Source of the DNA: Candidatus Heimdallarchaeum aukensis | Lineage (GTDB): Archaea; Asgardarchaeota; Heimdallarchaeia; Heimdallarchaeales; Heimdallarchaeaceae | DNA: 64,000 bases | Reading direction: 5' to 3' | NCBI GenBank assembly: GCA_021513695.1 | Contig: CP084166.1 | Location: 576,001 to 640,000, forward strand | Shown: piece by piece, positions 1 to 64,000 of the stretch | Numbering within the stretch: the first letter of the stretch is position 1 | Layout of the letters: every line of letters begins with the position of its first letter | The notes under the pieces: model-generated | What the model was told of the DNA's origin: nothing | What the model saw: the letters and a program-made list of their open reading frames with translations, nothing else | Databases searched by the model: none | Translations under genes and position numbers: made by a program

Positions 1-41
1 CTAAGTATGGAATCTCACCACCATAAGGAGAGAAAAAAAGT

Positions 42-1466
42 ATGAAACTAAATAAAAAAGTGTTGACTATAATATTGTGCACAATCATCTTACTGTTAGT
101 AGGTACTTCAAATACAACTAGAGCAGTTCATCAAGAAAAGAACAGATTCGCACATACATTACACACCAATATTAGTTTAATCACTCCAATTAATATCACC
201 TCTGATGAAGATTTCTCTAAGTATGCATATGATGGTTCAGGAAGAGAAGAGGATCCATATATAATTGAGGGATATGAAATAACAGGGCAGGATGTTACAG
301 GGATATACATAGCGAATACTACGAAATATTTCATCATACGTGACTGTGTTATTGAAGGTACTAGTCAAGGAATTCATATTGTAAATGTGTCGGATGGGAC
401 AGCATTAATCACAAATAATATTTGTAAAAATATAGTAAACCAAGGTATAATCGTTGAAAACACTAATTATGCGATATTACATAACAATACTTGTAGTGAA
501 TCTAATATGTATGGCATCCATAGCCGATTCTCAGATTACCTTATATTGGAACAGAATACTTGTAATAAAAACGGAATGTGTGGAATTTTTGTAGATTACT
601 CAACTTCGACTGTGATTAGGAAGAATATTGTTATTGATAATGTGCTCTCAGGTATTATTGTACAAGATACAGTAAAAACTCTCATCTCCCAGAATTATTG
701 TTTTGATAATGATGGCATGGGTGGAATAGTGCTCTCAAGATCTCTAAATGCGACAATTATAAACAATATTTGTGTTGATGACTTTCAAGTTCAAGATGGT
801 ATTAATCTTTACAATTCAGATGGTTTTATTATAAAAAATAATACCATTTCCTATGGCAGGTATGGAATATTTGTATCTGAATCTTCACACGGGGTATATA
901 CTAATAATACTTGTATAGAAAATAGCAAATATGCTGTTTATATAAAATATGGATACAACATTTCTATCAATGAAAACAACTGCAGCGCTAATGAGCAAGG
1001 AATAAATCTTTACAACTCTTCAACAATTTATATCCACAATAATAGTATAAGTAAAAACACTATTGGACTGACTTTTGATCTCACGAATCATTCAATCATC
1101 ACTTTTAATTCATTTGAGGAGAATGAACAATATGCAATAATTATAGATTCTTCATCTTCTTCTAATCTCATCCACCATAATACGTTTGTTGACAACAACT
1201 TGCAAGGAACATCTCAAGCTTGTGACAATGGCAATAATAATACCTGGTATGACCAATCGACAAAAACTGGTAATTATTGGTCTGATAAAAAAGGAGGAAA
1301 ATATTACATAGATGGTAGTAGTAAATCGTATGATAAATATCCCCTAAAAAATCCCCCTCAACAATTTGCTGAAAAAACTTCTATTGATTTTTTCATCATT
1401 CTTATATCTTTTCTCTCTTCTACAGTTATTATGTCTTATGTCAAAAGAAACAAGTATGCTTTATGA
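42..1466 (+). CDS. secreted/membrane-anchored right-handed parallel beta-helix repeat protein (NosD/PbH1-like)
   Basis: N-terminal hydrophobic signal/anchor. Many ~22-aa repeats of the form N-N-(T/I)-(C/I)-x-x-N-x-x-G-I (parallel beta-helix). GNYWSD motif near the C-terminus, then a C-terminal TM helix plus basic tail. Paralogous to 54577..56934. Confidence 0.6.
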   Translation: MKLNKKVLTIILCTIILLLVGTSNTTRAVHQEKNRFAHTLHTNISLITPINITSDEDFSKYAYDGSGREEDPYIIEGYEITGQDVTGIYIANTTKYFIIRDCVIEGTSQGIHIVNVSDGTALITNNICKNIVNQGIIVENTNYAILHNNTCSESNMYGIHSRFSDYLILEQNTCNKNGMCGIFVDYSTSTVIRKNIVIDNVLSGIIVQDTVKTLISQNYCFDNDGMGGIVLSRSLNATIINNICVDDFQVQDGINLYNSDGFIIKNNTISYGRYGIFVSESSHGVYTNNTCIENSKYAVYIKYGYNISINENNCSANEQGINLYNSSTIYIHNNSISKNTIGLTFDLTNHSIITFNSFEENEQYAIIIDSSSSSNLIHHNTFVDNNLQGTSQACDNGNNNTWYDQSTKTGNYWSDKKGGKYYIDGSSKSYDKYPLKNPPQQFAEKTSIDFFIILISFLSSTVIMSYVKRNKYAL

Positions 1467-1727
1467 CAATTATGAGTGATTCGAATGTTAAGGTTATTAC
1501 CCAGATGTTAAATTCTAGTTAAGCTAGTTATTCAGCTAGTGCAGCTGCTTTAGGAAGCATTAAATCTTTGTTTATTGTTCTTCTTTTAGTTTTCTACTTT
1601 GGCTTAAAGTTTAAATATTCTATATGAATGAAAAAAATCAATTTTACTCTTGTAGGACTTGCAATCATTTTATCTGGATGCGATTAAGAATTTTTTAATA
1701 ATACATATGAATGTATATGTGATTAAG

Positions 1728-1937
1728 ATGGCTAAGAATATAGCAATCTCTGATGAACTCTACAAATTGCTGAAACGTTTAAAACGCCCTGGTGAAAGTT
1801 TTACTGATGTGATTTTAAGATCAATAAAACATTCTACCTCTATAATGGATATTACAGGTAAAAAAACAATACCCCTAGAAGAATGGGAAAAACTCAAGAA
1901 ATTATTTGAAATGAAAGAAATAGAGTTACAAGCGTAA
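1728..1937 (+). CDS. small RHH/CopG-type antitoxin-like protein (VapB-like, COG1753-like); no toxin partner seen
   Basis: Start taken at the internal Met (MAKNIAISDELYKLLKRLKRPGESFTDVILR), a typical N-terminus of archaeal ribbon-helix-helix antitoxins. The upstream in-frame extension looks spurious. Confidence 0.45.
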   Translation: MAKNIAISDELYKLLKRLKRPGESFTDVILRSIKHSTSIMDITGKKTIPLEEWEKLKKLFEMKEIELQA

Positions 1938-2166
1938 AAGAGATTTGCTTGAGCAGACGATAAAAGATTTCAATTGGTTTATTATTAGCAATAATAACAA
2001 ATCCAATCGGAAATGAATCTGAAATTCCATTGGGAAAAAATTTTTCTTTAATAGAGACACCTATTTTTATTTTTGTTTTTGGACTTTTTTCAATTCTAAT
2101 TTATTTTCAGTAAAACAAAAATTATGTGGAACTGTTGCAAAATTAACATTGACATCAAAAGAATTA

Positions 2167-3501
2167 TTATTTTAGTAATAACTGTAAAGCTGAAATTTGT
2201 TTCTGTTTAGGGTCTATAGTCTTATTTTTAAAGAAAATCCCACTATTTAACATCTCTTCATAGATAATTACTCCCAATATGTGTTTATTTATTGTTTCTG
2301 TTTTTTCGAAACATTTGTCTACTATTGGTTTAATCTCTTTGTAAAGTTCATACTTTCTAATTTCATCAGAACTATAATTGTGAAAATAGTAATCAATAAA
2401 TTGTATTATAATTACTGCATTTTTTTGGTTTAACATTTGATTCTTTTCTAATTTTTCCATTAATCTTCGTTTCAATTGACCTAATTTTGCCTTTATTCGT
2501 TTAGTCTCAACAGTTGATGGAAATTTTATTTGATTTGAAATTTGAATACATTTCTTACTTTTAATTTCGAAGACAAAACAAGATTTAATTGGAGATTCAA
2601 GAAGTTTTGTAACAGAAATTTCTTTTAAGAATTTTTTACCTTTTTCTGATTTTTTTAGTTTATATAATGTGTTTAATAAACTCACTTTATCTGACGAAAA
2701 GTAATTTTCGCCAAAGATTCTTTCCATACTATTTAGATATTGATATAAGGATAAATTTTTAGAACCCATAAAATCTTCTTCAAATAATTCCCAAGAATTT
2801 TCCAAAATTAATAGAAGAAGTTTGTCTATTTCTTCTAATACTAGCTTAGTTATGTACTCTTTATCAAACTTATTTTTATAAATTATTTTTTCTAAATCAA
2901 CTTCTAAGCTGACAGAATAATTGAGAGGGATTTTTTGAATGGCTTTTCTACATATTTCATCAAAACTCTCTTCTAATATTTTATCAACCTTATTCTCATA
3001 AAGTGAAGTGACTTCTAAATTAAATTCAATATTTTGAATGAAAATTCGAAAATCATGATTGAAATCTGAAATATCTCCATAAATAATCTTTGATACATGT
3101 TTATTTTTTAATAATTGGATATAAAGTTGGAACTCAATATATTTACTAAAGTTATTATTTCTAGTAAAACTCCTCATTTTTGATATTATTTTCTTCTGAA
3201 TTCTGCTACTTCTTTCAAACAGATTTATTTCTTTTGTAAGAAGATTTTCTATTTCGTCTAGAATATATTTATACTTTGAAGAATTACGAGTATTTTTATT
3301 TGATAAGGTCTTATTTTCAGTATAAGCTAAATTAGCTATGTTAAAAAAAATATTATGATTATAATGTTTTATAGGTACATCAACATCAGAAAAAACTCTA
3401 TCCAAACTTGGATATTTTATTATCACATCTTTTGCCTTTGTAATAAATTCATTTCGATATAACTTATCATTTTTTTTACCGCAATATGAAGAAACAACCA
3501 T
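2167..3501 (-). CDS. hypothetical protein (444 aa, Lys/Asn-rich, no recognisable motif)
   Basis: Long uninterrupted ORF in very AT-rich DNA between the antitoxin and hsdR; no Walker, nuclease or HTH motif recognised. Confidence 0.5.
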   Translation of the reverse strand: MVVSSYCGKKNDKLYRNEFITKAKDVIIKYPSLDRVFSDVDVPIKHYNHNIFFNIANLAYTENKTLSNKNTRNSSKYKYILDEIENLLTKEINLFERSSRIQKKIISKMRSFTRNNNFSKYIEFQLYIQLLKNKHVSKIIYGDISDFNHDFRIFIQNIEFNLEVTSLYENKVDKILEESFDEICRKAIQKIPLNYSVSLEVDLEKIIYKNKFDKEYITKLVLEEIDKLLLLILENSWELFEEDFMGSKNLSLYQYLNSMERIFGENYFSSDKVSLLNTLYKLKKSEKGKKFLKEISVTKLLESPIKSCFVFEIKSKKCIQISNQIKFPSTVETKRIKAKLGQLKRRLMEKLEKNQMLNQKNAVIIIQFIDYYFHNYSSDEIRKYELYKEIKPIVDKCFEKTETINKHILGVIIYEEMLNSGIFFKNKTIDPKQKQISALQLLLK

Positions 3502-3645
3502 ATAACCACTTTATACATCTATTTTCTTGATAACTACTGTTTAAAACTTTACTAAAAATGTTTCAAAAGTTTCATGTAGTTATTAAATACTGAAATTTTA
3601 TTTTTTTGAATTTATTAGAAAAAATGAATATGTAAGAGAAATTAT

Positions 3646-4056
3646 TTATTTTCTATTGTATTTTTCTGTTAGCATTCTTTTTAACCACAAATTTAGGAAT
3701 GAATTTAGTGAATCTCTACTTTCAGTATCTACCATGCTTTTTGATGGATAAACAACACTAAACAAATACTGATCTTTATAAGATAAAACTTCTGCAATTT
3801 TTTTTAATGAATCTATACGAATTACTACCTCTGGGTCAGGAACCAAATCATCATTTTGTAAAAAATAGTGACCCATTGATAGTATCATCTCGCTTTCATC
3901 ACGAGATAAAATACTAATATGTAACTCCATCAAATTTCCAGAATACAAAATTAGTTTTTCTTCAATTTCTTCAACATTTGGAATTAATTTCATCAAGAGG
4001 TCATAGTTTTTATGAAAGATAGTTTCAATTGTTGTAATTATCTGTTTATCTGACAC
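3646..4056 (-). CDS. hypothetical protein (136 aa)
   Basis: ORF directly upstream (same strand) of the 444-aa unknown and downstream of hsdR; no motif recognised. Confidence 0.4.
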   Translation of the reverse strand: MSDKQIITTIETIFHKNYDLLMKLIPNVEEIEEKLILYSGNLMELHISILSRDESEMILSMGHYFLQNDDLVPDPEVVIRIDSLKKIAEVLSYKDQYLFSVVYPSKSMVDTESRDSLNSFLNLWLKRMLTEKYNRK

Positions 4057-4116
4057 AATAATAATAATTAAGATTAGTTTAAAAATACCAAAAATAAATT
4101 ATGAACGCATGAGATA

Positions 4117-7100
4117 TTACACCGCTGTTGCCCACTCTTCACCAAACAACTGTGCTTGCTCCATTATTAATTTAATCGCATTAGGAGTTTGATCTGGTGG
4201 ATATTTATACTTTCGCAATAGTTTACGAATCTCAATACGCATGCGAGCTTGAACACTTTTTCTTACTGTGAAATCAATTGTAGCAGAATTTCGAACCTTA
4301 GCAACTAACTCTTTTGCTATTTTCTTTAATGTTTCATCACCCATTTCTCTTACAGCACTTTCATTTGTAGCTAAAGCATCATAAAAAGCAACTTCATCAT
4401 CATTTAATCCAAGTTCTTCTCCCTTTTTGAAAGCTTTTTGCATATCTTTCGCTAATTGAATCAATTCCTCTAAAATTGCAGCAGAAGCTATTGTACGATT
4501 GATATATTTGTTAATAGATTTCTGAAGTAATTCCTCAAAAGAACGAGATTGAACTAAATTCTTTTTAGCTCTAGAACGAATTTGATCCTTCAACAATTTA
4601 TTTAAAACCTCAACAGCTAAATTCTTTTGTTTTAATCCTCTAACTTCTTCAAGAAATTTATCAGAAAGAATAGAAATTTCTGGTTTATCCAATCCTGCTG
4701 CAGAAAAAATGTCTATAACATCTTCTGAAATAACAGCTCTAGAGATTAATTGTCTAATTGCATAATCAACTCTTTCTTTACGTTCTTTGGAAGGAGTAGT
4801 AGCTTTTACAAAACCAGCACGTACAGCTTGGAAAAAAGCTAAATCATCTCGAATAGCTAAAGCTTCTTCATGAGGAATAGCAAGAGAAAAGGCTTTATTT
4901 AGTGCTGAAAGGTTATCTAAAAACCTTTTTTTAGCACTTTCTGGAGTTTCATTAGGTAAATTAAGAATATGTTCCATAGCAGCAGGAAGTAATTGTAATC
5001 TTTGTAAAGCACTTCCTGTTTTAAACAAAGAATAATCAAAATTGTAAAACATATCTGAAACAATTTCATAATATGTTTTCATTAATTCTACAGCTTTTTC
5101 TTGAGGAATAGCTGTTTGTTCTCTTGACTCTACATTAGAATACCTAGATAATGCTTGCTTAAGAAAATAACCTATACCAATATAATCGACAATAAGACCT
5201 CCAGGTTTATCTTTATATACTCTATTTACTCTAGCTATCGCTTGCATTAAATTGTGTCCTTGCATTGGCTTATCTACATACATTGTATGCATACTAGGCA
5301 CATTAAAACCTGTTAACCACATATCTCTTACAATAACAAGTTTAAGTTCGTCCTCAGGATCTTTCATTCGATTTTCAATAATTTTTCTTTTTCTTTTAGG
5401 CCTAATGTGTGAACGCAATAATTGATCATCAGCAGCAGAACCGCTAATTACAACTTTAATGAAACCTTTTTGATCATCATTAGAATGCCACTCAGGCCTT
5501 AGTTTTATTATTTCATTATACAATAAAGCACAAATCCTGCGAGACATACAAACAATCATACCCTTTCCATCTATAATCTCAAGTCTTTTTTCAAAATGAT
5601 TTACAATATCCTCAGCTACTTCACGTAACCTATCGGGATCAGAAACAAGCCTTTCGACTCTTGACCACTTAGATTTCAATTTTTCTCGAGCATATTCTTC
5701 TTCATCTTCTGTGATTTCATCAAATTCTTCATCGATTTGACCCTTCAATTCTTCATTAAACTTAATTTTAACTAACCTTGATTCATAATAAATAGGAACA
5801 GTAGTTTTATCTCTTATTGCTTGTGAAATATCATAAATGCTAATATAATTACCAAAAACATGAATCGTATTTCTGTCGACAAGTTCTACAGGAGTAGCAG
5901 TAAAAGCAATAAAAGAAGCATTAGGCAGAGCTTGACGAATATAAGCAGCAAAACCTTCTTTTAATGAACCTTTTTCAGAAAGTTTTTTTCCAAAAGAATA
6001 ATGACTTCTATGAGCCTCATCAGCAATAACAATGATATTCCTCCTCTCAGATAAAAGAGGATATTGTGCATTCTCTTCAGGAAGAAATTTTTGTATTGTA
6101 GTGAAAATTACACCACCACCGGTTGTTTTAAGCAAATCCTCAATATTATCTTTTGTCGCTTCATGATTTTTTGGATTGTACCTCCTTGCTGTGGCTTGAA
6201 TAGAAGTTTGACGAAGAAGATCCCTTGATAAAGTAAAAGTTGTAAAAAGTTGGTCATCTAAATCGTTTCTATCAGTAATAACAACGACAGTAGGATTGTT
6301 AAGTAGCTGGATTAACTTTGCGGTATAAAATAACATTGTAAGACTCTTACCAGAACCTTGAGTATGCCAAACAACACCAATCTTTTGATCACCATCACTT
6401 CCAGTAGCTCGTAAAGTTTCCTTAATAGCACGATTAACAGCATGATATTGATGATAAGCAGCAGATTTCTTGACTATTGTTCTACCATCGTCTTCAAAAG
6501 TAATAAAAAATCTGATGTAATCTAAAAAACGAGAAGGTTCTAAAATACCACGAAATAAAACTTCAAGAGATAAGATTGATTGGTCAGCTAATATCTCTCC
6601 CTCAATAGTGCGCCAGGGAGTAAAACGCTCCCAATTAGCAGATAAACTGCCAGCTTTAGATTCATAACCATCACTAATAACAATTAACTCATTAGTCCTA
6701 AATAAAGAAGGAATTTCTTTTTTATAAGTCTGAATTTGATTATAAGCATCTCTTGTAGTCGTTTCTTCTTTAGATGGGTTCTTAAGCTCAATAACTACTA
6801 AAGGAATACCATTAACAAAGAGAACAATATCAGGTCGGTGATTGTGTTTGTCAGAACCAACACCTTCTATAACAGTAAATTGATTTACAGCTAAAAAATC
6901 ATTATTCTCAGGATTCTCAAAATCAATAACTCGTACTATATCTCCCTTTACACGACCATCATGGTAATAAGAGACTTCTACACCATCAACTAACATTCTA
7001 TGAAAAGAACGATTGTTTGTTAATAAATCAGGAGAATCAATACGGTTGAGTTTCTGCAAAACATCTTCAAGCACTTCTTTAGGTTTATCAGGATTAAGTT

Positions 7101-7272
7101 TATGTAAAGCTGATTTTAGTCTATCTTTAAGAATAATCTCACTATATGATAACCTTTCAGGATTATTTCCTGTTGGTGCAATATCTGGACCAAACTTGGT
7201 ATCATAACCTAATTCTCTTAAAATTTCCATAGATGCTTCTTCTAACTCTTTTTCAGTTATTTTCATAATCAA
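4117..7272 (-). CDS. hsdR: type I restriction enzyme R subunit (SF2 helicase/endonuclease)
   Basis: Helicase motif I WHTQGSGKSLTM, motif II IADEAHRSHY (DEAH), motif III FTATP, motif VI QAIARVNRV; 1051 aa. Overlaps hsdS by 20 bp. Confidence 0.9.
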   Translation of the reverse strand: MIMKITEKELEEASMEILRELGYDTKFGPDIAPTGNNPERLSYSEIILKDRLKSALHKLNPDKPKEVLEDVLQKLNRIDSPDLLTNNRSFHRMLVDGVEVSYYHDGRVKGDIVRVIDFENPENNDFLAVNQFTVIEGVGSDKHNHRPDIVLFVNGIPLVVIELKNPSKEETTTRDAYNQIQTYKKEIPSLFRTNELIVISDGYESKAGSLSANWERFTPWRTIEGEILADQSILSLEVLFRGILEPSRFLDYIRFFITFEDDGRTIVKKSAAYHQYHAVNRAIKETLRATGSDGDQKIGVVWHTQGSGKSLTMLFYTAKLIQLLNNPTVVVITDRNDLDDQLFTTFTLSRDLLRQTSIQATARRYNPKNHEATKDNIEDLLKTTGGGVIFTTIQKFLPEENAQYPLLSERRNIIVIADEAHRSHYSFGKKLSEKGSLKEGFAAYIRQALPNASFIAFTATPVELVDRNTIHVFGNYISIYDISQAIRDKTTVPIYYESRLVKIKFNEELKGQIDEEFDEITEDEEEYAREKLKSKWSRVERLVSDPDRLREVAEDIVNHFEKRLEIIDGKGMIVCMSRRICALLYNEIIKLRPEWHSNDDQKGFIKVVISGSAADDQLLRSHIRPKRKRKIIENRMKDPEDELKLVIVRDMWLTGFNVPSMHTMYVDKPMQGHNLMQAIARVNRVYKDKPGGLIVDYIGIGYFLKQALSRYSNVESREQTAIPQEKAVELMKTYYEIVSDMFYNFDYSLFKTGSALQRLQLLPAAMEHILNLPNETPESAKKRFLDNLSALNKAFSLAIPHEEALAIRDDLAFFQAVRAGFVKATTPSKERKERVDYAIRQLISRAVISEDVIDIFSAAGLDKPEISILSDKFLEEVRGLKQKNLAVEVLNKLLKDQIRSRAKKNLVQSRSFEELLQKSINKYINRTIASAAILEELIQLAKDMQKAFKKGEELGLNDDEVAFYDALATNESAVREMGDETLKKIAKELVAKVRNSATIDFTVRKSVQARMRIEIRKLLRKYKYPPDQTPNAIKLIMEQAQLFGEEWATAV

Positions 7273-7960
7273 TTTCCGCCAAAAATTTTTCTATATTAGT
7301 AATTCGAAGCCTACCTGAGATAAGTTGAGGAAGTAGAATATCTCTTAATTTAATTAAAATATTAATTTCATCCTTATTTTTTCTAATTTTTTCAAAGATT
7401 GGGTCAATTATTTCTCTAAACTTTAGTAAAGTAGTCTTATCAGGTTTTATAATCGGAATCCTAAAAAGGTTACTTTGATTAATTTTTAATTGTACTGCAC
7501 CAGTTATATAAGGTCTAATGTTTATATTCATGAGATGTAACATAACAAATTCTGTACAAAATTCATTTTTTCCTTGTATTACATGAACATGATTATTCGC
7601 CCAAAATTTTCCATGTACATATTGTAAGATGGGTTTTTCATTGTTATCAATAACTGAACCATCTTCTGCCATTAAGAGAAAAATGCCATCAAAAATGTAA
7701 TCATCAATATAGTCTAAAATACTAGCTGCCCCATAATATGGATAAATACCTTTTCTTACCTTTCTTTCTATTTTTGATAAAGGAATTCTTTTTGAATCAT
7801 ATATACTTATGACTTCTTTGAGCGTCCCAACTTCCCATCCTTTTGGTATTTCTTTATCTACTTCCTCATTATATTCAAATTCGCCATCTTTGAAAGGTTC
7901 AAAATCAATAAACCAAGATCTGAAGATAGTTTGGGCTATCTCTTCTAAAACTTTGTTCAT
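7253..7960 (-). CDS. hsdS: type I RM specificity subunit, half-size (central conserved motif + one TRD + C-terminal conserved helix); probably 5'-truncated
   Basis: Begins with the HsdS central conserved block IFRSWFIDFEPF and ends with the C-terminal conserved LRDILLPQLISGRLRI. Only 235 aa versus about 400-450 for two-TRD HsdS. No hsdM upstream; an IS lies 130 bp away. Confidence 0.7.
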   Translation of the reverse strand: MNKVLEEIAQTIFRSWFIDFEPFKDGEFEYNEEVDKEIPKGWEVGTLKEVISIYDSKRIPLSKIERKVRKGIYPYYGAASILDYIDDYIFDGIFLLMAEDGSVIDNNEKPILQYVHGKFWANNHVHVIQGKNEFCTEFVMLHLMNINIRPYITGAVQLKINQSNLFRIPIIKPDKTTLLKFREIIDPIFEKIRKNKDEINILIKLRDILLPQLISGRLRITNIEKFLAEIDYENN

Positions 7961-8092
7961 CTTCTGATTGAGTTCAATTTTTTGATCTATAGAGCTTAAT
8001 AATTTACTAATAAATTTTTGTATTCTTAAATTAGGTATAGGAAGTGGGATATTTTCAATAATTGAGGTATTTAAGGAAGGTCTAGTAGTACC

Positions 8093-8855
8093 GGTAGTGT
8101 CTAGTTTTCTTCCGACAAAAATATTTGTGGGGACTCTAATAGTAAGATATGAACATTCAAAAACTATCTACTCTTTTTAAGAGATGCAGAGTCCCCAAAA
8201 AAATAATAATAAAAGCTATTTATGAATATATTGGTTCAAAGAATGGGTTGAGGACAGTAGCATGGAAGAATGGTTTAACGCATCAAACATTATGGTATTG
8301 GGTAAAGAAGTTCAGGCTCTTTAGGGAAAGTTTACATAGAGTTGTAGCAGAGAGAGGGGGAATACCAGAGATTATAGTAGTAGATGAAACAGAGATTAGG
8401 ACCTCTCAAGGCTCAATATATCTGTGGTTCGCGTTAGATCCTTACAACAAGACTTTACTGGGTTTTAGTATTACTAAAGGACGGAGTAATCTTGAATGTT
8501 TACTAACTTTCCGTTATTGGCTCAAATGTTGGGGTTTTAAGCCTCGTATTGTCGTTACAGATGCAGGAGTATGGTATCCTGTCTTACTTCGTCTAGGTAT
8601 CAAAATCTCCGTTATCAAAGGTGGTTTACGCTCCTATATTGAACGTTTTAATGCTACTCTTAAGAGTTATCGTTGGTTTCATTCTATTCTCCACTGCACT
8701 TGTCCTATCCGTGCCGTCTATGGCTCTACTCATCTTTCTGGTTTTCTTACTCTCTTTATGCTCTATTATAATTTCGTTCGTCCTCATCAGAGCTTAGGAC
8801 ATCCTCCCCTTAGTTCCTTTTTACCTAGGAGGTGGTATAAAAACTAGACACTACC
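8093..8855 (+). mobile_element. IS6-family-like insertion sequence (~763 bp) with 16-bp terminal inverted repeats
   Basis: Left IR ggtagtgtctagtttt (8093..8108) and its perfect reverse complement aaaactagacactacc (8840..8855), flanking a single transposase ORF. No clear target-site duplication. Confidence 0.7.
8149..8847 (+). CDS. DDE transposase, IS6-like
   Basis: 232 aa. VVDETEIR...VVTDAG...RPHQSL blocks resemble IS6/IS26 Tnp (DETY...D...E spacing). The N-terminal 64 aa are repeated at 43001..43195. Confidence 0.75.
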   Translation: MNIQKLSTLFKRCRVPKKIIIKAIYEYIGSKNGLRTVAWKNGLTHQTLWYWVKKFRLFRESLHRVVAERGGIPEIIVVDETEIRTSQGSIYLWFALDPYNKTLLGFSITKGRSNLECLLTFRYWLKCWGFKPRIVVTDAGVWYPVLLRLGIKISVIKGGLRSYIERFNATLKSYRWFHSILHCTCPIRAVYGSTHLSGFLTLFMLYYNFVRPHQSLGHPPLSSFLPRRWYKN

Positions 8856-9122
8856 AGTCAAAAATAGAAAAAAAATATAAAAGGCTTTTCTAAATAACAA
8901 CATTAGTTAAAGTATGTGGATTCTTACTAACAACCTTTGAATATAATTCATTTTTTATTTTTTGAATTATCTTCGCTCTATATTCCTCTTCTTTTTTGAA
9001 TCTAAATTAAACAATATAATTTTGTTCAACAGATAATTTTATATTGGGTTATAACCCATTACCGCCCAGAAGTCTAAAAAATAAAATAAGAGGCGATAAA
9101 AATAGGATATGGATCAGGAAGA

Positions 9123-9524
9123 ATGCGTGGTGGAGGAAGAGGAAGAGGAGGAGGATTTGGATTAGGAGCAGGAGGAGCATGTATTTGTCCAGTGTGTGGT
9201 ACAAAAGCTGCTCATGCAAGAGGGGTACCTTGTTTTCAATCTCGATGCCCACAATGTGGAGCACCAATGACTAGAGCAGAAGCTTATGCCGGCCCCCAAC
9301 CACAGAATAGTAAAAACGTACAAGAAGAGAAAGAATACAAATTTGATACAGCAGCAAAACCGCATATAGACCAATCTAGATGTAAGGGGTGTGCTTTATG
9401 CATTAATAGTTGTCCTTTTAATGTTATTAGAATGGAAAATGGTCATGCAATTATTGATTCTTCACGCTGCAGAAGTTGCGGAGTATGTATTTCTTCTTGT
9501 CCTGAAGGGGCGATAGTTTATTAG
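9123..9524 (+). CDS. Gly/Arg-rich (RGG-like) N-terminus + 4-Cys zinc ribbon + 2x[4Fe-4S] ferredoxin domain protein
   Basis: MRGGGRGRGGGFGLGAGG, then CICPVCG...CPQCG, then two CxxCxxCxxxCP motifs (CKGCALCINSCP, CRSCGVCISSCP). Confidence 0.6.
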   Translation: MRGGGRGRGGGFGLGAGGACICPVCGTKAAHARGVPCFQSRCPQCGAPMTRAEAYAGPQPQNSKNVQEEKEYKFDTAAKPHIDQSRCKGCALCINSCPFNVIRMENGHAIIDSSRCRSCGVCISSCPEGAIVY

Positions 9525-9556
9525 AAAATGTAAAAAAAAATTAAAAAATACTCTTT

Positions 9557-9934
9557 TTATATTTTTAGTGGATCAATAATTATACTTTCTTTATCAAAAG
9601 TTGCCAAGTAAAAGTCTTCTGTTAAAGTGAGACAACCAGTTGGACAAATATCTTGACATAGTGCACAGAAGCAACATTTTCCTAAATCTATTTGTGGATA
9701 AGTTTTTGGGTATTTCTCTTTATATTCTTCTTTTACTTCTACCATCTTTATCGCTTTATTTAAACAAATTTTGGCACAAGATCCACAAGAGATGCAGTTA
9801 TCGATGTCAAACTTATGTTTTGCTCTCTCTCTTTCTGATATCTCTACTTTCTCCATTGGAAAAAGAACAGTCATTGGTCTTTTGAACAAATTCTTGAATA
9901 TTTCTGAAATAATACTTAGTTTCATTGTTATCAC
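9557..9934 (-). CDS. NuoI/EchF-like 2x[4Fe-4S] ferredoxin subunit
   Basis: CISCGSCAKIC and CCFCALCQDICP motifs; 125 aa; last gene of a B-C-D-I operon. Confidence 0.8.
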   Translation of the reverse strand: MITMKLSIISEIFKNLFKRPMTVLFPMEKVEISERERAKHKFDIDNCISCGSCAKICLNKAIKMVEVKEEYKEKYPKTYPQIDLGKCCFCALCQDICPTGCLTLTEDFYLATFDKESIIIDPLKI

Positions 9935-9935
9935 C

Positions 9936-11048
9936 TCATCTATCTACATCAGCAGGACATTGGTTTAAACTCCAATAAATAGCAGGGACGTCAGCATAAT
10001 AAGAATCAGTAAGTAAATGCTTTAAAATAGGTATCATGTGAGTAAAAGAAGGTCCTCTGATCTTAACTCTATAAGGAGTCTTTTTTCCTGTAGCAATCAT
10101 ATAAATAGCTCCTTCTCCTCTTGATAGTTCATTACGTGTATAGGTTTCTCCTTTAGCTTTGCGGAAGTGAACAATAGGTTTCATATTAGACGTTTTTACT
10201 TCCCCTTTTGGCATTCTGTCAATTGCTTGCTTAACTATCTTCTTGCTTTCTTCTATTTCTTGCATAGCTATCAAATATCTTGAATAAGCATCTCCTTCAT
10301 CAAAAACTGGAATTTCAAACTCCAATTCATCATAAATTTCATAAGGATCATCTCTTCTAACATCTGAAGCAACCCCGCTAGCCCTTAAAATAGGTCCTGT
10401 TGCACCTAGTTTAATAGCTTCTTCTTTCGTTAACACTCCTACTTCTTTGAATCTTTCCAACCATACAGGATTTTCTTTTTTTGCGAATTTATGCATATAG
10501 TCAATCTTTTCAAATAAAGTAAGAATCTTTTTTTCTGCTTTCTCTGGTAAATCTTTTCTTACTCCTCCAGGGCAGATATATCCAGCTGGATAAAGTCTTC
10601 CTCCAGTAATATAATCGAACACATCTAGCATATAGTCTCTGTATCCCATTGCAACATTAAATCCAGTAGTAAATCCTGTTCCCATTGACATTACAGCGTA
10701 CCATATAAAGTGCGATTGTATTCTTGACAGTTCTGCAAGTATAACTCTGATGTATTTAGCTCTTTCTGGGATATCATAACCCATTAAAGTATCAACAGCT
10801 TCTGCATGGAGAAGATTCCACTGAAGAGGTTCTAAAACACATATTCTATCTGATAATACAGAGTTTTGCATTGGTTCTCTATATTCCATTAACTTCTCAA
10901 AACCCCTATGTAAATATCCTGGATCAACTACAGCTTTCATCACTCTTTCTCCACGAAGCTGAACTCTCACTGAAAAGTTTCCTGAACCAGGGTGAGCTGG
11001 TCCAAAGTACATTTCAAAATCTCCTTGTCTTTCTTCTATTTCAGTCAT
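9936..11048 (-). CDS. NuoD / [NiFe]-hydrogenase large-subunit-like protein with degenerate Ni-Fe ligand motifs
   Basis: 370 aa. N-terminal RICVLE...W where hydrogenases have RxCGxCxxxH; C-terminal NQCPADVDR where hydrogenases have DPCxxCxxH. Only the first Cys of each pair is retained. Confidence 0.8.
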   Translation of the reverse strand: MTEIEERQGDFEMYFGPAHPGSGNFSVRVQLRGERVMKAVVDPGYLHRGFEKLMEYREPMQNSVLSDRICVLEPLQWNLLHAEAVDTLMGYDIPERAKYIRVILAELSRIQSHFIWYAVMSMGTGFTTGFNVAMGYRDYMLDVFDYITGGRLYPAGYICPGGVRKDLPEKAEKKILTLFEKIDYMHKFAKKENPVWLERFKEVGVLTKEEAIKLGATGPILRASGVASDVRRDDPYEIYDELEFEIPVFDEGDAYSRYLIAMQEIEESKKIVKQAIDRMPKGEVKTSNMKPIVHFRKAKGETYTRNELSRGEGAIYMIATGKKTPYRVKIRGPSFTHMIPILKHLLTDSYYADVPAIYWSLNQCPADVDR

Positions 11049-11593
11049 TTTTTCACCTCAAAATAAATATCTTCTCGGGGATTACTTTCATCATAATATT
11101 CTTGTTGTACATATTTTCGCCAGTCGAAGTCCTTTCTAAACGGAGGAGGGCCAGTCCAGTCTTCCAACATTAGTGGAGTAAGATTAACGTTTCCTTCAAA
11201 AATCACGCCATAAAACTCATGGCATTCTCTTTCACATAATTCTGCATTTTTACTCCATAGAGAAGTAACAGAAGATATTGTAGGATTTTCTCTATTTATC
11301 CTTGTTTTTATCGTTAAAAGCATTTTTTCTTTATAGGACCATAAATGGTAAGCAATTTCAAAATTATTCTTTTCAATCCAATCTGTAACACTTATTGTAG
11401 AAAGATGTTCAAAACCCATATCATAAGCAATCGAACAAGCATCTACTATTTCTTTAGGTTCAATAGATACCCAAAGTCTTTTTTTTCTTTGGATATTAAC
11501 CTTCTTGTTTAATTTCTTACTTAAAGCCGTTACAATTTTTTCTTCTTTATCCAAATTATTCTTCTCTTTCTCTACTACACTCATTTTACTCAC
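11045..11593 (-). CDS. NuoC (30 kDa subunit)-like protein
   Basis: 182 aa with the ...ECHEFYGVIFEGNVNLTPLMLEDWTGPPPFRKDFDW block typical of NuoC; 4-bp start/stop overlaps with neighbours. Confidence 0.8.
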   Translation of the reverse strand: MSKMSVVEKEKNNLDKEEKIVTALSKKLNKKVNIQRKKRLWVSIEPKEIVDACSIAYDMGFEHLSTISVTDWIEKNNFEIAYHLWSYKEKMLLTIKTRINRENPTISSVTSLWSKNAELCERECHEFYGVIFEGNVNLTPLMLEDWTGPPPFRKDFDWRKYVQQEYYDESNPREDIYFEVKK

Positions 11594-12030
11594 TCATCCG
11601 GCATTCCATGAACATGTTGAACTATTTTGAAAACAGCATCAAAAACAGCTTCAGGTCTGGGAGGACAACCAGGAATATACATGGTTACAGGAAGATAATC
11701 TTCAAGCTTCTTAACAGTGTTATATGAATCCCAATACATCCCACCTGTTATTGGACATGAACCCAATGCTAAGACAAACTTTGGATCAGGCATTTGCTCA
11801 TAAATCTTTTGTGCTCTCTTCATTGATTTTGGTGTCTGAAAACCAGCAATAAACAACACATCAGCCTTTCTTGGTGAATTAACTGTTATCATTCCAAAAC
11901 GTTCCATATCCCATCTTGAACCTACAACTGGAACAAGTTCAGTAAATCCACAAGAGTTAAACCAATTAAAAACCCAAATAGCTTTTACAAAATATTTCAT
12001 CACAGTTTTCTTCTTAACCATCCTTTCCAC
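11590..12030 (-). CDS. NuoB / hydrogenase small-subunit-like [4Fe-4S] protein
   Basis: Motifs GSCPITGG and IPGCPPRP present. The usual tandem CC motif reads SCGFTE, so one of four canonical Cys is missing. Confidence 0.8.
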   Translation of the reverse strand: MERMVKKKTVMKYFVKAIWVFNWFNSCGFTELVPVVGSRWDMERFGMITVNSPRKADVLFIAGFQTPKSMKRAQKIYEQMPDPKFVLALGSCPITGGMYWDSYNTVKKLEDYLPVTMYIPGCPPRPEAVFDAVFKIVQHVHGMPDE

Positions 12031-12398
12031 TTTCTTCTCTTTTGTTTAGAAACACTATACACGAATTCTTGCTATAATTATTTAAAAAAAAATTTACTTA
12101 CATATATCTTTTAGGGTAAGAATTTAATCGTGTTGCTATACTTACAAGCCCAAAAATGATAAAATAGGTCAAGGACTTTTCGGATAACCGAACATTAATC
12201 AGTATAAATACTTGCCTAATCATGTGAATAATTATGCACATGGTCAAAATGGTGATAACTGCGAATTAATCAATGAAATAGGTGTTTAAGAAAAAGCACT
12301 TCTACTTTGAAAAAGAAAAATAAATGAAAATAGTAAATCCAAAAAGTTACAGTAAATAGATAAAAATATAATAAAAAAGAAAATAAAAGACATCTAAG

Positions 12399-14156
12399 TT
12401 ATGATTTATAACTCCCATATAGATAAAGAAATCGTTCTAAATAGTACAAGAAAACTTGATTGAAATAACCGGGAAAATAAATATCAGCTGCGTGACCTGC
12501 ATATGGAAAAGTTAGTAAAGCACAATCTGTTTTTCCAGTGCCTAAATAAGCATTTTTTATTATCTCTGACTCTTCAATCAATCTATCTTTTTCTCCTTGA
12601 AATATCAAACAAGGAGGAGAGCTCTCATTGATCAATATACTTGGATTGACCCATTCGTCCTTACTTTTTGTTGCAAACTCATATTTAACATTGTTTGCAG
12701 GATAATAAGGAATTATTCCTTTTATCCTTAATTTATTTGAAAAAATTTCAGTATAATTTCCAGAATCTATGCTTAGCGCAGTAGCTAAAGCGAGTTGCCC
12801 TCCTGCAGAACTTCCAGAAATAAATACTTTATCTAAATTTGCTCCGTATTCTTCCGCATGCTCTTCCAAGTAAAAAGTGAAATTACCTATTTGTCGAATC
12901 ATATCGTCAATAGTAAATTGTCCATAAACATTTTCTGGTCCGATTTTTAGCTTTCCAAAAACTGGTGTCTCATTATTTAGTCCGTATTGGATGTCAAAAA
13001 CACAGTATCCTTGTGCTGCAAGATATCTATTCATCATTTGTACATTAAGCTGTCCCTTATCTCCAAGAACCCACCCTCCTCCGTGAATTCTTATAATTGT
13101 TGAATTTTTTCCAGGTAAGGTTTCACTTGTTTGTTTCGGTAAGTAAGCATCAAAATAGAGTTTAATATCTTTATCAACTGAATAATTACTTTTGCTACCA
13201 TTAAAGTAAAGCACATCTGTTATAACTTGAACATCAAATTTTCCAATGCCAAAAAAGTATCCTGTTAGTTGAAAAGGATCATCGAGAAAATAATCTGTAA
13301 AACTAGAATTTTCTATAACTTTTTTCCAATCACCATCAAAATAAGGATTAAAAGCGTTTGAGAATTCTAATTCTGCTTGTTTTATTGTATAAGGAGTATA
13401 AGCTACTGGAACAAAAGAGAGAGAAGTAAAGGTTAACCCAAAAACTGCTATTAAGGCAATTTTTGCCTTAAAATATTTAGATCTCTTATTTGAAATGTTG
13501 ATGAGTGTAGATGAAGAGTTTAAAACTATTAAACCAATAAAAATCCCTGCAGGAGCAACAAAAACGCTTAACAAAAAGAAGAAAGTGTTTTGCATTCTTG
13601 GAGCAAAAAATATTATCGATGTAACTATCCCTAAACTCAACCCCAATAACGCCAAAATTAAAAGAATGACTTTAGCTATTTTACAAACTATTGTACCCTT
13701 TTCTTTTTCTTTTTCTTTTTCTTTTTCTGTGTTTTCTAGTTGATCTTTTATTCTTCTTTTTTTCACTAACCAGTAAAGACTTATAAAAGCAGGAAAAGAA
13801 AATAAAAACAATAAACTAAGAACAATCGCAACAGAAAAGATCACATTTATAGATTTGACAGGTGTGAAACCTGTAAAATTAACAAAAAATAGTACAATAA
13901 AGGAAAGAAAAGAGAAAACAAAGTAAAGGTATGATAGAATTCTAATATCACTTTTTTGTTTCGGCGATTCTAATTGTTTTGAGTTCAGGAAAGACAAAAA
14001 GAAGTAATTAAACATAATTGTAAATATAATGAATAATCCATTAATATTCCAAATTAAAGAATTTGAGGGATTTGCTAAATAAATTGAGCCTGTGATAATA
14101 TTTAGAACATTGATTATAATTGAAAATATGGTTATGTACAAAGGAAACTGTTTCAT
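12399..14156 (-). CDS. membrane-anchored alpha/beta-hydrolase (esterase/lipase, HSL/Aes-like)
   Basis: About 230-aa polytopic N-terminal domain, (KE)n linker, then HGGGW oxyanion motif (IIRIHGGGWVLGD) and GSSAGG nucleophile elbow. Confidence 0.7.
   Translation of the reverse strand: MKQFPLYITIFSIIINVLNIITGSIYLANPSNSLIWNINGLFIIFTIMFNYFFLSFLNSKQLESPKQKSDIRILSYLYFVFSFLSFIVLFFVNFTGFTPVKSINVIFSVAIVLSLLFLFSFPAFISLYWLVKKRRIKDQLENTEKEKEKEKEKGTIVCKIAKVILLILALLGLSLGIVTSIIFFAPRMQNTFFFLLSVFVAPAGIFIGLIVLNSSSTLINISNKRSKYFKAKIALIAVFGLTFTSLSFVPVAYTPYTIKQAELEFSNAFNPYFDGDWKKVIENSSFTDYFLDDPFQLTGYFFGIGKFDVQVITDVLYFNGSKSNYSVDKDIKLYFDAYLPKQTSETLPGKNSTIIRIHGGGWVLGDKGQLNVQMMNRYLAAQGYCVFDIQYGLNNETPVFGKLKIGPENVYGQFTIDDMIRQIGNFTFYLEEHAEEYGANLDKVFISGSSAGGQLALATALSIDSGNYTEIFSNKLRIKGIIPYYPANNVKYEFATKSKDEWVNPSILINESSPPCLIFQGEKDRLIEESEIIKNAYLGTGKTDCALLTFPYAGHAADIYFPGYFNQVFLYYLERFLYLYGSYKS
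13697..13728. repeat. (TTCTTT)n-like microsatellite inside the esterase gene, encoding a (KE)n linker
   Basis: ttctttttctttttctttttctttttct; translates on the minus strand to KEKEKEKEKEK. Confidence 0.6.
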
Positions 14157-14357
14157 AGAAGTTTTAATTCTTGTTTAATTTATTTATTTTTCTACTGTTA
14201 TTGCAAAAGTTTGTCCAATAGATGTACAATCAGTTCCTATTTGTGATTTTGTTACTAAGAAACAAATGAAATGCTCTTTTTTCTTTCACAAATTATTAAC
14301 ATTCAGTCTTAAAAATAGTTGAAAAAATAAAAAAAGAAAGTAAGAATCAGCTGTTAT

Positions 14358-16733
14358 CTAATTTATTTCTTCTTTTGTAACTTCGGGCATTTTCTTTGGC
14401 CACCAGTTCCATTTCTGAGCTAATGACATTATTGCTGGAACTAAAATTGTTCTAATAAAGAAAGTATCAACTAATACTGAAATACAGAGGATAAAACCTA
14501 CCTGATTCAATATCATTTCAGAGCTAATTAATAATCCTGAGAAAGCTATCGCCATTATTATTCCAGCAGCCGTAATTATTGTTCCTGTTTTTTCTACTCC
14601 CTTTATTATTGCGGATCTATCTGAATATCCCTTTTTCCTATATTCACTTATTCTGCTTAATAAGAATATATCATAGTCTAGTCCTAAACCCAGAACTATT
14701 GAAAAGGTAATTATTGGAACTATCCAATAAAGTGAATTCACCCCTCTTAAGACATTTGGGAACAACCAATCTAATACATTTTGCTCAAAAACTAGAACGG
14801 CAAGACCAAAAATCCAACTTAAGGTTAATCCAATAGTTATTAGCAGTCTTAAAGGGATGAAGAAAGAACCAAACATTATTACTATTAGGACATAGACTAT
14901 AAGAATTACAGTTAGAATCATATAGGGGAAAAGGTTTGTTGTTACTTCTAGAGAATCAATCCAGAATATAGCTCCACCAGCAAGGTAAATTTCGTATCCA
15001 AACTCTTTCTCAAAGTCCTTCAATAATTTTCTTGTATGTTTCACCCAATCTAATGCTTCTTTTCCTTGAGGGTCAAAAGGAGTAATTATTTCAAAGAGTG
15101 CAGAAGAATTGTCTGATGTAGCATAATTAGTCCACATTTGTTTATACAAATCAGAATTACTATCTGATGAAGATGGATTTAAGAGTATAGAGGCATAGAA
15201 CCATGGAATGGCTTGACCGTTCAACCAAGAGATTCCTGTTATAGATTCGTTAGTTAACTTCGTCTCAAGAGAAAGATTGGCTATGATCTTCTGACTATTT
15301 TCAAAAAATGTGGGATTCCTAACTCCATTAGTTTCATTGGTCTGAATAATTAAATAATAAGGTAACAATTGTCCAGCGTCAAAATCCTCTTCCAAGATAG
15401 CATAAGCAGCCCATGTTTGTGAATTTCTAGGTAGAAGATGTTTGTTTTCTAGACTAAGTTCCATTTTCATTACGTTCACAGATATCGGTACTGCGATAAC
15501 AAGAATTAACAAGATTATTGGAACAGCATATTTTTGAGAAAACTTTGTAATTGTAACCCAATTTAATTTCTTTCTTGCATCTTTGATATTTTCTTTAATT
15601 TTTTTGTTTTTACCATTGTTCTTTATTTTCTCCAGTTTCTGTTCTATTTTCTTAATGTATTTCTCATTATAGAAAAACTTACCAAAAGTAAGCAAAGCTG
15701 CAGGTGTAAAAGTTAGATTTGTAACTAAAGTAACAACAACTGTAATCCCTGCAGATAAGCCCAAAGAAGCAATGGCATTAACAGGAAAGAACATTAAACC
15801 TAAGAAACAAACAGCAAGAGTTAAACCAGAGACAAGTATTGTATGGCCAGAATGTTCATTCATTAATGAAACAGCTGTAAAATTATCTTTACCCTTCTCC
15901 ACTTCTTCTCTGTATCTAGTGAGTAAGAAAAGACTATAATCAATAGATATGGCTATAACTAACGACATAACAATACTTGGAGCAAAAGAAAGAATAGTGT
16001 AGATGTATGTAAACCCGTAAAGAATGAGAAAAGTAGTAAAGATACTAATTGCTATACTAATTAAAGGCAAAATCATAAGTTTAAGTCTTCTGATAACTAT
16101 AGCTAATACAATTAAAGCAATAGGTAAAATGAACGAATCCATGCGTTTTAGATTATCAACTATTGCTGTGCTGAAATCTCTATCCATAACTGCTAAGCCT
16201 GTAAGATATACAGAATACTCTTCTTCATTCAAATGAATCTCAAAAGCAGTGTCTTCAACATATTCAATAAAATCTTCCTCTACATCTTTATTCTCGGTTT
16301 CATAGATCACAATAATTAGAGTTGAAGTTAGATTCTCAGAAACGAATGATTTTGCAACATCCGATTGATTAATGGCTTGTAACCCATAATAACTGTAAAT
16401 TCCCTTAATTATCTGACTATTTTCAAAATTATTTAATTTTTCAATTAAAGCAAAAGTATAGTTCTGAACTTCAGGATTAAGAACAGAATTATTATTATTT
16501 GATTTTATAATAATGATTAAGCTTGTACTATTTGCTCTTTCAGGAAATACTTGCTCTAAAACTTGTTGAGCTTTATATCCATCAGTATACTCAGGAGGTT
16601 CAAACACATTTTCAGTTTTATCAAAAAAATTGAAACCATATGTTATTCCCAAAACTAGTATAATTATCCAAAAAACAAGTATTGGTACTCTAAATTTTTT
16701 TATGTATTTGTTATATCTATCAACAATCCCCAT
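14358..16733 (-). CDS. MMPL/RND-superfamily membrane transporter
   Basis: Two TM bundles separated by large extracytoplasmic loops; hallmark IDYSLFLLTRYREE and LDYDIFLLSRISEYR motifs in each half. Confidence 0.8.
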   Translation of the reverse strand: MGIVDRYNKYIKKFRVPILVFWIIILVLGITYGFNFFDKTENVFEPPEYTDGYKAQQVLEQVFPERANSTSLIIIIKSNNNNSVLNPEVQNYTFALIEKLNNFENSQIIKGIYSYYGLQAINQSDVAKSFVSENLTSTLIIVIYETENKDVEEDFIEYVEDTAFEIHLNEEEYSVYLTGLAVMDRDFSTAIVDNLKRMDSFILPIALIVLAIVIRRLKLMILPLISIAISIFTTFLILYGFTYIYTILSFAPSIVMSLVIAISIDYSLFLLTRYREEVEKGKDNFTAVSLMNEHSGHTILVSGLTLAVCFLGLMFFPVNAIASLGLSAGITVVVTLVTNLTFTPAALLTFGKFFYNEKYIKKIEQKLEKIKNNGKNKKIKENIKDARKKLNWVTITKFSQKYAVPIILLILVIAVPISVNVMKMELSLENKHLLPRNSQTWAAYAILEEDFDAGQLLPYYLIIQTNETNGVRNPTFFENSQKIIANLSLETKLTNESITGISWLNGQAIPWFYASILLNPSSSDSNSDLYKQMWTNYATSDNSSALFEIITPFDPQGKEALDWVKHTRKLLKDFEKEFGYEIYLAGGAIFWIDSLEVTTNLFPYMILTVILIVYVLIVIMFGSFFIPLRLLITIGLTLSWIFGLAVLVFEQNVLDWLFPNVLRGVNSLYWIVPIITFSIVLGLGLDYDIFLLSRISEYRKKGYSDRSAIIKGVEKTGTIITAAGIIMAIAFSGLLISSEMILNQVGFILCISVLVDTFFIRTILVPAIMSLAQKWNWWPKKMPEVTKEEIN

Positions 16734-16840
16734 TTCATATCACCCACGTTTTGTTTATTAATATGCGTTTTTTGTTGTCAGTATCCTAAACATAACAACA
16801 CCCTTATATAAACATAACCTAATAACTATTCTGAGAAGAG

Positions 16841-17530
16841 ATGAATGATAGTTTCAGGATGAGAAAAGATCAAAGAAAAGAATTAATTAAACAAGTAGCA
16901 ATACAAAAAATGGTTGAAGAGGGTATAGAAAACGTAAGTATGAAATCTATTGCAGAAGAAGCAGAAATATCAGATACGCTACTCTACCGCTATTATCCCA
17001 GTAAATATGTGATATTATATGACTTCTTCTTATGTGAATTTGATAAAATAAATGATCGAATTGAAGAAATCTTTGAAACAATCAAAATAATGATTACTGA
17101 CCTTTCTCAATCAATTCCAATTCTAGTTAAAATATTGAAAAAACTTCTAAGAGAGTTCAAGTATGGATTACTCTTATTAATAAATGAAGAGGAAAAAATA
17201 TTTACTTACTTGGAAGAAGGAAGAAAAATTTGGGAAGAGAAAGGAGAAAACGTTCCTACTCTTTCATTAGAATATTTCCTAAATAAGCAAACAGTGGAAG
17301 TTATCGCAGAATATTTCTTAAGATGTAAAAAGGACGGGTTCTTTAAAGAAACAATTGACCCAAAAGTTGCTTCAATGATGCTTATAACAATAATCTGGCA
17401 AACAATAATAAAAAGACCATACAAGTTCTTAGAACCAGAAATGAAAGAAGAAGAATATGATAGATTACTTGATGCACAAATAGATATCATAATCAAGGCT
17501 TTAACTCCAAAGTCTAAAAGTGAAAAATAG
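16841..17530 (+). CDS. TetR/AcrR-family transcriptional regulator
   Basis: N-terminal HTH SMKSIAEEAEISDTLLYRYYPSK; divergently oriented to the MMPL gene. Confidence 0.7.
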   Translation: MNDSFRMRKDQRKELIKQVAIQKMVEEGIENVSMKSIAEEAEISDTLLYRYYPSKYVILYDFFLCEFDKINDRIEEIFETIKIMITDLSQSIPILVKILKKLLREFKYGLLLLINEEEKIFTYLEEGRKIWEEKGENVPTLSLEYFLNKQTVEVIAEYFLRCKKDGFFKETIDPKVASMMLITIIWQTIIKRPYKFLEPEMKEEEYDRLLDAQIDIIIKALTPKSKSEK

Positions 17531-17575
17531 AATTAAAATTTTAAAGATATAAAGAAAAAGTGGGTCTATTATTAC

Positions 17576-18151
17576 TTAAGCTATGATAAGCTCGATAAAA
17601 TCGTTTGCAAATTTTTCTACTTTTTTCCAATCTCTGAAGTCAACAATATTGTTTTTCATATCTGGTTCATGTTCTTTGGCCACTACAGAAGCAATTTTCT
17701 TATCTAGCCAGCCCATTCTACTATTATCTGACAGATCAAGTTTTCCTCCAAATGCTTCAATTAGTTGAAATTCTAAACCTAGTTTTTCAATTCGTTCAAT
17801 TATGTATTGTTTTTTAATTTCATCATATCTTTCTTGCTGTGCAGCAAAAGCTGAACTAATGAAAAATGCCTTTTTTCCGCTATATTGTTTTAGTTTTTCT
17901 TTCTCCTTATTCAGATAATTTTTTACTTCTTTTACCCACATTGACATCTTAATTCCTGTACCTATAACAACACCATCGTAATTATTAATTTTAGGAAGAT
18001 TTTTGTTTTTGACTTTTTTTAAATCAAAAATGTCTGTTTTAATTTCTTTTTTCTCAAACATCTCCTTTAATTTCTCAGCTACTTCTTCTGTTGCTCCAAA
18101 TCTTGTTCCATATAGGATTAAAACTTTCTTATCAGTAATTTTATTCACCAA
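17576..18151 (-). CDS. flavodoxin-like fold protein
   Basis: KKVLILYGTRFGATEEVAEKL N-terminal flavodoxin signature. Confidence 0.5.
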   Translation of the reverse strand: MVNKITDKKVLILYGTRFGATEEVAEKLKEMFEKKEIKTDIFDLKKVKNKNLPKINNYDGVVIGTGIKMSMWVKEVKNYLNKEKEKLKQYSGKKAFFISSAFAAQQERYDEIKKQYIIERIEKLGLEFQLIEAFGGKLDLSDNSRMGWLDKKIASVVAKEHEPDMKNNIVDFRDWKKVEKFANDFIELIIA

Positions 18152-18397
18152 TTTGATTTACAAAATGCATAGAATATAACTTTTTGCTTTTACAAAACAG
18201 AAATAAAATAAGTCTTGAGAACTGAGAACTAAGGTGAAAAATAGTGTCACTTTGATACAACTCTCAAGACAAGAAAAACATAAACAACACAGAAATTAAA
18301 AATTAATTCTATATTATTGGACTTAACCCCTATCTCCATTTCAACGCTTTTTTTCAATAATTAATAAAAGAACAAGAAAAAAGAGTAAGAAGGTATT

Positions 18398-18826
18398 TTA
18401 TAATATAATGAAGAAATAGAGAACAATTTGTGATATGGTGAAGGATAGAATAGACAAAACGAGGAAAAACCTACATAAATACTTGAAAAATAGTTGTTTT
18501 CGGTTTTGGGGATTAATTCTGTGAAATAATCGCGTAGAAATGTTTGGCTCTTCTTTTTTTGATAAGCTAATTAAATGTGGAATAGCAAAGGTTGCAGCAA
18601 GATCTGTGCTTATTGTTACAAAGGGTATTAATACTAACACAAAATATAGCACACTCAGGGTCAAGTCTTCTGTAAAGATAGATTTTTCAAAAAAAGTAAA
18701 TGGAATCACTACTCCTACAAAAGTGAACAAAAACAATATCAGTACTTCAAATATAAAACTACCTTTCCACGATATTTGCTCGGGAGAGCTGATAATGATT
18801 TTTTTGTTTTTCTTATTAGGTTGCAT
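18398..18826 (-). CDS. small integral membrane protein, unknown function
   Basis: About 4 predicted TM helices; no motif. Confidence 0.35.
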   Translation of the reverse strand: MQPNKKNKKIIISSPEQISWKGSFIFEVLILFLFTFVGVVIPFTFFEKSIFTEDLTLSVLYFVLVLIPFVTISTDLAATFAIPHLISLSKKEEPNISTRLFHRINPQNRKQLFFKYLCRFFLVLSILSFTISQIVLYFFIIL

Positions 18827-18830
18827 AGTT

Positions 18831-20405
18831 TCAATCCTTTGAAGTGAGATGATATTTATATTCTTTTCCGAATATTTTTAGAAATTTTGCGATATATAAT
18901 TCAAAATCTATTATCCCACCTACTTGTTTATTATCTGCCTTAATAACTGCATATTCTAAAGGAGCATGCGCTCTTCCACTATGTCCCATTCCTGCTACTA
19001 TAAAAGGTATTTTCAATTTTTGCTGGAATAAAGAAAATGGAGCTGAACCTGCAAGTAGAGGTAGGACCATTACTTCTTTTTTGAATTCCTTGTACAACCT
19101 GTAAGAAATTTGAGCTAATGGATGTGAGAAAGGTATTTTTGCTGGCTCATATCCTCCTTTTTCAAATTCATATTCTATCATTGGAAAGTTTCTATCAAGA
19201 AATTCACTATATTTCTGTATCACATAAGATCTTGACTGAAATGGAGGGATTCTTATATCTAAATTTGCTTTTACTTCATGAGGGATTATTGTCATTGTTC
19301 CTTCTCCATAATATCCTCCTTCTATCCCATTTACTGATAACCCAGGTTTAAACAATATTTCTATTACTGCTTCTTTTCCCTTTAGTTCTTCTCCTTCTTT
19401 ATTGTTTCTAAATCTTTGAATTAGTCCTCCCCGCTTCATATTTTCTTCAAGAGAGTATTTTTTTAGATACTCCTCAATTATTTTTTCATCTTCCTCATTA
19501 GGATTTATTATTGCGGGATCATCCATTATTCCAGGAACAAGTATCTCATTTGTTTTATCATTTTTGAGCGAATGAATACATTCTATCAGTTTAAAGATCG
19601 GATTTTCTATTAACCCTGACAACGATGAATGCATATTGATTTTTGCTGGTCCTCCCCACTCTCCTCCTTTACACCGAAGTTTTAAAGCTACTATTCCTTT
19701 CACTCCTAAAGGCATACTTATCCTACCTAATTCATCTTCCCAAAAAGCAGGAAAAAGCAAAGCATCAGCTTTTTCTAGTTTTTCTTTATATTGTTCTATA
19801 AAGGGACCAATGTGTGTTGAACCTAGTTCTTCTTCTCCTTCTAGAGCAAAGATTATATTTACTGGTAATTCTCCATACAGTTCCTTATATACTTCTAAGA
19901 CATTAAAAAAAGCTATCGTTGGGCCTTTCTGATTACATACTCCTCTACCAAGAAGACATTTTCCTTTATATCCTTCTATCCACTCAAAATCAATTATTTC
20001 TGCGCCAAAGGGGTCAATCATTTTTTCTTCATAAACCCATTTTTCTGGAAATACAGGTTGAACATCATACATGCTGTAAAATAGAATAGTAGGTTTAGTT
20101 TCATCATGAACTAATTCTCCATAAACTACAGGGTGACCAAATTCACCTTTAGTCAAATCAACTAAATGAACGTCTTCTCCTCCTAAATGGACAATTTTCT
20201 CCATTAACATTTCTGTCATTTTTTCTATTCCGTTTCCATCAGCAGATACCGAAGGTTGTTTAATAAATCGTCTAATTTCTTCAATATGTTTAGTTTCAAA
20301 ATCTGTTTTTATTTTTGAATAAATTTCTTCAATATTCAATTTAATCACTAATAATTTACATTGTTTGTATAAATAGCTTTTGAGACTTTTTACTAAAAAT
20401 ACCAC
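18831..20405 (-). CDS. M20-family (CNDP/Dug1-like dipeptidase) homologue with substitutions at two metal-ligand positions
   Basis: EGEEELGS and GRGVCNQKGP blocks align to M20 EG(M)EE(S)GS and GRGxxDxKG. The Asp is Asn here, and the HxDVQP His is replaced (YSMYDVQP). Confidence 0.7.
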   Translation of the reverse strand: MVFLVKSLKSYLYKQCKLLVIKLNIEEIYSKIKTDFETKHIEEIRRFIKQPSVSADGNGIEKMTEMLMEKIVHLGGEDVHLVDLTKGEFGHPVVYGELVHDETKPTILFYSMYDVQPVFPEKWVYEEKMIDPFGAEIIDFEWIEGYKGKCLLGRGVCNQKGPTIAFFNVLEVYKELYGELPVNIIFALEGEEELGSTHIGPFIEQYKEKLEKADALLFPAFWEDELGRISMPLGVKGIVALKLRCKGGEWGGPAKINMHSSLSGLIENPIFKLIECIHSLKNDKTNEILVPGIMDDPAIINPNEEDEKIIEEYLKKYSLEENMKRGGLIQRFRNNKEGEELKGKEAVIEILFKPGLSVNGIEGGYYGEGTMTIIPHEVKANLDIRIPPFQSRSYVIQKYSEFLDRNFPMIEYEFEKGGYEPAKIPFSHPLAQISYRLYKEFKKEVMVLPLLAGSAPFSLFQQKLKIPFIVAGMGHSGRAHAPLEYAVIKADNKQVGGIIDFELYIAKFLKIFGKEYKYHLTSKD

Positions 20406-20489
20406 TACAATATTTTAGTAGTATTGTAGAGAAAACTGTCTTTGAGTAAAAAATAAAAGATACAGGTGTAAATTAATTTAGGTGAGTAT

Positions 20490-20831
20490 ATGATCAAAAA
20501 ACATTATGATCAAGTTGAAAAACTAGACGTAACAGACTACGGTTCTACAGGAACAACAATTAGATGGTTGATAACAAAAGAAGATGGTGCACCTAGATTT
20601 ACCATGCGAAGATTTGAAATTGAACCAAATGGTCAAATTGGAATGCATAGTCACCCACAAGAGCACGAAATTTACATTTTACAAGGAACTGGAATAGTTT
20701 ACAATGATAAAGAAGAATTTAATGTAAAAGCTCACGATGTATTGTTTGTTCCTCCAGATGAACCCCATGGCTATAAGAATACTGGAAATGAAAACTTCAC
20801 TTTTATCTGTGTCATTCCGTATTTAGAATAA
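20490..20831 (+). CDS. cupin-domain protein
   Basis: GMHSHPQEHEIYILQGTG fits G(x)5HxH(x)3-4E(x)6G. Confidence 0.7.
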   Translation: MIKKHYDQVEKLDVTDYGSTGTTIRWLITKEDGAPRFTMRRFEIEPNGQIGMHSHPQEHEIYILQGTGIVYNDKEEFNVKAHDVLFVPPDEPHGYKNTGNENFTFICVIPYLE

Positions 20832-21283
20832 AAAAATTAACTTTCTTTTACATTTTCAATCCATTTTTTCATTTCATCTATTGTAGGCATAGAACATTTT
20901 GAAACTATCCTTGGACTAGGCTTTTTAGCTACTTCAGTTGCTTTCTATAGTAACTCTTCTGGTTCATGAAATTGCTTATCTGGAGCTTTTGAACTATTAA
21001 GATAAACTTCTATATTTTTTAAGAACAATTTCTTCCATTTTGGTTTAATAAGTTGTAATGTTTCTACTGCTACTTTGTGATTACAGAACGACTCATTGAT
21101 TTTAATGCTATATTAAAATATGATGTCTAAAATTACATTTAAATAAAGAAAGCTTTTCAGTTTGTGGTTGTTCAATTTCTATACAGTGCAAAAAAAATCA
21201 ATAATTATATTTTCAGCTAAAAAAGTCATTGATTAAAATAGTTGTTAGAAAAACCTTAAATTTTATTATTTTCATTAAAAATT

Positions 21284-22066
21284 ATGGGAAAAGCTGAAAA
21301 AGATTATATTGATCGACTAGATGCCCAGTACAAACGTCAATCTGTATGGACGAAAGATTATAGAAATAAGATTTACCGTCAGATTGGTATTAAAGGGGCT
21401 AGAAGAATACTAGAAGTTGGTTGCGGAACAGGGGCCATTACCAAAGAAATTCGAGAAAAAAGCTCTGCTCAAATAACAGCCATCGATAGAGATCATTTAG
21501 TTATTGCTACTGCTCAAGAAAATATTACTGAGGTAGAATTTTATCGTATGAGCGTTGAAGAGATGTCCTTTCGGGATGAAACATTTGATATTGTTTTGTG
21601 TAACTATTTCTTTATGTGGCTTAATAAACCTTTCAAGTCTCTTATGGAGATGGTTAGAGTTTGTAAAACTGGAGGATATATTGTTGCTCTTGCAGAACCT
21701 GATTATGGAGGATGGATAGAACATCCTGATTTTGGTTTGGGAAAAAAACACATAGAAGGAATAAAAAAGCAAGGGGCTGACCCATTTATAGGGAGAAAAC
21801 TTCTTTCATTATTTGAATCTGGAGGGTTAGAAACAACTCTCTCTGTTGTTGCTAATGTCTGGGGAAAAGAAAGATTATTAGAACAAATTAAGAATGAATG
21901 GAAACTTGTTTTAGAAACAGAACAGATAAATGATGAAGAATACCAAGAAATAATAACCAAAGAAGTAAAGACTATAGAAGATAACATGAGAATGATTTTC
22001 TTACCTATATTTTCTGCTATAGGTAAAAAAATAAAATGTGTGCAAAAGCCCTCAACTCCTCCATAA
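21284..22066 (+). CDS. class I SAM-dependent methyltransferase
   Basis: Motif I ILEVGCGTGA; acidic motif II IDRD. Confidence 0.75.
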   Translation: MGKAEKDYIDRLDAQYKRQSVWTKDYRNKIYRQIGIKGARRILEVGCGTGAITKEIREKSSAQITAIDRDHLVIATAQENITEVEFYRMSVEEMSFRDETFDIVLCNYFFMWLNKPFKSLMEMVRVCKTGGYIVALAEPDYGGWIEHPDFGLGKKHIEGIKKQGADPFIGRKLLSLFESGGLETTLSVVANVWGKERLLEQIKNEWKLVLETEQINDEEYQEIITKEVKTIEDNMRMIFLPIFSAIGKKIKCVQKPSTPP

Positions 22067-22146
22067 ACTCTTTTTTTACTATTAAGTAGGCAACACTTAA
22101 TATCCCTACAAAGGATTTTTTTATAAGAAGTTAGAGTGGAAGTCAA

Positions 22147-22845
22147 ATGGATACTAGTTCAAAAATTTTTTTAGTTTTGTTTACATTAACATCGATTCTT
22201 CATATTATAGAAGAGCTTAAAATAGATCTAAAGAAAAAACAAAATTCTATTTTGAGCTCAATTACTAAACTTCTTCTTATTCCATTTTTATTAGTATTTT
22301 ACATAATTTCAGCAATTACAGTATATCCTCTCATAGTCACAGCATTAGTTTCAGGGTTCTTAGGTGATTTATTTTTACTTTTACAAAGATTATATAGAAA
22401 AGAACGCTTCTTCTATTTAGGACTAGGTTCTTTTGCCCTTGGACATGTTTTCTATATTTTTAACTTCATAATTTTGACTTCTTTCCACAATTTTAGATGG
22501 TACTCTATTTTCCTTACATTTCCATTTATTTTAGGAGGAATAATAATAACTAAAATTCTATTAGTGCATATTAAAAAGAAAGAAGAGAAGATTTCAGTAG
22601 TTTTTTACATTTTAATGATGGTTATTTTAGGGATTAGTTCTTCCATACTTTTCGCTTCAAGTTATCGAACAAGTGAATTACTAATCTATCTCGGAGCTAT
22701 ATTTTTCGCAATTTCAGATGGAACAAACGGATATTGCAGATTTGTTAAACCGATTAAATACAAAGGAACTATAATTATGAGCACTTATATTGTAGCTCAA
22801 TTTTTGATTATTTATGGAATGTCCTCACTTACTAACATCATTTAG
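22147..22845 (+). CDS. YhhN-family (lysoplasmalogenase-like) membrane protein
   Basis: About 7 TM helices; GDLFLL and LGHVFYI blocks resemble YhhN GDxxL / (S/G)HxxY motifs. Confidence 0.45.
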   Translation: MDTSSKIFLVLFTLTSILHIIEELKIDLKKKQNSILSSITKLLLIPFLLVFYIISAITVYPLIVTALVSGFLGDLFLLLQRLYRKERFFYLGLGSFALGHVFYIFNFIILTSFHNFRWYSIFLTFPFILGGIIITKILLVHIKKKEEKISVVFYILMMVILGISSSILFASSYRTSELLIYLGAIFFAISDGTNGYCRFVKPIKYKGTIIMSTYIVAQFLIIYGMSSLTNII

Positions 22846-22903
22846 ACACTCTTTCTTTTTCTATTCTGACAACTTTAAATAATACCTTTTTTCGAATTAA
22901 AAT

Positions 22904-23278
22904 ATGAAAGATCTTGATGAATTTAAAGAATTCAGAAAAAAGATGAATGAAAGAATCTTTTCTTATGGAAACAAACAAATAAACAGATTTTTCTCTTTAG
23001 ACTCCCAGTCTTATCGTGAAGGAGCTTTATCTGAAAAAGTAAAAGAACTCTTAGGTTTAGCTACTTCCACAGTTTTGAGATGTGAAGACTGTATTACTTA
23101 TCATATTATAAGAGCTGTTCAAGTTGGATGTACCGATGATGAGATAATAGAAGCACTCGAAATAGCTTTAATCGTTGGGGGGTCAATTGTTATTCCCGAA
23201 TTGCGGAGAGCGGTGTCCACACTAGAAGATTTGAGAGAAAGACAAAAGAAAGGATTATCTATAGATGAATTAGTTTAA
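22904..23278 (+). CDS. carboxymuconolactone decarboxylase (CMD/AhpD-like) family protein
   Basis: LRCEDCITYHI (CxxCxxxH core of the AhpD-like fold). Confidence 0.65.
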   Translation: MKDLDEFKEFRKKMNERIFSYGNKQINRFFSLDSQSYREGALSEKVKELLGLATSTVLRCEDCITYHIIRAVQVGCTDDEIIEALEIALIVGGSIVIPELRRAVSTLEDLRERQKKGLSIDELV

Positions 23279-23344
23279 CACCCCTTCTTTTTTTCATAAC
23301 GTTCTCTTTTTACTGTTAAAAACGAAGAGAAGTAGTTTTGTATC

Positions 23345-23875
23345 TTAACTGTATGTTTTTAGTTTATCTAATTCCATATGTAACAATTTTTTAGCTTCTG
23401 TATTCTTGGAATTTAACCTTAAAGCTTTTTGGAAACACCTAATTGCTTCTTCTCCAGCAAGTACCTTTCCCAAACTGATCCAATCTCTTTCAGATTGGGG
23501 TCTTTGTTCGCCTAAGACAAATTTTAATCCTTCTTCAGGTTTCCCAAAATCTACAAAAACTACATGTTGTTGTATTAGTCCTGTAGATTGGATATTTGGT
23601 AAAATCGTTTTTAACAACGTTTCTTTATAAGTTGGCTCTTGATGTTTTTTTGAAACCAACCAGTACCACTCTGTTACATCTTCTTTTATTTTTGTTACCA
23701 ATATATGAGACTTATATTTTACTTCAGTTTTACACTTTGGGCATTTGTATACATTTATTTTTCCATTTATAATCTGTTTCAGCCTAAACGGTTCTTCATT
23801 CAAATTAATTGAAGAGCAAGCTCGAATTTCAAATTCTTTCGAACAATTTGGACAAATTATAACCTCTCTTTCCAT
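23345..23875 (-). CDS. zinc-ribbon protein with C-terminal TPR-like helix pair
   Basis: CPNCSKEF...CPKCKTEV 4-Cys ribbon; C-terminal EEAIRCFQKALRLNSKNTEAKKLL. Confidence 0.4.
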   Translation of the reverse strand: MEREVIICPNCSKEFEIRACSSINLNEEPFRLKQIINGKINVYKCPKCKTEVKYKSHILVTKIKEDVTEWYWLVSKKHQEPTYKETLLKTILPNIQSTGLIQQHVVFVDFGKPEEGLKFVLGEQRPQSERDWISLGKVLAGEEAIRCFQKALRLNSKNTEAKKLLHMELDKLKTYS

Positions 23876-24016
23876 TGAGCCCCCCTTTTTCAGACTCTAA
23901 ATATAACATATATAAAATAACTTTATAAATCTACTCATTCACAAAAAAAGTCAATTATTACGAAAATAAGCATTTGAAGGAGTATAATAGAGTATTTTTG
24001 AATGAAAGGTTTTTTT

Positions 24017-24069
24017 TGTCGATATTTTTTTCGACACAAATAATAAATTGTCGATATTTTTTTCGACAC
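24017..24069. promoter_or_regulatory. two tandem copies of a 20-21-bp palindrome TGTCGA-N8/9-TCGACA in a divergent intergenic region; candidate operator
   Basis: tgtcgatattttttTcgaca at 24017..24036 and again at 24049..24069 (32-bp period). Lies between the divergent starts of 23345..23875(-) and 24217..24846(+). Confidence 0.4.
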
Positions 24070-24216
24070 AAGTATATTTTCAATCAATTTATTATAGTAT
24101 AAAAAATACTCAGATAGTTTTTCTTTATAATTTAAAGCTCTAAATTATAAAAAAGATGCTGATTGGTTTTTATTGGTACAGAAAAAATCTTTTTAAACTG
24201 AAAAATCTCTTTTAAA

Positions 24217-24846
24217 TTGAATTCAATGATTTCAAGAACATCGATGCTTAAACCAGAATTGCTTAAAAAAATGATGGCTGAAAGTGAAAAGAAAATCAGA
24301 GTAGAAAAAGAGTCTATTAACGCAATTAATGTTTTTCCAGTTGCTGATGGAGACACAGGAGCAAATATGTATTTTACGATAAAGAAAATAGTAGAAGAAG
24401 TTCAAAACGTAACAGATGAAGAAAAAATTCTTTCAGCTATTAATAGAGGAGCATTTTTAGGTGCTAAAGGAAATTCAGGTGTTATTTACTCTCAATTTTT
24501 AATAGGTATAGTTGAGAGCCTGGAAGAACAACAAGAAATTACAATAAATTCATTTTCTAAGGGGCTAGAGCAAGGAGTAGAATATGCTTATGACGCAGTA
24601 ATGAACCCTGTAGAAGGGACAATATTAACTGTTATGCGTAAAGTGGCTGAAAAAGCTGCACAAATAGCAAAAACAAATGAAGAAATTGGGTGGGTAGAGT
24701 TTTTTGATGAATTAATTGAAACAGCTTACAAATCTTTAGAAGAAACTCCAGAACAACTCGAAGTGTTAAAAAACGCAGGAGTAGTAGATGCAGGAGCAAA
24801 AGGTTTTGTTCATATATTAGAATCATGGAGAAAAGCTTTGGAATAA
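24217..24846 (+). CDS. DAK2/DhaL-domain protein (dihydroxyacetone-kinase L-subunit-like nucleotide-binding domain)
   Basis: VFPVADGDTGANM motif and GAKGNSGVI loop characteristic of DAK2; 209 aa; no DhaK partner nearby. Confidence 0.6.
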   Translation: MNSMISRTSMLKPELLKKMMAESEKKIRVEKESINAINVFPVADGDTGANMYFTIKKIVEEVQNVTDEEKILSAINRGAFLGAKGNSGVIYSQFLIGIVESLEEQQEITINSFSKGLEQGVEYAYDAVMNPVEGTILTVMRKVAEKAAQIAKTNEEIGWVEFFDELIETAYKSLEETPEQLEVLKNAGVVDAGAKGFVHILESWRKALE

Positions 24847-24906
24847 ACCTAAATGCTCATAGTTTTCATTTTTCATTTAATTACCTTTAAATAATATTAG
24901 ATTCCT

Positions 24907-26205
24907 TTGCTTGTTATGACTACTTCAGAAGAGTCAATACCAAGTGATAAATTTCTGAACTTAGAAAAAAATAAGATAGTAGAGGGAGAGATATTAAAAG
25001 AAACGGATAAGGAAAAAATAACACTAACTCCTAAAACAGGAAAAACAAGAAGTAAATTTGAATTGTATTTCTTTAGTACAGAAGTAATACTTATGATCGC
25101 GGGTATTGTTATTCTAATTTTAGTTTCAATTAGTCCTTGGCTTTTCTTTGAACACAATTTAATAATAAATAGAGATGAGTATGGAACAGTAATCAGCACA
25201 AGTATGTATATTGGAGATTTATCCCCATTGGCATTAGGATTAACTACTGTTTGCTTGATGTTTCCTTTATTAAACAACTATTTGTACATTTTTGTATTAG
25301 AAAGTGAAAAAAGATTAAAAGCTTATATTATACGATCTGCTACAAATGCAATAGCTTTAGCAGTAATGCTTGCTGTAAAAGCAAATGGAATTTATTTTAA
25401 AAGCAATTATTCACAGGCAGTTTTTTTTGCAATTTATACACTTTTTGGAAACTTTTACTTGAGAACAGCCTTATTGTTTACAAGAAAAAAATCAAAGAGT
25501 ATCTTATTCAGCAGAATAGAATCAGCTTCTCCAGCAGAAATAGAATGGAAAAAATACAACAAAATTTCAGGTTATCTAGCAGTAATATTAGGAATATTCA
25601 TGCTGCAGTTTATTTGGTTAATATACCATCTCATAATTAGACCTGCAAAAATAAACAAAACAAAGGATCAACTAATCATTGAATTTTTGGATTTTGGCCA
25701 AGAAGTAAACTGTAGTAAAATAGCCTTAGAGCTCGCCATTTCGCTTGAAGAAGTAATTTATAGAATAAAAAAGCTAGTATTTAAAGAACAAATCTCTGGA
25801 GAGTTTTCACGTTATGGTTTTATTTTACATGAGATAAAAAATCCAAAATGGTTCTCAAATAAAGTATCCGAGAAATACGAAGCATTTATTCTGACAGTGA
25901 AAATGTCAGAAAAAGAAAAGCATGTTAACAGATTCTTTGATATAGCGGAAAGAAAGAAGATTAGTGTTAATGAATTTAGAAGAATATTTAAGATCAAAGA
26001 TGATTATATCATAAGTGATTTTGTTCTATTACTACCTCCCCATACTGTTAAATTGAGAAAAAACATTGTATTAGGAAAGCAATTCCTTTTATTTAACTAT
26101 GATTTGATCTTGATGAAAAGAAAGCAAATCAAAGAAAGTTTGCTTTACCACTTTGACGAAGTATTTAACCTAAAGATTACTGAAAAGGTAAAAACAAAAA
26201 AATAA
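24907..26205 (+). CDS. membrane protein (N-terminal TM bundle) with C-terminal helical, wHTH-like soluble region
   Basis: 5-6 hydrophobic helices in the first 250 aa; no catalytic motif. Confidence 0.4.
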   Translation: MLVMTTSEESIPSDKFLNLEKNKIVEGEILKETDKEKITLTPKTGKTRSKFELYFFSTEVILMIAGIVILILVSISPWLFFEHNLIINRDEYGTVISTSMYIGDLSPLALGLTTVCLMFPLLNNYLYIFVLESEKRLKAYIIRSATNAIALAVMLAVKANGIYFKSNYSQAVFFAIYTLFGNFYLRTALLFTRKKSKSILFSRIESASPAEIEWKKYNKISGYLAVILGIFMLQFIWLIYHLIIRPAKINKTKDQLIIEFLDFGQEVNCSKIALELAISLEEVIYRIKKLVFKEQISGEFSRYGFILHEIKNPKWFSNKVSEKYEAFILTVKMSEKEKHVNRFFDIAERKKISVNEFRRIFKIKDDYIISDFVLLLPPHTVKLRKNIVLGKQFLLFNYDLILMKRKQIKESLLYHFDEVFNLKITEKVKTKK

Positions 26206-26355
26206 ACTACTTATCTATTATACATTTTTTCTTTTTCGATCTTCTTTTTGCTTTTTATTTTTTCATAGAAATTTGTATTCTGAGTCTTTTTTAAAAGAAA
26301 CAATTTTTAGATTTTTTAGATAAAATTTATTTAGTAGCATTACATTTGGATTTTT

Positions 26356-27426
26356 ATGATATGGCTTTCTTTATCTTATTCAATTTTTTCTTTAATAATT
26401 TTAACAATGTTTCTGATTGTTATTATTATAAAACAACTTGAACTTCGATGTACAGCAGTTTATTTTCTAATCATGATCATTGTATCTATTATTGGATGGA
26501 TAGTTGGAGATATGTTACAGATCATTTTTAGCAGCTTGGAAAATAAAGAATTGGTTCTCCTATTTTCACGAATAGCTACTATAAGTAGCATGATTGCAAT
26601 GATTAGCACAGTCTTATTTGCTAGAGTTCTAACTGCTCGTCAAACTTTGAATTCAACAATCGTAATTATTGCTTTCATGTTGTTTAGTGCTGTCGTTGCT
26701 CTCACTTTAAGTTCTAGTTATAAAGTAATTGATCCACCTAAAGATGTAGAATTTTACAAGACCGAAGCAGAACTCTTATGGGTAATTTTTGATGGAGTTT
26801 TGGTAATATTTGCTGGTTCTGTTTTCCTTTACTATCTTATTCGACAAAGAAAAATTGTACAAAAAAGATACTTACCTGTTTTAACTTTAATGAGCGTAGG
26901 AGTCATAATCGCTTTCTTTGTTAGCACTATCCTTTACACAATTTATGCGATATGGTTTATTGTTCCTTTATTACATTTAGAACTGGTAAGCGCTAGTTTA
27001 GGCGCAATAATAATAGGAATAGCAATGATCAAAGGAGGAAAAGAAGCAATTTACTATTCATCAAGAGTTTTCTCATTACATATTTTTGATGAAGTAGGAA
27101 TAAGCTATTATGCTAGTGTTTTTCAAGCAGGATATATAGTTGATGAGCAATTAATCTCAGGAGTAGCATCAGCTATTATAAGTTTTGCAAAAGAACTAAT
27201 CGGAAAAGAGGTTTTTCCACGAGAAATAGATCTTGACGATTACTCATTATTACTAGCTAAAAAAGACAATATAATTATTCTAATAAGCGTGGAATATCCT
27301 ACTGCACATCTAAGACAGACGATGAACAATATTATTGAAAAATTCAGTATGGATATGAGTGAAGAGGAAATAGGAAATCTTGTTGAAAACTATATATGCT
27401 TTGAACCAAGAAAACTAGTCCACTAA
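26356..27426 (+). CDS. polytopic membrane protein with C-terminal Roadblock/LC7 (MglB-like) domain
   Basis: About 8 TM helices. C-terminus ...GISYYASVFQ...LISGVASAIISFAKELIGKEV...DDYSLLLAKKDNIIILISVEYP fits the beta-alpha-beta-beta Roadblock pattern also seen in 46018.. and 57494.. Confidence 0.5.
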   Translation: MIWLSLSYSIFSLIILTMFLIVIIIKQLELRCTAVYFLIMIIVSIIGWIVGDMLQIIFSSLENKELVLLFSRIATISSMIAMISTVLFARVLTARQTLNSTIVIIAFMLFSAVVALTLSSSYKVIDPPKDVEFYKTEAELLWVIFDGVLVIFAGSVFLYYLIRQRKIVQKRYLPVLTLMSVGVIIAFFVSTILYTIYAIWFIVPLLHLELVSASLGAIIIGIAMIKGGKEAIYYSSRVFSLHIFDEVGISYYASVFQAGYIVDEQLISGVASAIISFAKELIGKEVFPREIDLDDYSLLLAKKDNIIILISVEYPTAHLRQTMNNIIEKFSMDMSEEEIGNLVENYICFEPRKLVH

Positions 27427-27634
27427 TTCTTTCTTTTTTCATTTTTTGCCTAATTTTCGTAAATTTTTATAAGAAAAGCAAGTAAAAATTCTTTAAGCTC
27501 CAATTATTTGTAAAAAATGAGAAAAAAAGAGAATATTAGAGATAAATTCTTAAAAAGGCAAAAATTGAGACAACAATAAAAAAGAAGTTTTAGCATAACA
27601 AGAAAAAGAATCAAATTGAGAGAGAGGTAAAGTA

Positions 27635-28102
27635 ATGAAAAATTACTCAAAATTAATTAAATTTTCTACAGTAATAGCACTACTAGGATTCTTAGTTTCA
27701 CTTTTTCTTTTGTATTCTGAACTAACAAATTCATTTTATTGCGTAATTGAAAAACAATTTTTTGACTGTGCAGAAGTAAATAGAAGCTCTTATGCTACTA
27801 TTCTTGGAATACCAATAAGTCTTATGGGAGCTGTTTACTACTTATTTATTATTATAACTGCAATAATGATAACTAAACAGGTAAAAGAAAAGCTCTTACT
27901 TGATATTTTACTTCCTGTAACTACAACTGCTGGGTTAATTTTCTCTGTCTATTTGACTTTAATAGAAGCATTGGTAATAAAAAAATTCTGTGAATATTGT
28001 TTAACATCAGCAATTTGTAGCCTTATCTTGGCTTTAATTTACTTAATAAGACCTATTGCTAAACTAAAAAAATTCACAGCTAGAAAGGTAAATACAAGCT
28101 AA
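27635..28102 (+). CDS. VKOR/DsbB-like thiol-disulfide oxidoreductase membrane protein
   Basis: 4 TM helices; loop Cys pair (FYCVIEKQFFDC) and CEYC active-site motif at the start of the last TM helix. Confidence 0.5.
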   Translation: MKNYSKLIKFSTVIALLGFLVSLFLLYSELTNSFYCVIEKQFFDCAEVNRSSYATILGIPISLMGAVYYLFIIITAIMITKQVKEKLLLDILLPVTTTAGLIFSVYLTLIEALVIKKFCEYCLTSAICSLILALIYLIRPIAKLKKFTARKVNTS

Positions 28103-28313
28103 AGTTAATCTAATCGAAATAATCAAAAACTTAAAATAGGCTAAAATTTTTTATTTATATGGCTGAAGCAATAATATATTTTTGTATTTCCGCTTCAGCC
28201 CTCCCTCCCTCAATTTTGCATATTAATAATTAAATTCTCAAATTTTTTGAACATTCAAAATTAAAAAAAGTTAAGGAACTGTTTGTGATAAAAAAAGAAA
28301 AAATGTAGTTAGT

Positions 28314-30413
28314 TTATAGTAAAGGAATTAATCCTGCTCCACCGTTAATGAGCATTAGTAATCCCATAAAGATGGATGAGGTTAGACTCATTACTACTAG
28401 TAAAGTGTTTATTGATGGTCCTGCTGTATCTTTGAATGGATCTCCTACAGTATCTCCAGTTATTGCTGCTTTATGAGTTTGTGTTCCTTTTCCTCCTAGG
28501 TTTCCATCTTCTATCCATTTCTTTGCGTTATCCCAAGCTCCTCCTGCATTACTCATGAATATAGCAAACACGAAACCAGAGAGTATTGACCCTGCTAGAA
28601 ATGCACCTAAGGAAGCTACTCCGAAGAATATTCCTACAAGTAGTGGTAACATAATTGATATTATACTTGGTAGTATTAACTGTTTTAATGATCCTTTTGT
28701 AGCAATTGCGATTGTTTTTGAGAAATCTGCAGGTTCTTCTCCTGTTAGAATCTTTGGATTTTCTTTGAACTGTCTTCTTATCTCATCAACCATCTTTGCT
28801 GCGTTCTTCTGTACTCCTAAAATCAGTACTGCACTAAATAATGCTGGAGCCATAACTCCAAAGAATGCGCCTATTAACACATTTACTGATAGCAAGTTTA
28901 TTCCACTTTCTACTATTCCAGCTTCTTGAGCATATGAGAACATTAGTGCTACTACAGCTAGATTTGCAGCTCCTATTGCAAAACCTTTAGTAATTGCTTT
29001 GGCTGTGTTTCCTGCAGAGTCTAATCTATCAGCAATGCGAATAGTTTCTTCTCCTAAACCACCTTGTTCAGCGATAGCTCTTGAATTGTCTACAATTGGG
29101 CCATAGGCATCATTTGAAACAATGGTTCCTACAATAGCCAACATTCCTACTGCAGCCATTGCTACTCCAAATTGTGCATCAAGTAAGTAAGCTAAGAACA
29201 TAGCGATAATTATACCTACTCCTGGAGGCACAACGCTTATAAGTCCATAGGAAAATCCAGAAAGGATTACTAGTGCATCTCCCTCTTCAGCTGCTTTAGC
29301 AATGTTTCTTGTTGGAGGAAGATCATCTCTAGTAAAGTAGTCACTTGTCCAACCAATGACAATTCCGCTAGCAAGACCTAGTATAACAGCAAGATAGTTT
29401 CTCCACAGGCGACTAATATCTTCTTGAGTTAAGGAATTGTTCAAAGTCATAAGCCAGACAATAAATGCACCTAAAGCTGCAAATATCAAAGTAGCTAAAT
29501 AAGTTCCAAGGTTTAGAGAACGTCCAGGGTTATCAGAACTTATTATTTTGATAATGAAAATACCAATTAATGAAGCGATGAGTCCAATTCCTGAAAGCAC
29601 GAGAGGATAGACAATAAAAGTTTCTTTAGCAGCAGACAGAATAAGAGAATTAGCTAAAATCATAGCGGCAACAATGGAAGCTACATAAGAGTCAAATAGA
29701 TCAGAACCCATTCCAGCTAGATCTCCGACGTTATCTCCTACATTATCTGCAATTGTAGCAGGATTTCTTACATCGTCTTCAGGTAAGTCGAATTCACTCT
29801 TACCAACTAAATCTGCACCTACATCAGCTGTTTTAGTATATATTCCTCCACCACATTTCATGAACAGTGCAATTGTACTAGCTCCAAAACTGAACCCTAG
29901 TACCACATATGGTGATTGGAATATCCAGTACAATCCTGAAACACCTATTAGTGCAGCACCTACTACTGCTAAACCCATTACAGCTCCTCCGAAGAAAGCA
30001 ATGTCAAAACCTTTCTTTGTTCCTACAGTACAACCTTGTGCAGCTCTTGTATTTGCTTTTACTCCAACCATCATTCCTAACCAACCAGCAATCATACTTG
30101 CTGCTGAACCTATGAGATAAGATATAGCTTGCTCCCAGTTTAGATCTCCAGCAACAACAGGAACTTTATATTCTGTCATTTCAGAAGGTAAGAATAGTAG
30201 AATTACTAAGAATAGTATGAATACAAAGATGCTAAGCACTGTGTATTGAACCTTCAAGTAAGTTTCTGCCCCTTTTTCTATATAACCTGAAACTTCTTGC
30301 ATTTTTTCATTTCCAGGGTCTTCTTTCATGACTAAGAATGCGAAGAAAACCGCCATTCCTATCGAAATTACCCCTGCTATTAGCGATACAAGTAAAATTA
30401 ACGGTACAGCCAT
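28314..30413 (-). CDS. hppA: membrane-bound proton/sodium-translocating inorganic pyrophosphatase
   Basis: GGIYTKTADVGADLVGK, DNVGDNVGD, GNTAKAITKGFAIGAA and DTVGDPFKDTAGPS signature blocks; 699 aa, polytopic. Confidence 0.92.
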   Translation of the reverse strand: MAVPLILLVSLIAGVISIGMAVFFAFLVMKEDPGNEKMQEVSGYIEKGAETYLKVQYTVLSIFVFILFLVILLFLPSEMTEYKVPVVAGDLNWEQAISYLIGSAASMIAGWLGMMVGVKANTRAAQGCTVGTKKGFDIAFFGGAVMGLAVVGAALIGVSGLYWIFQSPYVVLGFSFGASTIALFMKCGGGIYTKTADVGADLVGKSEFDLPEDDVRNPATIADNVGDNVGDLAGMGSDLFDSYVASIVAAMILANSLILSAAKETFIVYPLVLSGIGLIASLIGIFIIKIISSDNPGRSLNLGTYLATLIFAALGAFIVWLMTLNNSLTQEDISRLWRNYLAVILGLASGIVIGWTSDYFTRDDLPPTRNIAKAAEEGDALVILSGFSYGLISVVPPGVGIIIAMFLAYLLDAQFGVAMAAVGMLAIVGTIVSNDAYGPIVDNSRAIAEQGGLGEETIRIADRLDSAGNTAKAITKGFAIGAANLAVVALMFSYAQEAGIVESGINLLSVNVLIGAFFGVMAPALFSAVLILGVQKNAAKMVDEIRRQFKENPKILTGEEPADFSKTIAIATKGSLKQLILPSIISIMLPLLVGIFFGVASLGAFLAGSILSGFVFAIFMSNAGGAWDNAKKWIEDGNLGGKGTQTHKAAITGDTVGDPFKDTAGPSINTLLVVMSLTSSIFMGLLMLINGGAGLIPLL

Positions 30414-30577
30414 TTTTTATACTCCTATTTTTTTCTTCTTTTCCGTATCATACACCCGTATTTAAAATTTGTGCAAATAAAAATTAATATGATTAACAGT
30501 TTTTTTAATAAAATAATTCATGTTAAATGGTTCAAAGATGAAGAAAAAAAGCGTTTAGGATATATGAAAAGAAAAAA

Positions 30578-31834
30578 TCATTTTAGTTTTTTCTTTAACT
30601 CTCTTACAAATAAAAATACAGTTAATACTGTAGCCCCCAAGGCAAGTAAAAACAAATAAATTAAAGTTATCTCAAATGGAGAATTATCTAGAAAATATCC
30701 AAAAGACCAAGGAAATACGGCTGCTAAAGTATTAGGTATTGCAAACAAGAAACCAAGTGCCGTTGATCTATTCCTTTGATGTACTTCTTCTGTTACATAT
30801 TTTGTACTTGCTGCACTACTAAAGTGTAAAAAGGCTATAAAAGTAAAGTACAACATTATTATTCCCCATGTACCAGCATTTTTTCCTAATAGAAAAATAA
30901 GTAAAATCGATACTGATGAACCTGCTAAAGAGATTAACATTGTTAAAGGAGCGTTCTTTTTATCACTTAATATTCCTCCAAAAATTGCAGTTAAACCTCC
31001 AATAATTAGCATAACAGAAGATAACCATCCAGCATTTAGAATACTATAATTGTAATAATCCACAAATATTATGCTTAGAAATTGTGTAACTATTTTATAC
31101 AACCCTGATCTGAGTGAGGAATAAGCTAAACATGTAATCACTGCTAATGTAAGTACTGCAAAGAACTCAAATTTTAGCCAATAAAGAATTCTTTCTTTTG
31201 TTGATAACGAACTTCTTCTCTTCTCAATTTCTTCTAGTTCTTCTTTTTCAAAACTGTAATTAATTAATTTATTAAATCCTATAAACATCAGAAAAGCTAA
31301 AACAATTGCTCCTGTTCCAAAAAAGAGAAAGAATTTCCTCCATCCAATCCATTCACTAAATGAAGCTACTATTCCTGGGGTAAGTGCTGTTCCTATCATT
31401 CCTAATGCTGCATTTAGAGCCATTGTCAATCCTTTTTTATTCTCATAAAGATCAGCTATTGCTGCATAAGCTACAGGATGATAAAATGATGCACCAAAAC
31501 CTACAGTTGCTGCTGCAAGAGCTAATGTAGAATAGTTTTGAGCTACTGAAGCTATTATTAGATGTAAAGCCATGAAAAATACACCTAAAGGAACAAACAG
31601 TTTTTTACTTGCTAGCCATTTATCGCCTAGTACTCCTACAGCAAAAGTACAAAGTGCAAAAACTACCATCTGAATAGTTGCCAACAAACCAATTTGTTTA
31701 TTGTTCATTACTATATCATTTCTTATGACAAACATTGCTGCTCCAAATACATAAGCATAGAAATGGTTTAGGAAATGACCAAAAATCAAGATACTTAATG
31801 AAGCAATAGGATTTTTACTGTGTATCCGCGACAT
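30578..31834 (-). CDS. MFS transporter
   Basis: 12 predicted TM helices in 6+6 arrangement; GxLxDKWxxxK-like motif between TM2 and TM3. Confidence 0.7.
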   Translation of the reverse strand: MSRIHSKNPIASLSILIFGHFLNHFYAYVFGAAMFVIRNDIVMNNKQIGLLATIQMVVFALCTFAVGVLGDKWLASKKLFVPLGVFFMALHLIIASVAQNYSTLALAAATVGFGASFYHPVAYAAIADLYENKKGLTMALNAALGMIGTALTPGIVASFSEWIGWRKFFLFFGTGAIVLAFLMFIGFNKLINYSFEKEELEEIEKRRSSLSTKERILYWLKFEFFAVLTLAVITCLAYSSLRSGLYKIVTQFLSIIFVDYYNYSILNAGWLSSVMLIIGGLTAIFGGILSDKKNAPLTMLISLAGSSVSILLIFLLGKNAGTWGIIMLYFTFIAFLHFSSAASTKYVTEEVHQRNRSTALGFLFAIPNTLAAVFPWSFGYFLDNSPFEITLIYLFLLALGATVLTVFLFVRELKKKLK

Positions 31835-31974
31835 TCTATCTCTTCCACTACTTTTGATGTTAATTTTTGAATATTATTTTTAAACTTTTTTTTGAACGAA
31901 GTTTCCTAGATAAAAAAATTTAAACATGCAAAGAAGAGAATATATTAGAAACAATTGATTAACTACGATATTGG

Positions 31975-32547
31975 TTGAACTCCATGACAGAAAAACAGTT
32001 TATTTTCAAAATTGTACTTATTGGTGATGGCGCAGTAGGAAAAACTTCTATTAGAATGCAATATATGGGATACGGATTCAATACCAGTCATCTTATGACC
32101 CTGGGAGCAGATTTTTCATCTATTGATAAAGAAATTATTCCTAACGAAAAATGGAAATTTCAAATTTGGGATTTAGCAGGACAACAAATGTTTGAACAAG
32201 TTCGAGCTCGTTTTTACAAAGGAGCTCAGGGTGCCTTACTTGTCTTTGATATCACTCGCCCTTCCTCTTTTCAAAACCTTCCCATGTGGTTAAACGAATT
32301 GTATAAATTCAACGGATCAGGAGTTGTCCCTGTTGTAGTCCTTGCTAATAAGAGTGATTTGAGAGATAGAAAAAGTGTTAAATTCAAACATGTAGAAAAA
32401 TATGTTTCTGAATTAAATCTGCGTACCCAACGCTATGGTGTAACTAATTATTGTTTAGAAACAAGTGCCAAGACTGGATTAAACATCGATAGAGCTTTTG
32501 AAATTCTCGGGAGAAGCATTCGAGATAAATCAAGCAAAAAAACATAA
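31975..32547 (+). CDS. Rab/Ras-like small GTPase (canonical motifs)
   Basis: G1 GDGAVGKTS; switch I TLGADF; G3 WDLAGQ; G4 LANKSDL; G5 ETSAK. Confidence 0.8.
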   Translation: MNSMTEKQFIFKIVLIGDGAVGKTSIRMQYMGYGFNTSHLMTLGADFSSIDKEIIPNEKWKFQIWDLAGQQMFEQVRARFYKGAQGALLVFDITRPSSFQNLPMWLNELYKFNGSGVVPVVVLANKSDLRDRKSVKFKHVEKYVSELNLRTQRYGVTNYCLETSAKTGLNIDRAFEILGRSIRDKSSKKT

Positions 32548-32628
32548 TACCCAATACATTAATTTTTTATACTTTAAGTGATTCTTTTAAGTATATACTA
32601 ATAAACGAAAGATTCTGAGGAAAAACCA

Positions 32629-33195
32629 ATGCTCACATTTAAGATCCTTTTTATAGGCGATAATAGCGTAGGTAAAACTACTTTATTTAAAAAAATTGTT
32701 CAAAATGAAAAAAATAAAGAAAAGATCCCTTCTCTAAAAGCAGAAATAGTAAAAGTTTATCGTACAATCCAAGGAGAAGAAGTAGCTTTTGAACTATATG
32801 ATTTACCTGCGAGAGAACTTTTATCATCTCCTCAAAGAACAAAATGGTATTTAGGGACTGATGGAGCGTTTATAGTTTTTGACATTACAAAAGCAGAAAC
32901 GTTCAGAAGAGTAACATTCTGGCTAGAACAATTAATAAATTATAACAGAAAAGGGAAGATACCTATAGTATTAGTAGGTAATAAAATAGATATGAGAGAC
33001 AATCCTAATGTGAGAAATAGGACACTAAACCCTATAGATGCTCAAGCTTTCTGTCTTCGACTAAATCGTACATCAGCTAGAGAAGGAATTAATAATGAAT
33101 TCTTCGAAGTCTCAGCAATCTCAGGGAAAGGTTTAACTCAATTACTTGATGCATTAGCTAAAAATATTTATAACCATCACAAAAAAATAAAATAG
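32629..33195 (+). CDS. small GTPase paralogue with degenerate switch I/II (G3 = DLPARE)
   Basis: G1 GDNSVGKTT, G4 VGNKIDM and G5 SAISGKG are intact. Switch I reads SLKAEI and the DxxGQ motif is replaced by YDLPARE (no Gly, no catalytic Gln). Confidence 0.7.
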   Translation: MLTFKILFIGDNSVGKTTLFKKIVQNEKNKEKIPSLKAEIVKVYRTIQGEEVAFELYDLPARELLSSPQRTKWYLGTDGAFIVFDITKAETFRRVTFWLEQLINYNRKGKIPIVLVGNKIDMRDNPNVRNRTLNPIDAQAFCLRLNRTSAREGINNEFFEVSAISGKGLTQLLDALAKNIYNHHKKIK

Positions 33196-33227
33196 GAAAC
33201 ATAGCTCTACTCGGAGATAAGATTTGA

Positions 33228-33773
33228 ATGTTTTTAGTCGCTCACATTGGATATACTTTATTAACTGCTGAAATACTCGCACACCTATATTATTGGTTGT
33301 TCTTAAAGAAAAAGAATTTGGAGCCTACAGATAGTTGGGGAATAGTTCATTTTGCTTTTCTACCCCTCATAATAGGTGCTCTTGGTCCAGACATTATTGA
33401 TAAATTAATTTCAGAACCTATAACAGGTTATGGCAGGTATATTGGACATTCTATTCCGTTCGCTATATTGATATTTATTTTATTTATAGCCATTTTTTGG
33501 AAGAAACCAACAGTTTATTCAGCTTTGATTCTTGGGTGGATAATGCACATCATTCTGGATACAGCAGGTTTTATTCCCTGGTTTTTCCCTTTTGTAGAAT
33601 ACAACTTTCAATCAAAAACTCAAACATATATTGAGCTTCTTTTTCAACCATATGTTTACAATAACGAAATTGGAGGATTCCTGTGCATACTTTTTCTCGC
33701 AGTTCTTTACTTTAGAAGAGGTTTTACTCTCAGATCTTTTATTCAACATATCTTTACTTTCTCTCCTAAATAA
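33228..33773 (+). CDS. DUF457-like membrane-bound metal-dependent hydrolase family protein
   Basis: Small polytopic protein with conserved His residues (MFLVAHIGY..., GHSIPF, MHIILDTAGF). Confidence 0.35.
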   Translation: MFLVAHIGYTLLTAEILAHLYYWLFLKKKNLEPTDSWGIVHFAFLPLIIGALGPDIIDKLISEPITGYGRYIGHSIPFAILIFILFIAIFWKKPTVYSALILGWIMHIILDTAGFIPWFFPFVEYNFQSKTQTYIELLFQPYVYNNEIGGFLCILFLAVLYFRRGFTLRSFIQHIFTFSPK

Positions 33774-33825
33774 TTTGAATAGATTTAAATAGTAGTCCAT
33801 TACTACTATAGTAGTAATAGGGCGA

Positions 33826-35067
33826 TTGAGTATGAAATATTGCACAAAATGTGGAACAAAAACACCAGAAGATGCAGTTTTTTGTTATGTATGTGGAACA
33901 AAAATTGATGATCTATCTGTTGATTTACAAAAATCAACAAAGGACAAAGTAAGCGATCACAGACATTACTATCCTCACTCTTCACAACAAATAGATGATA
34001 AATACTACAAAGATTATACCCACAAAGAACACGTTTTTCTTAAAATCTTAGCTATTGTCTTTATAATTGGAATGATCACTGCTTCTATTTCTTTATTTGC
34101 TGTTTTCAGCTCTTTCAGAATGGATGTCATTGGTACTCAAAATTACTATTTAGAAGAAGCAAACTCTAATGAAGTTTTTCTAAATATTTACAACGGTATT
34201 GGAGACATAGACATTATCTTTACTGATGATACAGACATAATGGTCGAAATAAATGTAATCGTATTAGGCAGAAAAAATGTTGATGAGTCAGAATTTGCGG
34301 AATTTAAAATAAATGATTATGAGAAAAATCTTACCATTGAGTTTGATTCTGGAGAACAAATCTTTTCTTTCTTTAATAAGAAAATTCTTGAATATGATAT
34401 TAGCATTACTTTAAACTCTAAACTAGTTCTATATGCAGATGTTCAGATGGAAACGGGAGACTTTTACTTGGACATCAATTGCCAAACAGCTAATATAAAC
34501 AATTTAAATATTGTAACAAAGACAGGTGATGTTAGCATTTATGCATATTCCACGGAAAATGTAACAATCAACAACGTATATCTAGTTTCCACAACTGGAC
34601 AAATTCAGTTTAGTTTAAGTGATGAAGGAGCAAATTACATCAGCAATGTATTTGCAACCACAACCACAGGAAAAATATTTTTCGATTTTGGTAGGAATAG
34701 TATATACAATGGAAATGAAATAGAACTTACAACAACTACAGGAAAAATAGTCCTATACTGCACTAACATGCAATATTTAGAAAATGTTACTTGGTTAATT
34801 TCTACAAGTACAGGTTCGGTTTATGCAAATATCACTCAAGATTTTATCATTGAAAAACAATTACAAATTTCTTTCTTTATTACAGTTAATACTGGGTCAA
34901 TAGAAATTCTTGCTGAATTCCACGATGATATTGGTTACCTTTTCGAAGCAACAACTGATACTGGAACAATTACAATTCCTGAACAATCTCCAAATTATGA
35001 TACTGCTTTAAACAAGTATTATTTTTCCTTAAGCACTGACACTGGAAACATAATGGCAGAATTGTAA
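33826..35067 (+). CDS. zinc-ribbon - TM - DUF4097-like beta-repeat (putative adhesin-fold) protein
   Basis: CTKCGTK...CYVCGTKI at the N-terminus, one TM helix, then repeated TTTGKI / STSTGSV / TDTGTI beta-strand motifs. Confidence 0.5.
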   Translation: MSMKYCTKCGTKTPEDAVFCYVCGTKIDDLSVDLQKSTKDKVSDHRHYYPHSSQQIDDKYYKDYTHKEHVFLKILAIVFIIGMITASISLFAVFSSFRMDVIGTQNYYLEEANSNEVFLNIYNGIGDIDIIFTDDTDIMVEINVIVLGRKNVDESEFAEFKINDYEKNLTIEFDSGEQIFSFFNKKILEYDISITLNSKLVLYADVQMETGDFYLDINCQTANINNLNIVTKTGDVSIYAYSTENVTINNVYLVSTTGQIQFSLSDEGANYISNVFATTTTGKIFFDFGRNSIYNGNEIELTTTTGKIVLYCTNMQYLENVTWLISTSTGSVYANITQDFIIEKQLQISFFITVNTGSIEILAEFHDDIGYLFEATTDTGTITIPEQSPNYDTALNKYYFSLSTDTGNIMAEL

Positions 35068-35136
35068 TCTTATGCAGCATTTTTTTCTTTTTTTTGATTA
35101 CAATAAATTAAAAAATGTTCAAAATTAGTTTTTCAT

Positions 35137-36282
35137 ATGACCGATAAATACATTGAACAAATTAGAGAAGATTCTCCTACTTTGAACCAAGTAGCTTTTT
35201 TGAATCATGCGAGCACAGCTCCTTTACATGGAAGAACACAGCAAGCTTTCTATGATTATTTGAATCAATGGTCTAAATACAATTTTACTGAATCAAGAGA
35301 AAAAAGTCAACTCGCTCGTGAAGAATTTGCTAAATTAATTGGAGCTTCAAAAGAAGAAATTCTTTTTACTTCTGATGTTACTCAAGGAACTAATTTAGCA
35401 GTTCACATGTTAGATTATGATGAAAAAAGCAATATTGTCTGCTATTGGAATGATTATGCAGGACAAGTACATAGTGCCCTTTTCTTGCAAAAAAAGAAAA
35501 ATATAGAGTATAGACCTGTTCCAGATCGAGATGGATACATTTATCCTGAGGACTTTGCAGAAAAAATAGACAAAAACACTAAAATTGTTCTTTTGTCTCA
35601 TGTTCAATGGATTACTGGATTTAAGTCTGATATCAAGGAGATAGCTAAAATCGCTCACGAAAACGGTGCAATGATTTTAGTCGATGTAATTCAAAGTTCG
35701 GGTGTTCTCAAGATCGATGTTAGAGATTGGGATATTGATTTTCTTACTTCGGGTGTAGCTAAATGGCTTTTAGGACCTAATCAAACAGGTTTTTTCTATA
35801 TGAGAAAAAGATTCATTGATGAATACGATCCTCCTTTTCCAGGTTACCAAGGAGCAGATTATGGCTCTATTGAGTCTCCTTATTGGAATGTTAAAAAAAT
35901 ACAATACAGAGAAGGGATAGATAAGTTTCAAATTGCAAACATAGGTCCAATGATGTATCAAATTGCCTACGAAGGAATGAAAATAATCACTGATTATGGA
36001 ATAGAAAAAGTAGAGAAAAGAGTTTTAGAACTAACTGCTTATCTTATTAAGAGAATCCAAAATTTAGGCAATTATGAGCTTTTAAGTCCTGTTGAAGATA
36101 AGTATAGAGCTGGGATTGTTAATTTCAAAGTTGATAAAAACATTGAGATAGCCAAAAAACTTGCAGAAGAAAAGATAGTTGTTTCTCCAAGATATGGAGG
36201 AATCAGGATTAGTCCTCATTTCTATAATACAAAGGAAGACTTAGACAAATTTATTGAAAAATTCAAATCTATAAAGAAATAG
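35137..36282 (+). CDS. class V PLP-dependent aminotransferase (cysteine desulfurase/kynureninase-like)
   Basis: TSGVAKWLLGPNQTGFFY with the PLP-Lys in the SxxK(W)xxGP context typical of class V. Confidence 0.65.
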   Translation: MTDKYIEQIREDSPTLNQVAFLNHASTAPLHGRTQQAFYDYLNQWSKYNFTESREKSQLAREEFAKLIGASKEEILFTSDVTQGTNLAVHMLDYDEKSNIVCYWNDYAGQVHSALFLQKKKNIEYRPVPDRDGYIYPEDFAEKIDKNTKIVLLSHVQWITGFKSDIKEIAKIAHENGAMILVDVIQSSGVLKIDVRDWDIDFLTSGVAKWLLGPNQTGFFYMRKRFIDEYDPPFPGYQGADYGSIESPYWNVKKIQYREGIDKFQIANIGPMMYQIAYEGMKIITDYGIEKVEKRVLELTAYLIKRIQNLGNYELLSPVEDKYRAGIVNFKVDKNIEIAKKLAEEKIVVSPRYGGIRISPHFYNTKEDLDKFIEKFKSIKK

Positions 36283-36380
36283 AAGTAGATTATCTCTATC
36301 TTACTTTTTTTGATGCTTACTAATTTTTCTGCCTAAATTTTATATAGTAGTACCATTTTATCCTCTTAATACAAATACAT

Positions 36381-39275
36381 ATGACCAATACGGGTGATTT
36401 AAAAGTGAAAAAAAAGAAACTTGAAGAGCCTGAGGAAGTAAAAGAAGAAGTTTATTGGCATGCGTTAAAAAAAGAAGAAGTCTTTAAGCGCTTGAATACT
36501 TCTGAAAATGGACTTAGCTCTGAAGAAGTCTCAAAAAGACACGAAATATACGGTTTAAACAAGATTGTAATTAAAGAACGTTTTAAAATTCTAAAAATGA
36601 TTATTGAACAATTTCAAGATTTCCTTGTACTCTTACTAGTTGTAGCTGGCACCATAAGTTTAGGTGTAGGTATTTCATATTCTTCTCCTGGAAATATTTC
36701 TACAGAGATCTATGATGCTATTGCCATTTTTGCAATAGTATTACTTAATGCTAGTATAGGATTTGTTCAAGATTACAAGTCTAATCAAGCTTTAGAAAAA
36801 CTAAAAGAGTATTTCGAGCAAGATGTGGTTACTATAAGGAACGGAAAAGAGTTCATTGTTCCTTCTTCAGATCTTGTTCCTGGAGATATAATTGTAATAG
36901 AGGCAGGAGACAAAATCCCAGCAGATTGTAGAATTTTACAATTAAACAATTTAAAAATAGATGAAGCCCCCCTTACTGGAGAATCAAAATCTATAACCAA
37001 GAGCCTAGATCTTGTAGACAAAGATGCAAGAATACACGATAGAAAAAATATGGTTTTTATGGGTACGACTTGTGTTTATGGAAGAGCTAAACTTGTAGTA
37101 GTAAAAACTGGAATGGAAACAGAGATGGGTGAGATCGCCAAACTTACACAAGTTAAAACAGAGATGACTCCTTTACAGAAATCTCTTGATAGGTTTGGTA
37201 AAAGTTTAGGTGCGATAATTCTAGCTTTATCTGCTGTTATTATGATTGTTGAAATTATTTCTGAGATTCATTTTTATGGTTCAGAGAAAACAATCTTCGA
37301 GATTATATTTGAGAGCTTTGAAACCGCTATTGCTTTAGCTATTTCTGCTGTTCCTGAAGGTTTGGCCGCAGCGATAGTTATTACCTTAGCAATAGGAGTT
37401 TCACGTATGGCTAAAAAACGTACAATAGTTTCTAGATTACCAGCGGTTGAAACTTTAGGAAGCGTTAACTACATTTGCTCTGATAAAACAGGAACATTAA
37501 CCAGAAATGAGATGACTGTTAAAGAGATATGGACACCAGATGACAAATATATTGAAGTGGAAGGAAGCGGATATCTAAAAGAAGGAAGATTTATGCAAGA
37601 AGATAAAGTCTTCGATCCTTCAAAATCACCATCGCTAATGAAAGTGTTAGAAATTTCTTATCATTGCAACAATTCTTCTTTGATAAGAAACGGTAATTCT
37701 ATCCAAGTCAGAGGTGACCCTACCGAAGCTGCTCTTCTAGTTGTTGCTGAAAAAGGAGGATTGACTGAAGCTGATAAAAAAGAGAGAATTCATGAACTAT
37801 TTTTTGACAGTGACAGAAAAAGAATGACTACAATCCACAAAGATGGCGAAAAGAATATTGCACTCATGAAAGGTTCTCCACCCATTGTTTTACAAAGATG
37901 TAAATATATTTTAATTAATGGTAAAGTTGAACCTTTAACCGCAGAAATACAAAAGTCTATAGAAGAAGCTAACGTTAACATGTCATCTAAAGCTCTTCGA
38001 GTTTTGGCAATGGCTTACCGCGAGGTTCCTGATGACTTTGACAGAGATGATTATGACTCTATAGAAGTAGATATGATTTTTGTAGGATTAACAGGAATGA
38101 TTGACCCAGCAAGACCAAACGTAAAAGAAGCTATACAAGAGTGCAAAGAAGCTGGTATAACTACAATCATGATTACTGGAGATCAAAAAGAAACTGCTGT
38201 AGCTGTAGCCAAAGAAATAGGAATACTAACTTCTGAAGATGAACTAGTTGTAAATGGAGAAGAATTAGACCTAATGACTGAAGAAGAGTTAGTAGAGAAA
38301 ATAGAGAAAATAAAAGTCTATAGTAGAATGAGTCCCAAAGATAAATACAGAGTGGTCGAGACCTTACAAAAATTAGACAATTTTGTTGCTGTAACTGGAG
38401 ATGGAGTAAATGATGCTCCTGCACTAAAGAAAGCTGATATCGGTGTTGCTATGGGAATCACTGGAACTGATGTAACTAAAGAAGTTGCAGATATGGTTAT
38501 TACAGACGATGCTTTTAACACAATAGTTGATGCAGTAGAAGAAGGAAGAAATATCTTTGCTAACATGAAGCGATTTATAAGATACACTTTAAGTAGTAAT
38601 TTTGATGAATTGTTTGCAGTGTTACTTATTACTTCTTGGTTAGGAGTTTTACCCTTTACCCCCTTACAAATTCTGTTCCTTAACTTATTAACTGATGCCT
38701 TACCAGCTTTAAGTTTATCCTTTGAACCATATGATCCAAAGTTGATGAAGAGACCTCCAAGAGGAAAACATGATTCATTCCTTCGAGAAATGTATTCTTT
38801 CGCAGTTATTTCAGGTATAGTTGCTTTCTTTGCATCTGTTTCAATGTTCTTACTAGTATATTTCCACATGGGTCCTCAAAAGTTCGGTTCAATAGACATC
38901 CCAGAGAACAAGGACCAAATAGTAGCTTATGCCCAATTTATGGCTTTCATTGTAACCCTTACATTTGAATTAGTTTTCGTGTTCATAGCTAGAAATGACA
39001 ACGATGTCAAAGTCTATGAGACTAATCCTTTCAAGAACAAGATGCTCATCTGGGCAGTTATTAGCTCTGTTGTGTTACTTGCCTTAGTAATTTTCATTCC
39101 TGTGCTTCAAAGTATTTTCACTTCGTTCGACAACTATTACTATGTTCCTGATCTGGTAGACTGGGCATGGATAGCTCTCTTCACTGTCGGATTCAATATT
39201 ATTATTGAACTCTTCAGAGAACTTATGATGACAAAGAAGATGAGTAAAATCGCTCACAAAATTGGTTTTGCCTAA
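36381..39275 (+). CDS. P-type cation-transporting ATPase (type II, Ca2+/Na+-ATPase-like)
   Basis: Phosphorylation site CSDKTGTLT; TM4 PEGL; MITGDQKETA; hinge TGDGVNDAPALKKADIGVAMG; 10 TM helices. Confidence 0.92.
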   Translation: MTNTGDLKVKKKKLEEPEEVKEEVYWHALKKEEVFKRLNTSENGLSSEEVSKRHEIYGLNKIVIKERFKILKMIIEQFQDFLVLLLVVAGTISLGVGISYSSPGNISTEIYDAIAIFAIVLLNASIGFVQDYKSNQALEKLKEYFEQDVVTIRNGKEFIVPSSDLVPGDIIVIEAGDKIPADCRILQLNNLKIDEAPLTGESKSITKSLDLVDKDARIHDRKNMVFMGTTCVYGRAKLVVVKTGMETEMGEIAKLTQVKTEMTPLQKSLDRFGKSLGAIILALSAVIMIVEIISEIHFYGSEKTIFEIIFESFETAIALAISAVPEGLAAAIVITLAIGVSRMAKKRTIVSRLPAVETLGSVNYICSDKTGTLTRNEMTVKEIWTPDDKYIEVEGSGYLKEGRFMQEDKVFDPSKSPSLMKVLEISYHCNNSSLIRNGNSIQVRGDPTEAALLVVAEKGGLTEADKKERIHELFFDSDRKRMTTIHKDGEKNIALMKGSPPIVLQRCKYILINGKVEPLTAEIQKSIEEANVNMSSKALRVLAMAYREVPDDFDRDDYDSIEVDMIFVGLTGMIDPARPNVKEAIQECKEAGITTIMITGDQKETAVAVAKEIGILTSEDELVVNGEELDLMTEEELVEKIEKIKVYSRMSPKDKYRVVETLQKLDNFVAVTGDGVNDAPALKKADIGVAMGITGTDVTKEVADMVITDDAFNTIVDAVEEGRNIFANMKRFIRYTLSSNFDELFAVLLITSWLGVLPFTPLQILFLNLLTDALPALSLSFEPYDPKLMKRPPRGKHDSFLREMYSFAVISGIVAFFASVSMFLLVYFHMGPQKFGSIDIPENKDQIVAYAQFMAFIVTLTFELVFVFIARNDNDVKVYETNPFKNKMLIWAVISSVVLLALVIFIPVLQSIFTSFDNYYYVPDLVDWAWIALFTVGFNIIIELFRELMMTKKMSKIAHKIGFA

Positions 39276-39469
39276 ATTCTTTTTTCTTTTAATTTTCTTT
39301 AATTTTCTTTAACTTTACTATCTAAAAGATCTTGAAATTCAAAATTCTGCAATTTAATTATTTGAAATGAACTGTTTAACGTTTAAATTAAATAATAAAA
39401 GGGTTTAACCGAATCTATTTATTAACTCTTATATAATAGATGATTCCTTAATTTTCAAGGTATTAAACA

Positions 39470-40513
39470 ATGAATCCTGTCATTGAAATAGAAAATATTG
39501 AGAAAATATATCGTAAAAAAAGTAGAAAAGGTCTATTTAAGCGTGAATTAATAGAAGTTAGGGCTCTTGATAATATTAGTTTTAACGTTGAAGAAGGGAT
39601 TATTTTTTCTCTTCTTGGTCCTAATGGTGCAGGAAAAACTACTTTAATTAAAATTCTTACTACTTTGCTCTTACCCACAGCAGGAAAAGCAAGAATTTTG
39701 GGTTATGATGTTGTTAAAGAGGGAGGAAAAATTAGGAAGCACATTAATGCTATGCTGATGGGAGAGAGAAGTATTTACTGGAAGTTAACAGGTTATCAGA
39801 ATTTAGAGTATTTTGCTTCATTGTATCACATACCTAGAAAAGTTGCAAAAGTTAAAATCGATAAACTATCTGAAAAGTTAGATCTTAGCGATTTTATTAA
39901 TAGAAAAGTGGAAACTTACTCAAGTGGTCAAAAATTTAAGATAGCTTTTGCTAAATCGCTATTAAATGATCCTAAGCTCATTTTTCTAGATGAACCAACT
40001 GCTACTTTAGACCCAAGAGCAGCAAGAGAAGTCAGAGAAATCATTAAACAACTAAATGACGAAGGAACTACTATTTTTCTTACTACACATAATATGAATG
40101 AAGCAGATGAATTATCAGATGAAGTAGCAATTTTGGATTTAGGAAAAATAATCGAAATCGATACCCCTGAGAATCTAAAAGAACAGATTCATACTTCAGA
40201 GAGTATAGTAATCGATGTTCCTTTTATTGAACTAAGAAGTAAAGATAAATTGTTATCTGATATCAGGAGTCTTTCTTTTGTTAGTGATATTGCCTATAGT
40301 CAAGTGGTCAACGGAAACGGGAATAAAGGAGAAGAAAAAACAAAAATAAGGATAACCACTTCAAAAGAGATTAATTTGTCAAATATTGTAAATCTCTTTG
40401 AAAAAAATTCTATTCCTATCTTATCAATTAATCAAGAGAAAATAAGTCTAGAAGATGTATTTCTATCAAAAACAGGAAGATTACTATCAGAGGATACTAG
40501 TAAAAGGGTGTGA
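39470..40513 (+). CDS. ABC transporter ATP-binding protein
   Basis: Walker A GPNGAGKTT, signature SSGQKFK, Walker B IFLDEPTATLD, H-loop TTHNM. Confidence 0.9.
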   Translation: MNPVIEIENIEKIYRKKSRKGLFKRELIEVRALDNISFNVEEGIIFSLLGPNGAGKTTLIKILTTLLLPTAGKARILGYDVVKEGGKIRKHINAMLMGERSIYWKLTGYQNLEYFASLYHIPRKVAKVKIDKLSEKLDLSDFINRKVETYSSGQKFKIAFAKSLLNDPKLIFLDEPTATLDPRAAREVREIIKQLNDEGTTIFLTTHNMNEADELSDEVAILDLGKIIEIDTPENLKEQIHTSESIVIDVPFIELRSKDKLLSDIRSLSFVSDIAYSQVVNGNGNKGEEKTKIRITTSKEINLSNIVNLFEKNSIPILSINQEKISLEDVFLSKTGRLLSEDTSKRV

Positions 40514-41421
40514 TTCAAATTATTGAGAAACAAGAATCTTTTTCTTATTTTTTCAAGAAAAATCTTATTGTCGTTAAAGGAGTATTTAGACAACAATGGC
40601 AAATAGCAAAGTCTTATCTCTCAAATACTAGTATTGCATTCATTGTACCAATTGTAATGACTGCACTTCCTTTATTACTTATAAGAGCAGTAGGAGTAGA
40701 TGAACAACTTATTGCAGCTAACTTTTTTGGAGGGCATTCTGGGTCTATAAGTGGTTTTATTGCTATCGGGTCTAATATCTGGATGTTAATGCTTGCTATT
40801 CTCTGGGATTTTTCAACTTATTTACGTGATGAGCAAATGACAGGAACACTAGAAACACTACTTATGAGTCCGGCTAAAAGATATTCTATCATCGCTGGAA
40901 GAGCAAGTTTTTCTATCCTTTTTAATGTAATAATAAGCTTTTTTGCAACTATCATCAGTTTATTGATCTTTGCGAGAGATATGCTTTTTGAAATTGGACT
41001 ATTACCATTGTTTTTACTCTTGGTTCTCACTGTGATTGGTTGCTTACCTATGATTGGCCTTTCTTACTTCATTGGTGCATTAGTCCTGAAGTTTAAAGAA
41101 GTTTATTCTTTAGTTAATCTTCTTCAATGGTTTTTTGGTCTTATAATGGGGGTGTATGTTCCAATTACTAGCCTACCTTTGATAGTGAGAGTATTTAGCA
41201 TAATGTTCCCAGCTACATGGAGTGTATCTGATATTAGAGCTATTACTGCAGGTTCTCCACCTATGTTGTTATTATTGGGAATAAAAAATGCAGGATTCCC
41301 TATATTGATAAGCACATTAATAGTTATAGGATTTGCAATCTTTTGGGGAATAATAGGTTTTGTAGTATTTTCAAAATACGAGCTTAAAATCAAGAGAAAT
41401 GAAGGTTTAAGTAAATATTAG
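40510..41421 (+). CDS. ABC-2 type permease
   Basis: 6 TM helices; translationally coupled (4-bp overlap) to the ATPase. Confidence 0.6.
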   Translation: MIQIIEKQESFSYFFKKNLIVVKGVFRQQWQIAKSYLSNTSIAFIVPIVMTALPLLLIRAVGVDEQLIAANFFGGHSGSISGFIAIGSNIWMLMLAILWDFSTYLRDEQMTGTLETLLMSPAKRYSIIAGRASFSILFNVIISFFATIISLLIFARDMLFEIGLLPLFLLLVLTVIGCLPMIGLSYFIGALVLKFKEVYSLVNLLQWFFGLIMGVYVPITSLPLIVRVFSIMFPATWSVSDIRAITAGSPPMLLLLGIKNAGFPILISTLIVIGFAIFWGIIGFVVFSKYELKIKRNEGLSKY

Positions 41422-41432
41422 GAGTTGAAGTT

Positions 41433-42287
41433 ATGGAAAGTTTAGCAAATAAATTCAAGAAAATTAACAATAATATTAATGTTTTAATCAGTCAAATTAA
41501 AAAAGTTATAATTATCCAACTTAACTATCCAATAGACTTTGTTACACAAATATTCACAGCAGTTTTTGTTGGTTTATGGTTCGTCTTTCTTTTCCAGTCA
41601 TTATCTAGTGGAAATGTTTCTGAATCAAGTGATTTTGGAGCTTTTATGGTTTGGGGTTTAGTCGCCTTCTTCTTCTACAGTACAGCTTTATGGTCTATAG
41701 GTAGATTCGTAAGAAGAGAACAATTAACAGGAACTTTGGAATCTATTTGGATTACACCAAATAATAAAAATTGGGTAATTATTTCGAATGGAGTGGGAGA
41801 ATACTTCATTTTTGCTGCTGCAAACCTATTTATAATTACAGCTTTCTCACTTTTTGTTAAAATACCTTTTAACAATCTTGGAATGGGAATAATTATCTTA
41901 TTTTTAGAGTTTGTTCAATCTATTGGATACGGTCTATTTTATGGAGCTCTTGTCTTCAAAATAAAAAATGCTAATGCAATAAGTAACTTAGTACAGTTTG
42001 GTTCTATAATAATATGTGCAGTTTTCTTTCCCTTTAGCGTTTTCCCAGATTGGATGATATGGATATCTCGACTTCATCCTTTTAGTTGGGTAGTTGATTC
42101 TTTAAGATCTAATATGATGGGTAAAGAGCCTGAACTCATAAATAAAGGTATATGGGGACTAACAGCTTTGCAAACAGAGATTGTTATTCAAATTCTGATA
42201 AATATGGCACTTTTAGCTATTGGTCTGCTACTATTCAATTGTGTAAAAAAGAAAGCTTTAGTTGATGGAACTTTATCTCATTATTAG
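41433..42287 (+). CDS. ABC-2 type permease (second membrane component)
   Basis: 6 TM helices; same operon. Confidence 0.55.
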   Translation: MESLANKFKKINNNINVLISQIKKVIIIQLNYPIDFVTQIFTAVFVGLWFVFLFQSLSSGNVSESSDFGAFMVWGLVAFFFYSTALWSIGRFVRREQLTGTLESIWITPNNKNWVIISNGVGEYFIFAAANLFIITAFSLFVKIPFNNLGMGIIILFLEFVQSIGYGLFYGALVFKIKNANAISNLVQFGSIIICAVFFPFSVFPDWMIWISRLHPFSWVVDSLRSNMMGKEPELINKGIWGLTALQTEIVIQILINMALLAIGLLLFNCVKKKALVDGTLSHY

Positions 42288-42298
42288 TTCCATCTCAA

Positions 42299-42883
42299 CT
42301 ATTTTCCAAACAACAATCTAATTTTAGTTTCTATTTCTTTAACCTCTTGCTCTTTTCCCTCTTGTGATAAAACTTTTGCGAGAAGTGATAAAATATCCTT
42401 TGAACCAGGGTTTATTTCTATTGCTTTTTTAAGCAAAGTTTCTGCTTTTGCTAGTTCTTTTTTTTCAACTTTTAGTTTAGCTAATTCAAAAAGCGCAGAA
42501 CTGTTTGTACTATCACTTTCTACTGCTTTTGCAAAAGCATTCTCTGCTTCTTCAACATTTTCAAGTTTTAAATAACAGATACCCAAGTTAAACCAAGTTA
42601 TAGTATCGGAATTGTTAATACTGAGAGCCTTGTTATAAAGTTCTAAAGCTTTTTCAAGATCTCCTTTCTTTTCAGTCAAAACTCCTAAGTTAGTTAAACA
42701 TTGAACATAGCTTGGTTCATACTCTAAAGCAGTTTTATAAGCATGAATGGCTTCATCTATTTCTCCTTTTGACTCGAGAATTGCTCCTAGATTAAACCAC
42801 CCAAAAGGATCTGATGGATTTTCTCTTATATATTCCTTAAGATCTTCTATTATTTCGGACATTTCTTCATCCATTTTTATCAC
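42299..42883 (-). CDS. TPR-repeat protein
   Basis: Five 34-aa repeats with W-LG-Y / A-F-A-P signature positions. Confidence 0.65.
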   Translation of the reverse strand: MIKMDEEMSEIIEDLKEYIRENPSDPFGWFNLGAILESKGEIDEAIHAYKTALEYEPSYVQCLTNLGVLTEKKGDLEKALELYNKALSINNSDTITWFNLGICYLKLENVEEAENAFAKAVESDSTNSSALFELAKLKVEKKELAKAETLLKKAIEINPGSKDILSLLAKVLSQEGKEQEVKEIETKIRLLFGK

Positions 42884-42944
42884 TGAACTATTGAACTAGG
42901 AGCTTTTCTCTTTTTCTTTTATATATTTTGCCTATATAAATTTA

Positions 42945-43190
42945 GGTAGTGTCTAGTTTTCTTCCGACAAAAATATTTGTGGGGACTCTAATAGTAAGAT
43001 ATGAAAACACAAAAACTATCTGCTCTTTTTAAGAGATGCAGAGTCCCCAAAAAAATAATAATAAAAGCTATTTATGAATATATTGGTTCAAAGAATGGTT
43101 TGAAGACAGTAGCATGGAAGAATGGTTTAACGCATCAAACATTATGCTATTGGGTAAAGAAGTTCAGGCTCTTTAGGGAACGTTTAAAAA
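42945..43190 (+). mobile_element. truncated second copy (left end, ~245 bp) of the IS6-like element, including the transposase N-terminal fragment
   Basis: About 95% nucleotide identity to 8093..8340: same left IR ggtagtgtctagtttt and the first 60 transposase codons. Homology ends at about 43190 and there is no right IR. Confidence 0.65.
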
Positions 43191-43312
43191 AATAACTTTT
43201 TGATTCCAATAAACATTTAATACATTACCTTTTTTATTAATGTACAATTAGATTACAACAACAATTAAATATTAGTCATGCATCTAGTTTATTTGGTAAA
43301 AAAGGGGTAGAA

Positions 43313-45883
43313 ATGTCTTCTAAAGATAAAAAACAATCTTCAGAACTAGAAAAAGCGATATTAGAAGCAAAATCAAGATTACAAAAAGTTGTTTCAAAGA
43401 AAGAAGGAAAATATATAAGAAAAAACGAATTAGAAAATGCGATTAATGAAGCTATTAGGAGTTTAAAACCTGTTTCTGAAGAATTAATTAATAAAAAAAT
43501 GAAAAACAGTGCTTTTAAAGAAGAACTATTAAAAGCAAAGTCTGAACTAAAACAAGTAAAACAAGCAAAGAAGAGAGTAACAAAGAACGAAATGGAATTA
43601 GCTATTAAAGAGGCTATTAAAAATCTAAAACCAATAACTGAAAAAGGAAAAAAACAAATGACTTCAAAAGGAGAACTAGAATTAGCCATTTTAGACGCTT
43701 TTTCTAAACTCATAGAAGTTTCAGAAGAAGAGAAAAACTATGCATTAACTAAAAAAGAACTGGAAATAATAATAAGAGATGCAAAGAGTAAATTGAAAAA
43801 AGTGCCAGGAAAAGAACTTAGGCACGCATTATCTAAAAAAGAGATTGAGCACGAACTAAGAGACCTAAAAAGAAAATTAAAACCTGTTCCAGAACAAGTA
43901 AAAGTTCCAGAACTCTCAGTTAAACAACTTAGAACAGCAATTAAAGAAGCAAAAGTAAGATTAAAACCAGTTCCAGAGAATTTAAAAAGCATAAGTTCTA
44001 TCTCAGTGGGAAGATCAATCAAGAAAGAAGGAGAGAAAATAAAAAGGAAACTTCTTCCAATTCCAGGAGACGCAAAAACTTTTGAAATACAAAATATCGA
44101 ACATATTAAACTCTTTTCTGCAGAAAGATTGGATTTCAAGAAGTTCTTAATAAAACTAGAAAAACAGAAACAACAACCACTACTAAAAATAATAATCAAT
44201 CCAAAAACAAAGTTCTGTAAGATAGAATTAATGAACAAAGATAACCCCACTTCTCCATACAACATTACGGCGGGAGGAGATATTTTAGAATTCACATATA
44301 CTTATCGTTTCTTATTTAAACACGGTTACATAAAAATAGAGAATAACTACCCTCTACTCCTTTCAGATAAACAATGGATTGTGTGGTATCTGAGAGAAAA
44401 AATAGAATTAACTTTCGTGGATATAGCCTTTGCAATGGACGAAACAGTAAGAAACGTGAGAAACTTGTTCAATCAAGCAGAAAAAAGAATAAATCAAATA
44501 CTAGACTTCGTTGTAAATGAAGAGCATTACCAGCTAGTTGCAGCACATGCAATGAAAAGAAAAGGAGTAAGAATACAACAGATTGGAGATACAATAATAG
44601 AGCCAAAAATTACAGAAAAATATCTGATTGAACAACAACAACTAGAAGAGCTAACACATATTGAAGAACTTGAAAAGAAAGTAGAAATACCAAGAGAGTG
44701 GGTAATAAAAACAGCTTATAAAATAGAAACACTAAAGGGAGGATATTATCTGTGGAAAGAGTTTCTAGGAGCACTAAACAAAGATTCCCTGTTGATGATA
44801 GAGAACGACAGCTTACCCCACGAAGAAGAATACTTGATAAACGCAATAGGTTTAGGAGGAGAGATAATTCCTGACATCAAGAGCAACTTCAAAAAACTCA
44901 TAGACATATTCTCAGAAGCTCCAGATGAACTAGTAAAAATAGGAGATACAGCCTTTTTCATGGGTTATATGGATAACATTTATTCTAGCCAATTTTGGAA
45001 TATAAGAAACTTCGTTAAAGGAAACAGGAAAAATTGGAAAAAAGATTTCGTAAAAATAGCAATAAAAGCATATTCAAAAGCTCTAGAAAAAATTAACCCA
45101 GCAGTTTATCCTATAAAGTACGGAGTGCTAAAAAACGATTTAGGAGTGTTCTACTTTTTTCTATCAGAACTAGAGCAAACTAAAAAGAATACTCTAGAAG
45201 CAATCAAAAATATGCAAGAAGCAAAAAATGCATTACCTTTAGAATTCTTTAAAACAAAACATAGCGATATATGCTACAATTTAGGACTAGCCCACTTATT
45301 AATTTCAAAAATAGAAAACAAAGAAGAGAACATAAAACAGGCAATTCTAAATTTCAATTTTGCCCTACAAGGAAGAACATTAAGAATGTACCCTCTAAAA
45401 TACGCGATAACGGAAGTAAATCTAGGAATAGTCTACCAAAAACTGGCAGAAATAGAAGAAACGTCATTAAACTGCACACTAAGTATAGAATCTTATAACA
45501 ACGCTCTACGATCAAACACACTAGACATAATGCCCACAGAAGCAGCAATGATATACAACAACATAGGACTAGCTTATTGCACATTATCAAAAGAACAAGA
45601 AACAGAATACAATATTTCACAAGCATTAATAGTACTAAACGATGCTTTAACAATAAGAAATGAAGCACAGTTCCCAGTTGAATACGCAATAACAACAAGT
45701 ATTTTAGGAAAAGCTTACACAATTTTAGCTACAGTCAAAGAAACAAAAAAGAATTACGAAAAAGCTATATCTGCATTTAACAAAGCAATTAGAATATTTA
45801 TCAAGAAATACGAAGATTTCTATCAAGCTATAATTCATGAAAAGGAGAAAATTGAAGAAAAACTAATAGATATTTCACAATAG
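43313..45883 (+). CDS. large repeat protein: N-terminal ~9 Lys/Glu-rich 25-30-aa tandem repeats, central sigma-70-region-4/LuxR-like HTH, C-terminal TPR-like helical repeats
   Basis: Repeats ELEKAILEAKSRLQKV / ELENAINEAIRSLKPV / MELAIKEAIKNLKPI ... LRTAIKEAKVRLKPVPE. HTH candidate LSDKQWIVWYLREKIELTFVDIAFAMDETVRNVRNLFNQAEKRIN. Minus-strand ORFs here are shadows. Confidence 0.55.
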   Translation: MSSKDKKQSSELEKAILEAKSRLQKVVSKKEGKYIRKNELENAINEAIRSLKPVSEELINKKMKNSAFKEELLKAKSELKQVKQAKKRVTKNEMELAIKEAIKNLKPITEKGKKQMTSKGELELAILDAFSKLIEVSEEEKNYALTKKELEIIIRDAKSKLKKVPGKELRHALSKKEIEHELRDLKRKLKPVPEQVKVPELSVKQLRTAIKEAKVRLKPVPENLKSISSISVGRSIKKEGEKIKRKLLPIPGDAKTFEIQNIEHIKLFSAERLDFKKFLIKLEKQKQQPLLKIIINPKTKFCKIELMNKDNPTSPYNITAGGDILEFTYTYRFLFKHGYIKIENNYPLLLSDKQWIVWYLREKIELTFVDIAFAMDETVRNVRNLFNQAEKRINQILDFVVNEEHYQLVAAHAMKRKGVRIQQIGDTIIEPKITEKYLIEQQQLEELTHIEELEKKVEIPREWVIKTAYKIETLKGGYYLWKEFLGALNKDSLLMIENDSLPHEEEYLINAIGLGGEIIPDIKSNFKKLIDIFSEAPDELVKIGDTAFFMGYMDNIYSSQFWNIRNFVKGNRKNWKKDFVKIAIKAYSKALEKINPAVYPIKYGVLKNDLGVFYFFLSELEQTKKNTLEAIKNMQEAKNALPLEFFKTKHSDICYNLGLAHLLISKIENKEENIKQAILNFNFALQGRTLRMYPLKYAITEVNLGIVYQKLAEIEETSLNCTLSIESYNNALRSNTLDIMPTEAAMIYNNIGLAYCTLSKEQETEYNISQALIVLNDALTIRNEAQFPVEYAITTSILGKAYTILATVKETKKNYEKAISAFNKAIRIFIKKYEDFYQAIIHEKEKIEEKLIDISQ

Positions 45884-46017
45884 TTTTTTCTTTCTTCTAT
45901 TTTCAATTTGCTAAATGTTTAATTAGTATACTGAGACAAATTTTAGGTATTTACTTGATTTATTGGTAGTATTTTTACTTATGTTTATAAATAAAAAATA
46001 CTATATTTTATTGCAAA

Positions 46018-48018
46018 ATGAAAAGTTTTTTACCTAAATTTCTGCTTAATGAAATCGATCTTTATTTAGATGATTCTCAGAAGTCTATTTTTGAAGAGAA
46101 GGTTAAAAGTATTGTAAGTAATGCTTCTGACTATGATACGATTTCCAAGGACATTACTGCCTTTCTTTTGAATGAAGATTTTACTGATTTAACGACTTAT
46201 GATCAAATGCTTATTCTTGTTTCAATTCTTCTAAATTACTGGAAAAAGGATTATTCTCTTATTTTTAGCATCTATGACAAATTTCATTCTTTTGATTTAC
46301 CTCTTAGCGTTATGATTTGTTTTCTTCTATTTTTTCAAGAATCTTTTGATTTAACCACTTTTAACCTTTGGAGAGAGAAGATAGAAGAGTACATTACAAA
46401 CATTTCTGATTCTACTGAAAAAGAATTTCTTAAAACTGCTATTGAGCAATTTGCTTCTAAGCTTGAGCAAAGGCCTGAGGTTGGTTATCGTTCTATGAAT
46501 CAGCTTATTCGTTCTCTTGAGGAGAATGAGCATATTTCTTATCGATATCCTTTTGTTTTCGAGGCTTTAGAGATTGATCTTATTCAGTACTCTAACATTT
46601 TAGCTGATGAAGTTTTTTCTGAAATCTGGATTGAGTCCGCTAGAAGAAGAGCTGAAGTTATGGAAAACTATGGCATGTTAGTTCAAGTTAACAGCCTTCT
46701 TGCTAGTATTTTAGTTAAAGAGTATCATCTTGAAAAAGCTAAAGAGAAAATTGAGGAGGGGTTAGAGATTGCTAAGAGGATCAATTCTCCTATTTTAGCT
46801 GCTCAAATTGAGTTGAACAAGGCCTTGTTATTGAAGATGCAAGGTAAGTTGGACGAAGCTTTGAAGTTATATGAAAAAATTGCTAAAGTTAAGAATCTTC
46901 CTCAAACTTTTCAATTGGATATTTACAGTAAAATAGGTGAAATTTATCTCAACAAGGACGAGATAGTTAAAGCTGAAGAATACTACCTTAAAGCTCACGA
47001 GATTAATAAGAAACTTAATTTTATCAATCCTCTTGTTGAAATAGTTATAGGTTACATTAACCTGATTTTAGAGAAAGATAAGGGGGAAGCTTTAGATGAG
47101 GGGTTGAAGATTGCTGAAGAACAGTTTGATTTTTCTTCTATTCCTTACTACTACTTCTACAAAGGTATTTATGAGCAACAAAGGGTTAACTTATCCTTAT
47201 CTATTGAATACCTTGAACAAGCTTTGAACTCTTTTGAGCACCAAAAGAACTTTGAGGGTATTGTTTATACTAACGGTGCATTGGCAGAGTCTTATCTTCA
47301 GATTTACAAGCTTCTTCACGATAACAAATATTCTTCTCGGTTCCTCTATTATATTGACAATCTTATTGAAATACTAAAGGAGTTAAACAATCCTTTGTAT
47401 GTTGAAGCAATAAAGACTAAAGCAGGTTACTATTTAGATAAAGGTTTAATTAAAAATGCTGAAGATCTGTTTATTGATGGAATAGAATTTGCTAGGACAC
47501 GAGGATTAAAAGAGGAAGAAATATATCTTAAGGAATCGCTTACTAACAAGAAGAATTTAACAAAAATAACTTTAGAAGGTACTCAAATACTCTTTAGAAA
47601 AATAAGGATGTTCAGCTTTGGTAAGCATAAAACTGTTCCCACCAAATTATACTTACTTTTAGCCATTAATGAAGCTGGAATTCCTTTAGTTTCTCACTCT
47701 TTTACTGAAGAAGAGATGGTAGATGATCTTTTAGTTTCAGGGTTAATTTCAGCTATAATTAATTTCTCTTCTGAAGTTCTAGGAAAAGGAGGAGAAACCT
47801 TACGATCAATAAATCATGAGGGCAAAGCTGTTATAGTAGAGAAAAAGGACAATGTGATGGGTATCTTAGTTGCTGAAGATGAGAATTTCGAGATGAGACT
47901 GGAACTTAGACAGTTTTTGCAGAAAGCGCTTGATAAGTTAGTTTCTGGACTTCCTATTGTCAGAGAAAACGACAGTGAGATTTTTTCTATTATAGAAGAA
48001 GTTTTTGAGAGAAAATAA
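46018..48018 (+). CDS. TPR-repeat protein with C-terminal Roadblock/LC7 (MglB-like) domain
   Basis: Multiple TPR-like helices in residues 200-520. C-terminal LLLAINEAGIPLVSHSF...LVSGLISAIINFSSEVLG...EGKAVIVEKKDNVMGILVAED matches the Roadblock beta-alpha-beta-beta-alpha layout. Confidence 0.6.
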   Translation: MKSFLPKFLLNEIDLYLDDSQKSIFEEKVKSIVSNASDYDTISKDITAFLLNEDFTDLTTYDQMLILVSILLNYWKKDYSLIFSIYDKFHSFDLPLSVMICFLLFFQESFDLTTFNLWREKIEEYITNISDSTEKEFLKTAIEQFASKLEQRPEVGYRSMNQLIRSLEENEHISYRYPFVFEALEIDLIQYSNILADEVFSEIWIESARRRAEVMENYGMLVQVNSLLASILVKEYHLEKAKEKIEEGLEIAKRINSPILAAQIELNKALLLKMQGKLDEALKLYEKIAKVKNLPQTFQLDIYSKIGEIYLNKDEIVKAEEYYLKAHEINKKLNFINPLVEIVIGYINLILEKDKGEALDEGLKIAEEQFDFSSIPYYYFYKGIYEQQRVNLSLSIEYLEQALNSFEHQKNFEGIVYTNGALAESYLQIYKLLHDNKYSSRFLYYIDNLIEILKELNNPLYVEAIKTKAGYYLDKGLIKNAEDLFIDGIEFARTRGLKEEEIYLKESLTNKKNLTKITLEGTQILFRKIRMFSFGKHKTVPTKLYLLLAINEAGIPLVSHSFTEEEMVDDLLVSGLISAIINFSSEVLGKGGETLRSINHEGKAVIVEKKDNVMGILVAEDENFEMRLELRQFLQKALDKLVSGLPIVRENDSEIFSIIEEVFERK

Positions 48019-48101
48019 AACTAAAATTAAAACTAAAATTGAAATTAAAAGCAAAATTGAAATTATAAAATCAAAGAAGGTAAAAATTAGGAAAAAAGAG
48101 A

Positions 48102-50084
48102 TTAGGAAACTAAAGGTCTAACTTGATACTTTAGTCCTATAATTTTCATTATATCTACTGCATCTTCAATGGTGTTTGCTGATACTTCTAGTTCTTCAAT
48201 TATTTGATCTATATAGAGTATTTCTACTGTACTCATCTTTTCTGTCTCTGGAAGAAGTTTTTCTAGAGCTTTATGATTATTTATGTCTAATTCATGTTCT
48301 ATAGCATGTACATCGTTAAATATTGGATGAGAAGCAAGTGGTTGAATGCATACTACTTCTAATACTTCTACTGCTTTGTCGATCAAGTCGCATAGTAAAT
48401 CACACTCTTTTCTCAAGTATTGGGCAAAATAATCTTCTATTTTCTCTCTTGGAATATAGAGTATTTTCCTTAGAGAGCGTAAGATGTAACCTATCGCTTT
48501 ATCGAGTGTTGTTGTAAGTTTGTAAAAGTGGTAGTCATCTGGAGCAGGTCTAACACTGCTGTACATTACTTGAGTAACCTTAAATACAAGATCATCTGCA
48601 CGCCTTTCTTCTTCTTTTGCTTCCCTCATAAGTTTAATGGCTTGTTCTTTATCGCCATCCAAATATTTCTTAAATGACTGAGCTAGTAAATGAATTGTTT
48701 TCTGTACTTTTTCTGCGTGTTTTATTGAATGAGAGGCTTGCACCCATCCTGGTCTTGTTTCTATTGCTAATATTAAGAATGATAAGCCAAGAATGATTAA
48801 TAGTATTCCACTTACTAAGAAAGGAAATTTGAAGACATTACTAACTACACTATTGCCTAGAAACTGTAATGATTCAAAATTTACTACTAGTCCTGCTAAA
48901 CCGAGTACAAGTAAAGGTCCAGTGAAGTAGCCTGAATCTAAAGATGAGCGATAAACACCTATACTTTTTTCTCTTTTTATTATAGGAACAACATCCTTTG
49001 TTATACTTGGAAGAGAAGGATAATACAGAGAAGTACCTAGTCCAGCAAGCAAAGTTAATAATACTACAACTCCAAAAACATCAGTGAATATAATCAGTAT
49101 AATACTAGATCCAGCAAGAATAAATCCAAGTATCATAGGTGTTTTTCTTCCAATTCTATCGCTTAATTTACCCGTGAAAGGCATACTTATTGACCAAGCT
49201 AAAGTGAAAACTGAGGTGGCTATACCAATTTGTACATTAGAAAAACCGTAAACAGTTGATAATAGGAGCGGAAAAATCAAAACTAGAATACTATCTGTTA
49301 TTCTAGAAATGTGTCCTCCCAAATTTGCTAAGATTAGTGTTGGAACTCTAAAAATATTTTTTGTACTCCATCTACTTTCCACTTTTGTTGCATCCAACAG
49401 TACTGAATCTTTTGTTCCTGCAACCAGATCTGTAGTTTCTACATTCTTAATAAATACAAAACCAAAAGCTAGAGCTGTTCCTGCAATTATTAAAGCAAAG
49501 ATGAAAGTTTCAGCAAAACCTAAGTTATTTGCTATCACACCTGCTAAGAATGAACCTAAACTTGAGCCTAAGTACACTGAAAATTCCATTGAACCCACTG
49601 AAAAAGCTGCTCCTTCGTAACCTGCAATATCAGTGAGTGCTGACATAGTCGAAGTAAAGAGTAAACCTAATCCCCCTCCGATGAAAGCGTTACCTAAAGG
49701 TAAAGCCCATAAGTTTCTTGAAAATGCTAAAGCGAATGAACCACAAAGAAGCAATATTAGTCCTATTCTAATAGTCCATTTTCGTTGATATTTGTCACTA
49801 ATAGATGAGCTAAAGAATCCTGCTATACCTTTAAATAGCCCATAAGCTATTACAGCAGAAGATATTTGGAGAAAAACTATGAAACTTTTTTGGAAATTTT
49901 CTTTTGATTCAAAGAGAGGAAAATCGGTAAATGATTCACCAAAGAGAGAAAGAGAGGTTCTTTGAACACCATAAGCTATACCTGCAAAAAGTAGTACAGT
50001 AATTATTGGTCCCCACTTGGAGATAGACTTTAAAAATGAGAAACTTTCCAGCTTTTTTTCTTTCATTTCCATACAATTATTCAA
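48102..50084 (-). CDS. MFS transporter fused to a C-terminal ~200-aa cytoplasmic helical domain
   Basis: 12 TM helices in the first 450 aa, then a charged helical region (HSIKHAEKVQK...EERRADDLVFKV...). Confidence 0.65.
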   Translation of the reverse strand: MNNCMEMKEKKLESFSFLKSISKWGPIITVLLFAGIAYGVQRTSLSLFGESFTDFPLFESKENFQKSFIVFLQISSAVIAYGLFKGIAGFFSSSISDKYQRKWTIRIGLILLLCGSFALAFSRNLWALPLGNAFIGGGLGLLFTSTMSALTDIAGYEGAAFSVGSMEFSVYLGSSLGSFLAGVIANNLGFAETFIFALIIAGTALAFGFVFIKNVETTDLVAGTKDSVLLDATKVESRWSTKNIFRVPTLILANLGGHISRITDSILVLIFPLLLSTVYGFSNVQIGIATSVFTLAWSISMPFTGKLSDRIGRKTPMILGFILAGSSIILIIFTDVFGVVVLLTLLAGLGTSLYYPSLPSITKDVVPIIKREKSIGVYRSSLDSGYFTGPLLVLGLAGLVVNFESLQFLGNSVVSNVFKFPFLVSGILLIILGLSFLILAIETRPGWVQASHSIKHAEKVQKTIHLLAQSFKKYLDGDKEQAIKLMREAKEEERRADDLVFKVTQVMYSSVRPAPDDYHFYKLTTTLDKAIGYILRSLRKILYIPREKIEDYFAQYLRKECDLLCDLIDKAVEVLEVVCIQPLASHPIFNDVHAIEHELDINNHKALEKLLPETEKMSTVEILYIDQIIEELEVSANTIEDAVDIMKIIGLKYQVRPLVS

Positions 50085-50179
50085 AAAAAATAAATAATAA
50101 AGGTTGTTATCTGAATAAAAAGAAAAATCAAAGAAAATGCAATAAATTTAAATTAAAAAATGAGTTTGCCAAATCGGAA

Positions 50180-51007
50180 ATGACGAGACAAAAAAAGAAA
50201 AAGGATTATTTTGTAAAGAAATTCTCTGTTAGCAGACAAATTTTAGCAGATTATAACGATGTCGCAGCTACTTTCCCCAGAGTAAGAGGACATTTAGAAT
50301 ACGACATTACAAATGCAAAGAAAAGAATAGAAGAGATAAAAAAAGTAGATAAGTACGACATTTCTTATACTGCTTGGATTGCAAAATGTATTAGTCGAGC
50401 AGTTAAAGAAGATTTAAGATTCAACTCCTATAGAAAAGGCAGAAAAATCATTGTCTTTGAAAAAATTGATATTAGTATAATCGTGGAAATTACAACTAAA
50501 GAAGGAAAGAAAGTGCCTTTTAACTATGTTATTAGAGATGTAGAGAGTAAAAGTGTAAAGGAGATAACAGAGGAAATACGTGCAGTTCAAAAGAGAAAAA
50601 TAGAAGAGACAGAACAGCTCACAAGAGATAACTCGAGTAAATTTTCTTCTCTTTACTTGCTTATTCCACGCTTTATAAGAAAAATGGTCATAAAATCAAT
50701 TTTGAAGAACCCATTTAAATTAAAGAAACTAATAGGTACAGTAGGTATAACTTCTCTTGGAATGTTCGTTCAAAACTTTGCAGGATGGGCTATTCCTTTT
50801 GCTGACAAAACCTTAAATGTAGCAGTTGGGGGAATGAAAAAAACTGTAGGTCTAGAAAATGGAGAATTAAAAGAAAAAACATTATTGTGTATAACCTTTT
50901 TAGTAGATCATAACCTTATAGATGGAGCGCCAATAGCTAGATTTGTTGCTAGAGTTGGTGATTTAATGAAAGAAGCAACTTTTCTTGAGGATATAAGCAA
51001 ACCTTAA
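50180..51007 (+). CDS. stand-alone 2-oxoacid-dehydrogenase E2 / CAT-like acyltransferase catalytic domain protein
   Basis: C-terminal LVDHNLIDGAPIARFVARVGDLMKEA fits the E2 catalytic DHRxxDG motif. No lipoyl or E1/E3-binding domain. Start set at an internal Met to avoid overlap with the convergent MFS gene. Confidence 0.55.
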   Translation: MTRQKKKKDYFVKKFSVSRQILADYNDVAATFPRVRGHLEYDITNAKKRIEEIKKVDKYDISYTAWIAKCISRAVKEDLRFNSYRKGRKIIVFEKIDISIIVEITTKEGKKVPFNYVIRDVESKSVKEITEEIRAVQKRKIEETEQLTRDNSSKFSSLYLLIPRFIRKMVIKSILKNPFKLKKLIGTVGITSLGMFVQNFAGWAIPFADKTLNVAVGGMKKTVGLENGELKEKTLLCITFLVDHNLIDGAPIARFVARVGDLMKEATFLEDISKP

Positions 51008-51493
51008 TCACCTTCACAACTCTTTTTTTCGAAAATAACAAAACAAATTTTTTTTCTCAATTTCTGAAATTAGCAATCTATACAAAAATTAAAAGAAAAA
51101 GTTATTAAAACAGAAATAAGGTTACAGGTTCTGATAGGAAAATAGAAAAAGACTCTACGTTATTGGAATATTTTCTGTTTAACAAAAATCTACTTTTGAA
51201 AAATAAAGTGTAGTTTTCAAGAAAAACAAAGAGAAGCCTTACAAGAGAACTTTGAATAAAGAACTTCTAAAAATTGTAATCAACTCAAAAAAATCTAATT
51301 CTTTTATTATTTTCTTCAATTTTTATCCTTTTTCTTCATATTCTTAGAGTATATCTCTTCTATCTTGTAAACAATTTTCTTAAAATCTAAGAATTCTATC
51401 TTTCTATTTTAACCATAAGTATTTGTAAAAAAGAAACTTTAATATAAGGATTACCAGATAGAGTAACAGTAACAAACTTGTTAGTGGAGCAGA

Positions 51494-52171
51494 ATGAACA
51501 AACAATATGAAGATGTATTACATTTTAATCAGAAGCAAATATTGGTTCTAAATGAAAAACAAACAGAATTAATTCGTGACCCCCAATACTCTCCTATAAC
51601 AAGAGTTCTTCGTTCTGGTCCTTTAACAGTTCAAGAAATAACTGAAGAATATAACAAACTAATACTCATGAATTGCCAAATTGATAACGAAAATAATGGT
51701 AATTTTGAAAAATTAAAAAGATCAGAGAAATCTATCTATAGATATCTTCGAGATCTTGAGGAATCAGGATTAGTTACTGTAGCTGGTCAAAGAGTCATTT
51801 TTGGTCAAACAGCTACACAAAAGCTATGGTCGAGAACAGCAAAAATTTTTGTTTTTAAAACACAAACTGTTAATTTTTGGAAAACAGAAGAAGGTTTGAA
51901 ATACGCAGAGAAAATTAATGATTTACTGCATATTATTTTTGAAGATTATGACAAAGAGTGTAAATACACCCAGGAGTTATTAATTCGCTTAAATAAAATC
52001 GCTGAAGAATCAATTTTAAATATTTTTACAAAAAATCCCAAGAAAATTGATGAAATAATTGGGGGGTGTGATTTCGAAGATCTAAATCACATTCTTAAAG
52101 AACTTCATCTTTTAATTTTATTACTAAAAAAGGATGAAGTTGAAGCTTTACTACAAAGTTGTTTTGACTAA
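51494..52171 (+). CDS. winged-helix (ArsR-like) DNA-binding protein
   Basis: LTVQEITEE...KSIYRYLRDLEESGLVTV segment. Confidence 0.4.
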   Translation: MNKQYEDVLHFNQKQILVLNEKQTELIRDPQYSPITRVLRSGPLTVQEITEEYNKLILMNCQIDNENNGNFEKLKRSEKSIYRYLRDLEESGLVTVAGQRVIFGQTATQKLWSRTAKIFVFKTQTVNFWKTEEGLKYAEKINDLLHIIFEDYDKECKYTQELLIRLNKIAEESILNIFTKNPKKIDEIIGGCDFEDLNHILKELHLLILLLKKDEVEALLQSCFD

Positions 52172-52182
52172 TTTGAATTTAT

Positions 52183-54399
52183 TTACCCTAATACTAGTTC
52201 TTTTTCTGGTTTTGACTTCTGTTTAGTCTTTTTTGTATCTATTGTTTTTTTCTCTATTTCTGTATCTTTTTTCTTAACTATATCATCTTTCTGTTGATCT
52301 AGGGATGTTTCTACTTTCTCTTTCTTTTCTTTAATATACTTAGCTTCTTCTACACTTACTTCTTCTGTCTCTTTTGTATCATTTTGTTGTTTTTTCTCTT
52401 TGATTTCTTCTTTAGAAGGAACAACTTTTTTTGAAATCCTCTCTTTTCTAGTATCTTTTGCTTCTTGTCTCGTTTCTTTTTTTACCTTTGTCATTATTTT
52501 AGGTTCTGACTTTTGTTCTTTCTCTTTTTCTAGTTCTTCAACTATTTTAATTTGCATTTCTTTTTTGACTCTTTCATATAAATTGACTGACCAAGGTAAA
52601 TTCTCTTGAATTGAAATATTAGAGAGAGAACGAAGAATCTCTATAACAAATTTTTTCTGTGTTTCCTTGTTACTTGAAAGCTTGTTATATGCATTTGACA
52701 AAATAGAATAAACTTTTTCTTCCTCAGTGTAAAGAAACAACATATTTCTGATTACTGTTGAAAGATCTCTATTTTTCTCAAATTGGAAAATGTTCTTGCA
52801 TATTATATCTTCAAATACTTTTTTAAGGGTAGAATCATTTTTTTCTACTGTTTTTAGATCAAAACAAGTTTGAATACTTTCAATAGTTAAGTTTTGTAAA
52901 GAGTTAGAAATGAAACCCTTTTTTTGATTTAATGTTGTGATTACTCCATTTAGGAAGTTTGTGCTCAAGGTTTCTGCGCAAATAGATAACAGTTCATTTT
53001 TTTGATTAGTAAAAACTAATTCACTCTTTAGATTTTGTAAAATGACTACAACTTCTTCTACATCAAAGTCTCCTGAAATCTTGTTTTTTATTGATTCCTC
53101 TGAAAAGAATACTGAATAATAATAGAATTTTTCACTTAACTCTGATAACGTAGGATCTTTACTTTTATTCATATCTTTTATATTCATTGAAAGTGCAACT
53201 AACAACCCTCGAATAATTTTTTCAAAATCTCTTTTTTCTTCTTCTTTTGAAACTTGGAGTTTAAATAACATTATAATTAGTTTATTGATTTGTAAAAGAA
53301 CTAGTTCTTTTTCTTTTAATGTTAAATCTGATAACTCGGTATCTATTGCAATTACTGATTTATCTAATAAAAAGTTTAGATTTTCTCTTGTCTTTGAATT
53401 AAGTTTGCTTTCTTTACCTAAAGCATGAAAATAAGCAAAAGTGCTAATAGCAAATAAATTAATTCTCTCTTCTAGTCTATTTAAAAAAACTTCAAAGTTT
53501 CTAACTATTTTATCTAATTTTTCTTCAGGTTTATCTTGCTGCTCTAAACCTATTTTAAAGCTATTTAGGTAGTCTATTGAACATTTTGAAGAAAAGATGT
53601 ACAATATTGTTGGATAAAAAGTTAGATATTCAAGGAGCTCTTTCTTAATCAAATTAATGTCAAAGAAATAGTTAGATGCTCCCATTAAAAGTGCAAAATC
53701 AGTAAGAAATTGTGCTTTCTCAATAGGTAAAAATTTTAACAAATCGTTTTCTAAATACTCAAATCGAATGAGTTTTCTTCCGCAAGAAGGGCAAGACTCT
53801 TCATTAACTATTTTTTGTCCACATATTGAGCATAAAACAGTCTTTTTTCTTATTTGTATTCCACATTGATTACAATAATTGCTGTCAGGGTGATTAGAAG
53901 AATCACAGTTTAAACATTTAACAACCTTAAAAGAAGGTTTTTCTTTTCTTTCAAAGTATTCTTCTTTTTGTTCTTGTTCGATACTTGTCTCTTTCTGGTG
54001 AATGTCAAATTTTAAACCACAATATTTACAAAAACGAGCGTTTGGAGGATTAACAGTTTGACAGTTTGAACAAATCAAAATGTTTGGTTCACTTTTTTTC
54101 TCTGTAAATCTTGCACCACATTGGGTACAAAATTTTGCATCAATTTTTTGCATAGATCTACAAAAAGGACAAGCTTTTGTCTGTGAGCTACTTTTATTTT
54201 TCTTGTTTCTTTCATTAGCAAAGTTGTATCCACATTTAGAACAAAACAGAGCTTCATTTCGAACATATTTCTGACAAACAGGACATTGTTTAAGAAGTGT
54301 ATATTCAGTAGGAGTATCGATTTTATTTCCACAGTGAGTACAATAAGAAACTTCTTTTTTATTCAGAAGACCACATCTATTGCACATCTTTTGTATCAT
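52183..54399 (-). CDS. protein with six tandem N-terminal zinc ribbons, central helical domain and K/E-rich C-terminal tail
   Basis: CNRCG..CTHCG, CPVCQ..CSKCG, CPFCR..CTQCG, CSNCQ..CKYCG, CLNCD..CNQCG, CSICG..CPSCG. Confidence 0.6.
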   Translation of the reverse strand: MIQKMCNRCGLLNKKEVSYCTHCGNKIDTPTEYTLLKQCPVCQKYVRNEALFCSKCGYNFANERNKKNKSSSQTKACPFCRSMQKIDAKFCTQCGARFTEKKSEPNILICSNCQTVNPPNARFCKYCGLKFDIHQKETSIEQEQKEEYFERKEKPSFKVVKCLNCDSSNHPDSNYCNQCGIQIRKKTVLCSICGQKIVNEESCPSCGRKLIRFEYLENDLLKFLPIEKAQFLTDFALLMGASNYFFDINLIKKELLEYLTFYPTILYIFSSKCSIDYLNSFKIGLEQQDKPEEKLDKIVRNFEVFLNRLEERINLFAISTFAYFHALGKESKLNSKTRENLNFLLDKSVIAIDTELSDLTLKEKELVLLQINKLIIMLFKLQVSKEEEKRDFEKIIRGLLVALSMNIKDMNKSKDPTLSELSEKFYYYSVFFSEESIKNKISGDFDVEEVVVILQNLKSELVFTNQKNELLSICAETLSTNFLNGVITTLNQKKGFISNSLQNLTIESIQTCFDLKTVEKNDSTLKKVFEDIICKNIFQFEKNRDLSTVIRNMLFLYTEEEKVYSILSNAYNKLSSNKETQKKFVIEILRSLSNISIQENLPWSVNLYERVKKEMQIKIVEELEKEKEQKSEPKIMTKVKKETRQEAKDTRKERISKKVVPSKEEIKEKKQQNDTKETEEVSVEEAKYIKEKKEKVETSLDQQKDDIVKKKDTEIEKKTIDTKKTKQKSKPEKELVLG

Positions 54400-54576
54400 A
54401 GAACCCCAGCGCTAACTTCTATTTAGAAAGTACCATACAAGTATATATAACTAGTTTTTTAAGATTGGATTTAGAATTAGATTTATCACAATTTTTGTTG
54501 TACAATCACTTGTACAAACTATTAATCACGATGTACAAAGTCTTTATATAAATAGAATGAAATTTCAAAGTAATAT

Positions 54577-56934
54577 ATGAAAAAACGAACGAACATTAAA
54601 AAAATAAATTTCATATTGTTCTTAATTTTTGTTCTTTTTGCAAGTTTTGCAATTGAACATGTTACAATAAAAGCTTCAGATAGCACCAACATAGGAAACC
54701 AGAAACATTTCGTTGATGACAACGCTGAGATCTTAATTATTTCAGATAATGATTTTGTTAAATATGGTTTTCCAGGGGATGGTTCTGTAGATAATCCATA
54801 TATTATCAGCAACCTAGATTTAAATACATCGAAAATGTTTGGTATATTTATTTCTAATGTAAGTTCATATTTTGTAATAGAAAACTGTTTTATTAGATCT
54901 TCTTATTACGGAATATCAGTTAGTGGTCTTGAAGAAAACAGAGCTACTATAAGAAACAATACCTTTTACAAAAGTATTGTAGCTGTTGAAATTAGCCATT
55001 CTCCAGGAATAACAATAATTAACAATAATTTCACTGAAAACAGAGATTATGGGATTTTTATTGAATATTCACCTGATTCCGTTTTGAACTCAAATTACTT
55101 TTTCAAGAATGGCGTGGGTTATTCCGGAAATGGTCTAATTATTAAAGAATCTGAAAATTCAACAATTACCAATAACTCTTTTGTTAGGGATGGTTTAGCT
55201 ATAGAGCCCTCAAATTTTGACATTAAATTGAGCTTATTTAATAATACAGTTAATAATAAACTAATTGGCTACTTCACTAAACAGAACAATATAGTAGTAG
55301 ATCAGTCTATTTATGGTCAAATACTTATCATTGAATGCTCAAATGTTTTTATTTCAAATCAAACGATTTCAGAAACTAATGTTGCTATTTCTGTTTATAA
55401 CTCAAATAGTATACTTATTTCAAATAATACTCTTATGAGCAATGATAAAGGGATTTTCTTATTTCAAACCTATGACTTTGCAATAGAGAGAAACTTTCTA
55501 GAAAATAATTCATTGAATGGATTAGAAATCAACGATTGTACTAAATTCAACATCGTAGATAATGAGATAATCAACAACAGGAAAGGGATTGAGTTATTTA
55601 TTGTCGATGGTTACTCAATTTCTAACATTAATAAGAACACAATTAAGGAGAATTTAGAAGAAGGACTTTCATTAAACACTGTAAATAATTTAAACATAAG
55701 CGAGAATTTCATATACAAAAATTTAGTAGGAATATATGCTTATTATTCTTCTAATGTCTATATAGTTGCTAATTCATTTGAAGTTAATTACCTTTATGCT
55801 ATAACTTTAATGGAAAGTGTAAACAACTTCTATATTTATTATAATCTCTTTGCAACCAATAATCTTGAAAACAAAAACGAATCCCAGTGTTTAGATAATG
55901 GAGTAAATAATCTATGGTACAATCCAGATACAGAAAAAGGAAATTATTGGACAGATCTTAATGACCAAAAGGTTTACTCAATAGGAGGTTCTGCAGGAAG
56001 TATTGATGCATATCCTATGGACCCATTTATAGTCGATTATCCTCCTTTATTTAATTGGCAACTTTACCTGATTCTTCCACTTACTTTAACAACCCTTTTA
56101 TCTGCAGGAGCTTATTTCTTGATCAAAAAAAGAGAAAGAAGAAATTCCAATCTTTCTGATTACAAGAAAGAGCTGAAAAAAGAGAAAGAGTGGGCTAGTG
56201 CTATTACAGAGAAAAAAGATAAAGTAGGTTCTCCAATTAGTAATCTAAACAAACAGATTAGAAAACATTTGGTAAAGAACTTTTCTAAATGGTTTATAGT
56301 AGGTTCAATTTCAGTACTTGTTATTAGCTCTGGATTTTTAGCTTACAAACTTTCGGTCTCTCCTGATAATACTAACCAAAACGGTGCAATGGTAAAATAT
56401 GCCCAAGCTCTTCAACAATCTATTCCTGAAGCTGTCTATATAGAGATTATAGGTAATGCTACATCGGCAATACATGAGAGTTTAATGGATGCACATATTT
56501 ATCGTATAAGCCCCTATCCAGATTTGACTTGGGAAGTTACAGCTAATATTCTCAAATTTGATGATGAAGGAAGAGCTTACCTTGAAGAAATTTCTTTCAC
56601 TCTCGACAGTTATGTAATTGATGAAATCGGACAAAATCTCTTCGAATCTCTCAACAACACCGTGATTTTAGGACATTACGGAGAAAAACCCTACAACGAT
56701 GAAGATACTTACAACATAAATATTAAATGGGGTTTAAGATTTTTCTTGGAAAATACTACAATAATTGAGTTGATTGTACTAGAGAATGGTCTTGTAGTAT
56801 ATGCAAAAGGCTACTGGGTAACTTTTTCTAATTATTCAACAAACATGATCGGAGCTTTAATTATTGGACCAGAATCTGCTTTTGACAATACTATTCGAAT
56901 TCTAAGAGAGATTTTTGAGGAAAATATAAATTAG
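54577..56934 (+). CDS. secreted parallel beta-helix repeat protein (paralogue of 42..1466) with TM segment and extra C-terminal domain
   Basis: Signal/anchor FILFLIFVLFASFAI; NNxF/NNT repeat ladder; KGNYWTD motif; TM helix LYLILPLTLTTLLSAGAYFLI at about residue 500, then a 270-aa C-terminal domain. Confidence 0.6.
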   Translation: MKKRTNIKKINFILFLIFVLFASFAIEHVTIKASDSTNIGNQKHFVDDNAEILIISDNDFVKYGFPGDGSVDNPYIISNLDLNTSKMFGIFISNVSSYFVIENCFIRSSYYGISVSGLEENRATIRNNTFYKSIVAVEISHSPGITIINNNFTENRDYGIFIEYSPDSVLNSNYFFKNGVGYSGNGLIIKESENSTITNNSFVRDGLAIEPSNFDIKLSLFNNTVNNKLIGYFTKQNNIVVDQSIYGQILIIECSNVFISNQTISETNVAISVYNSNSILISNNTLMSNDKGIFLFQTYDFAIERNFLENNSLNGLEINDCTKFNIVDNEIINNRKGIELFIVDGYSISNINKNTIKENLEEGLSLNTVNNLNISENFIYKNLVGIYAYYSSNVYIVANSFEVNYLYAITLMESVNNFYIYYNLFATNNLENKNESQCLDNGVNNLWYNPDTEKGNYWTDLNDQKVYSIGGSAGSIDAYPMDPFIVDYPPLFNWQLYLILPLTLTTLLSAGAYFLIKKRERRNSNLSDYKKELKKEKEWASAITEKKDKVGSPISNLNKQIRKHLVKNFSKWFIVGSISVLVISSGFLAYKLSVSPDNTNQNGAMVKYAQALQQSIPEAVYIEIIGNATSAIHESLMDAHIYRISPYPDLTWEVTANILKFDDEGRAYLEEISFTLDSYVIDEIGQNLFESLNNTVILGHYGEKPYNDEDTYNINIKWGLRFFLENTTIIELIVLENGLVVYAKGYWVTFSNYSTNMIGALIIGPESAFDNTIRILREIFEENIN

Positions 56935-56937
56935 AAG

Positions 56938-57423
56938 GTGCGTATAATGAATATTGTGGCAAAAGAGAAACAAGATATCATCGCTGAACTTAACGGAACA
57001 GCGCTACGTATTTTCCTTTTTCTTTTAAAAAACAATGAAATAGGAATACGAGACGCTCAAAGAAAATTAGGCCTTAAGAGTGCTAGCCATGTACAGTACC
57101 ATCTACAAAGATTTGAGCATTTAGGTATAGTGGAAAAGATGCCTAATAGCAGATATTGTCTTACAGAAAAATATTCTGAACTTCGAAGCATAAAACTAGG
57201 TCTTTTAACTGAAATATACATCTACAAAGGTGTTATAATTCCTTCTATTGGTTTTTTTTCTGGTGCTCTATTTACAACATTAATTATTTCTTTAATTTTT
57301 TACTTTCAAGTAAACAAGCTTTCAGGATTTCTAATTAGTATAATCGGAGTCTTTGCTACAGCAGTATATTTTCTAATCCAAGCTATTCAAATACTTAAAA
57401 ACTTTAGAGAGAATGAAAAATAA
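56938..57423 (+). CDS. membrane-anchored winged-helix transcription-regulator-like protein
   Basis: wHTH IRDAQRKLGLKSASHVQYHLQRFEHLGIV, then two TM helices; start 4 bp after the beta-helix gene. Confidence 0.5.
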   Translation: MRIMNIVAKEKQDIIAELNGTALRIFLFLLKNNEIGIRDAQRKLGLKSASHVQYHLQRFEHLGIVEKMPNSRYCLTEKYSELRSIKLGLLTEIYIYKGVIIPSIGFFSGALFTTLIISLIFYFQVNKLSGFLISIIGVFATAVYFLIQAIQILKNFRENEK

Positions 57424-57493
57424 CCACAATATTTGAATTGACCAAACGATAAAAAAATACAAAAAAGAATGAGAAACTTTCTCTTTTTTTGAA

Positions 57494-59419
57494 TTAATTA
57501 ATATATGTTAGAATGAAAGAATCTTGTATAAGATCTTCTATTTTCTTTTCTTCTATTTTGTCAAAAAACTTACCTGTTTTTGGAATGGAAGTTAGTTTAT
57601 GCCATAATTCCTCGAATTTTCCAATGTTATTAACAAAGTTATCTATCTTTTTATTGGCAGTGAAAGAAGAGCCTTTGAACACATAACAAAAGATTATTCC
57701 TTCCTTGTTTTTGAACGTCAAAAAGTAGTCATGATATTCTACTTGCTTGATTGAACCTTCTGTTGCTAAAACCTCTTTTAATATGTTATTTAAAGCAGAA
57801 AGGAATCCTGAAAATAGAATACTGTCATATTTCTCCTCACTAAAGTTATAACTGTAAAGTGGTATTCCATGTTCATTTAGAATAAGCAACATAACTGGAG
57901 TGTCTTTTTCTATTACTTCGAGTTCGTAGCTAACCCTTTGTATCATCTGCGAAACTAAAGTGTCAACTTGTGTTTTTTCTATTCTTTTCTTTATACTCAC
58001 ATCAGAATTAAGAATTGCTTTCCATTTATTATGTTCTCTTACAATTGAATCATATTCTAAACTTATTTTTTGAGCTAAATTGTCTAATCCTTGAGAAAAA
58101 GCTATCTCCTGCGCTTTTAATAAATCCTCTTGAGCTTCATCAAGATTTAGTTGAATTAGATTAATCTTTCCTTTTAACCAGTAAGCTTCTGCTAAGAGAG
58201 ACCTAGATATTTGCATTTCTGCAATTTTTAATAGCTGAATGTTTATATCCTTTAGTTCATCTATAATTTCGCTTTCATTAAAAATAGTAAGCTCTTCTAG
58301 CAATATTTCAGTAAGGTTTAACATCGCATGAATATTTATCTCATTGTAAATTTCATTCGTTCTAATAATAGAATGAAGAAGAGAGATAGCTTTCGCTTGT
58401 GAAACAAATCTTTTTCGCTCTTTTAATACACTTGCTTCTGTTAGTTTAGCATAAAAACTCAAAAACTTGTTTTTTTCCTTTCTAGATAATTTTTTTAATT
58501 CTTTCAAGTATTCCTGAGCTTTCGATATTTGCCCTAGTAAAATGTGTAACTTAGTCAAATAATAGGTGGATTCAGCTATAATATAGTTAAATTTAACTAA
58601 TTTTGCATAATTTATACTTTTATCGAAAAAATCTAAAGCTAGATTAAACTCTCCTTTACTGAAATAAACGATGCCTATATTATTGAAAACTTGTGAAATT
58701 CCAAAAATATTTTCTTTTTCTTGATAGTTAATTAAAGCATCGTTATATAGTTCAACCGCTTTATTTAGATTTCCTTTTAATCTATAAATCTCACCTATAG
58801 AAATTAAAGTATTGTTAATTATTTGCTTCGAGTTTAAAAATTCACCATAAACAAGACACTCTTCAAAACAAGCAAGGCTTTGATTTAGATTTCCTTTTTG
58901 GGCATTTATTTTTCCTTCTCTATATTTTAAAAAAGCATAAATTTTGGTCTCATTCTTCTCTTTAACTAATTGTAAAGATTTTTTTACTAAATTCAGTGCT
59001 CGTGGTAGATCTTTATAGATAACCAGTAAAGCTTGGCAGAGATTGAAAATGGCATTAACTTCATTTTTATCTTTCTTAATTACCTTTGATTTTGTTTTTT
59101 TGAAGTGTAATAAAATTTCTTCACTTTTTTTGTTTTGTGATAAAAGGAGAGAAAAAACCTCTATCAAATAATAGTAAACATAGAAATCATTAGCCATAAG
59201 TTCTTTCTCATTTTCAAGGTAACTTAAAAGTTGAAGGCCAAATACTTTGCAATCCTCTACTTTACCAAACTCATAAGCTGTTTCAACTTTGTGATTTAAT
59301 AAACTTCTTTTTTCAATTGAAGGTTGTTTTCTCTCTTCTTCATGGTTATTTATTTGGGTAATAATTTCAGAATATTTGGTTGAATCTAGAATTTTTTCGT
59401 TTTCTATGAAATCTATCAC
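57494..59419 (-). CDS. TPR-repeat protein with C-terminal Roadblock/LC7 domain (paralogue of 46018..48018)
   Basis: TPR helices through residues 60-470. C-terminus VMLLILNEHGIPLYSYNF...ILFSGFLSALNNILKEVLA...DYFLTFKNKEGIIFCYVFKG. Confidence 0.6.
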   Translation of the reverse strand: MIDFIENEKILDSTKYSEIITQINNHEEERKQPSIEKRSLLNHKVETAYEFGKVEDCKVFGLQLLSYLENEKELMANDFYVYYYLIEVFSLLLSQNKKSEEILLHFKKTKSKVIKKDKNEVNAIFNLCQALLVIYKDLPRALNLVKKSLQLVKEKNETKIYAFLKYREGKINAQKGNLNQSLACFEECLVYGEFLNSKQIINNTLISIGEIYRLKGNLNKAVELYNDALINYQEKENIFGISQVFNNIGIVYFSKGEFNLALDFFDKSINYAKLVKFNYIIAESTYYLTKLHILLGQISKAQEYLKELKKLSRKEKNKFLSFYAKLTEASVLKERKRFVSQAKAISLLHSIIRTNEIYNEINIHAMLNLTEILLEELTIFNESEIIDELKDINIQLLKIAEMQISRSLLAEAYWLKGKINLIQLNLDEAQEDLLKAQEIAFSQGLDNLAQKISLEYDSIVREHNKWKAILNSDVSIKKRIEKTQVDTLVSQMIQRVSYELEVIEKDTPVMLLILNEHGIPLYSYNFSEEKYDSILFSGFLSALNNILKEVLATEGSIKQVEYHDYFLTFKNKEGIIFCYVFKGSSFTANKKIDNFVNNIGKFEELWHKLTSIPKTGKFFDKIEEKKIEDLIQDSFILTYIN

Positions 59420-59679
59420 CTTAACAAAGAATTTAATAAATTCGCTTCCTTCAACTTAAAGAATATTTCTATTTACGTGCGTGATTTGTATTATAATGAA
59501 ATTATTGATTTTTAAACCTATAACTAAATTATTCTTAAGCTTCTACTTCTCTTTTTTTAATTTGAAAGATTTAAATAGATTCAAGTCACAAAATTACCAA
59601 TAAATTGGAAAAAATAAATAAATGCATCTAAAAATTGGATTTTATTCAGTTAAAAATAGAATTTTAAAGAGTTGATAAG

Positions 59680-62600
59680 ATGAAAAAGAAGACAATAACT
59701 TTGATCTTTATACTGTTAATAATGATTCAAGTATCTTCTTTATTTATAGAAACAGAAGCTTCAAATTACATATATACTCAACTTAAGTGGAGAAAAATAT
59801 CAAGCTACAATTATGGAGAAGCTTCTTTCTTTGACTATGATAAAGACGGAAAATTAGATGTTTTTTTTAAAACAGCAGAAGGCATAGAAATTTACAATCA
59901 TAAAGGAAATCTATTAAAGAAAATTCATGGTTATTTCCAATATACCCCCACAATTACAGACCTAGAAAAAGATGGAGATTTAGAGTTTATTACTCAAAAC
60001 TACTATGGAATAGAAATATACGATTCTACCGGACAATTAAAAGAACAGAACTTAACTTTATATAGTGCCTACGCGAGAATTGTGGTTGCAGACATTAACA
60101 ATGACGGGATACAAGAAATAATTTATCATTCCACAGGTGATATAATATGCTTCAACAATCAATTAGAAGAAATTTGGAGCTATAAATTTGAAAATCCAGA
60201 CTATTATGGAAGTATTTATGATCTCGTAGTTAATTCAGATGCAGATTCTGAAAAAGAAATTGTAGTTTATTATGACAACTCGATTTATCTATTTAATACA
60301 GATGGTGAAAAAAAATGGTCAAAATCCTTACCTTCTGAAGGAATTGTCGCTTATGATTTTAATGATGATGGTATAGATGAAATAATTGGAACCAAATCAT
60401 CAGATTACACAATTTACTCTTTAAACAGTCAAGATGGTTCTGAATTGTGGATTAATGAAATGGCTGTAAACTTAAACCCTTTGCCTATTGACCTTGATCA
60501 AGATGGAATTGTAGAATTAATAGCTCTTTCTACTGATAATGACAAGTCTGAATCTTATATTAATTATATCAATGGAAAAACAGGAGAAGTAGAAGAACAG
60601 GTAACTGTAGATCAAAGATTCTTTACTAATTCATATTACGAATTCTTTCCTGAAACTCCAGCTGTAGGAGATTTTGATGGTAATGGGGTGTTGGACCTTA
60701 TCTTTCTTGCTTTTTCATATGCTTATAGTGTTGCTACACTGATTTATTCTGCAGATGGGTATAGAATAGCAGAATTTGACGAGGGTTCACTAACAACTCC
60801 AACAATTGTTGACCTGGATGGTAATGGAAGAACAGAAATAATGATACGTGATTATTCAGGAATATTCTGCTATGAGGTTACTGGATCAACTTCTGGAAAA
60901 AATATCTGGTATAAAGAAAGAGGAAATATAGCTAATACAATGGTAGTAGATACAGATGGAGACTTGCTAGATGATATAAGCGAAGAATTTTATGGTTCAG
61001 ATAAAGGAAAAGAAGATACTGACGGTGATACCCTTTTAGACGGAATAGAGATAATTGGTTCTGGTTCTTCACCTATAAAACAAGACACTGATGGAGATGG
61101 TTTAACAGATGATGTTGAATATGAATTAGGTTTCAACCCAAGATTAAATGACTTAGATTTGGATTATGATGATGATAGTTTAACCAATTATGATGAAGTA
61201 TTTGTTTATTCAACAAATCCTATGTCTAATGATACAGATAACGATTTACTACTTGATAATGAAGAAATTAATACTTATGGAACGTCTCCAACAAACAACG
61301 ACACAGATGCAGATGGTGTTATTGATGGAGAAGAAGTACATACTTACGGAACATCACCATTAGATAATGATTCAGATGACGATGGAATGGAAGACGGATA
61401 TGAAGTCTTATACAACTTAGATCCTCTTGTAAATGATAGTTATGGAGATATTGACTCAGATGGTTTGTTAAATATTGAAGAGTTTACATACAATTCAAAC
61501 AGTTCAAATGTAGACACAGATAATGACACAATTTCAGATGGTGATGAAGTTCATACTTATGGAACGTCTCCAACAAACAATGATTCTGATGGAGATAATC
61601 TCACAGATAATGAAGAAATTTATACTTATGGAACGTCTCCAACAAACAACGACACAGACGCAGATATTATGTGGGATGGTTGGGAGATTGAATATGGATT
61701 TAATCCCTTAATCGACGATGGAGATGAAGATTTAGATTCTGACGGTCTTTCCAATGCTGAAGAATTTATTTATTCAACAGAGCCTAACAATACTGACTCA
61801 GATTCTGACCAACTCCTTGATGGAGAAGAAGTACATACTTATGGAACAGACCCTGCTAAAATTGATAGTGACGAGGATGAGCTTACTGATTATGAAGAAG
61901 TTATAGTTTATACAACAAATCCTGTGTCTAACGATACTGATAATGACTTAATGGGTGATTATTATGAGGTTAATCATGGTTTAAACCCCCTTGTAAACGA
62001 TACTTTAGGCGATCTTGACAATGATACTCTAACAAATTATGAAGAATTTTTACTTGGTACTTTACCTAATAACAATGATACTGATGGAGATGGAATGAGT
62101 GATGGTTTTGAGTATCAATATGGACTAATTTTAACTGACAATGATTCTTCATTGGACAAGGATAAGGATGGTTTATCTAACCTTGACGAATTTTTACATA
62201 ATACCAACCCTCTCTCTAATGATACTGATGGAGATGGAATGTTTGATGGTTTTGAAGTGCAATATAACCTTAACCCAAATTTAAATGATTCTGCAGGAGA
62301 CCCTGATGCTGATGGAATATCAAATATTGATGAAATGAAATATGGTTCATCACCAATTAGCTCTGATACAGACAGTGACCGTCTAACCGATCCTGAAGAG
62401 ATATTCATCTATCACTCTAATCCTGCAATAAAAGATACAGATGGAGATGGTTTAGAAGATGGAGAAGAAGTACTTGATTTTGGTACAAGCCCAACTAACG
62501 AGGATACAGACGGGGACACTCTTAGTGACTATGTAGAGATTTATGTTTTCCTCACTGACCCAACAGACCCTGATACAGATAACGATGGAATGAATGATGG

Positions 62601-63624
62601 AGAAGAAATAGAAATAGGAAAAGATCCGCTTACTAAAAACTACTACACACCACTTTCTAAACTTCTACTTATATTGCCTATTGTTGGAGGAATAGTCCTC
62701 TTTGGTGGCTTAATATATGGAGCTATGATTTTTTCTAAGAAAATTAAAGAGAGAAAGCGTAAAGAGATAGTAGAAAAAGAGATTCTGTTGCTTAAATCTG
62801 AGCATCTAAATTTAGATGACAGGATAAACATTCTAGCAAAAAAAGAATCTATTTTTACTGATAAAATCACTTTTCGCTCTTTGGTTGATGTGACTAAACT
62901 CTATTTCAACTTTCTTGCAAAATTTGACGATAAATACACTTTAATTACTAAATTCAAAGAAGTTGGTAATCTTCAGGAATGGAATGAAGTGAAGGAGAAA
63001 GCTTTTTCATCCTTTGAACGGCTATTAAATACAATAAAAGACAATCTCCATTCCTTTGACATAAACGACATAATAAAGAATCAGTATCCTTCACTAATAA
63101 ATCTTGAAAAGAAAGGCGAACTAACAGCAAAAGAACTCTTACAAGTTCATTCTGATGGAAAAGATTTACACCTCTATGTTGAAGAATTCAAAAAATATCT
63201 AAAGATTTTACTAAGAAGATTGAACGCTTTAGAATCTCTCTTTTCAACTAAAGATGAGCTTTTGGATATTGTTGCTTCAAGTTCAATTATTACTGCTCTA
63301 AAAGAAAAAGATTCATTAATTACTCAACTAGAGAGGAACGAGATCAAATATGTTCGAGAAAAAATAAATGCAGAAAATCATTGTATTTACTGTGGTATTC
63401 AACTACATGATGATGCTAAAACATGTTCAAACTGCCAACGCACTCTTCCTTCTTGCCCTATTTGTAAAAATACTTTCAGATTCTTTGATGAAGTCTATAC
63501 TTGTCCCGAATGCTTTTCAAAGATTCATAAAGATGAACTGGAGATTTGGTTAGGAGATAAAGGAACTTGTCCTAAATGTAACAAATCTATTACTTTATAC
63601 AACTTAGATGTTGAAATAATCTAA
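59680..63624 (+). CDS. giant type-I membrane protein: signal peptide, FG-GAP (integrin-alpha-like) beta-propeller, ~20 TSP3-like Ca-binding repeats, TM helix, cytoplasmic coiled-coil and C-terminal 10-Cys zinc finger
   Basis: Signal ITLIFILLIMIQVSSLFI. FG-GAP blades DYDKDGKLDVFF, DLEKDGDLEFIT, DINNDGIQEIIY, DFNDDGIDEIIG, DLDQDGIVELIA, DFDGNGVLDLIF, DLDGNGRTEIMI. About 23-aa repeats N(D/T)TDxDGxxDGEEVHTYGTSPxN. TM LLILPIVGGIVLFGGLIYGAMIF. Tail CIYCG..CSNCQ..CPICK..CPEC..H..CPKCN. Confidence 0.7.
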   Translation: MKKKTITLIFILLIMIQVSSLFIETEASNYIYTQLKWRKISSYNYGEASFFDYDKDGKLDVFFKTAEGIEIYNHKGNLLKKIHGYFQYTPTITDLEKDGDLEFITQNYYGIEIYDSTGQLKEQNLTLYSAYARIVVADINNDGIQEIIYHSTGDIICFNNQLEEIWSYKFENPDYYGSIYDLVVNSDADSEKEIVVYYDNSIYLFNTDGEKKWSKSLPSEGIVAYDFNDDGIDEIIGTKSSDYTIYSLNSQDGSELWINEMAVNLNPLPIDLDQDGIVELIALSTDNDKSESYINYINGKTGEVEEQVTVDQRFFTNSYYEFFPETPAVGDFDGNGVLDLIFLAFSYAYSVATLIYSADGYRIAEFDEGSLTTPTIVDLDGNGRTEIMIRDYSGIFCYEVTGSTSGKNIWYKERGNIANTMVVDTDGDLLDDISEEFYGSDKGKEDTDGDTLLDGIEIIGSGSSPIKQDTDGDGLTDDVEYELGFNPRLNDLDLDYDDDSLTNYDEVFVYSTNPMSNDTDNDLLLDNEEINTYGTSPTNNDTDADGVIDGEEVHTYGTSPLDNDSDDDGMEDGYEVLYNLDPLVNDSYGDIDSDGLLNIEEFTYNSNSSNVDTDNDTISDGDEVHTYGTSPTNNDSDGDNLTDNEEIYTYGTSPTNNDTDADIMWDGWEIEYGFNPLIDDGDEDLDSDGLSNAEEFIYSTEPNNTDSDSDQLLDGEEVHTYGTDPAKIDSDEDELTDYEEVIVYTTNPVSNDTDNDLMGDYYEVNHGLNPLVNDTLGDLDNDTLTNYEEFLLGTLPNNNDTDGDGMSDGFEYQYGLILTDNDSSLDKDKDGLSNLDEFLHNTNPLSNDTDGDGMFDGFEVQYNLNPNLNDSAGDPDADGISNIDEMKYGSSPISSDTDSDRLTDPEEIFIYHSNPAIKDTDGDGLEDGEEVLDFGTSPTNEDTDGDTLSDYVEIYVFLTDPTDPDTDNDGMNDGEEIEIGKDPLTKNYYTPLSKLLLILPIVGGIVLFGGLIYGAMIFSKKIKERKRKEIVEKEILLLKSEHLNLDDRINILAKKESIFTDKITFRSLVDVTKLYFNFLAKFDDKYTLITKFKEVGNLQEWNEVKEKAFSSFERLLNTIKDNLHSFDINDIIKNQYPSLINLEKKGELTAKELLQVHSDGKDLHLYVEEFKKYLKILLRRLNALESLFSTKDELLDIVASSSIITALKEKDSLITQLERNEIKYVREKINAENHCIYCGIQLHDDAKTCSNCQRTLPSCPICKNTFRFFDEVYTCPECFSKIHKDELEIWLGDKGTCPKCNKSITLYNLDVEII
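61230..62640 (+). repeat. nucleotide-level tandem/dispersed repeats encoding the TSP3-like units of the giant protein
   Basis: acttatggaacgtctccaacaaacaa(c/t)ga recurs at about 61274, 61556 and 61624; longer about 90% identical blocks 61240-61400 vs 61540-61690. Confidence 0.55.
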
Positions 63625-63722
63625 CTTTTTCTTTTCTTTTATAGGTTTTATTACTTTCAGTTACCTCTCTCTCTGTTACTGAAAATAGGTAAATATTTAA
63701 CCTTAAAAAACTAATAACTCTT

Positions 63723-64000
63723 ATGCCTATCAAATTCGATTTTTCTGCTTATTATGCGTTTAAAGAATTAATAAAAAAGAAAGTAGGAAAAGAAAAAATC
63801 AACAAAGAGTTAGAAGAATTATTTTCGATAAAAGGATATGAGCTATTATTTGAACGAGAGTATAACAAAGAATTTTTCTCAAATGTATTTAAATTTGTCC
63901 TATATCCTGAATTAGCTGAAGTTACAGAGAAAAATCAACTAAAAAGATATGAAAGGTACATTAATCATTTTAATAATATTATTTCTATTCAAGAACAAAT
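63723..64000 (+). CDS. hypothetical protein, 3'-partial (runs off window)
   Basis: ATG at 63723 (MPIKFDFSAYYAFKELIKKKVGKEKINKELEELF...) open to the window end. Confidence 0.3.
   Translation, partial: MPIKFDFSAYYAFKELIKKKVGKEKINKELEELFSIKGYELLFEREYNKEFFSNVFKFVLYPELAEVTEKNQLKRYERYINHFNNIISIQEQ

Follow-up and report, generated by a model that had tools for sequence, protein, structure and literature searches.

The region analysed here lies in a window of 64,000 nucleotides from Candidatus Heimdallarchaeum aukensis, an Asgard archaeon, and carries three genes next to a type I restriction-modification (RM) locus. A VapB-type ribbon-helix-helix (RHH) gene of 69 aa occupies positions 1728-1937 on the forward strand; on the reverse strand lie a 444-aa gene (2167-3501; UJG41299.1, K9W45_02280) and a 136-aa gene that begins with GTG (3646-4056). 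The initial annotation had placed three open reading frames at these positions, downstream of hsdR, and this layout is correct, with 60 nt between the 3′ end of hsdR and the start of the 136-aa gene. It had also described 1728-4056 as the most AT-rich part of the window. Indeed, among all 1-kb bins of the window the two lowest GC contents are those of 2001-3000 (24.0%) and 3001-4000 (23.8%), and the 444-aa gene has 23.4% GC compared with 30.7% for the window as a whole. Neither a tRNA nor an Rfam family marks the borders of this island, nor does any convincing direct repeat, and the paper describing the Ca. H. aukensis genome does not discuss the locus.

The neighbouring RM system is a remnant, as had been proposed from the first inspection of the DNA. 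Its hsdR gene (4117-7272, reverse strand) is intact and encodes a protein of 1051 aa with HSDR_N, SWI2_SNF2 and T1RH-like_C domains (PADLOC REase_I, 1154 bits), and its dN/dS is around 0.02 when compared with a variant of the locus, L003. HsdR is about 50% identical to HsdR proteins of bacterial plasmids, and these plasmid relatives carry the gene order hsdM-hsdS-hsdR. In the window, hsdS (7253-8089, reverse strand) has lost its 5′ part to an IS element (8090-8858, forward strand), which has terminal inverted repeats of 19 nt (8090-8108 and 8840-8858) and contains an rve-type transposase gene (8149-8847, forward strand) recognised through weak rve and rve_3 matches. The annotated hsdS ORF spans 235 aa (7253-7960, reverse strand), the frame remains HsdS-like beyond it up to the edge of the IS, and Specificity_I profiles are matched in their C-terminal half only. 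No reading frame for HsdS or HsdM exists in 8859-9122. At this locus of the 3.08-Mb genome, hsdM was not found between the IS and the hydrogenase genes, and the set of hsdR, hsdM and hsdS is thus incomplete.

The two reverse-strand ORFs had been described as lacking recognisable domains. This has to be corrected for the 136-aa protein, which scores above the gathering thresholds of two Pfam families, DUF6908 (PF21849; 2.8e-12, 47.0 bits with a cut-off of 27, profile positions 6-117 of 123) and DUF1249 (PF06853; 1.1e-10, 42.0 bits with a cut-off of 25). The NCBI annotation agrees with this assignment, and 265 relatives at E <= 1e-3 can be aligned with the protein from end to end. In L003, hsdR and the DUF6908 gene are kept, and other genes replace the 444-aa gene and RHH. 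Comparison of the junctions places the ancestral ATG of the DUF6908 gene 6 nt after the hsdR stop codon; the AT-rich spacer of the window (4057-4116, 60 nt, 17% GC) is an insertion relative to L003 that parts this ATG from the rest of the gene. The bacterial relatives that we examined sit in establishment or partition regions of plasmids or ICEs, either in first place ahead of parA-parB or following ssb and dam close to a TrwC relaxase, whereas the member of this DUF6908/DUF1249 group (the E. coli YqiB family) described here is an archaeal copy directly after hsdR. Two further ideas about this gene were discarded. The pI of 5.05 (family median 5.7) and the predicted fold, a helix / beta-sheet / helix arrangement like that of VC0508 and p32, speak against a strongly acidic mimic of DNA such as Ocr or ArdA. 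Nor is a DUF6908 gene the usual follower of this type of hsdR, since neither of the two plasmid homologues that we inspected is followed by one. PADLOC gave no match to the 136-aa protein and only isolated chance-level matches (E around 0.003) among 47 members of its family; no related locus was present in the genome-contig collection and no match in phages by tblastn. The literature searched does not mention DUF6908, DUF1249 or the protein accessions, the accessible parts of the yqiB and VC0508 literature hold no functional data, and the family is not listed in the leading-region paper or its supplements.

The RHH protein matches PF02697 (VAPB_antitox; E = 9.7e-12, 45.9 bits, curated cut-off 27.9) and differs from the L001 copy by one amino acid. 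An alternative ATG at 1707 would extend it to 76 aa. The earlier view of a VapB-like antitoxin devoid of a toxin gene was right: no ORF or remnant of a PIN or other toxin is present in any frame of 1460-1730 and 1900-2175. The gene thus has the antitoxin-type domain in common with VapBC type II modules but is missing their PIN toxin neighbour and, because neither a VapC gene nor a remnant of one adjoins it, it is not a toxin-antitoxin module as it stands. RHH is thus an orphan, recurrently linked neither to the 444-aa nor to the 136-aa gene.

Do these genes nevertheless form a single system? The 136-aa and 444-aa ORFs are adjacent and co-directional, and their layout is kept in L001 and L002, so that together, and possibly with RHH, they might constitute one new abortive-infection or toxin-antitoxin-like system in which, as the initial annotation suggested, the 136-aa protein would be the partner of the 444-aa protein. 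L001 and L002 are, however, the same locus at 97.7% identity and therefore do not count as independent evidence. L003 has hsdR and DUF6908 without the 444-aa gene and RHH, and a spacer of 144 nt with 18% GC separates the two supposed partners. Moreover, a six-frame HMM search detected neither DUF6908 nor RHH in the other loci of the 444-aa family and no 444-family member in DUF6908 loci, and among these loci of other genomes the 136-aa and 444-aa families do not co-occur. This negative result contradicts the one-system model, which we consider highly improbable. Because the 136-aa gene stays with hsdR in L003 and accompanies no other member of the 444-aa family, it is linked to hsdR and not to the 444-aa gene.

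The 444-codon ORF is not a product of chance, because a random frame of this length would arise with a probability near 1e-18 (about 9% stops per codon are expected at the local base composition) and full-length homologues exist. A word-index search returned only a near-identical fragment of the protein, and an exhaustive HMMER search of 1.84 billion representatives was needed to see its family: 43 matches at E <= 0.001, 12 of them at E <= 1e-30, with a best full-length homologue at E = 8e-56. The homologues are 25-35% identical and align over the full length. Among 185,579 species genomes the family occupies one locus, and two more loci come from metagenomes. All members with a taxonomic label are archaeal (Heimdallarchaeaceae and Methanosarcinales). 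For this protein the description of an ORF with no recognisable domains stands, as Pfam, NCBIfam, PHROGs and PADLOC gave no match. Likewise, 37 family members had no match in Pfam and only isolated chance-level matches (E around 0.003) in PADLOC, where the PDC candidates included showed no homology. The 444-aa protein, which is basic (pI 9.3), is a member of a real, rare and unnamed family whose labelled members are archaeal.

What the protein might do is suggested by its predicted structure. The AlphaFold model is confident (pLDDT 91.8, pTM 0.88) and consists of an N-terminal helical domain, a core at about 114-201, a helical insert of about 100 residues and a C-terminal alpha/beta part. The elements of the core follow each other as H114-132, E136-141, E151-155, E158-166, H171-190 and E195-201, which is the canonical alpha-beta-beta-beta-alpha-beta order of the PD-(D/E)xK fold. 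Acidic residues stand at the positions expected for this superfamily: of 35 family sequences, 33 have D150 where strand 2 begins and two have Glu there, and E163 of strand 3 is common to all 36. E123 in the first core helix is invariant as well (35/35). The signature Lys two residues after the acidic residue of strand 3 is absent from the family; its position is taken by T165, a Thr in 35 of 36 sequences and a Ser in one. In some members of the PD-(D/E)xK superfamily the signature Lys has been relocated. Around 185 residues downstream of the ExT motif, K350 is kept in 35 of 36 sequences and Q355 in all 36, and we consider these two residues candidate replacements for the missing Lys in the model. 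Thus, the 444-aa protein is predicted to be a PD-(D/E)xK (restriction-endonuclease-like) nuclease.

This assignment comes from the fold and the conserved residues. No significant match of any kind to Pfam or PDB sequences was obtained, and consequently no curated nuclease-family profile matches the family: isolated nuclease-core segments of 28 members yielded only scattered chance matches in Pfam at E <= 10, and neither single proteins nor family profiles found anything among PDB chain sequences. Foldseek comparison of the model with the PDB gave no match below E = 0.07 and none over the full length, so the complete architecture has no counterpart in the PDB. By predicted structure, the protein comes closest to two CdiA-CT toxin domains, that of Burkholderia pseudomallei 1026b (4g6v) and that of E. 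coli EC869 (4g6u), and to XisH-like proteins (2okf). The 444-aa protein has no detectable sequence similarity to any of these and, unlike CdiA-CT, is not the toxin domain of a secreted polymorphic toxin; it differs from known PD-(D/E)xK nucleases in the Thr that takes the place of the signature Lys and in the conserved distal K350 and Q355. Hjc, Bax1, tRNA-splicing endonuclease and SfsA, all of PD-(D/E)xK fold, also appear among the structural matches, as would be expected if the protein were a housekeeping nuclease of DNA repair or RNA processing. Such a role is very doubtful for a family with so few matches among 1.84 billion representatives and a single locus among the species genomes, whose neighbourhoods differ from genome to genome, and for a gene of atypical base composition that a sister strain has lost by frameshift.

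We read about ten genomic contexts of the family. Three (L008, L010 and L024) were uninformative, and the seven informative ones are the window and six distinct others. Type I RM genes are present in three of the seven, a raw count from a small sample. Besides the window, they are found in L009, with the order hsdS, hsdR, a YgjP-like gene, four unknown genes, the family member and then a tyrosine integrase, and in L025, where hsdM, a coiled-coil protein, an AAA_15 ATPase and hsdS precede a family member with overlapping ends. One context each contains a DNA methyltransferase (L006: MarR, N6_N4 methyltransferase, YdjM, then the family member), a DrmD-like gene (8e-152) together with a CARF-wHTH regulator (L022), and a Schlafen (SLFN)/AlbA_2 gene (L004). 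In L007, only weak HEPN-like matches lie near the family member. Defence genes are therefore recurrent neighbours of the family as judged by raw counts over these seven contexts. The initial annotation singled out the 444-aa protein as the best candidate effector, and this proposal gains plausibility from a conserved family, a predicted nuclease core and homologues beside or inside defence loci. Neither homology to housekeeping families nor an absence of defence genes around the homologues, the two findings that it had named as counting against a defence role, emerged when we looked for them.

The presence of a tyrosine integrase beside the L009 member raises another explanation, namely that the family is a mobile-element gene, encoding a nuclease for integration, homing or replication, and not a host defence gene. 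Its patchy distribution, in which every cluster at 90% identity is a singleton, and the IS of the window locus would fit as well. Nevertheless, no recurrent integrase, transposase or replication gene is found in the other contexts, and searches of IMG/VR viral contigs, PLSDB plasmids and GenBank phages (the latter two by tblastn with the 444-aa protein) turned up no family member, which makes a mobile-element gene improbable.

Defence genes are known from within type I RM operons or next to them, among them those for the anticodon nucleases PrrC and RloC, which are ABC-ATPase plus HEPN-like proteins. In the same way as these, and as the 'guilt-by-embedding' PDC/HEC candidates of PADLOC (PMC12988326), members of the 444-aa family are found within type I RM operons or at their ends (L025, L009), the gene of the window stands beside a type I RM locus with hsdR, and each member is a single gene for a predicted nuclease effector. 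The fold of the 444-aa protein differs from that of PrrC and RloC, and other members of the family have no RM genes adjoining them.

Is the gene still functional in this organism? In L001 and L002, a 1-nt deletion at codon 338 splits it into frames of 339 and 97 aa. The 18 substitutions that separate the window gene from the frameshifted sister copy are spread almost evenly over the codon positions (6:5:7) and give a dN/dS of around 0.36-0.5, which with so few events is weak evidence of constraint. Together with the lowest GC of the window, the truncation of hsdS by the IS and the missing hsdM, these data could mean that the gene is a passenger without present function, acquired horizontally as AT-rich DNA and now eroding along with the broken RM system. 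An extra segment of about 110 nt in L001 does not correspond to any repeated element of the window. Against a passenger speak the window copy, whose 444 codons are uninterrupted and whose near-invariant residues are all retained, the excess of synonymous changes (7 of 18 compared with around 3.3 expected) and the full-length conservation of the family across distant archaea. Besides, it is usual for defence genes to be lost from some strains, and such a loss is no argument against function. We thus regard erosion without function as unlikely, yet as the most probable of the rival explanations.

The explanation that we prefer, and hold with as much doubt as confidence, is that the three genes are independent and make up the variable end of a defence locus of Ca. 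H. aukensis that is small and in decay, and that the 444-aa gene is stand-alone nuclease cargo of archaeal defence islands. The nuclease activity of the protein, its substrate and its role in defence are matters that we infer. It would be a metal-dependent enzyme of PD-(D/E)xK fold in which E123, D150 and E163 would serve catalysis, with T165 in place of the canonical Lys and a later helix contributing K350 and Q355; target recognition or regulation would fall to the N-terminal helical domain and the insert. The gene would move between archaeal genomes as defence-island cargo, often in or beside type I RM operons, and its product would most likely act as an autonomous restriction-like or abortive-infection effector. 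The DUF6908/DUF1249 gene would be an accessory of hsdR and not of the nuclease, and RHH a solitary VapB-type DNA-binding protein.

A bolder proposal joins two statements, and we put it forward only tentatively, as it is more likely to fail than to hold. According to this proposal, the 444-aa family would be a hitherto undescribed immune nuclease, apparently archaeal and encoded by a single gene, whose active site is a variant of PD-(D/E)xK (E...D...ExT plus distal K and Q). Carried in or beside type I RM operons, it would serve as a second-line effector that might act, for instance, once the RM complex has been inhibited. Separately, DUF6908 would modulate restriction enzymes; bacterial conjugative elements would employ it while they become established, and the copy described here would have been captured behind hsdR. 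Should both leads fail, the locus is no more than a defence island undergoing erosion.

Few defence systems other than CRISPR and RM have been characterised in archaea, and in Asgard archaea especially. Many archaeal genomes have no detectable defence system, and families specific to archaea have probably been missed (PMC12988326). The 444-aa family has escaped every curated library used in this study. Because it is a rare archaeal family, predicted to be a nuclease and often located beside restriction or defence genes, the 444-aa gene is a candidate new defence gene, testable but unproven. A confident model, a set of candidate catalytic residues (E123, D150, E163, T165, K350 and Q355) and RM-embedded homologues make the family directly amenable to experiment. 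As for the widespread DUF6908/DUF1249 family, its position after hsdR here and in plasmid establishment or partition regions in bacteria provides the first context-based lead to its function.

The three genes lie between a NosD-like beta-helix protein gene (42-1466, + strand) and the remnant of a type I restriction-modification (RM) system. The ORF map places the RHH gene at 1728-1937 (+), the 444-aa gene (UJG41299.1/K9W45_02280, annotated as hypothetical) at 2167-3501 (-), the 136-aa gene, with a GTG start, at 3646-4056 (-), hsdR at 4117-7272 (-), a half-length hsdS at 7253-7960 (-) and an rve-type transposase gene at 8149-8847 (+), beyond which come ferredoxin and hydrogenase genes. The lowest GC of the window is found in the two 1-kb bins spanning 2001-4000 (24.0% and 23.8%), and GC amounts to 23.4% in the 444-aa gene, 27.5% in the 136-aa gene and 32.4% in hsdR, against 30.7% for the entire window. 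The initial annotation was thus correct about the AT-richness and the ORF layout. The 136-aa product is 100% identical to a protein of Candidatus Heimdallarchaeum aukensis encoded on a 3.08-Mb contig, and UJG41299.1 belongs to that genome as well. Directly past the insertion sequence (IS) that carries the transposase, the translations of 9123-12030 give a 4Fe-4S protein and group-4 [NiFe]-hydrogenase or complex-I-like subunits, which appear to be the housekeeping flank of the island.

Do the three genes form a unit? The 136-aa gene had been proposed as the partner of the 444-aa gene and its product was thought to lack recognisable domains. In fact, the protein, which is mildly acidic (pI 5.05), matches DUF6908 (2.8e-12) and DUF1249 (1.1e-10), each exceeding the Pfam cut-off, and the partnership is contradicted by the variant locus L003, a metagenome contig. 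There, an hsdR 98% identical to that of the window is followed by a DUF6908 gene (89% identical) whose ATG sits 6 nt past the hsdR stop (junction 1595-1640), and downstream of it, where the window has the 444-aa gene and the RHH gene, lie other sequences, an 83-aa ORF and a leucine-rich-repeat protein. DUF6908 travels with hsdR in this lineage, a conclusion that we consider firm. The leucine-rich-repeat protein lies at L003 2617-3474; an internalin-like LRR gene has been reported in the mobile element HeimM2 of the genome paper (PMC8813620). At 4057-4116 of the window, and also in L001 and L002, the sister-population copies of the locus, a 60-nt AT-rich insertion (17% GC) lies immediately 3' of the ancestral ATG (ATG CGT TCA TAA), so that DUF6908 restarts at a GTG within the insertion, uncoupled from hsdR. 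About 25 nt upstream of this GTG the insertion carries a TTTTTAAA stretch that could be a candidate archaeal TATA box. Between the window and L003, dN/dS of the DUF6908 gene is ~0.33.

A profile including plasmid homologues retrieved 265 DUF6908 relatives at E <= 1e-3. On betaproteobacterial plasmids, among them pAOVO01, which was typed as conjugative, parA-parB has the DUF6908 gene as its nearest upstream neighbour. A Saprospiraceae plasmid-like element (L016-L018) carries ParA, Toprim, SSB, Dam, DUF6908 and a DUF6908 paralogue, with a TrwC relaxase adjoining; the tandem paralogues occupy 4487-5325 in L016. Such an arrangement is reminiscent of a conjugative leading region or an anti-defence island. 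Leading regions rich in SSB and orphan methylases have been described (PMC11541004), and the DUF6908 family is not listed in that work or its supplements.

As for the RM remnant, hsdR is of complete length and has every expected domain, and the hsdS ORF matches specificity-subunit profiles in its C-terminal half only. The hsdS frame runs on upstream, HsdS-like, as far as a 19-nt terminal inverted repeat (8090-8108), which together with its partner (8840-8858) encloses the transposase in a small IS of ~770 bp. The rve-like transposase has 232 aa and its Pfam matches are weak, under the cut-offs. Neither an HsdS nor an HsdM reading frame was found between the IS and the next gene, and plasmid relatives of the window HsdR (~50% identical) have the gene order hsdM-hsdS-hsdR. 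We infer from this that hsdM was lost, together with the 5' half of hsdS, in the IS event. From L003, the window hsdR differs by 35 synonymous and 3 non-synonymous changes (dN/dS ~0.02), so that either the truncation would be recent or hsdR would still be working with subunits encoded elsewhere.

The RHH gene matches PF02697 (VapB-type antitoxin, 9.7e-12) and is an orphan: no PIN-like or any other ORF or remnant was found flanking it in any frame, and it was not found near other members of the 444-aa or DUF6908 families. It is kept in L001 with one amino-acid change. Sister-population contigs carry ~110 nt extra between the RHH gene and the 444-aa gene (L001 2238-2350, between window 1985 and 1992); no further copy of this segment was found within the window and it is therefore no obvious MITE.

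The 444-aa protein gave zero matches in four curated libraries, and neither it nor its family significantly matched Pfam families or PDB sequences, nuclease or other. When 1.84 billion representatives were scanned exhaustively with HMMER, 43 proteins came up at E <= 1e-3, of which 34 reached <= 1e-10 and 12 reached <= 1e-30. The majority measure 400-460 aa and give alignments over the full length, with 25-35% identity. Three members of ~700 aa, P0010, P0013 and P0027, carry a C-terminal extension (~270 aa) for which the Pfam search found no match; P0010 shares 47% identity with P0013 from end to end, and the extension of P0027 appears different. The named members belong to Heimdallarchaeaceae and to one Methanosarcinales MAG, the 90%-identity clusters examined are all singletons except that of the window protein, with two members, and the family was not found in IMG/VR, PLSDB or GenBank phages. 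Mean column identity is 21%, yet a few polar residues, N50, E123, Y141, D150, E163, T165, K350, Q355, Y376 and N426, are near-invariant, as expected of an enzyme.

In the AlphaFold model, the predicted elements H114-132, E136-141, E151-155, E158-166, H171-190 and E195-201 make up a canonical PD-(D/E)xK core, with E123 on the first helix, D150 just ahead of the second strand and E163-x-T165 within the third. Where the signature Lys would be expected, this family has a conserved Thr, and K350 and Q355 are candidates to complete the active site. Foldseek gave no significant match, and the whole 444-aa architecture is unmatched in the PDB. Among the structural hits, CdiA-CT toxin domains and XisH-like proteins were followed by SfsA, N.BspD6I, NucC, LlaBIII, Bax1, Avs4, Can2, NgoMIV, BsaWI, SduA, PaqCI, FokI, Hjc, Cfr10I, McrC, TnsA and VRR-NUC. 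Judging from the model, the protein probably has a nuclease fold.

Genomic contexts differ among members. In L009, hsdS, a 180-aa protein, hsdR, YgjP-like, four unknown genes and the 700-aa member P0013 are closely packed on the same strand, followed by a tyrosine integrase on the opposite one. L025 (1-6299) holds the hsdM 3' end, a 182-aa coiled-coil protein, a 611-aa AAA_15/AAA_21 ATPase, hsdS and the 703-aa member P0027, which overlaps the hsdS end, two genes thus being embedded between hsdM and hsdS of a type I RM operon. The member follows MarR, an N6_N4 DNA methyltransferase and YdjM in Methanosarcinales (L006/L021), and in L022/L023 it lies between a DrmD-like PLD+SNF2 protein (PADLOC 8e-152), a CARF-wHTH regulator and a CDC48_N protein on one side and a DUF1643 protein on the other. 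L004/L005 have a Schlafen/AlbA_2 protein and a weakly HEPN-like neighbour, and P0010 in L007 has a 184-aa neighbour, also weakly HEPN-like. Type I RM genes occur in three of the seven informative contexts, window included, a small sample counted without a background rate (L008, L010 and L024 are uninformative and stand outside the seven); as a pattern, this is consistent with defence-island cargo. No neighbour was common to the listed contexts, and the gene thus acts like a unit of its own.

L001 and L002, from two samples and 97.7% identical to the window, lack one C in codon 338 of the 444-aa gene, at a site with no long homopolymer; the gene is thereby split into 339 + 97 aa, and K350 and Q355 are lost from the main product. 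The copies differ by 18 substitutions, distributed 6:5:7 among the codon positions; 7 are synonymous and 11 non-synonymous, and the resulting dN/dS of ~0.36 is weak evidence of constraint. Frameshift and substitution pattern fit a gene readily gained and lost, and also leave room for a rival view, in which the gene is being eroded in this lineage.

The initial interpretation was half right: the three genes are no unit, the 136-aa gene going with hsdR. For a new family of defence-island nucleases, with labelled members from archaea, the 444-aa gene makes a good candidate, any immune role being a prediction. The finding merits experiment and its kind is unsurprising; the family is new and divergent, yet the enzyme superfamily to which it belongs is very well known, and its genomic setting is well known too.

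Follow-up and report, generated by a model that had tools for sequence, protein, structure and literature searches.

Results and discussion

We suggest that a type I restriction-modification locus of Candidatus Heimdallarchaeum aukensis is very probably the downstream remainder of a complete hsdM-hsdS-hsdR operon, cut back by an adjacent deletion mediated by an insertion sequence (IS) and now non-functional. An earlier note on this DNA had likewise read the locus as a decayed type I system with an IS at the break, and the intact hsdR, the partial hsdS, the lack of hsdM and a breakpoint at the very end of the IS all agree with that reading. The features discussed below, numbered within the whole 64-kb stretch of DNA that was analysed (the window), are as follows.

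4117 to 7272, minus strand: hsdR, type I restriction subunit (nuclease and SF2 motor), full length, 1051 aa, TTG start
7253 to 8092, minus strand: hsdS 3' fragment, about 279 codons, without a native start codon, frame open to the IS
8093 to 8855, plus strand: complete IS of 763 bp, distantly IS6-like, delimited by its inverted repeats and by the limits of homology in two other copies
8093 to 8108, plus strand: left inverted repeat (IRL), 16 bp, GGTAGTGTCTAGTTTT, from a repeat search and the sister-species copy
8840 to 8855, minus strand: right inverted repeat (IRR), 16 bp, perfect reverse complement of IRL, from a repeat search
8149 to 8847, plus strand: DDE transposase, 232 aa, full length for its family, pointing away from hsdS and hsdR
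8856 to 9122, no strand: non-coding DNA to the right of the IS, up to an unrelated ferredoxin-like gene
9123 to 9524, plus strand: ferredoxin-like gene with Fer4 domains
42945 to 43186, plus strand: second, truncated copy of the same IS (left 242 bp, 96.7% identity)

The restriction subunit

The hsdR gene is a single uninterrupted reading frame. An alternative start, the ATG at 7266, gives a product of 1049 aa, which is the product called identically on the Logan contig L081 and the length of HsdR in the intact relatives L092 and L097. The protein matches the Pfam families HSDR_N, SWI2_SNF2, T1R_D3-like and T1RH-like_C, scores 617 bits against the TIGR00348 hsdR model (cutoff 284.55) and is covered from residue 2 to 1046 by the PADLOC REase_I profile of 1029 positions. 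The nuclease motifs PD...ELK (RPDIVLFVNGIPLVVIELK) and QIQTY (QxxxY) and the helicase motifs GSGKS, DEAH, FTATP and QAIARVNR can be read by eye in the translation, so that both the PD-(D/E)XK nuclease and the SF2 ATPase motor of a type I restriction subunit are present, and the earlier description of hsdR as intact holds. The domain architecture is complete, from the HSDR_N nuclease through the SWI2/SNF2 motor and domain 3 to the helical domain at the C-terminus; EcoR124I (type IC, PDB 2W00) is the nearest solved HsdR and a distant match, at 106 bits. The HsdR of the related locus L001 is 80% identical end to end over 1049 aa. Among the matches listed, the close relatives of HsdR comprise one Heimdallarchaeote, at 80%, followed by bacteria at 55%.

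A truncated hsdS that ends at the insertion sequence

The stop of hsdS overlaps the start of hsdR by 14–20 nt. The ATG-initiated hsdS ORF (7253–7960, minus strand) encodes 235 aa with one Methylase_S domain, and upstream of this ATG the frame stays open for 45 further codons, to 8092/8095, which carry the last part of TRD1 and lead into the central conserved region (GTTRPSLNTSIIENIPLPIPNLRIQKFISKLLSSIDQKIELNQK). As this frame reaches the IS terminus, with base 8092 adjoining it, the IS end itself is the breakpoint. A type I HsdS has two TRDs separated by conserved helices; here TRD1 is reduced to its last ~13 codons, and TRD2 remains between the central and the C-terminal conserved helices. 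The earlier description of hsdS as a central block, one TRD and a C-terminal helix therefore suits the 235-aa ORF and stops short of the full frame with its piece of TRD1, and the 130 bp that had been placed between the IS and the 5' end of hsdS give way to a coding remnant that directly abuts the IS at 8092/8093.

The fragment aligns with residues 148–436 of the L001 HsdS and from residue 148 of M. jannaschii HsdS (1YF2), and it begins at about position 130–150 in most of the top-scoring full-length PADLOC Specificity_I profiles. Compared with the full-length 407-aa HsdS of the related locus L084 (P0002), it is 86% identical in amino acids and 94% in nucleotides from the central region onward. 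This match to HsdS residues from ~148 to the end indicates a truncated full-size gene and not a native half gene: judged by its alignments, the fragment evidently represents the downstream two-thirds of an ordinary hsdS with two TRDs, which was cut near residue 148 inside TRD1. A native half-size HsdS was considered and ruled out, as the open frame continues through TRD1-end sequence to the IS. Nor does the locus resemble a functional half-size gene, which would have its own start, stand intact in relatives and be accompanied by hsdM; hsdM is absent, and half-size S genes in relatives, which the earlier note had named as grounds for refuting its reading, are not what the closest relatives carry, their HsdS proteins being full-size, at 407–436 aa.

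NCBI annotates the fragment as a 289-aa 'restriction endonuclease subunit S' (P0001) with its start inside the IS end, and labels the transposase of the sister-species IS copy 'hypothetical'. The value of the present analysis lies mostly in correcting such annotation, the former being a gene fragment and the latter a transposase.

Loss of hsdM and the intact relatives

No gamma-class N6-adenine methyltransferase HsdM is encoded together with S and R at the window locus. The HsdM proteins of four related loci (L001, L084, L091 and L092) gave no tblastn match in the whole 64-kb window, and tblastn with related-locus proteins found no hsdS 5' part elsewhere in it; hsdM and ~147 5' codons of hsdS are thus missing from the window, in line with the earlier claim that hsdM and the first TRD are gone. 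A wider search for hsdM, which the earlier note had proposed, placed none of the best 120 HsdM relatives on the 3,081,793-bp Ca. H. aukensis chromosome, a check that covers relatives of at least 60% identity, with more divergent hsdM genes outside its reach. Three close HsdM matches found solely in Logan came from other samples and not from the H. aukensis samples SRR15988954/59. The alternative once offered, a solitary R/S pair served by an M subunit encoded elsewhere, thus finds no support in either search.

The proposed comparison with relatives was productive in one respect: the order hsdM-hsdS-hsdR occurs intact in four related loci (L001, L084, L092 and L097), with one additional ORF between hsdS and hsdR in L001, and L084 is 94% identical in nucleotides to window positions 7990–6471. 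L084, L092 and L097 share with hsdS-hsdR of the window both the order of the genes and the overlap of stop and start codons, and unlike these operons the window locus lacks hsdM together with ~147 codons at the start of hsdS. The related-locus and right-flank searches recovered no strain in which this exact locus still has its pre-deletion form. Restriction-modification systems are not mentioned in the Ca. Heimdallarchaeum genome paper or its supplements (PMC8813620), and the H. aukensis genome is not listed in the available portions of the supplements of two Asgard/archaeal defence surveys.

The junction and its probable origin

The earlier note's intact IS, with 16-bp inverted repeats and a transposase, was confirmed, the repeats being perfect and the 232-aa transposase ORF full length with an aligned DDE(K) set. 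Aligned with the second window copy and with a copy of the sister species Ca. H. endolithica that is 97% identical, the element shows homology starting exactly at 8093 and stopping at 8854/8855. Since the sister-species copy is bounded by the same bases, its ends are genuine and did not come from a fortuitous match. Two relatives of the IS that are simple insertions are flanked by target duplications, of 9 bp in L094 (GTATGTTGA) and of 9–10 bp in L090 ((A)GATTAGTGC). The window copy has none, its left flank being agtagtacc and its right flank agtcaaaaa, which implies that these two flanks were not originally neighbours; non-adjacent flanks fit an IS-mediated adjacent deletion. A junction without a target duplication is also what intramolecular replicative transposition leaves, and in this, as in being multi-copy, the element is like IS6/IS26. 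Members of the IS6 family transpose replicatively through cointegrates, a mechanism with which the bare junction is compatible without being proof of it.

Judged from the junction alone, an adjacent deletion is the most likely event. Ca. H. aukensis would have carried a complete hsdM-hsdS-hsdR operon, and the IS would have deleted its upstream region, hsdM and the initial ~147 hsdS codons. This could have happened by intramolecular replicative transposition in the 'cis' mode, which is described for IS6/IS26 elements, or by recombination between two directly oriented IS copies, and either route would leave one IS copy and no target-site duplication. The left terminus of the IS would thereby have been fused to hsdS at about codon 148, in TRD1, and the right terminus to unrelated intergenic DNA. 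What is left is an HsdS fragment truncated at its N-terminus, which lacks a start codon and a promoter of its own, with an intact hsdR translationally coupled behind it.

The absence of a target-site duplication would suit an inversion as well as a deletion. In that case the IS would have split the locus, by intramolecular 'trans' transposition or by recombination between two inverted copies, and moved hsdM with the 5' part of hsdS beside a second IS copy, with nothing deleted. The element is indeed multi-copy in the H. aukensis genome, as the partial copy at 42945–43186 indicates, and Ca. Heimdallarchaeum genomes contain transposase families with up to 27 copies (PMC8813620). We nevertheless regard an inversion as highly unlikely: an intact hsdM relocated on the chromosome would be annotated there and would top the HsdM search, and it is absent among the best 120. 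Moreover, the one further IS copy that the window contains is directly oriented and adjoins no hsdS- or hsdM-like sequence.

Functional state of the locus

To act, HsdR has to be docked on the M2S core. With hsdM and the 5' part of hsdS missing, this core cannot be made from the window locus, and as HsdR needs it, the locus should neither methylate nor restrict. Type I enzymes consist of two R, two M and one S subunit, and neither S alone nor M alone binds DNA (PMC3874165). From this established biochemistry we infer that the locus is most likely a non-functional, harmless remnant, with an hsdR nuclease gene that is intact yet almost certainly idle. In counts of Asgard defence systems it should not score as a working type I system.

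The loss looks recent, to judge by the coding sequences: there are no stops or frameshifts in the 279 codons of hsdS or the 1051 codons of hsdR, and no excess of non-synonymous changes on the window branch. With substitutions polarised by L001, that branch has 8 synonymous and 6 non-synonymous changes and the L084 branch 10 and 9, numbers that are small and give no signal of relaxed selection on the window lineage. An intact hsdR and a stop-free hsdS fragment would also be expected if the genes were still in use.

Such use could take the form of a truncated HsdS, its translation beginning within the IS end or shortly behind it, that dimerises and, with an HsdM from elsewhere and the intact HsdR, forms an enzyme of new, symmetric specificity. 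Active half HsdS proteins are known: EcoDXXI-deltaN (GAAY N5 RTTC, 2[GAAY]), which is a laboratory derivative, the Tn5-made EcoDXXI-deltaC and the naturally truncated NgoAV S (PMC3874165). As in these and in an EcoR124I deletion mutant, all products of a transposon or a deletion, one TRD and the conserved helices are left in the window; the fragment has the layout of EcoDXXI-deltaN, keeping the central helix, TRD2 and the C-terminal helix, and neither it nor hsdR carries inactivating mutations. The 289-aa ORF annotated by NCBI would supply a start within the IS end, and the ends of bacterial IS6-family elements often provide outward or hybrid promoters (PMC7986276). Against this, the EcoDXXI, EcoR124I and NgoAV half HsdS proteins retain hsdM in the operon and give active enzymes of palindromic specificity, whereas the window locus lost hsdM along with the 5' part of hsdS. 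Further, no HsdM of at least 60% identity was found on the source chromosome (best 120) or in the checked sample contigs, and subunit exchange is confined to members of one family or complementation group (PMC3874165). Read-through from the transposase gene is not expected, since it faces away from hsdS, and to postulate an archaeal promoter in the IS end is purely speculative. We consider a working half HsdS highly unlikely; if real, it would mean that Ca. H. aukensis has gained a type I specificity that is new and palindromic, and would be a natural archaeal counterpart of the 'macroevolution by transposition' seen with EcoDXXI.

To close the genome, Illumina contigs were scaffolded across repeats by means of Nanopore reads (PMC8813620), and the Logan short-read contigs break at both IS ends (L081, on the left, stops within 29 nt inside the IS; L082, on the right, ends 27 nt inside it; L083 begins 14 nt beyond its right end), so the join across the IS rests on the published long-read-scaffolded assembly. 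It is most improbable that a simple insertion into hsdS was followed by mis-scaffolding of the hsdS'-hsdR contig across the repeated IS, as hsdM should then persist among the assembly or sample contigs, and no close match came from the genome (best 120) or from SRR15988954/59; even so, hsdS would be interrupted by the IS and the system broken.

An adjacent deletion of the operon would make the locus an unremarkable instance of a defence system broken by a transposable element. It opens no new biological question and illustrates concretely how accessory defence genes are eroded by the transposable elements that abound in Heimdallarchaeum genomes.

Genomic surroundings

The right flank of the IS (8856–9122) contains no remnant of the hsdS 5' part or of hsdM by tblastn, and no 9-bp repeat of the left flank. 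An exact-protein look-up of the ferredoxin-like gene returned same-strain contigs only. The NuoD-like neighbour, used to query metagenomes, matched five loci, of which L087 (79% identity), the sole one to reach past the ferredoxin genes, is not syntenic there. No tRNA or other RNA genes that could mark an island boundary occur in the whole window, and a PADLOC screen of the neighbouring 136-aa DUF6908/DUF1249 protein, 444-aa protein and VapB-like protein gave no matches. It is plausible that the locus is part of an accessory island, given that GC drops to 23–25% at 2–4 kb of the window and that HsdR has few close relatives among the matches listed.

Relationship of the insertion sequence to the IS6 family

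Inverted repeats of IS6 elements are 15–20 bp long, with GG at the tips and the motifs cTGTt and caaa. The present element resembles the family in its single DDE transposase ORF, its short perfect inverted repeats with a GG tip and TGT core, and its length of 763 bp, IS6 elements being 700–890 bp long with a single transposase ORF (PMC7986276). The transposase motifs DET, VVTDAG, YIERFNATLK and YNFxRPHQSL align with those of ISHbo1 and ISCpe7, as do the DDE and K(+7) positions. The best NCBIfam match of the transposase is IS6, and the plasmid tblastn matches listed are all annotated as IS6-family; the earlier label 'IS6-like' stands to that extent, the resemblance being distant, with a score of 49 bits that lies below the cutoff of 125 and 25–27% identity to those matches. 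Also unlike the family, the 16-bp repeat lacks the caaa motif, and the target duplications of the two relatives are 9 bp (L094) and 9–10 bp (L090) in place of 8 bp. The transposase has 16 homologues, of which the named ones are all from Heimdallarchaeaceae and the full-length ones measure 231–232 aa. The element may found an IS group of its own, specific to Heimdallarchaeaceae, that makes 9-bp target duplications and stands apart from the IS6 family proper. For one Heimdallarchaeum IS type, both the termini and the 9-bp target duplication are now defined.

hsdS is cut within its first recognition domain by an insertion sequence

The features at and around the type I restriction-modification locus are as follows.

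4117-7272, minus strand: hsdR, a single unbroken ORF of 1051 aa
7253-7960, minus strand: ATG-initiated hsdS ORF of 235 aa, with one Methylase_S domain
8093-8855: insertion sequence (IS), 763 bp
8093-8108 and 8840-8855: its perfect 16-bp inverted repeats, GGTAGTGTCTAGTTTT
8149-8847, plus strand: transposase ORF encoding a 232-aa DDE protein
9123-9524, plus strand: ferredoxin-like gene with two 4Fe-4S motifs
9557-12030, minus strand: NuoB/C/D/I-like (group 4 hydrogenase-like) cluster, adjoining the ferredoxin-like gene

An earlier note had described hsdR as intact, and the translation bears this out. Profile searches recover a complete set of domains (HSDR_N, SWI2_SNF2/ResIII, T1R_D3-like and T1RH-like_C), the protein scores 617 bits against TIGR00348 (cutoff 284.55), the PADLOC REase_I profile covers residues 2-1046, and both the nuclease motifs (RPDIVLFVNGIPLVVIELK and QIQTY) and the helicase motifs (GSGKS, DEAH, FTATP and QAIARVNR) are readable.

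The hsdS ORF lies directly upstream and overlaps the start of hsdR by 14-20 nt. It had been taken for half a gene, 130 bp away from the IS; the single Methylase_S ORF is there, but its reading frame abuts the IS, remaining open in the minus-strand translation past the ATG at 7960 up to 8095. The 45 additional codons encode (T)GTTRPSLNTSIIENIPLPIPNLRIQKFISKLLSSIDQKIELNQK, the characteristic end of target-recognition domain 1 (TRD1) and, after it, the first part of the central conserved helix. The hsdS/IS junction falls at 8092|8093, so that the first base outside the IS is the cut. The fragment matches residues 148-436 of HsdS (436 aa) from L001, a Heimdallarchaeota MAG, its alignment to the solved M. 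jannaschii HsdS 1YF2 begins at residue 148, and it begins at approximately position 130-150 in the majority of the top-scoring full-length PADLOC specificity profiles. Because the frame is open to the IS and the three alignments give the same start point, hsdS is an ordinary two-TRD gene severed within TRD1, at about codon 148, by the IS terminus. A native half-size hsdS is ruled out by the open frame and by the alignment from residue 148 of full-length HsdS.

The public record P0001 ('restriction endonuclease subunit S' at NCBI, from the 3,081,793-bp contig of Candidatus Heimdallarchaeum aukensis) is 100% identical to the fragment, and its length of 289 aa reflects an annotated start inside the left end of the IS (window 8093-8122, minus strand; MFVGRKLDT...). 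Its product is an IS-hsdS chimera that carries no partial flag in the public annotation.

Related loci retain hsdM

The comparison with orthologous loci that the note had proposed yielded the intact hsdM-hsdS-hsdR state in four related loci. L001, whose HsdR is 80% identical to that of the window, carries hsdM (528 aa), hsdS, one extra ORF and hsdR, and L092 and L097 both read hsdM-hsdS(425 aa)-hsdR(1049 aa). L084, a 2989-bp JGI contig, has partial ends (hsdM'-hsdS(407 aa)-hsdR', with overlapping genes); it is 94.2% identical in nucleotide sequence to window 7990-6471, its homology beginning at the central conserved region of hsdS, and the TRD1 sequences upstream differ. TRD shuffling usually produces such a differing TRD1 beside a conserved remainder. 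The extra ORF of L001 (9025-10020, 331 aa, between hsdS and hsdR) is absent from the window, L084, L092 and L097. Just downstream of hsdR in L092, an antisense ORF of 91 aa (6480-6755, minus strand) is similar to the conserved C-terminal part of HsdS, with 51% identity to the window fragment over 65 aa; it may serve as a reserve hsdS segment in recombination, or it may be a further remnant.

The reported absence of hsdM from the window is upheld: tblastn with the HsdM proteins of four related loci (L001, L084, L091 and L092) found no match in the whole 64 kb. None of the best 120 database matches to the L001 HsdM (at least 60% identity) lies on the 3,081,793-bp Ca. H. aukensis chromosome, and the three close matches found only in Logan (DRR463592, SRR19174375 and SRR14865928) do not come from the H. 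aukensis samples SRR15988954 and SRR15988959. A same-lineage HsdM partner is thus not in evidence in the window, among these best 120 matches or in the Logan hits, and the idea of a solitary R/S pair using an M subunit encoded elsewhere finds no support there, although a more divergent hsdM may lie elsewhere in the genome.

Origin of the junction

This copy of the IS has no target duplication (left flank agtagtacc, right flank agtcaaaaa). On its left lies the middle of hsdS and on its right unrelated intergenic DNA, non-coding from 8856 to 9122 and followed by the unrelated ferredoxin-like gene and group-4-hydrogenase/Nuo-like cluster. With no duplication and unrelated flanks, the sequences on either side did not originally lie together, which rules out a simple IS insertion.

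We suggest that an IS-mediated adjacent deletion is the parsimonious explanation, a mechanism we infer from the observed junction. It may have come about by intramolecular replicative transposition in cis, as in the IS6 family (PMC7986276), or by recombination between two direct IS copies. Either way the deletion would have removed at least ~2 kb, comprising hsdM and roughly 440 nt of hsdS. Mis-scaffolding across a repeated IS can be imagined, since on each side of the IS the short-read contigs stop at its terminus or just within it; this too would need an hsdM to be present in the assembly or the samples. An IS-mediated inversion would have left a split locus with hsdM beside another IS copy, and no such hsdM was found among the best 120 HsdM matches (at least 60% identity).

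The event is of a familiar kind, the destruction of an accessory defence operon by a transposable element, in a genome known to be rich in such elements. Ca. H. aukensis is one of two circular Heimdallarchaeum genomes (Wu et al., 2022; PMC8813620), which hold many repeats and transposase families with up to 27 copies (PMC8813620).

Predicted activity and age

Type I enzymes are R2M2S1 complexes in which S and M alone do not bind DNA and HsdR requires the M2S core for activity (PMC3874165). Because HsdM is missing and the S fragment has lost both its start codon and the region upstream, neither methylation nor restriction is expected of the locus, and its description as a decayed, nonfunctional remnant probably stands. 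Since HsdR needs the M2S core, a type I system can lose M ahead of R without harm. A more interesting alternative is that the fragment works as a ∆N half-HsdS, of the kind documented as active in EcoDXXI-∆N (PMC3874165). Such an enzyme would depend on an HsdM of the same family supplied in trans, of which we see no sign, and we consider this very improbable.

The remnant looks young from its sequence. Neither the hsdS fragment nor hsdR has a stop or frameshift, and over hsdR codons 1-265, with substitutions polarised by L001, the window branch has 8 synonymous and 6 non-synonymous changes and the L084 branch 10 and 9; in these small numbers there is no sign of relaxed constraint.

A possibly distinct type of insertion sequence

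The IS is intact, with the inverted repeats and transposase that had been described. The window holds a second copy:

42945-43186, same orientation: truncated IS with the left inverted repeat and the first ~60 transposase codons, 96.7% identity

Homology between the copies begins exactly at GGTAG, and the IS of the sister species Ca. H. endolithica (L090), whose transposase is 97% identical, has its boundaries at the same bases; both confirm the IS ends. The truncated copy stops abruptly at 43186, in the intergenic region between a TPR-like gene (42299-42883, minus strand) and an 856-aa gene.

Only 16 homologues of the transposase, labelled hypothetical at NCBI, are detectable, and the four with a named source are from Heimdallarchaeaceae; the window protein is full length, since full-length homologues have 231-232 aa. 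The IS had been called IS6-like. IS6 is indeed the best NCBIfam model, although its score of 49 bits is below the cutoff of 125, all matches listed by tblastn against a plasmid collection are annotated IS6-family transposases (25-27% identity), and alignment with ISHbo1 and ISCpe7 matches up the DDE residues, a K seven residues past the E and the YNFxRPHQSL motif, all of which points to a real but distant relationship. Two simple insertions of its relatives, however, have 9-bp target duplications, GTATGTTGA in L094 (1437-2220) and (A)GATTAGTGC in L090 (2930-3716), whereas those of IS6 elements are 8 bp (PMC7986276), which argues against strict membership. The element and its relatives may form a separate IS group. 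What the analysis usefully provides is a set of annotation corrections and one defined Heimdallarchaeal IS type.

A 17-nt inverted repeat (8121-8137 and 8188-8204, 88% complementary) flanks the transposase start codon at 8149 and could form a putative hairpin masking translation initiation on read-through transcripts. Hairpins of this kind are known in other IS elements.

Surrounding genes

Two further features lie to the left of hsdR in the window.

1659-1937, plus strand: VapB-type antitoxin ORF (PF02697)
2167-4056, minus strand, directly downstream of hsdR: genes for a 136-aa DUF6908/DUF1249 protein and a 444-aa protein

No ORF of at least 50 aa, and hence no PIN-domain toxin gene, occurs within 230 bp downstream of the VapB-type ORF, which may be an orphan antitoxin. 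The stretch downstream of hsdR has 23-25% GC, whereas most of the first 20 kb is at roughly 30%. Pfam, NCBIfam and PADLOC give no match for the 444-aa protein; its gene and that of the 136-aa protein share a short-read contig (L081) with hsdR and are not present downstream of hsdR in L001 and L092. Across the window (1-64000), ARAGORN and Rfam at gathering thresholds found no tRNA genes or known RNA families. On the other side of the IS, the ferredoxin-like protein carries an unusual RGG-rich low-complexity stretch in its N-terminal part, followed by Cys pairs.

Follow-up and report, generated by a model that had tools for sequence, protein, structure and literature searches.

A dicluster ferredoxin carrying a Gly/Arg leader and a Cys6His knuckle ribbon beside the NuoBCDI genes of Candidatus Heimdallarchaeum aukensis

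Introduction

Clostridial-type 2x[4Fe-4S] ferredoxins, namely the proteins of the Fer4 (PF00037) and Fer4_7 (PF12838) families such as 1fdn, are classically acidic. Small cysteine-rich modules of another kind, the zinc-ribbon or rubredoxin-knuckle micro-domains (RPB12/RpoP, rubredoxin and C(P)XCG micro-proteins, e.g. HVO_2753), display two CPxCG knuckles. Regarding low-complexity sequences, an RGG/RG motif consists of at least two RGG or three RG lying 0-4 residues apart in a disordered region, and the DUF5320 proteins (PF17253) exhibit a leader of the form MPxGDGTGPxGxGPxTGRG together with a C-terminal part (model positions about 50-99, or 33-99), which we take to be a coiled coil. Ferredoxins also serve as donors of complex-I-like enzymes devoid of NuoEFG, e.g. 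the photosynthetic NDH-1. For the NuoBCDI arm of Heimdallarchaeia, which is devoid of NuoEFG, a ferredoxin that docks on NuoI has been proposed as the electron source (bioRxiv 10.1101/2024.07.04.601786).

A gene that can be compared with each of these systems is found in Candidatus Heimdallarchaeum aukensis, within the window considered here, i.e. the whole stretch of 64,000 nucleotides analysed (contig CP084166.1 of assembly GCA_021513695.1, positions 576,001 to 640,000 of the forward strand). A previous sequence-only reading had drawn attention to this gene as an RGG-box-like N-terminus fused to a zinc ribbon and a dicluster ferredoxin.

Anatomy of the ferredoxin gene product

The open reading frame at 9123..9524 (+ strand, ATG start) encodes a protein of 133 aa that reads MRGGGRGRGGGFGLGAGGACICPVCG..., exactly as previously described for its Gly/Arg N-terminus, and four parts succeed one another along the polypeptide, namely a Gly/Arg leader, a knuckle ribbon, a flexible linker and a clostridial-type 2x[4Fe-4S] domain. 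The leader (aa 1-19, MRGGGRGRGGGFGLGAGGA; 9123..9179, + strand) is predicted to be disordered and bears a net charge of +3, and the Cys6His knuckle ribbon (aa 20-52; 9180..9278, + strand) stands out by its invariant columns in alignments A5 and A6. The acidic linker (aa 53-78; 9279..9356, + strand; net charge -2) is modelled with a pLDDT of 50-70 and differs in length and sequence among relatives, being gapped and unconserved in alignment A4, and the ferredoxin domain (aa 79-133 plus the stop codon; 9357..9524, + strand) is delineated by Pfam, AlphaFold and Foldseek alike.

The two CxxCxxCxxxCP clusters reported earlier are indeed present in this last domain (C87/C90/C93/C97-P and C116/C119/C122/C126-P, about 29 residues apart). 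Pfam Fer4 scores 46.6 bits (cut-off 21.1), and Fer4_10 (38.1 bits; cut-off 25.5), Fer4_9 (36.3; 27) and Fer4_7 (35.6; 27) all exceed their cut-offs as well. AlphaFold predicts the domain (about 55 residues) with a pLDDT of 96-97, and Foldseek superposes it on the C. acidurici ferredoxin 1fdn with an rmsd of 1.1 A over 54 columns and a TM of 0.89 on the target, besides matches to HydB, HdrA and oxalate oxidoreductase delta. By motif, profile and predicted fold, the C-terminal part is assigned to the 2x[4Fe-4S] dicluster ferredoxins of the Fer4 clan, and the gene product is predicted to be a small iron-sulfur electron carrier. While residues 79-133 are akin to clostridial-type ferredoxins in motifs, score and fold, the protein differs from them by an N-terminal extension of 78 residues (leader, Cys6His ribbon and linker) and by its basic character (pI 8.8, net charge +7).

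A translated and conserved Gly/Arg leader

Bases 9123-9179 are 81% purine, in agreement with the purine-rich composition pointed out previously, and 54% G+C, the whole window being at 30.7% G+C; the stretch with 14 of 18 residues Gly or Arg is unique among the window's six-frame ORFs of at least 60 aa. The leader shows a pLDDT of 50-65 in both AlphaFold models, in line with disorder. Right before the first Cys stands the family motif GRGR-x-GGFGLG(P/A)GG, present as GRGRGGGFGLGAGGAC in the window and also kept in stand-alone members of the family.

On comparative grounds, this leader is real, translated and conserved. The reverse reading, which places the true start further downstream and leaves the purine-rich DNA outside the protein as a 5' UTR, has next to no chance of being right; nothing was found in its favour. 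In relatives, leader codons show synonymous changes and an in-frame 3-nt deletion in one locus (L004; codon table), i.e. the leader is kept at the protein level, as it is across hundreds of distant members. The only in-frame start-type codons between the ATG and the ferredoxin domain are a GTG (V24) and an ATG (M49), which would cost the invariant C20/C22 or five of the seven ligand residues, respectively. No conserved start downstream of the Gly/Arg stretch, as envisaged in the sequence-only reading as a refutation, was found among relatives, the starts of which lie upstream. In L001, AGA replaces the window's ATG, so translation must begin upstream there, and no ribbon could be made without the leader being translated as well. 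Relatives retain the residues encoded by the in-frame codons preceding the ATG (KIGYGSGR; 9099..9122, + strand) and initiate at this point or earlier; P0003 begins MKIGYGSGRM, P0004 reads ...AIKISYGSGRRQ, and more distant fusions begin MIGYGRG or MSYGRN. At the position of the ancestral ATG (9096), the window has ATA, preceded in frame by a stop at 9087-9089.

Two targeting signals were also considered for this N-terminus. A Tat signal consists of S/T-R-R-x-F-L-K, then a hydrophobic core and a cleavage site; it was rejected, the leader having neither RR pair nor hydrophobic core and running straight into the ribbon. An encapsulin-type targeting peptide was rejected as well, the ORFs and called genes examined including no recognisable capsid gene.

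The Cys6His ribbon

The ribbon follows the pattern C20-x-C22-P-x-C25-G-x4-H31-x2-G-x-P-C37-x4-C42-P-x-C45-G-x2-M-x-R, that is two CPxCG knuckles of the rubredoxin/zinc-ribbon type, to which three invariant residues of ligand type are added, C20, H31 and C37. The latter had been missed in the original description of a CxxC...CxxC ribbon, which holds for C22/C25 and C42/C45. In the AlphaFold models, the ribbon reaches a pLDDT of 83-95 and the knuckles sit on short beta hairpins.

None of the Pfam or NCBIfam models hits the ribbon at its cut-off, all zinc-ribbon Pfam matches being sub-threshold, with DNA_ligase_ZBD (21.5 bits; cut-off 25.8) and Zn_ribbon_NUD (20.6; 24.8) as the best. Fold searches returned nothing significant, with RPB12 and rubredoxin on top at an E-value of about 0.8, and the sequence search of the PDB with the N-terminal profile gave nothing below E=0.5. 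The zinc-ribbon and rubredoxin-knuckle micro-domains, with which the two CPxCG knuckles are shared, are the top matches in both fold and sequence, none being significant. No literature on the Cys6His ribbon module was found.

A widespread prokaryotic module

With a profile of the N-terminal 66 aa, an exhaustive HMMER search over 1.84 billion representatives, clustered at 50% identity, retrieved 1,517 representative clusters at E<=1e-3, of which 129 reach E<=1e-10; querying a word index with the N-terminal 59 aa gave no candidates, probably for reasons of low complexity. The family exists as a large one, with more than 1,500 clusters of small Cys6His proteins bearing conserved Gly/Arg leaders, and is spread over bacteria and archaea rather than being specific to Asgard. 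Its members have in common the fixed motif C-x-C-x2-C-x5-H-x5-C-x4-C-x2-C behind a Gly/Arg-rich leader (on average 35% Gly and 14% Arg/Lys), and the window protein displays all seven motif residues at the fixed spacing. The ligand spacing is constant in 269 of the 271 modules detected by regular expression, and of these 269, 265 have C20 and 258 have H31.

Most members are stand-alone proteins of about 70 aa, to which the leader and ribbon of the window protein are 52-74% identical. Fusion partners are Fer4 (on either side), Fer4_13, Nitro_FeMo-Co (NifX-like), DUF134, the CDF C-terminus, and a TM-PDZ-multi-module-Nitro_FeMo-Co arrangement. The combination of leader, ribbon and Fer4 recurs in both domain orders in many distant bacterial and archaeal proteins, so the earlier view of the leader as an unusual addition to a ferredoxin was only half right. 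From these comparisons, the leader and ribbon are recognised as one copy of a widespread, unnamed prokaryotic module. Two members (P0005 and P0015) exhibit, as judged by eye, an apparent N-terminal signal sequence with two or three ribbons and little leader; the existence of such forms argues that the ribbon would bind metal rather than nucleic acid.

The likeness to DUF5320 suggested from the sequence applies to relatives but not to the protein itself. Against the window protein, DUF5320 gives no match, whether with the N-terminal 80 aa at E<=10 or with the whole protein at E<=0.01 (gathering score 27 bits). Stand-alone relatives do exhibit the DUF5320 leader, their own leaders being matched by model positions 1-52 (P0207, 31.1 bits; P0227, 27.8; cut-off 27), and when the family is compared by hhalign with a true DUF5320 protein, the stretch MPxGDGTGPxGxGPxTGR is aligned. 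A true DUF5320 (L009 6076-6450) matches model positions 1-99. The N-terminal MPxGDGTGPMGxGPMTGRG motif is missing from the window protein, which begins at the proximal GRGR-GGFGLG motif and has its Cys6His ribbon where model positions 33-99 (about 50-99) would match. Besides, DUF5320 genes occur in the NifX-like neighbourhoods of the family, and Fer4+DUF5320 fusions (P0232 and P0248) parallel the fusions of Fer4 with the module.

Gene neighbourhoods and upstream region

Outside Heimdallarchaeaceae, NifX-like genes lie beside all three stand-alone genes examined and three of the four non-Heimdall fusion genes, the context being uninformative for the fusion P0057 (L007). Five of these six NifX-linked loci, i.e. 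all but L015, also display genes for a CbiA/ParA+Fer4 ATPase, CDF, DUF134, DUF364 or DUF5320. By neighbourhood and by domain fusion, the family is tied to NifX-like proteins, MinD-type ATPases, CDF transporters and DUF134 regulators. In anaerobes, this uncharacterised cluster of NifX-like protein, MinD-type ATPase with a ferredoxin insert, CDF and DUF134 is likely to handle iron or a metal cofactor; the literature on DUF5320, DUF134/UPF0251 and the NifX + MinD + CDF cluster yielded one motif survey and nothing on function (PMC7565180). Such a context characterises 6 of the 7 non-Heimdall loci but not the Heimdallarchaeum loci, and a home-made HMM run on the window, L014 and L001 found NifX-like ORFs in none of them; the family-wide context may consequently not carry over to Heimdallarchaeum.

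In the window, the ferredoxin gene is followed on the - strand by nuoI- (9557-9934), nuoD- (9936-11048), nuoC- (11045-11593) and nuoB-like (11590-12030) genes, as assigned by Pfam and NCBIfam, i.e. a peripheral-arm nuoBCDI block (9557..12030) with no membrane-subunit genes at the locus. The ferredoxin and nuoI-like genes are convergent, tail to tail, and not divergent as entitled in the sequence-only reading, and the gap to the nuoI-like gene amounts to 32 bp (9525-9556) instead of 33 bp. The tail-to-tail ferredoxin-nuoI-D-C-B block is shared by the window, Ca. Heimdallarchaeum endolithica PR6 (L014; 95% nt identity) and L001-L003 (74.6% nt, with only 54-58% for the ferredoxin protein), with differing flanks on both sides; Flavodoxin_5 paralogues are close to it in all three lineages. 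In L006, the ferredoxin gene is 82% and the esterase gene 93% identical at the nucleotide level, with no nuoBCDI in between, and no nuo genes were found near the non-Heimdall homologues at any locus examined. The conservation sought for the gene pair thus applies to three lineages, with a loss in one, and does not extend to the examined homologues beyond.

Upstream of the ferredoxin gene, the block TTGTTCAACAGATAATTTTATATTGGGTTATAACCCA (9022..9058, + strand) is nearly invariant in five related loci, the DNA further upstream being divergent. Within it, a TATA-like TTTTATAT (9037-9044) is followed by a perfect palindrome of 14 bp, TGGGTTATAACCCA (9045-9058), which occurs once in the window, where 0.11 matches are expected at up to 2 mismatches. 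Rfam gave only a chance-level match over 8800-9600, so the block is not a known RNA family; it would correspond to an archaeal promoter and an operator site.

Alternative readings and proposed function

In the leader, R2GG-GRG-R8GG lies in a region of pLDDT 50-65 and fits the formal di-RGG/tri-RG pattern (RGG-x3-RGG and three RG dipeptides), so that a true RGG/RG box binding RNA or G-quadruplex, with the redox state coupled to binding and possibly an Asgard forerunner of the eukaryotic RGG proteins, could be envisaged. A disordered Gly/Arg-rich stretch is common to the protein and the eukaryotic boxes, the leader is cationic, and the module is fused in many proteins to the predicted DNA-binding domain DUF134; moreover, RG-rich DUF134 and DUF5320 proteins of Methanosarcina mazei were flagged with a putative G4-binding motif, in a survey resting on motif matching alone (PMC7565180). 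Unlike eukaryotic boxes, the stretch is short (three Arg) and joined directly to a putative metal-binding ribbon, its best-conserved part is GGFGLGPGG rather than the RG repeats, and the family belongs to bacteria and archaea at large, in gene contexts of metal and redox and not of RNA metabolism, all of which makes a nucleic-acid-binding box very unlikely. RGG-like low-complexity leaders appear as conserved functional parts of prokaryotic redox/metal proteins, which matters when Asgard motifs are read as eukaryote-like. It is also rather unlikely, if less so, that the ribbon holds a rubredoxin-like Fe(Cys)4 centre, or a further Fe-S cluster via its seven ligand-type residues, turning the protein into a three-centre electron wire in place of a ferredoxin equipped with a structural zinc domain. 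The CPxCG knuckles are a rubredoxin signature, the non-significant top Foldseek matches include rubredoxin, desulforedoxin and rubrerythrin, the seven invariant residues exceed the need of one zinc ion, and the module is repeatedly fused to ferredoxin domains. Zn and Fe are nevertheless not distinguishable by sequence, the 26-residue disordered linker between ribbon and clusters is poorly suited to electron transfer over a fixed distance, and the module is also borne by non-redox domains (DUF134, CDF and PDZ) as well as by forms with an apparent signal sequence.

Regarding the neighbouring genes, the protein could be the dedicated electron donor of NuoBCDI, the ferredoxin domain docking on the NuoI-like subunit to feed the arm lacking NuoEFG and the cationic N-terminal module acting as docking device, along the lines of the redox partnership suggested by the sequence-only reading. 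The block kept despite differing flanks, the nearby Flavodoxin_5 paralogues and the docking on NuoI proposed for Heimdallarchaeia (bioRxiv 10.1101/2024.07.04.601786) speak for it, and the gene would then be a concrete candidate for an open question in this group, that is the electron input to a NuoBCDI arm without NuoEFG. Compared with the known donors of NuoEFG-less enzymes, the likeness here is one of gene adjacency alone, with convergent genes. Being convergent with the nuo genes and equipped with a putative promoter block of its own, the ferredoxin gene is not co-transcribed with them; besides, the close relative L006 and the examined non-Heimdall homologues do without the pairing, synteny inside one family is weak evidence, and charges are uninformative, with NuoI about neutral facing a ferredoxin of net +7 and no obvious complementarity. 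From gene order, the role as NuoBCDI donor is possible but weakly supported, and the complete scheme, docking device included, is doubtful.

The preferred reading, to which we attach about an even chance, is a soluble low-potential carrier made of two units on a flexible linker, i.e. a ferredoxin tethered by a metal-binding docking module. The C-terminal unit, an ordinary 2x[4Fe-4S] ferredoxin domain, would carry the electrons. In the N-terminal unit, the disordered cationic Gly/Arg leader runs straight into the 26-residue Cys6His knuckle ribbon, where the two CPxCG knuckles may hold one Zn or Fe ion and C20, H31 and C37 may form a second, incompletely coordinated site, as suggested by conservation and secondary-structure register only. 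Leader and ribbon would together dock or tether the fused domain onto a partner protein, presumably belonging in most organisms to the NifX-like / MinD-type-ATPase-with-ferredoxin / CDF-transporter / DUF134 gene cluster. In the Heimdallarchaeum lineage, the fusion has left this neighbourhood; preceded by a conserved putative promoter/operator of its own and flanked by flavodoxin and NuoBCDI genes, it would there hold the ferredoxin close to a local redox partner. A bolder version, which we regard as quite unlikely, sees in the leader and ribbon an undescribed docking domain for metal or cluster handling, marking a widespread NifX-like / MinD-Fer4 / CDF cofactor system of anaerobes and re-used in Heimdallarchaeum for attaching a ferredoxin to the stand-alone NuoBCDI arm; if so, the protein would be the physical electron-input device of an Asgard complex-I-like enzyme.

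Some further observations touch upon tethering. The non-significant outcome of the fold searches on the ribbon counts against it, as does the equal possibility of nucleic-acid binding by a cationic RG-rich leader; in its favour, all the fusion-partner domains are metal- or redox-related.

Protein architecture

The ORF at 9123-9524 (+) encodes a protein of 133 aa with the N-terminus MRGGGRGRGGGFGLGAGGACICPVCG. As the sequence-only reading had described it, a ribbon and a dicluster ferredoxin follow a Gly/Arg leader: dicluster Fer4 (aa 79-131) is the only Pfam domain above cut-off, NCBIfam returns generic ferredoxin-domain matches only, all sub-threshold, and the ribbon is modelled as a two-hairpin unit. 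In the AlphaFold2 model, for which the alignment input was 63 sequences, the leader (aa 1-18, pLDDT 52-65) is predicted to be disordered, the ribbon (aa 19-52, pLDDT 90-95) to be compact with two short hairpins, the linker (aa 53-78, pLDDT 50-70) to be floppy, and the ferredoxin fold (aa 79-133, pLDDT 96-97) is predicted with very high confidence, resembling solved 2x[4Fe-4S] domains, e.g. C. acidurici ferredoxin 1fdn at 1.1 A. The purine richness noticed earlier in the leader DNA, relative to its AT-rich surroundings, is borne out (81% purine over 9123-9179, with a G+C content of 54% vs. 30.7% for the whole window), and a Gly+Arg stretch of 14/18 is the sole such case among all six-frame ORFs in the window. 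The ribbon carries two CPxCG knuckles of the rubredoxin/zinc-ribbon type, besides which C20, H31 and C37 are additional invariant residues of ligand type. Considering the predicted strand register (strands 19-21 and 28-30, turn 37-39), these three could form a second, three-ligand site.

A recurrent module

Regarding the N-terminus, no Pfam or NCBIfam model matches at cut-off, only zinc-ribbon models below threshold. When a profile built from the first 66 residues was run exhaustively with HMMER over 1.84 billion representatives, it retrieved 1,517 clusters at E<=1e-3, 129 of them at E<=1e-10, which share the rigid ligand pattern C-x-C-x2-C-x5-H-x5-C-x4-C-x2-C. Among modules caught by a looser regular expression, this spacing is fixed in 269 of 271, with C20 present in 265 and H31 in 258 of those 269. 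Over the family, the 25 residues ahead of the Cys pattern consist on average of 35% Gly, 14% Arg/Lys and 5% Asp/Glu, and the leader typically ends in GRGR(M/QP)GGFGLGPGG. About half of the top 150 matches are stand-alone proteins of <=100 aa, with the consensus MPxGDGTGPxGxGPGTGRGxGRGGGRGRxGGFGLGPGGxCVCPxCGxKVPHQRGVPCYxxKCPxCGxxMTR, to which the leader and ribbon of the window protein are 52-74% identical. Named sources comprise Calditrichaeota, Deltaproteobacteria, Gaiellales, Micrarchaeota, Aenigmarchaeota and Heimdallarchaeaceae; neither a name for the module nor a published study of it was found in the literature.

The module lies N-terminal to Fer4, the order seen in the window, in P0022, P0032, P0057, P0081, P0121 and P0165-P0190, and C-terminal to Fer4 or Fer4_13 in P0172, P0175, P0178, P0179 and P0028. 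It also occurs behind DUF134 (P0045, P0220), a NifX-like Nitro_FeMo-Co domain (P0033, P0216, P0257), a CDF transporter (P0108) and a response-regulator receiver (P0130), in 2-5 copies in TM-PDZ proteins with a Nitro_FeMo-Co end (P0006, P0007, P0009), and in 2-3 copies with little leader after an N-terminal signal sequence apparent by eye (P0005, P0015). Given so many architectures, the RGG-like segment, previously deemed an unusual addition to a ferredoxin, is a recurrent one found in both Fer4 orders and built from an unnamed mobile module. The ferredoxin domain itself is ordinary, and attached to it is one copy of this widespread module.

P0006, P0007, P0009 and P0016 are membrane-anchored proteins of 700-1,400 aa combining PDZ, 2-5 Cys6His modules and 1-3 NifX-like Nitro_FeMo-Co domains, an architecture of which no description was found. 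P0005, P0015, P0067 and P0087 show apparent signal peptides (by eye) and 2-3 Cys6His ribbons with almost no Gly/Arg leader. Such forms suggest that the ribbon has an extracytoplasmic role as well, and that it can be separated from the leader.

The proposed likeness to DUF5320 (PF17253) holds for the leaders of some stand-alone relatives (P0207, 31.1 bits; P0227, 27.8; cut-off 27), over model positions 1-52 only, but not for the window N-terminus, which gives no match even at E<=10. By hhalign, the family segment MPxGDGTGPxGxGPxTGR aligns with a true DUF5320 protein of locus L009 (probability 89%, 21 columns), and Fer4+DUF5320 fusions exist (P0232, P0248). Both families appear to have the leader in common and to differ in what comes after, i.e. 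the region of model positions 33-99 in DUF5320 and the Cys6His ribbon in the module family.

Translation of the leader and start site

Codon-by-codon comparison shows that the Gly/Arg leader is translated. It is kept at the protein level in four close homologues, all from Heimdallarchaeaceae, with synonymous changes including GGA>GGT/GGG/GGC and GCA>GCT, and the 3-nt deletion in the L004 leader is in frame; no start codon 3' of the leader, which would have left it untranslated, is conserved. In L001, whose protein P0004 is 54-58% identical, AGA stands in place of the window ATG, so that translation must start upstream there, or else the ribbon is lost. Eight in-frame codons 5' of ATG 9123 (KIGYGSGR, 9099-9122) are likewise conserved, and relatives start at these upstream codons (MKIGYGSGRM in P0003, MIGYGRG or MSYGRN in distant fusions). 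The ancestral start at 9096, ATG in L004, is ATA in the window, in Ca. Heimdallarchaeum endolithica PR6 and in L006, and an in-frame stop is present at 9087 in the window and PR6; the window protein therefore starts at ATG 9123 or at a non-canonical upstream codon. The loss of this ATG with KIGYGSGR kept suggests either a recent start shift to 9123 or non-canonical initiation. A purine-rich element, GAGGCGAT, lies at 9090-9097.

Farther upstream, a 37-bp block (9022-9058) combining a TATA-like TTTTATAT and a perfect palindrome, TGGGTTATAACCCA, is nearly invariant in five loci, beyond which the DNA has diverged. This block, of which the window contains no other good copy, is probably the ferredoxin gene's own promoter together with an operator bound by a regulator.

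Genomic context and possible partners

The ferredoxin and nuoI-like genes are convergent and 32 bp apart; the title of the initial observation calls them divergent by a slip, and its gap was given as 33 bp. The tail-to-tail block, made up of the ferredoxin gene and then nuoI-D-C-B, occurs in the window, PR6 and L001-L003 with both flanks different, and window 9017-12531 is ~95% identical at the nucleotide level to PR6 (CP084167.1). The pairing is broken in the close relative L006, where nuoBCDI is absent between the ferredoxin gene (82% nucleotide identity) and the esterase gene (93%, matching window 12405-13227), the two being joined directly (L006 1156-1280 vs. window 9516-12405) with the 2.9-kb segment missing. 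Such mosaic identity suggests recombination or deletion at the junction. Compared with L001, the Nuo proteins of the window are far better conserved (NuoD 87.5%, NuoB 89.7%, NuoI 76.8%) than the ferredoxin (54-58%).

The nuoB-C-D-I block (9557-12030, minus strand) stands alone, without nuoA/H/J/K/L/M/N at the locus. Complex I NuoB carries a tandem C-C; the NuoB-like protein has S-C at this position and three Cys only (27, 92, 122). In the NuoD-like protein Cys occurs three times (70, 159, 364), so that no more than two of the four ligand positions of [NiFe]-hydrogenases are retained (RIC-VLE, QCPADVDR). Flavodoxin_5 paralogues, 39-56% identical to one another, occur near the block in all three Heimdall lineages, on differing sides and positions (window 17576-18151, minus strand; L001 2151-2714; L014, i.e. 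PR6, 9500-10060, minus strand).

Outside Heimdallarchaeaceae, the stand-alone genes P0249, P0196 and P0209 all belong to co-directional clusters combining DUF134, the module gene, NifX-like, CDF transporter, CbiA/ParA+Fer4 ATPase, Lactamase_B and DUF364 genes, with MamF_MmsF and a FeoB-like gene in addition in L013. The fusion genes P0166 (L008), P0176 (L009) and that of the deltaproteobacterial L015 directly adjoin NifX-like genes, surrounded by CbiA+Fer4, DUF5320, a radical SAM gene, a CDF-NifX fusion, ArsP permeases and ArsR; L009 also has a stand-alone module gene, and P0057 (L007) is the only fusion with an uninformative context. Among the neighbours of the module family (L013 9241-9552, L011 5818-7035 and L009 8425-9702) are CDF transporters, one of them a fusion to a NifX-like domain, a member of the MamF_MmsF family and a FeoB-like GTPase, a mix resembling iron-handling systems. 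In the Heimdall lineage, by contrast, a search of the window, L014 and L001 detected no NifX-like ORF.

Most likely, the protein is a ferredoxin tethered via a flexible linker to a putative metal-binding docking module, whose usual working partners would most likely be NifX-like, MinD-Fer4 and CDF systems. The protein's layout, the translated leader, the module family and its gene neighbourhoods are established, whereas metal binding, docking and the identity of the partner are inferred. The ferredoxin might donate electrons to NuoBCDI, a less likely role that agrees with the published proposal that Heimdallarchaeia NuoBCDI arms without NuoEFG are fed by ferredoxin docking on NuoI (bioRxiv 10.1101/2024.07.04.601786); the gene adjacency on which it is based is confined to one family, with one counter-example. 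A leader acting as an RGG-type nucleic-acid binder could draw on the DUF134 fusions and on a motif survey flagging RG-rich DUF134 and DUF5320 proteins (PMC7565180), but is harder to reconcile with the metal/redox gene contexts and with proteins that have apparent signal sequences. The sequence-only reading was thus right in what it observed and is supported in part in its interpretation, and the main value of the locus lies in the module family it exposes and in a candidate, open to testing, for what feeds electrons into the Asgard NuoBCDI arm.

Other features of the window

Upstream of the ferredoxin gene, a variable island (1476-9016) contains HsdR- and HsdS-like type I restriction-modification ORFs (4117-7272 and 7253-7960), judged from their sequences only, and an rve-integrase/transposase-like ORF (8149-8847) with sub-threshold Pfam matches. 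In PR6 the same flanks (window 1-1475 corresponding to L014 633-2106) enclose an insert that differs from this one and is shorter. Another strongly strand-biased stretch (13872-13941, minus strand) encodes an (EK)n repeat, TEKEKEKEKEKG, within the membrane-anchored esterase ORF 12399-14156.

Follow-up and report, generated by a model that had tools for sequence, protein, structure and literature searches.

A putative ferredoxin-fed MBS/MBX-type module encoded without a membrane arm in Candidatus Heimdallarchaeum aukensis

A compact B-C-D-I module of Candidatus Heimdallarchaeum aukensis is homologous to the MbsJ, MbsK, MbsL and MbsN subunits of the MBS/MBX complexes. In our preferred explanation, held with moderate confidence, it is a ferredoxin-fed, Ni-free head of the MBS/MBX type (J-K-L-N corresponding to B-C-D-I) that has no membrane arm of its own and probably acts on a sulfane or disulfide substrate. 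The module was studied within a stretch of 64,000 nucleotides (64 kb), referred to below as the window, and compared with related loci, which are designated by L and a number.

Gene organization of the locus

The module consists of four tightly packed ORFs on the minus strand (9557-12030); neighbouring ORFs either overlap by 4 nt or are spaced by 1 nt. The B gene (MbsJ/NuoB-like, 11590..12030) encodes 146 aa as an ORF, or 143 aa from its likely ATG, and matches PF01058 (6e-23). It is followed by the C gene (MbsK/NuoC-like, 11045..11593; 182 aa as an ORF; PF00329, 1e-29), the D gene (MbsL/NuoD-like, 9936..11048; 370 aa; PF00346, 6e-72), and the I gene (MbsN/NuoI/NdhI-like, 9557..9934; 125 aa as an ORF; Fer4_7 and related Pfam domains). 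Comparison with homologues suggests that B, C and I actually begin at ATG codons located three codons downstream of the ORF starts, at 12021, 11584 and 9925, respectively. The ORF layout and the Pfam families uphold the description of the locus in the initial annotation as a tight four-gene homologue of the complex I Q-module. The dN/dS values of B, C, D and I are 0.03-0.17 in comparison with two related loci at which synonymous sites are saturated. The four genes are under strong purifying selection, and these values rule out a decaying remnant.

The intergenic region 5' of B (12031..12110, minus strand) was inspected by eye and contains an A/T-rich TATA-like element, TTTAAATAATTATA, at approximately 12071-12084. 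The element is about 55 nt ahead of the likely B start, and its position makes it a plausible candidate for an archaeal promoter. An Rfam scan of the 64 kb window gave zero matches to RNA families.

A ferredoxin gene (9123..9524, plus strand) is convergent with the module. Its 133-aa product consists of a Gly/Arg-rich tail, a six-Cys segment (CxCPVCG...C....CxxCG), and a 2x[4Fe-4S] domain, in this order; the Fer4 domain spans residues 79-131. L002 and L007 have homologues of this ferredoxin next to the module (54% and 47% identity, respectively), and the dN/dS of the ferredoxin is approximately 0.2. The initial annotation had named co-occurrence of the module with this gene as a point to check, and it is borne out: at three diverged Heimdall loci the same unusual ferredoxin adjoins the module. 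By synteny, the ferredoxin is a candidate electron donor.

Genes for membrane and Hdr subunits were sought in the window and at related loci. Pfam analysis of eight multi-TM ORFs (among ten proteins scanned) and of two multi-TM ORFs adjacent to B identified no Nuo or Mrp family. The families found were H+-PPase, MFS (two ORFs), P-type ATPase, VKOR, YhhN, MMPL and alpha/beta hydrolase, and two ORFs had no match. The remaining multi-TM ORFs of the window were covered by tblastn alone. The tblastn search of the 64 kb window with NuoH, NuoJ, NuoK, three antiporter-like, HdrA, HdrB and HdrC seeds yielded only ferredoxin-domain matches. Two ORFs of the window (26356..27426 and 24907..26205) have neither a likeness to the NuoH seeds nor a Pfam match, and the multi-TM neighbours of the module in L092 (356 aa) and L015 (361 aa) are unlike any NuoH seed. 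We therefore reject a divergent NuoH among these four unannotated multi-TM genes. No NuoH, Mrp or Hdr gene was found within approximately 8-10 kb on either side of the module in L002, L007, L092 and L175. By tblastn, and by Pfam for the ORFs scanned, the absence of membrane subunits in the vicinity, claimed in the initial annotation, extends to the whole 64 kb window.

Ligand positions in the D, B and I subunits

The D subunit contains the motifs RIC70VLE73 and NQC364PAD367VDR. Of either CxxC pair of hydrogenases, D has kept the first Cys and has Glu73 or Asp367 instead of the second. The segments RIC70VLE and C364PAD align with RICVPE and CPPD of MbsL. Cys70, Glu73, Cys159, Cys364 and Asp367 are near-invariant in 121 aligned sequences of the family, and the two-Cys pattern is present throughout this alignment, save for one sequence with Ser at position 70. 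Cys159 is family-specific; the aligned residue of MbsL is Ile. The AlphaFold2 model of D, made with a 20-sequence alignment, has a mean pLDDT of 59.6, with values below 50 around every ligand region, and because the model is poor the location of Cys159 is deduced from alignment only. The quinone ligands of Nqo4 do not have counterparts in D, where His38 corresponds to a gap and Tyr87 to Val71. The position of the hydrogenase proton-relay Glu (E21 of MbhL) is occupied by Asn24, as placed solely via alignment with a four-Cys Asgard homologue (HKEP vs SGNF). From its sequence, D is predicted to be a Ni-free subunit.

The B subunit has three cluster Cys, namely the single Cys of WFNSCGFTE and those of GSC and PGCPP, which align with C28, C93 and C123 of MbsJ. 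Its loop is of the short MbsJ type and is four residues shorter than in the four-Cys Asgard homologue of L091, which has GSCNGCDIE at the motif site. B has SCG where NdhK has ACC or SCC, and thus no tandem Cys-Cys. It is predicted to hold a single [4Fe-4S] cluster, ligated by three Cys. The I subunit contains motifs for two [4Fe-4S] clusters, CxxCxxCxxxC and CxxCxxCxxxCP. The initial annotation had correctly recognized three of the four cluster Cys in B and the retention in D of only the first Cys of each CxxC pair; it had named the presence of all four NiFe Cys as grounds for refutation, and the alignment shows two of the four.

Comparison with characterized complexes

For B, C and D, the MBS chains (6u8y J, K and L) score above any chain of complex I, NDH-1, MBH or FHL. 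The best solved-structure match of B is 6u8y_J (MbsJ, 1.5e-42), followed by NdhK (4e-37) and MbhJ (2.5e-31). For D it is 6u8y_L (7e-87), with Nqo4 (4e-68) and MbhL (8e-43) scoring lower, and for C it is 6u8y_K (1.2e-16). The I subunit best matches NdhI (6hum_I, 1.4e-23) and MbsN (6u8y_N, 1e-21).

The MBS of Pyrococcus furiosus (formerly MBX; PDB 6U8Y) has the same four subunits, MbsJ, MbsK, MbsL and MbsN, encoded in the same gene order. In the published account of its structure and chemistry, MbsL has C85 and C385 left of the four NiFe Cys, and the proximal [4Fe-4S] cluster of MbsJ has three Cys ligands and a loop shorter than that of hydrogenases (PMC7684303). The replacement of the CxxC pairs by Cys/Glu and Cys/Asp, the three-Cys cluster with a shortened loop, and the absence of quinone ligands are common to MBS and the module. 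Several differences are also evident. In contrast to MBS, neither a Mrp-type membrane arm nor a MbsM anchor is encoded at the locus in the 64 kb window. D appears to resemble MbsL to a moderate degree only; for other MBX-like relatives the identity is 38-46%. B lacks the non-ligand Cys25 of MbsJ, and the B and I proteins do not reach the lengths of MbsJ (192 aa) and MbsN (208 aa), respectively. The host is a low-GC Asgard archaeon, whereas MBS belongs to a hyperthermophilic member of the Thermococcales. The MbsJKLN subcomplex (C-MBS), purified from the cytoplasmic fraction of P. furiosus, reduces dimethyltrisulfide, and the two conserved Cys of the L subunit are dispensable for this model reaction (PMC7684303). 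Their counterparts are strictly conserved in the family studied here.

According to PMC6349859, the Ehr complexes of Marreiros et al. 2013 contain hydrogenase-like subunits without the full set of Ni-Fe ligands and are membrane complexes with Mrp antiporter-like subunits. A ligand-poor pair of large and small subunits is shared by Ehr and the module; in Ehr the Mrp subunits are encoded as well, unlike at this locus. The view of the module as an uncharacterized intermediate with novel half-degenerate ligands has to be abandoned, since the same features already define MBS/MBX (PMC7684303) and Ehr (PMC6349859). The ligand pattern is already known; it is the membrane-less arrangement that is less ordinary.

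The NDH-1 complex of cyanobacteria and chloroplasts provides the best solved match for I (NdhI) and the second best for B (NdhK). NuoEFG is missing from both NDH-1 and the module, and ferredoxin is the electron donor of both, which for the module is our inference. Unlike the module, NDH-1 reduces plastoquinone, has a tandem Cys-Cys in NdhK, and possesses a full membrane arm. The complex-I-like group 4 [NiFe] hydrogenases of Asgard archaea (L090, L091) come from the same phylum and have a NuoBCDI-type arm without NuoEFG, with ferredoxin as the proposed donor. Their operons contain H, J, K, L and M genes, unlike the module. L091 has a four-Cys D (RLCGIC...DPCVGC) and a CxxC motif in B (SCNGCDIE vs SCGFTE in the module), and its D falls well outside the module family in the neighbor-joining (NJ) tree.

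Genomic contexts of the module family

The module family is highly conserved, with at least 60% identity, and is spread over Asgard archaea, Thermoplasmata and other lineages. Genes of the loci were labelled with seeds; single-linkage clustering of all locus ORFs lumped B, D and I together. Three contexts were observed. In approximately 16 loci, the head is joined to a Mrp-type membrane arm in Mrp/antiporter/NuoH operons (L011, L014, L016, L030 and others). In five distinct loci with 60-65% identity (L003/L004, L005/L006, L009, L089 and L099), the B-C-D-I genes directly precede HdrA(MvhD)-HdrC-HdrB, where HdrA has about 770 aa and contains a MvhD/FlpD domain; Hdr-like genes are also found near the module in L102, L105, L018 and L109. 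The third context is a stand-alone module, seen in at least 13 loci, among them all Heimdall-type loci examined.

The membrane-linked and stand-alone loci encode B, C, D and I of equal lengths, and the beta1-beta2 loop of D is conserved alike in both groups. A comparison of hydropathy and conservation of the four subunits between these groups revealed no systematic loss of hydrophobic surface. Consistent differences were restricted to the N-terminal positions 5 and 11 of I, where Met/Val is replaced by Lys/Glu.

The Hdr-linked relatives resemble the MvhAGD-HdrABC system in that a hydrogenase-derived pair precedes HdrA(MvhD)-HdrC-HdrB, in the slot of MvhAG. The head of these relatives, however, derives from group 4 rather than group 3c and is predicted to be Ni-free, and no hdr gene is present in the 64 kb window.

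Proposed mechanism and alternative explanations

Under the preferred MBS/MBX-type explanation, reduced ferredoxin, probably the syntenic 133-aa protein, would feed the two [4Fe-4S] clusters of I, and the electrons would pass on to the single [4Fe-4S] cluster of B. As this cluster has only three Cys ligands, one of its irons would be free. Substrate reduction could take place at or next to the free iron, in a pocket that may be lined by Cys70, Cys159, Cys364, Glu73 and Asp367 of D. On the model of MBS, the likeliest substrate would be sulfane sulfur in the form of polysulfide or persulfide, or else an organic di- or trisulfide. We consider the head to be probably soluble or only loosely attached, and gene neighbourhoods suggest that elsewhere it is plugged into Mrp-type ion pumps or into HdrA(MvhD)BC. 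Besides the ligand pattern, the chain matches and the purifying selection, this explanation is favoured by the active cytoplasmic C-MBS as a precedent, by the lack of membrane and Hdr genes around the module in the 64 kb window and at four other Heimdall-type loci, and by the Hdr-linked and stand-alone relatives, in which the family does without a membrane arm.

A possible but doubtful alternative is that the module is a second peripheral arm docking on a NuoH encoded elsewhere (a paralogue reserved for it, or the one belonging to the organism's complex-I-like hydrogenase) and coupling ferredoxin oxidation to ion pumping like MBS. At the sister Asgard locus L087, whose D is 67% identical, the same genes B, C, D and I are directly preceded by a NuoH paralogue, and there are no antiporter genes nearby. 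This NuoH is closer to that of the complete complex-I-like operon L091 from the same assembly (53% identity) than to the Mrp-type anchor of L011 (only 29%). In several non-Asgard loci, a MBS-type head and a true four-Cys hydrogenase head, each with its own NuoH, follow one Mrp module, so the heads appear exchangeable. The hydropathy comparison, in which no loss of hydrophobic surface was detected in stand-alone members, and the relatives in Mrp/antiporter/NuoH operons also speak for docking. Against it, five Heimdall-type loci have no NuoH or Mrp gene within approximately 8-10 kb on either side, and few NuoH proteins share 66% identity or more with the one of L087 (they form 4 clusters, vs 19 clusters of Asgard-type D). 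The named matches of the NuoH search belong to Hodarchaeales, Promethearchaeota, Odinarchaeota, Heimdallarchaeota and others, with none from Heimdallarchaeaceae, although most matches are nameless. Furthermore, other lineages encode this head in one operon with the soluble Hdr. The NuoH paralogue of L087, the Mrp-linked kin at 60-65% identity, and the lack of a clear loss of membrane surface also weaken the description of the module as soluble. Thus the sequence observation of the initial annotation stands, as do its module type, ligands, absent membrane genes and ferredoxin synteny, but its novelty as an intermediate does not, and the solubility of the module is no more than probable.

The Hdr-linked loci raise another option, which we regard as unlikely: the module could be an input/output module of a flavin-based bifurcating HdrA(MvhD)BC, replacing the MvhAG hydrogenase, with hdr genes elsewhere in the genome. 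The gene order in the five distinct Hdr-linked loci and the Hdr-like genes near the module in four others agree with this option. However, the 64 kb window and the regions flanking the module in L002, L007, L092 and L175 are devoid of Hdr homologues, all Hdr-linked loci are inside a non-Asgard clade of the NJ tree, and the conserved neighbour at Heimdall loci is the ferredoxin.

Curated families would place the module in an ordinary quinone-reducing complex I, as the Q-module (NuoBCDI) of a split nuo operon. The score with NCBIfam NF004739 (NuoD) is 381 bits vs a cutoff of 360, that with TIGR01957 (NuoB) is 143.4 vs 142.7, and NF005012 (NuoB) was also passed. The relatives are named 'NADH-quinone oxidoreductase subunit D' in databases because these cutoffs are passed, which does not establish the function. 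This assignment is very improbable and is contradicted by the ligand positions of B and D: B has no tandem Cys-Cys, and D has no quinone His/Tyr and carries two hydrogenase Cys. In addition, MBS chains score far above complex I chains for B and D, and no NuoA, H, J, K, L, M or N gene is present in the window. Even less credible is a working group 4 [NiFe] hydrogenase, as described for Asgard NuoD-like proteins generally. D has a weak match to PF00374 (NiFeSe_Hases) at residues 48-117, and a preprint by Appler et al. calls the Asgard NuoD 'a catalytically active [NiFe]-hydrogenase' (10.1101/2024.07.04.601786). However, at most two of the four metal-binding Cys are present across 121 family members, the genuine four-Cys Asgard homologue L091 is clearly distinct, and B has no CxxC motif. 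The two-Cys D and such a B contradict a true [NiFe] hydrogenase.

We tentatively suggest, with rather low confidence, a joint reading in which the head is a self-sufficient soluble unit with three kinds of partner (a Mrp pump, HdrA(MvhD)BC, or ferredoxin only). In Heimdallarchaeia it would be a ferredoxin:sulfane-sulfur/disulfide reductase, and its open-iron/thiol chemistry, akin to that of ferredoxin:thioredoxin reductase, would combine the open iron of B with Cys70, Cys159 and Cys364.

Biological significance

The Q-module of complex I descended from hydrogenase subunits. To our knowledge, MBS is the only characterized step at which nickel has been lost and quinone chemistry has not yet been gained. 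Should the head function with no membrane arm, its catalytic unit would be an enzyme in itself, stable and transferable. A head at least 60% identical on ion pumps, on Hdr and alone would bear on the modular assembly of respiratory complexes. The genes are now annotated as NADH-quinone oxidoreductase subunits and can end up under 'complex I' or 'hydrogenase', two labels that their ligand pattern excludes. In the non-subscription literature searched, we found no account of a membrane-less or Hdr-linked MBX-type module, and the Hdr-linked relatives would be a type of bifurcating complex without prior description. If the joint reading is true, a free-living form of the Q-module exists in the closest archaeal relatives of eukaryotes, and its Hdr-linked version would constitute a new bifurcating class.

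Ligand pattern and gene layout of the B-C-D-I module

The module comprises four minus-strand genes placed head to tail: B (11590..12030; 146 aa, Pfam PF01058), C (11045..11593; 182 aa, PF00329), D (9936..11048; 370 aa, PF00346 and a weak PF00374 match) and I (9557..9934; 125 aa, two CxxCxxCxxxC motifs). The B/C and C/D pairs overlap by 4 nt each, and the D-I gap is 1 nt. Comparison with homologues, together with an independent gene call made on a 3.2 kb metagenome contig of identical sequence (L001; L-numbers denote compared loci from genomes or metagenomes with related genes), suggests that the true starts of B, C and I are three codons downstream of the ORF starts. The GC content of the window is about 30%; the closest relatives of D are 88%, 80% and 77% identical and carry the names Candidatus Heimdallarchaeaceae or Heimdallarchaeota, which makes the host a Heimdall-group Asgard archaeon. 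The module genes are functional. In comparisons with L002 and L007, pS is 0.58-0.82, so that synonymous sites are saturated; dN/dS is 0.04-0.05 for B, 0.03-0.05 for D and 0.13-0.17 for I; the value for C (0.14) comes from the L007 comparison only, dS being saturated relative to L002.

As the initial annotation stated, D has half of the NiFe cysteine set. In both hydrogenase pairs the first Cys survives (RIC70-V-L-E73 and C364-P-A-D367-V-D-R), and the second is replaced by Glu (E73) or Asp (D367). The three cluster cysteines in B (WFNSCGFTE, GSC, PGCPP) stand as well, and so does the lack of membrane subunits near the operon, based on a Pfam scan of 10 multi-TM ORFs and tblastn across the 64 kb window. 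None of the scanned ORFs (two adjoining B and eight others) matched Nuo or Mrp families, the remaining multi-TM ORFs being covered by tblastn alone. The Pfam matches were H+-pyrophosphatase, two MFS transporters, P-type ATPase, VKOR, YhhN, MMPL and alpha/beta hydrolase, and two of the ten had no match. When the window was searched by tblastn with seeds for NuoH (three), antiporter-like proteins (three), NuoJ, NuoK and HdrA/B/C, only ferredoxin-domain matches came up. Two proteins of 356 aa, one in the window (26356..27426, plus strand) and one directly upstream of B in L092 (5699..6769), have about seven N-terminal TM helices, a soluble C-terminal domain and no Pfam match; no sequence similarity was detectable between them or between either protein and NuoH.

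Relationship to the membrane-bound sulfane reductase

Among all solved structures, D best matches chain L of the Pyrococcus furiosus membrane-bound sulfane reductase (MBS, formerly MBX; PDB 6U8Y) at 7e-87, with Thermus Nqo4 at 4e-68 and the hydrogenase subunit MbhL at 8e-43. The best solved-structure matches of B and C are MbsJ (1.5e-42) and MbsK; that of I is cyanobacterial NdhI, followed by MbsN. In MBS, MbsL keeps two of the four NiFe cysteines (C85 and C385), the proximal cluster of MbsJ has three Cys ligands only, the loop of the first pair being shortened, and the quinone ligands of complex I are missing (PMC7684303). All three features are found in the window module. The single Cys of the first B motif is aligned with MbsJ C28, and both proteins have the short loop, in contrast to the four-Cys Asgard homologue L091, where this part of B reads GSCNGCDIE and is four residues longer. 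In the alignment of D, the Nqo4 quinone ligand His38 corresponds to a gap and Tyr87 to Val71. Since all three published hallmarks are present, the state between Mbh and complex I that the initial annotation proposed is not new; it is how textbooks already describe MBX/MBS. Hydrogenase-like complexes without Ni ligands form a wider class, termed Ehr in the literature (PMC6349859). Curated NCBI models would name B and D NuoB and NuoD, as do the database names of their relatives.

For the I subunit, the best match is to the N-terminal part of the NCBIfam model PRK13984 (611 aa), a hint of a longer protein that starts with a NuoI-like region. In the bacterial MBX-like operons L037 (11098..12930) and L085 (11208..13013), D is followed by a gene for a ~600-aa protein that contains 21-23 Cys.

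A conserved family in different gene contexts

A scan of species-representative genomes gave a sharp identity break for D: one set of loci is at least 60% identical, and all the rest are MBX-like operons from many bacteria and archaea, with no more than 46% identity. In 121 aligned D sequences His19, Asn24, Glu73, Cys364 and Asp367 are invariant, and Cys70 and Cys159 have one exception each. Cys159 is confined to the family with at least 60% identity; its place is taken by Ile, Arg, Trp or Pro in MbsL and in MBX-like proteins that are less closely related. The two-Cys D and three-Cys B occur in every family member regardless of context.

Gene contexts were surveyed at 70-odd loci from genomes and metagenomes using our own ORF calls and seed BLAST, plus precomputed Pfam tables. 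About 16 loci are Mrp-linked (L011, L014, L016, L030, L116, L119, L120, L125-L128, L130-L133 and L135), with small Mrp-like TM genes and one antiporter-like gene (~510 aa) before the head and a NuoH-like anchor. In five distinct Hdr-linked loci (L003, L005, L009, L089, L099), B-C-D-I is directly followed by HdrA (~770 aa, an MvhD/FlpD fusion), HdrC and HdrB, with no surrounding membrane genes; four further loci (L102, L105, L018, L109) have Hdr-like genes nearby. At least 13 loci are stand-alone (the window, L002, L007, L092, L175, L015, L088, L097, L100, L108, L111, L113, L124). One locus, L087, has no more than a NuoH paralogue upstream and lacks an antiporter.

In several Mrp-linked loci a second head of the true hydrogenase type (CxxC in B, RVCGIC in D), with its own NuoH, is located right behind the first. 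L126, L127, L128, L130, L131 and L133 (e.g. L131 4710..12297) have one Mrp-type membrane module and then two complete heads, each with its own NuoH-like anchor: a Ni-free MBS-type B-C-D-I-H, and a hydrogenase-type B, D, then H and I. These may be two alternative heads on one common pump.

Recurrent neighbours of the non-Asgard soluble loci (flanks in L003, L088, L089, L111, L141, L018 and L056) include a ~215-aa metallo-beta-lactamase-fold protein, a UbiE-like methyltransferase with a radical-SAM protein, TrmO_N and OsmC; L088 additionally has thioredoxin, cupin and ArsP. They could point to a function connected with sulfur, persulfide or stress. A window cupin (20490..20831, plus strand; 113 aa) is 43% identical to the L088 cupin located 2 kb upstream of B-C-D-I, and is followed by a UbiE-like methyltransferase (21284..22066). 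Another Ni-free variant, in L026 (8609..10624), L023 and L052 (Asgard or archaeal; D 44-46% identical), is a ~670-aa protein with 15 Cys that joins a Cys-rich N-terminal part to a two-Cys D (RICVLD...CPADHDR); no membrane genes adjoin it in L026.

The Asgard branch and a possible membrane partner

A neighbour-joining tree of D, which is distance-based and carries no support values, groups the Asgard sequences in a single clade that holds the stand-alone loci (the window, L002, L007, L008 and L092) plus L087/L093. Its sister is a non-Asgard clade with the Mrp-linked forms near the base. L091 (7730..15960) is a full B-C-D-H-I-J-K-L-M operon whose four-Cys D is that of the complex-I-like hydrogenase described for Heimdallarchaeia (preprint 10.1101/2024.07.04.601786); hence a true hydrogenase-type complex and, separately, a Ni-free head are both present in these archaea. 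On the Asgard contig L087 (7825..11516), the NuoH paralogue accompanies a Ni-free B-C-D-I in the absence of antiporter genes, and is 53% identical to the NuoH of L091 and 29% to the Mrp-type anchor of L011. It appears that the Ni-free head of one lineage acquired a copy of the complex-I-type anchor, a direction that we infer. The L087 and L091 contigs come from the same assembly (ERZ26802894) at similar coverage; a shared assembly need not mean one genome.

We give about even chances to the head working stand-alone, without a membrane arm of its own. In none of the five Heimdall-type loci with long flanks do NuoH, Mrp or Hdr genes occur within ~8-10 kb on either side. When purified from the cytoplasmic fraction, the JKLN subcomplex of P. 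furiosus (C-MBS) reduces dimethyltrisulfide (PMC7684303), so a head without a membrane arm can be stable and active. Independence from a membrane arm is supported by this precedent, by the recurrence of stand-alone loci, by relatives in which the operon is fused to soluble Hdr, and by the N-terminal segment of I, where two positions are Met/Val in Mrp-linked members and Lys/Glu in both stand-alone groups. Docking on an anchor encoded elsewhere in the genome, which we regard as less likely, would agree with the L087 arrangement of a NuoH paralogue upstream of B-C-D-I and with the dual-head operons; moreover, subunit lengths are identical and the beta1-beta2 loop is conserved in Mrp-linked and stand-alone groups alike, with no general hydropathy shift between them. 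An unlinked Hdr partner for the head is improbable.

The ferredoxin and local neighbours

The convergent ferredoxin gene (9123..9524, plus strand; 133 aa, dN/dS 0.2) encodes a protein with a tail rich in Gly and Arg, then a conserved segment with six Cys (CxCPVCG...H.RG.PC...C..CG) and lastly a 2x[4Fe-4S] domain. Its co-occurrence with the module, raised in the initial annotation, extends to L002 (54% identical, same convergent position) and L007 (47%, upstream with one gene between); no syntenic ferredoxin was seen at the L092 or L175 loci. The synteny in L002 and L007 supports, and does not prove, the ferredoxin as a putative electron partner of the module. A flavodoxin follows the ferredoxin in L002; its 38%-identical window homologue (17576..18151, minus strand; PF12724) lies on the other flank of the module, 5.5 kb away.

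Directly beside the ferredoxin gene, at 4117..8847, are the HsdR (4117..7272) and HsdS-like (7253..7960) genes of a type I restriction system plus an rve-family transposase (8149..8847). Unrelated genes at the corresponding position in L002 suggest a local insertion or rearrangement. The N-terminal segment of the ferredoxin (9123..9290; Gly-rich with CxCPxCG...H.RG.PC...CPxCG) recurs in L011 (20746..21069), where it makes up the C-terminal half of a protein that contains an HTH and may be DUF134-like; the segment therefore looks like an independent small Cys-rich module. Two adjacent ~190-aa window proteins (31975..32547 and 32629..33195, plus strand) have small-GTPase-type P-loops (GDGAVGKT, GDNSVGKT) common in Asgard genomes.

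Novelty and likely mechanism

Neither the ligand pattern nor the homology nor the 'missing link' idea is new; all three are known from MBX/MBS and Ehr. In the open-access literature searched, we found no description of this distinct, highly conserved subfamily, of its frequent lack of membrane genes, or of the direct linkage of B-C-D-I to HdrA(MvhD)BC. The one Asgard study covering these genes takes Asgard NuoD-like proteins as hydrogenases (10.1101/2024.07.04.601786); for the window family this reading is excluded by the ligand pattern.

Both MbsL cysteines are dispensable for the model reaction in MBS (PMC7684303), whereas in the window family they are invariant (Cys70 with a single exception) alongside Glu73, Asp367 and the extra Cys159. 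Judging from the aligned residues, a Ni site in D is not possible and quinone ligands are absent. Cys159 is aligned with Nqo4 Arg174, five residues past the position of His169, which adjoins cluster N2; owing to this placement Cys159 may be close to the B cluster, and it could be a fourth cluster ligand or a catalytic thiol. The cofactor-binding motifs imply a chain of three [4Fe-4S] clusters, one carried by B and the other two by I, an arrangement shared with MBS, MBH and complex I. By analogy with MBS, electrons from ferredoxin would enter at I and pass to the three-Cys cluster of B, where a sulfane-type substrate would be bound and reduced at the open iron.
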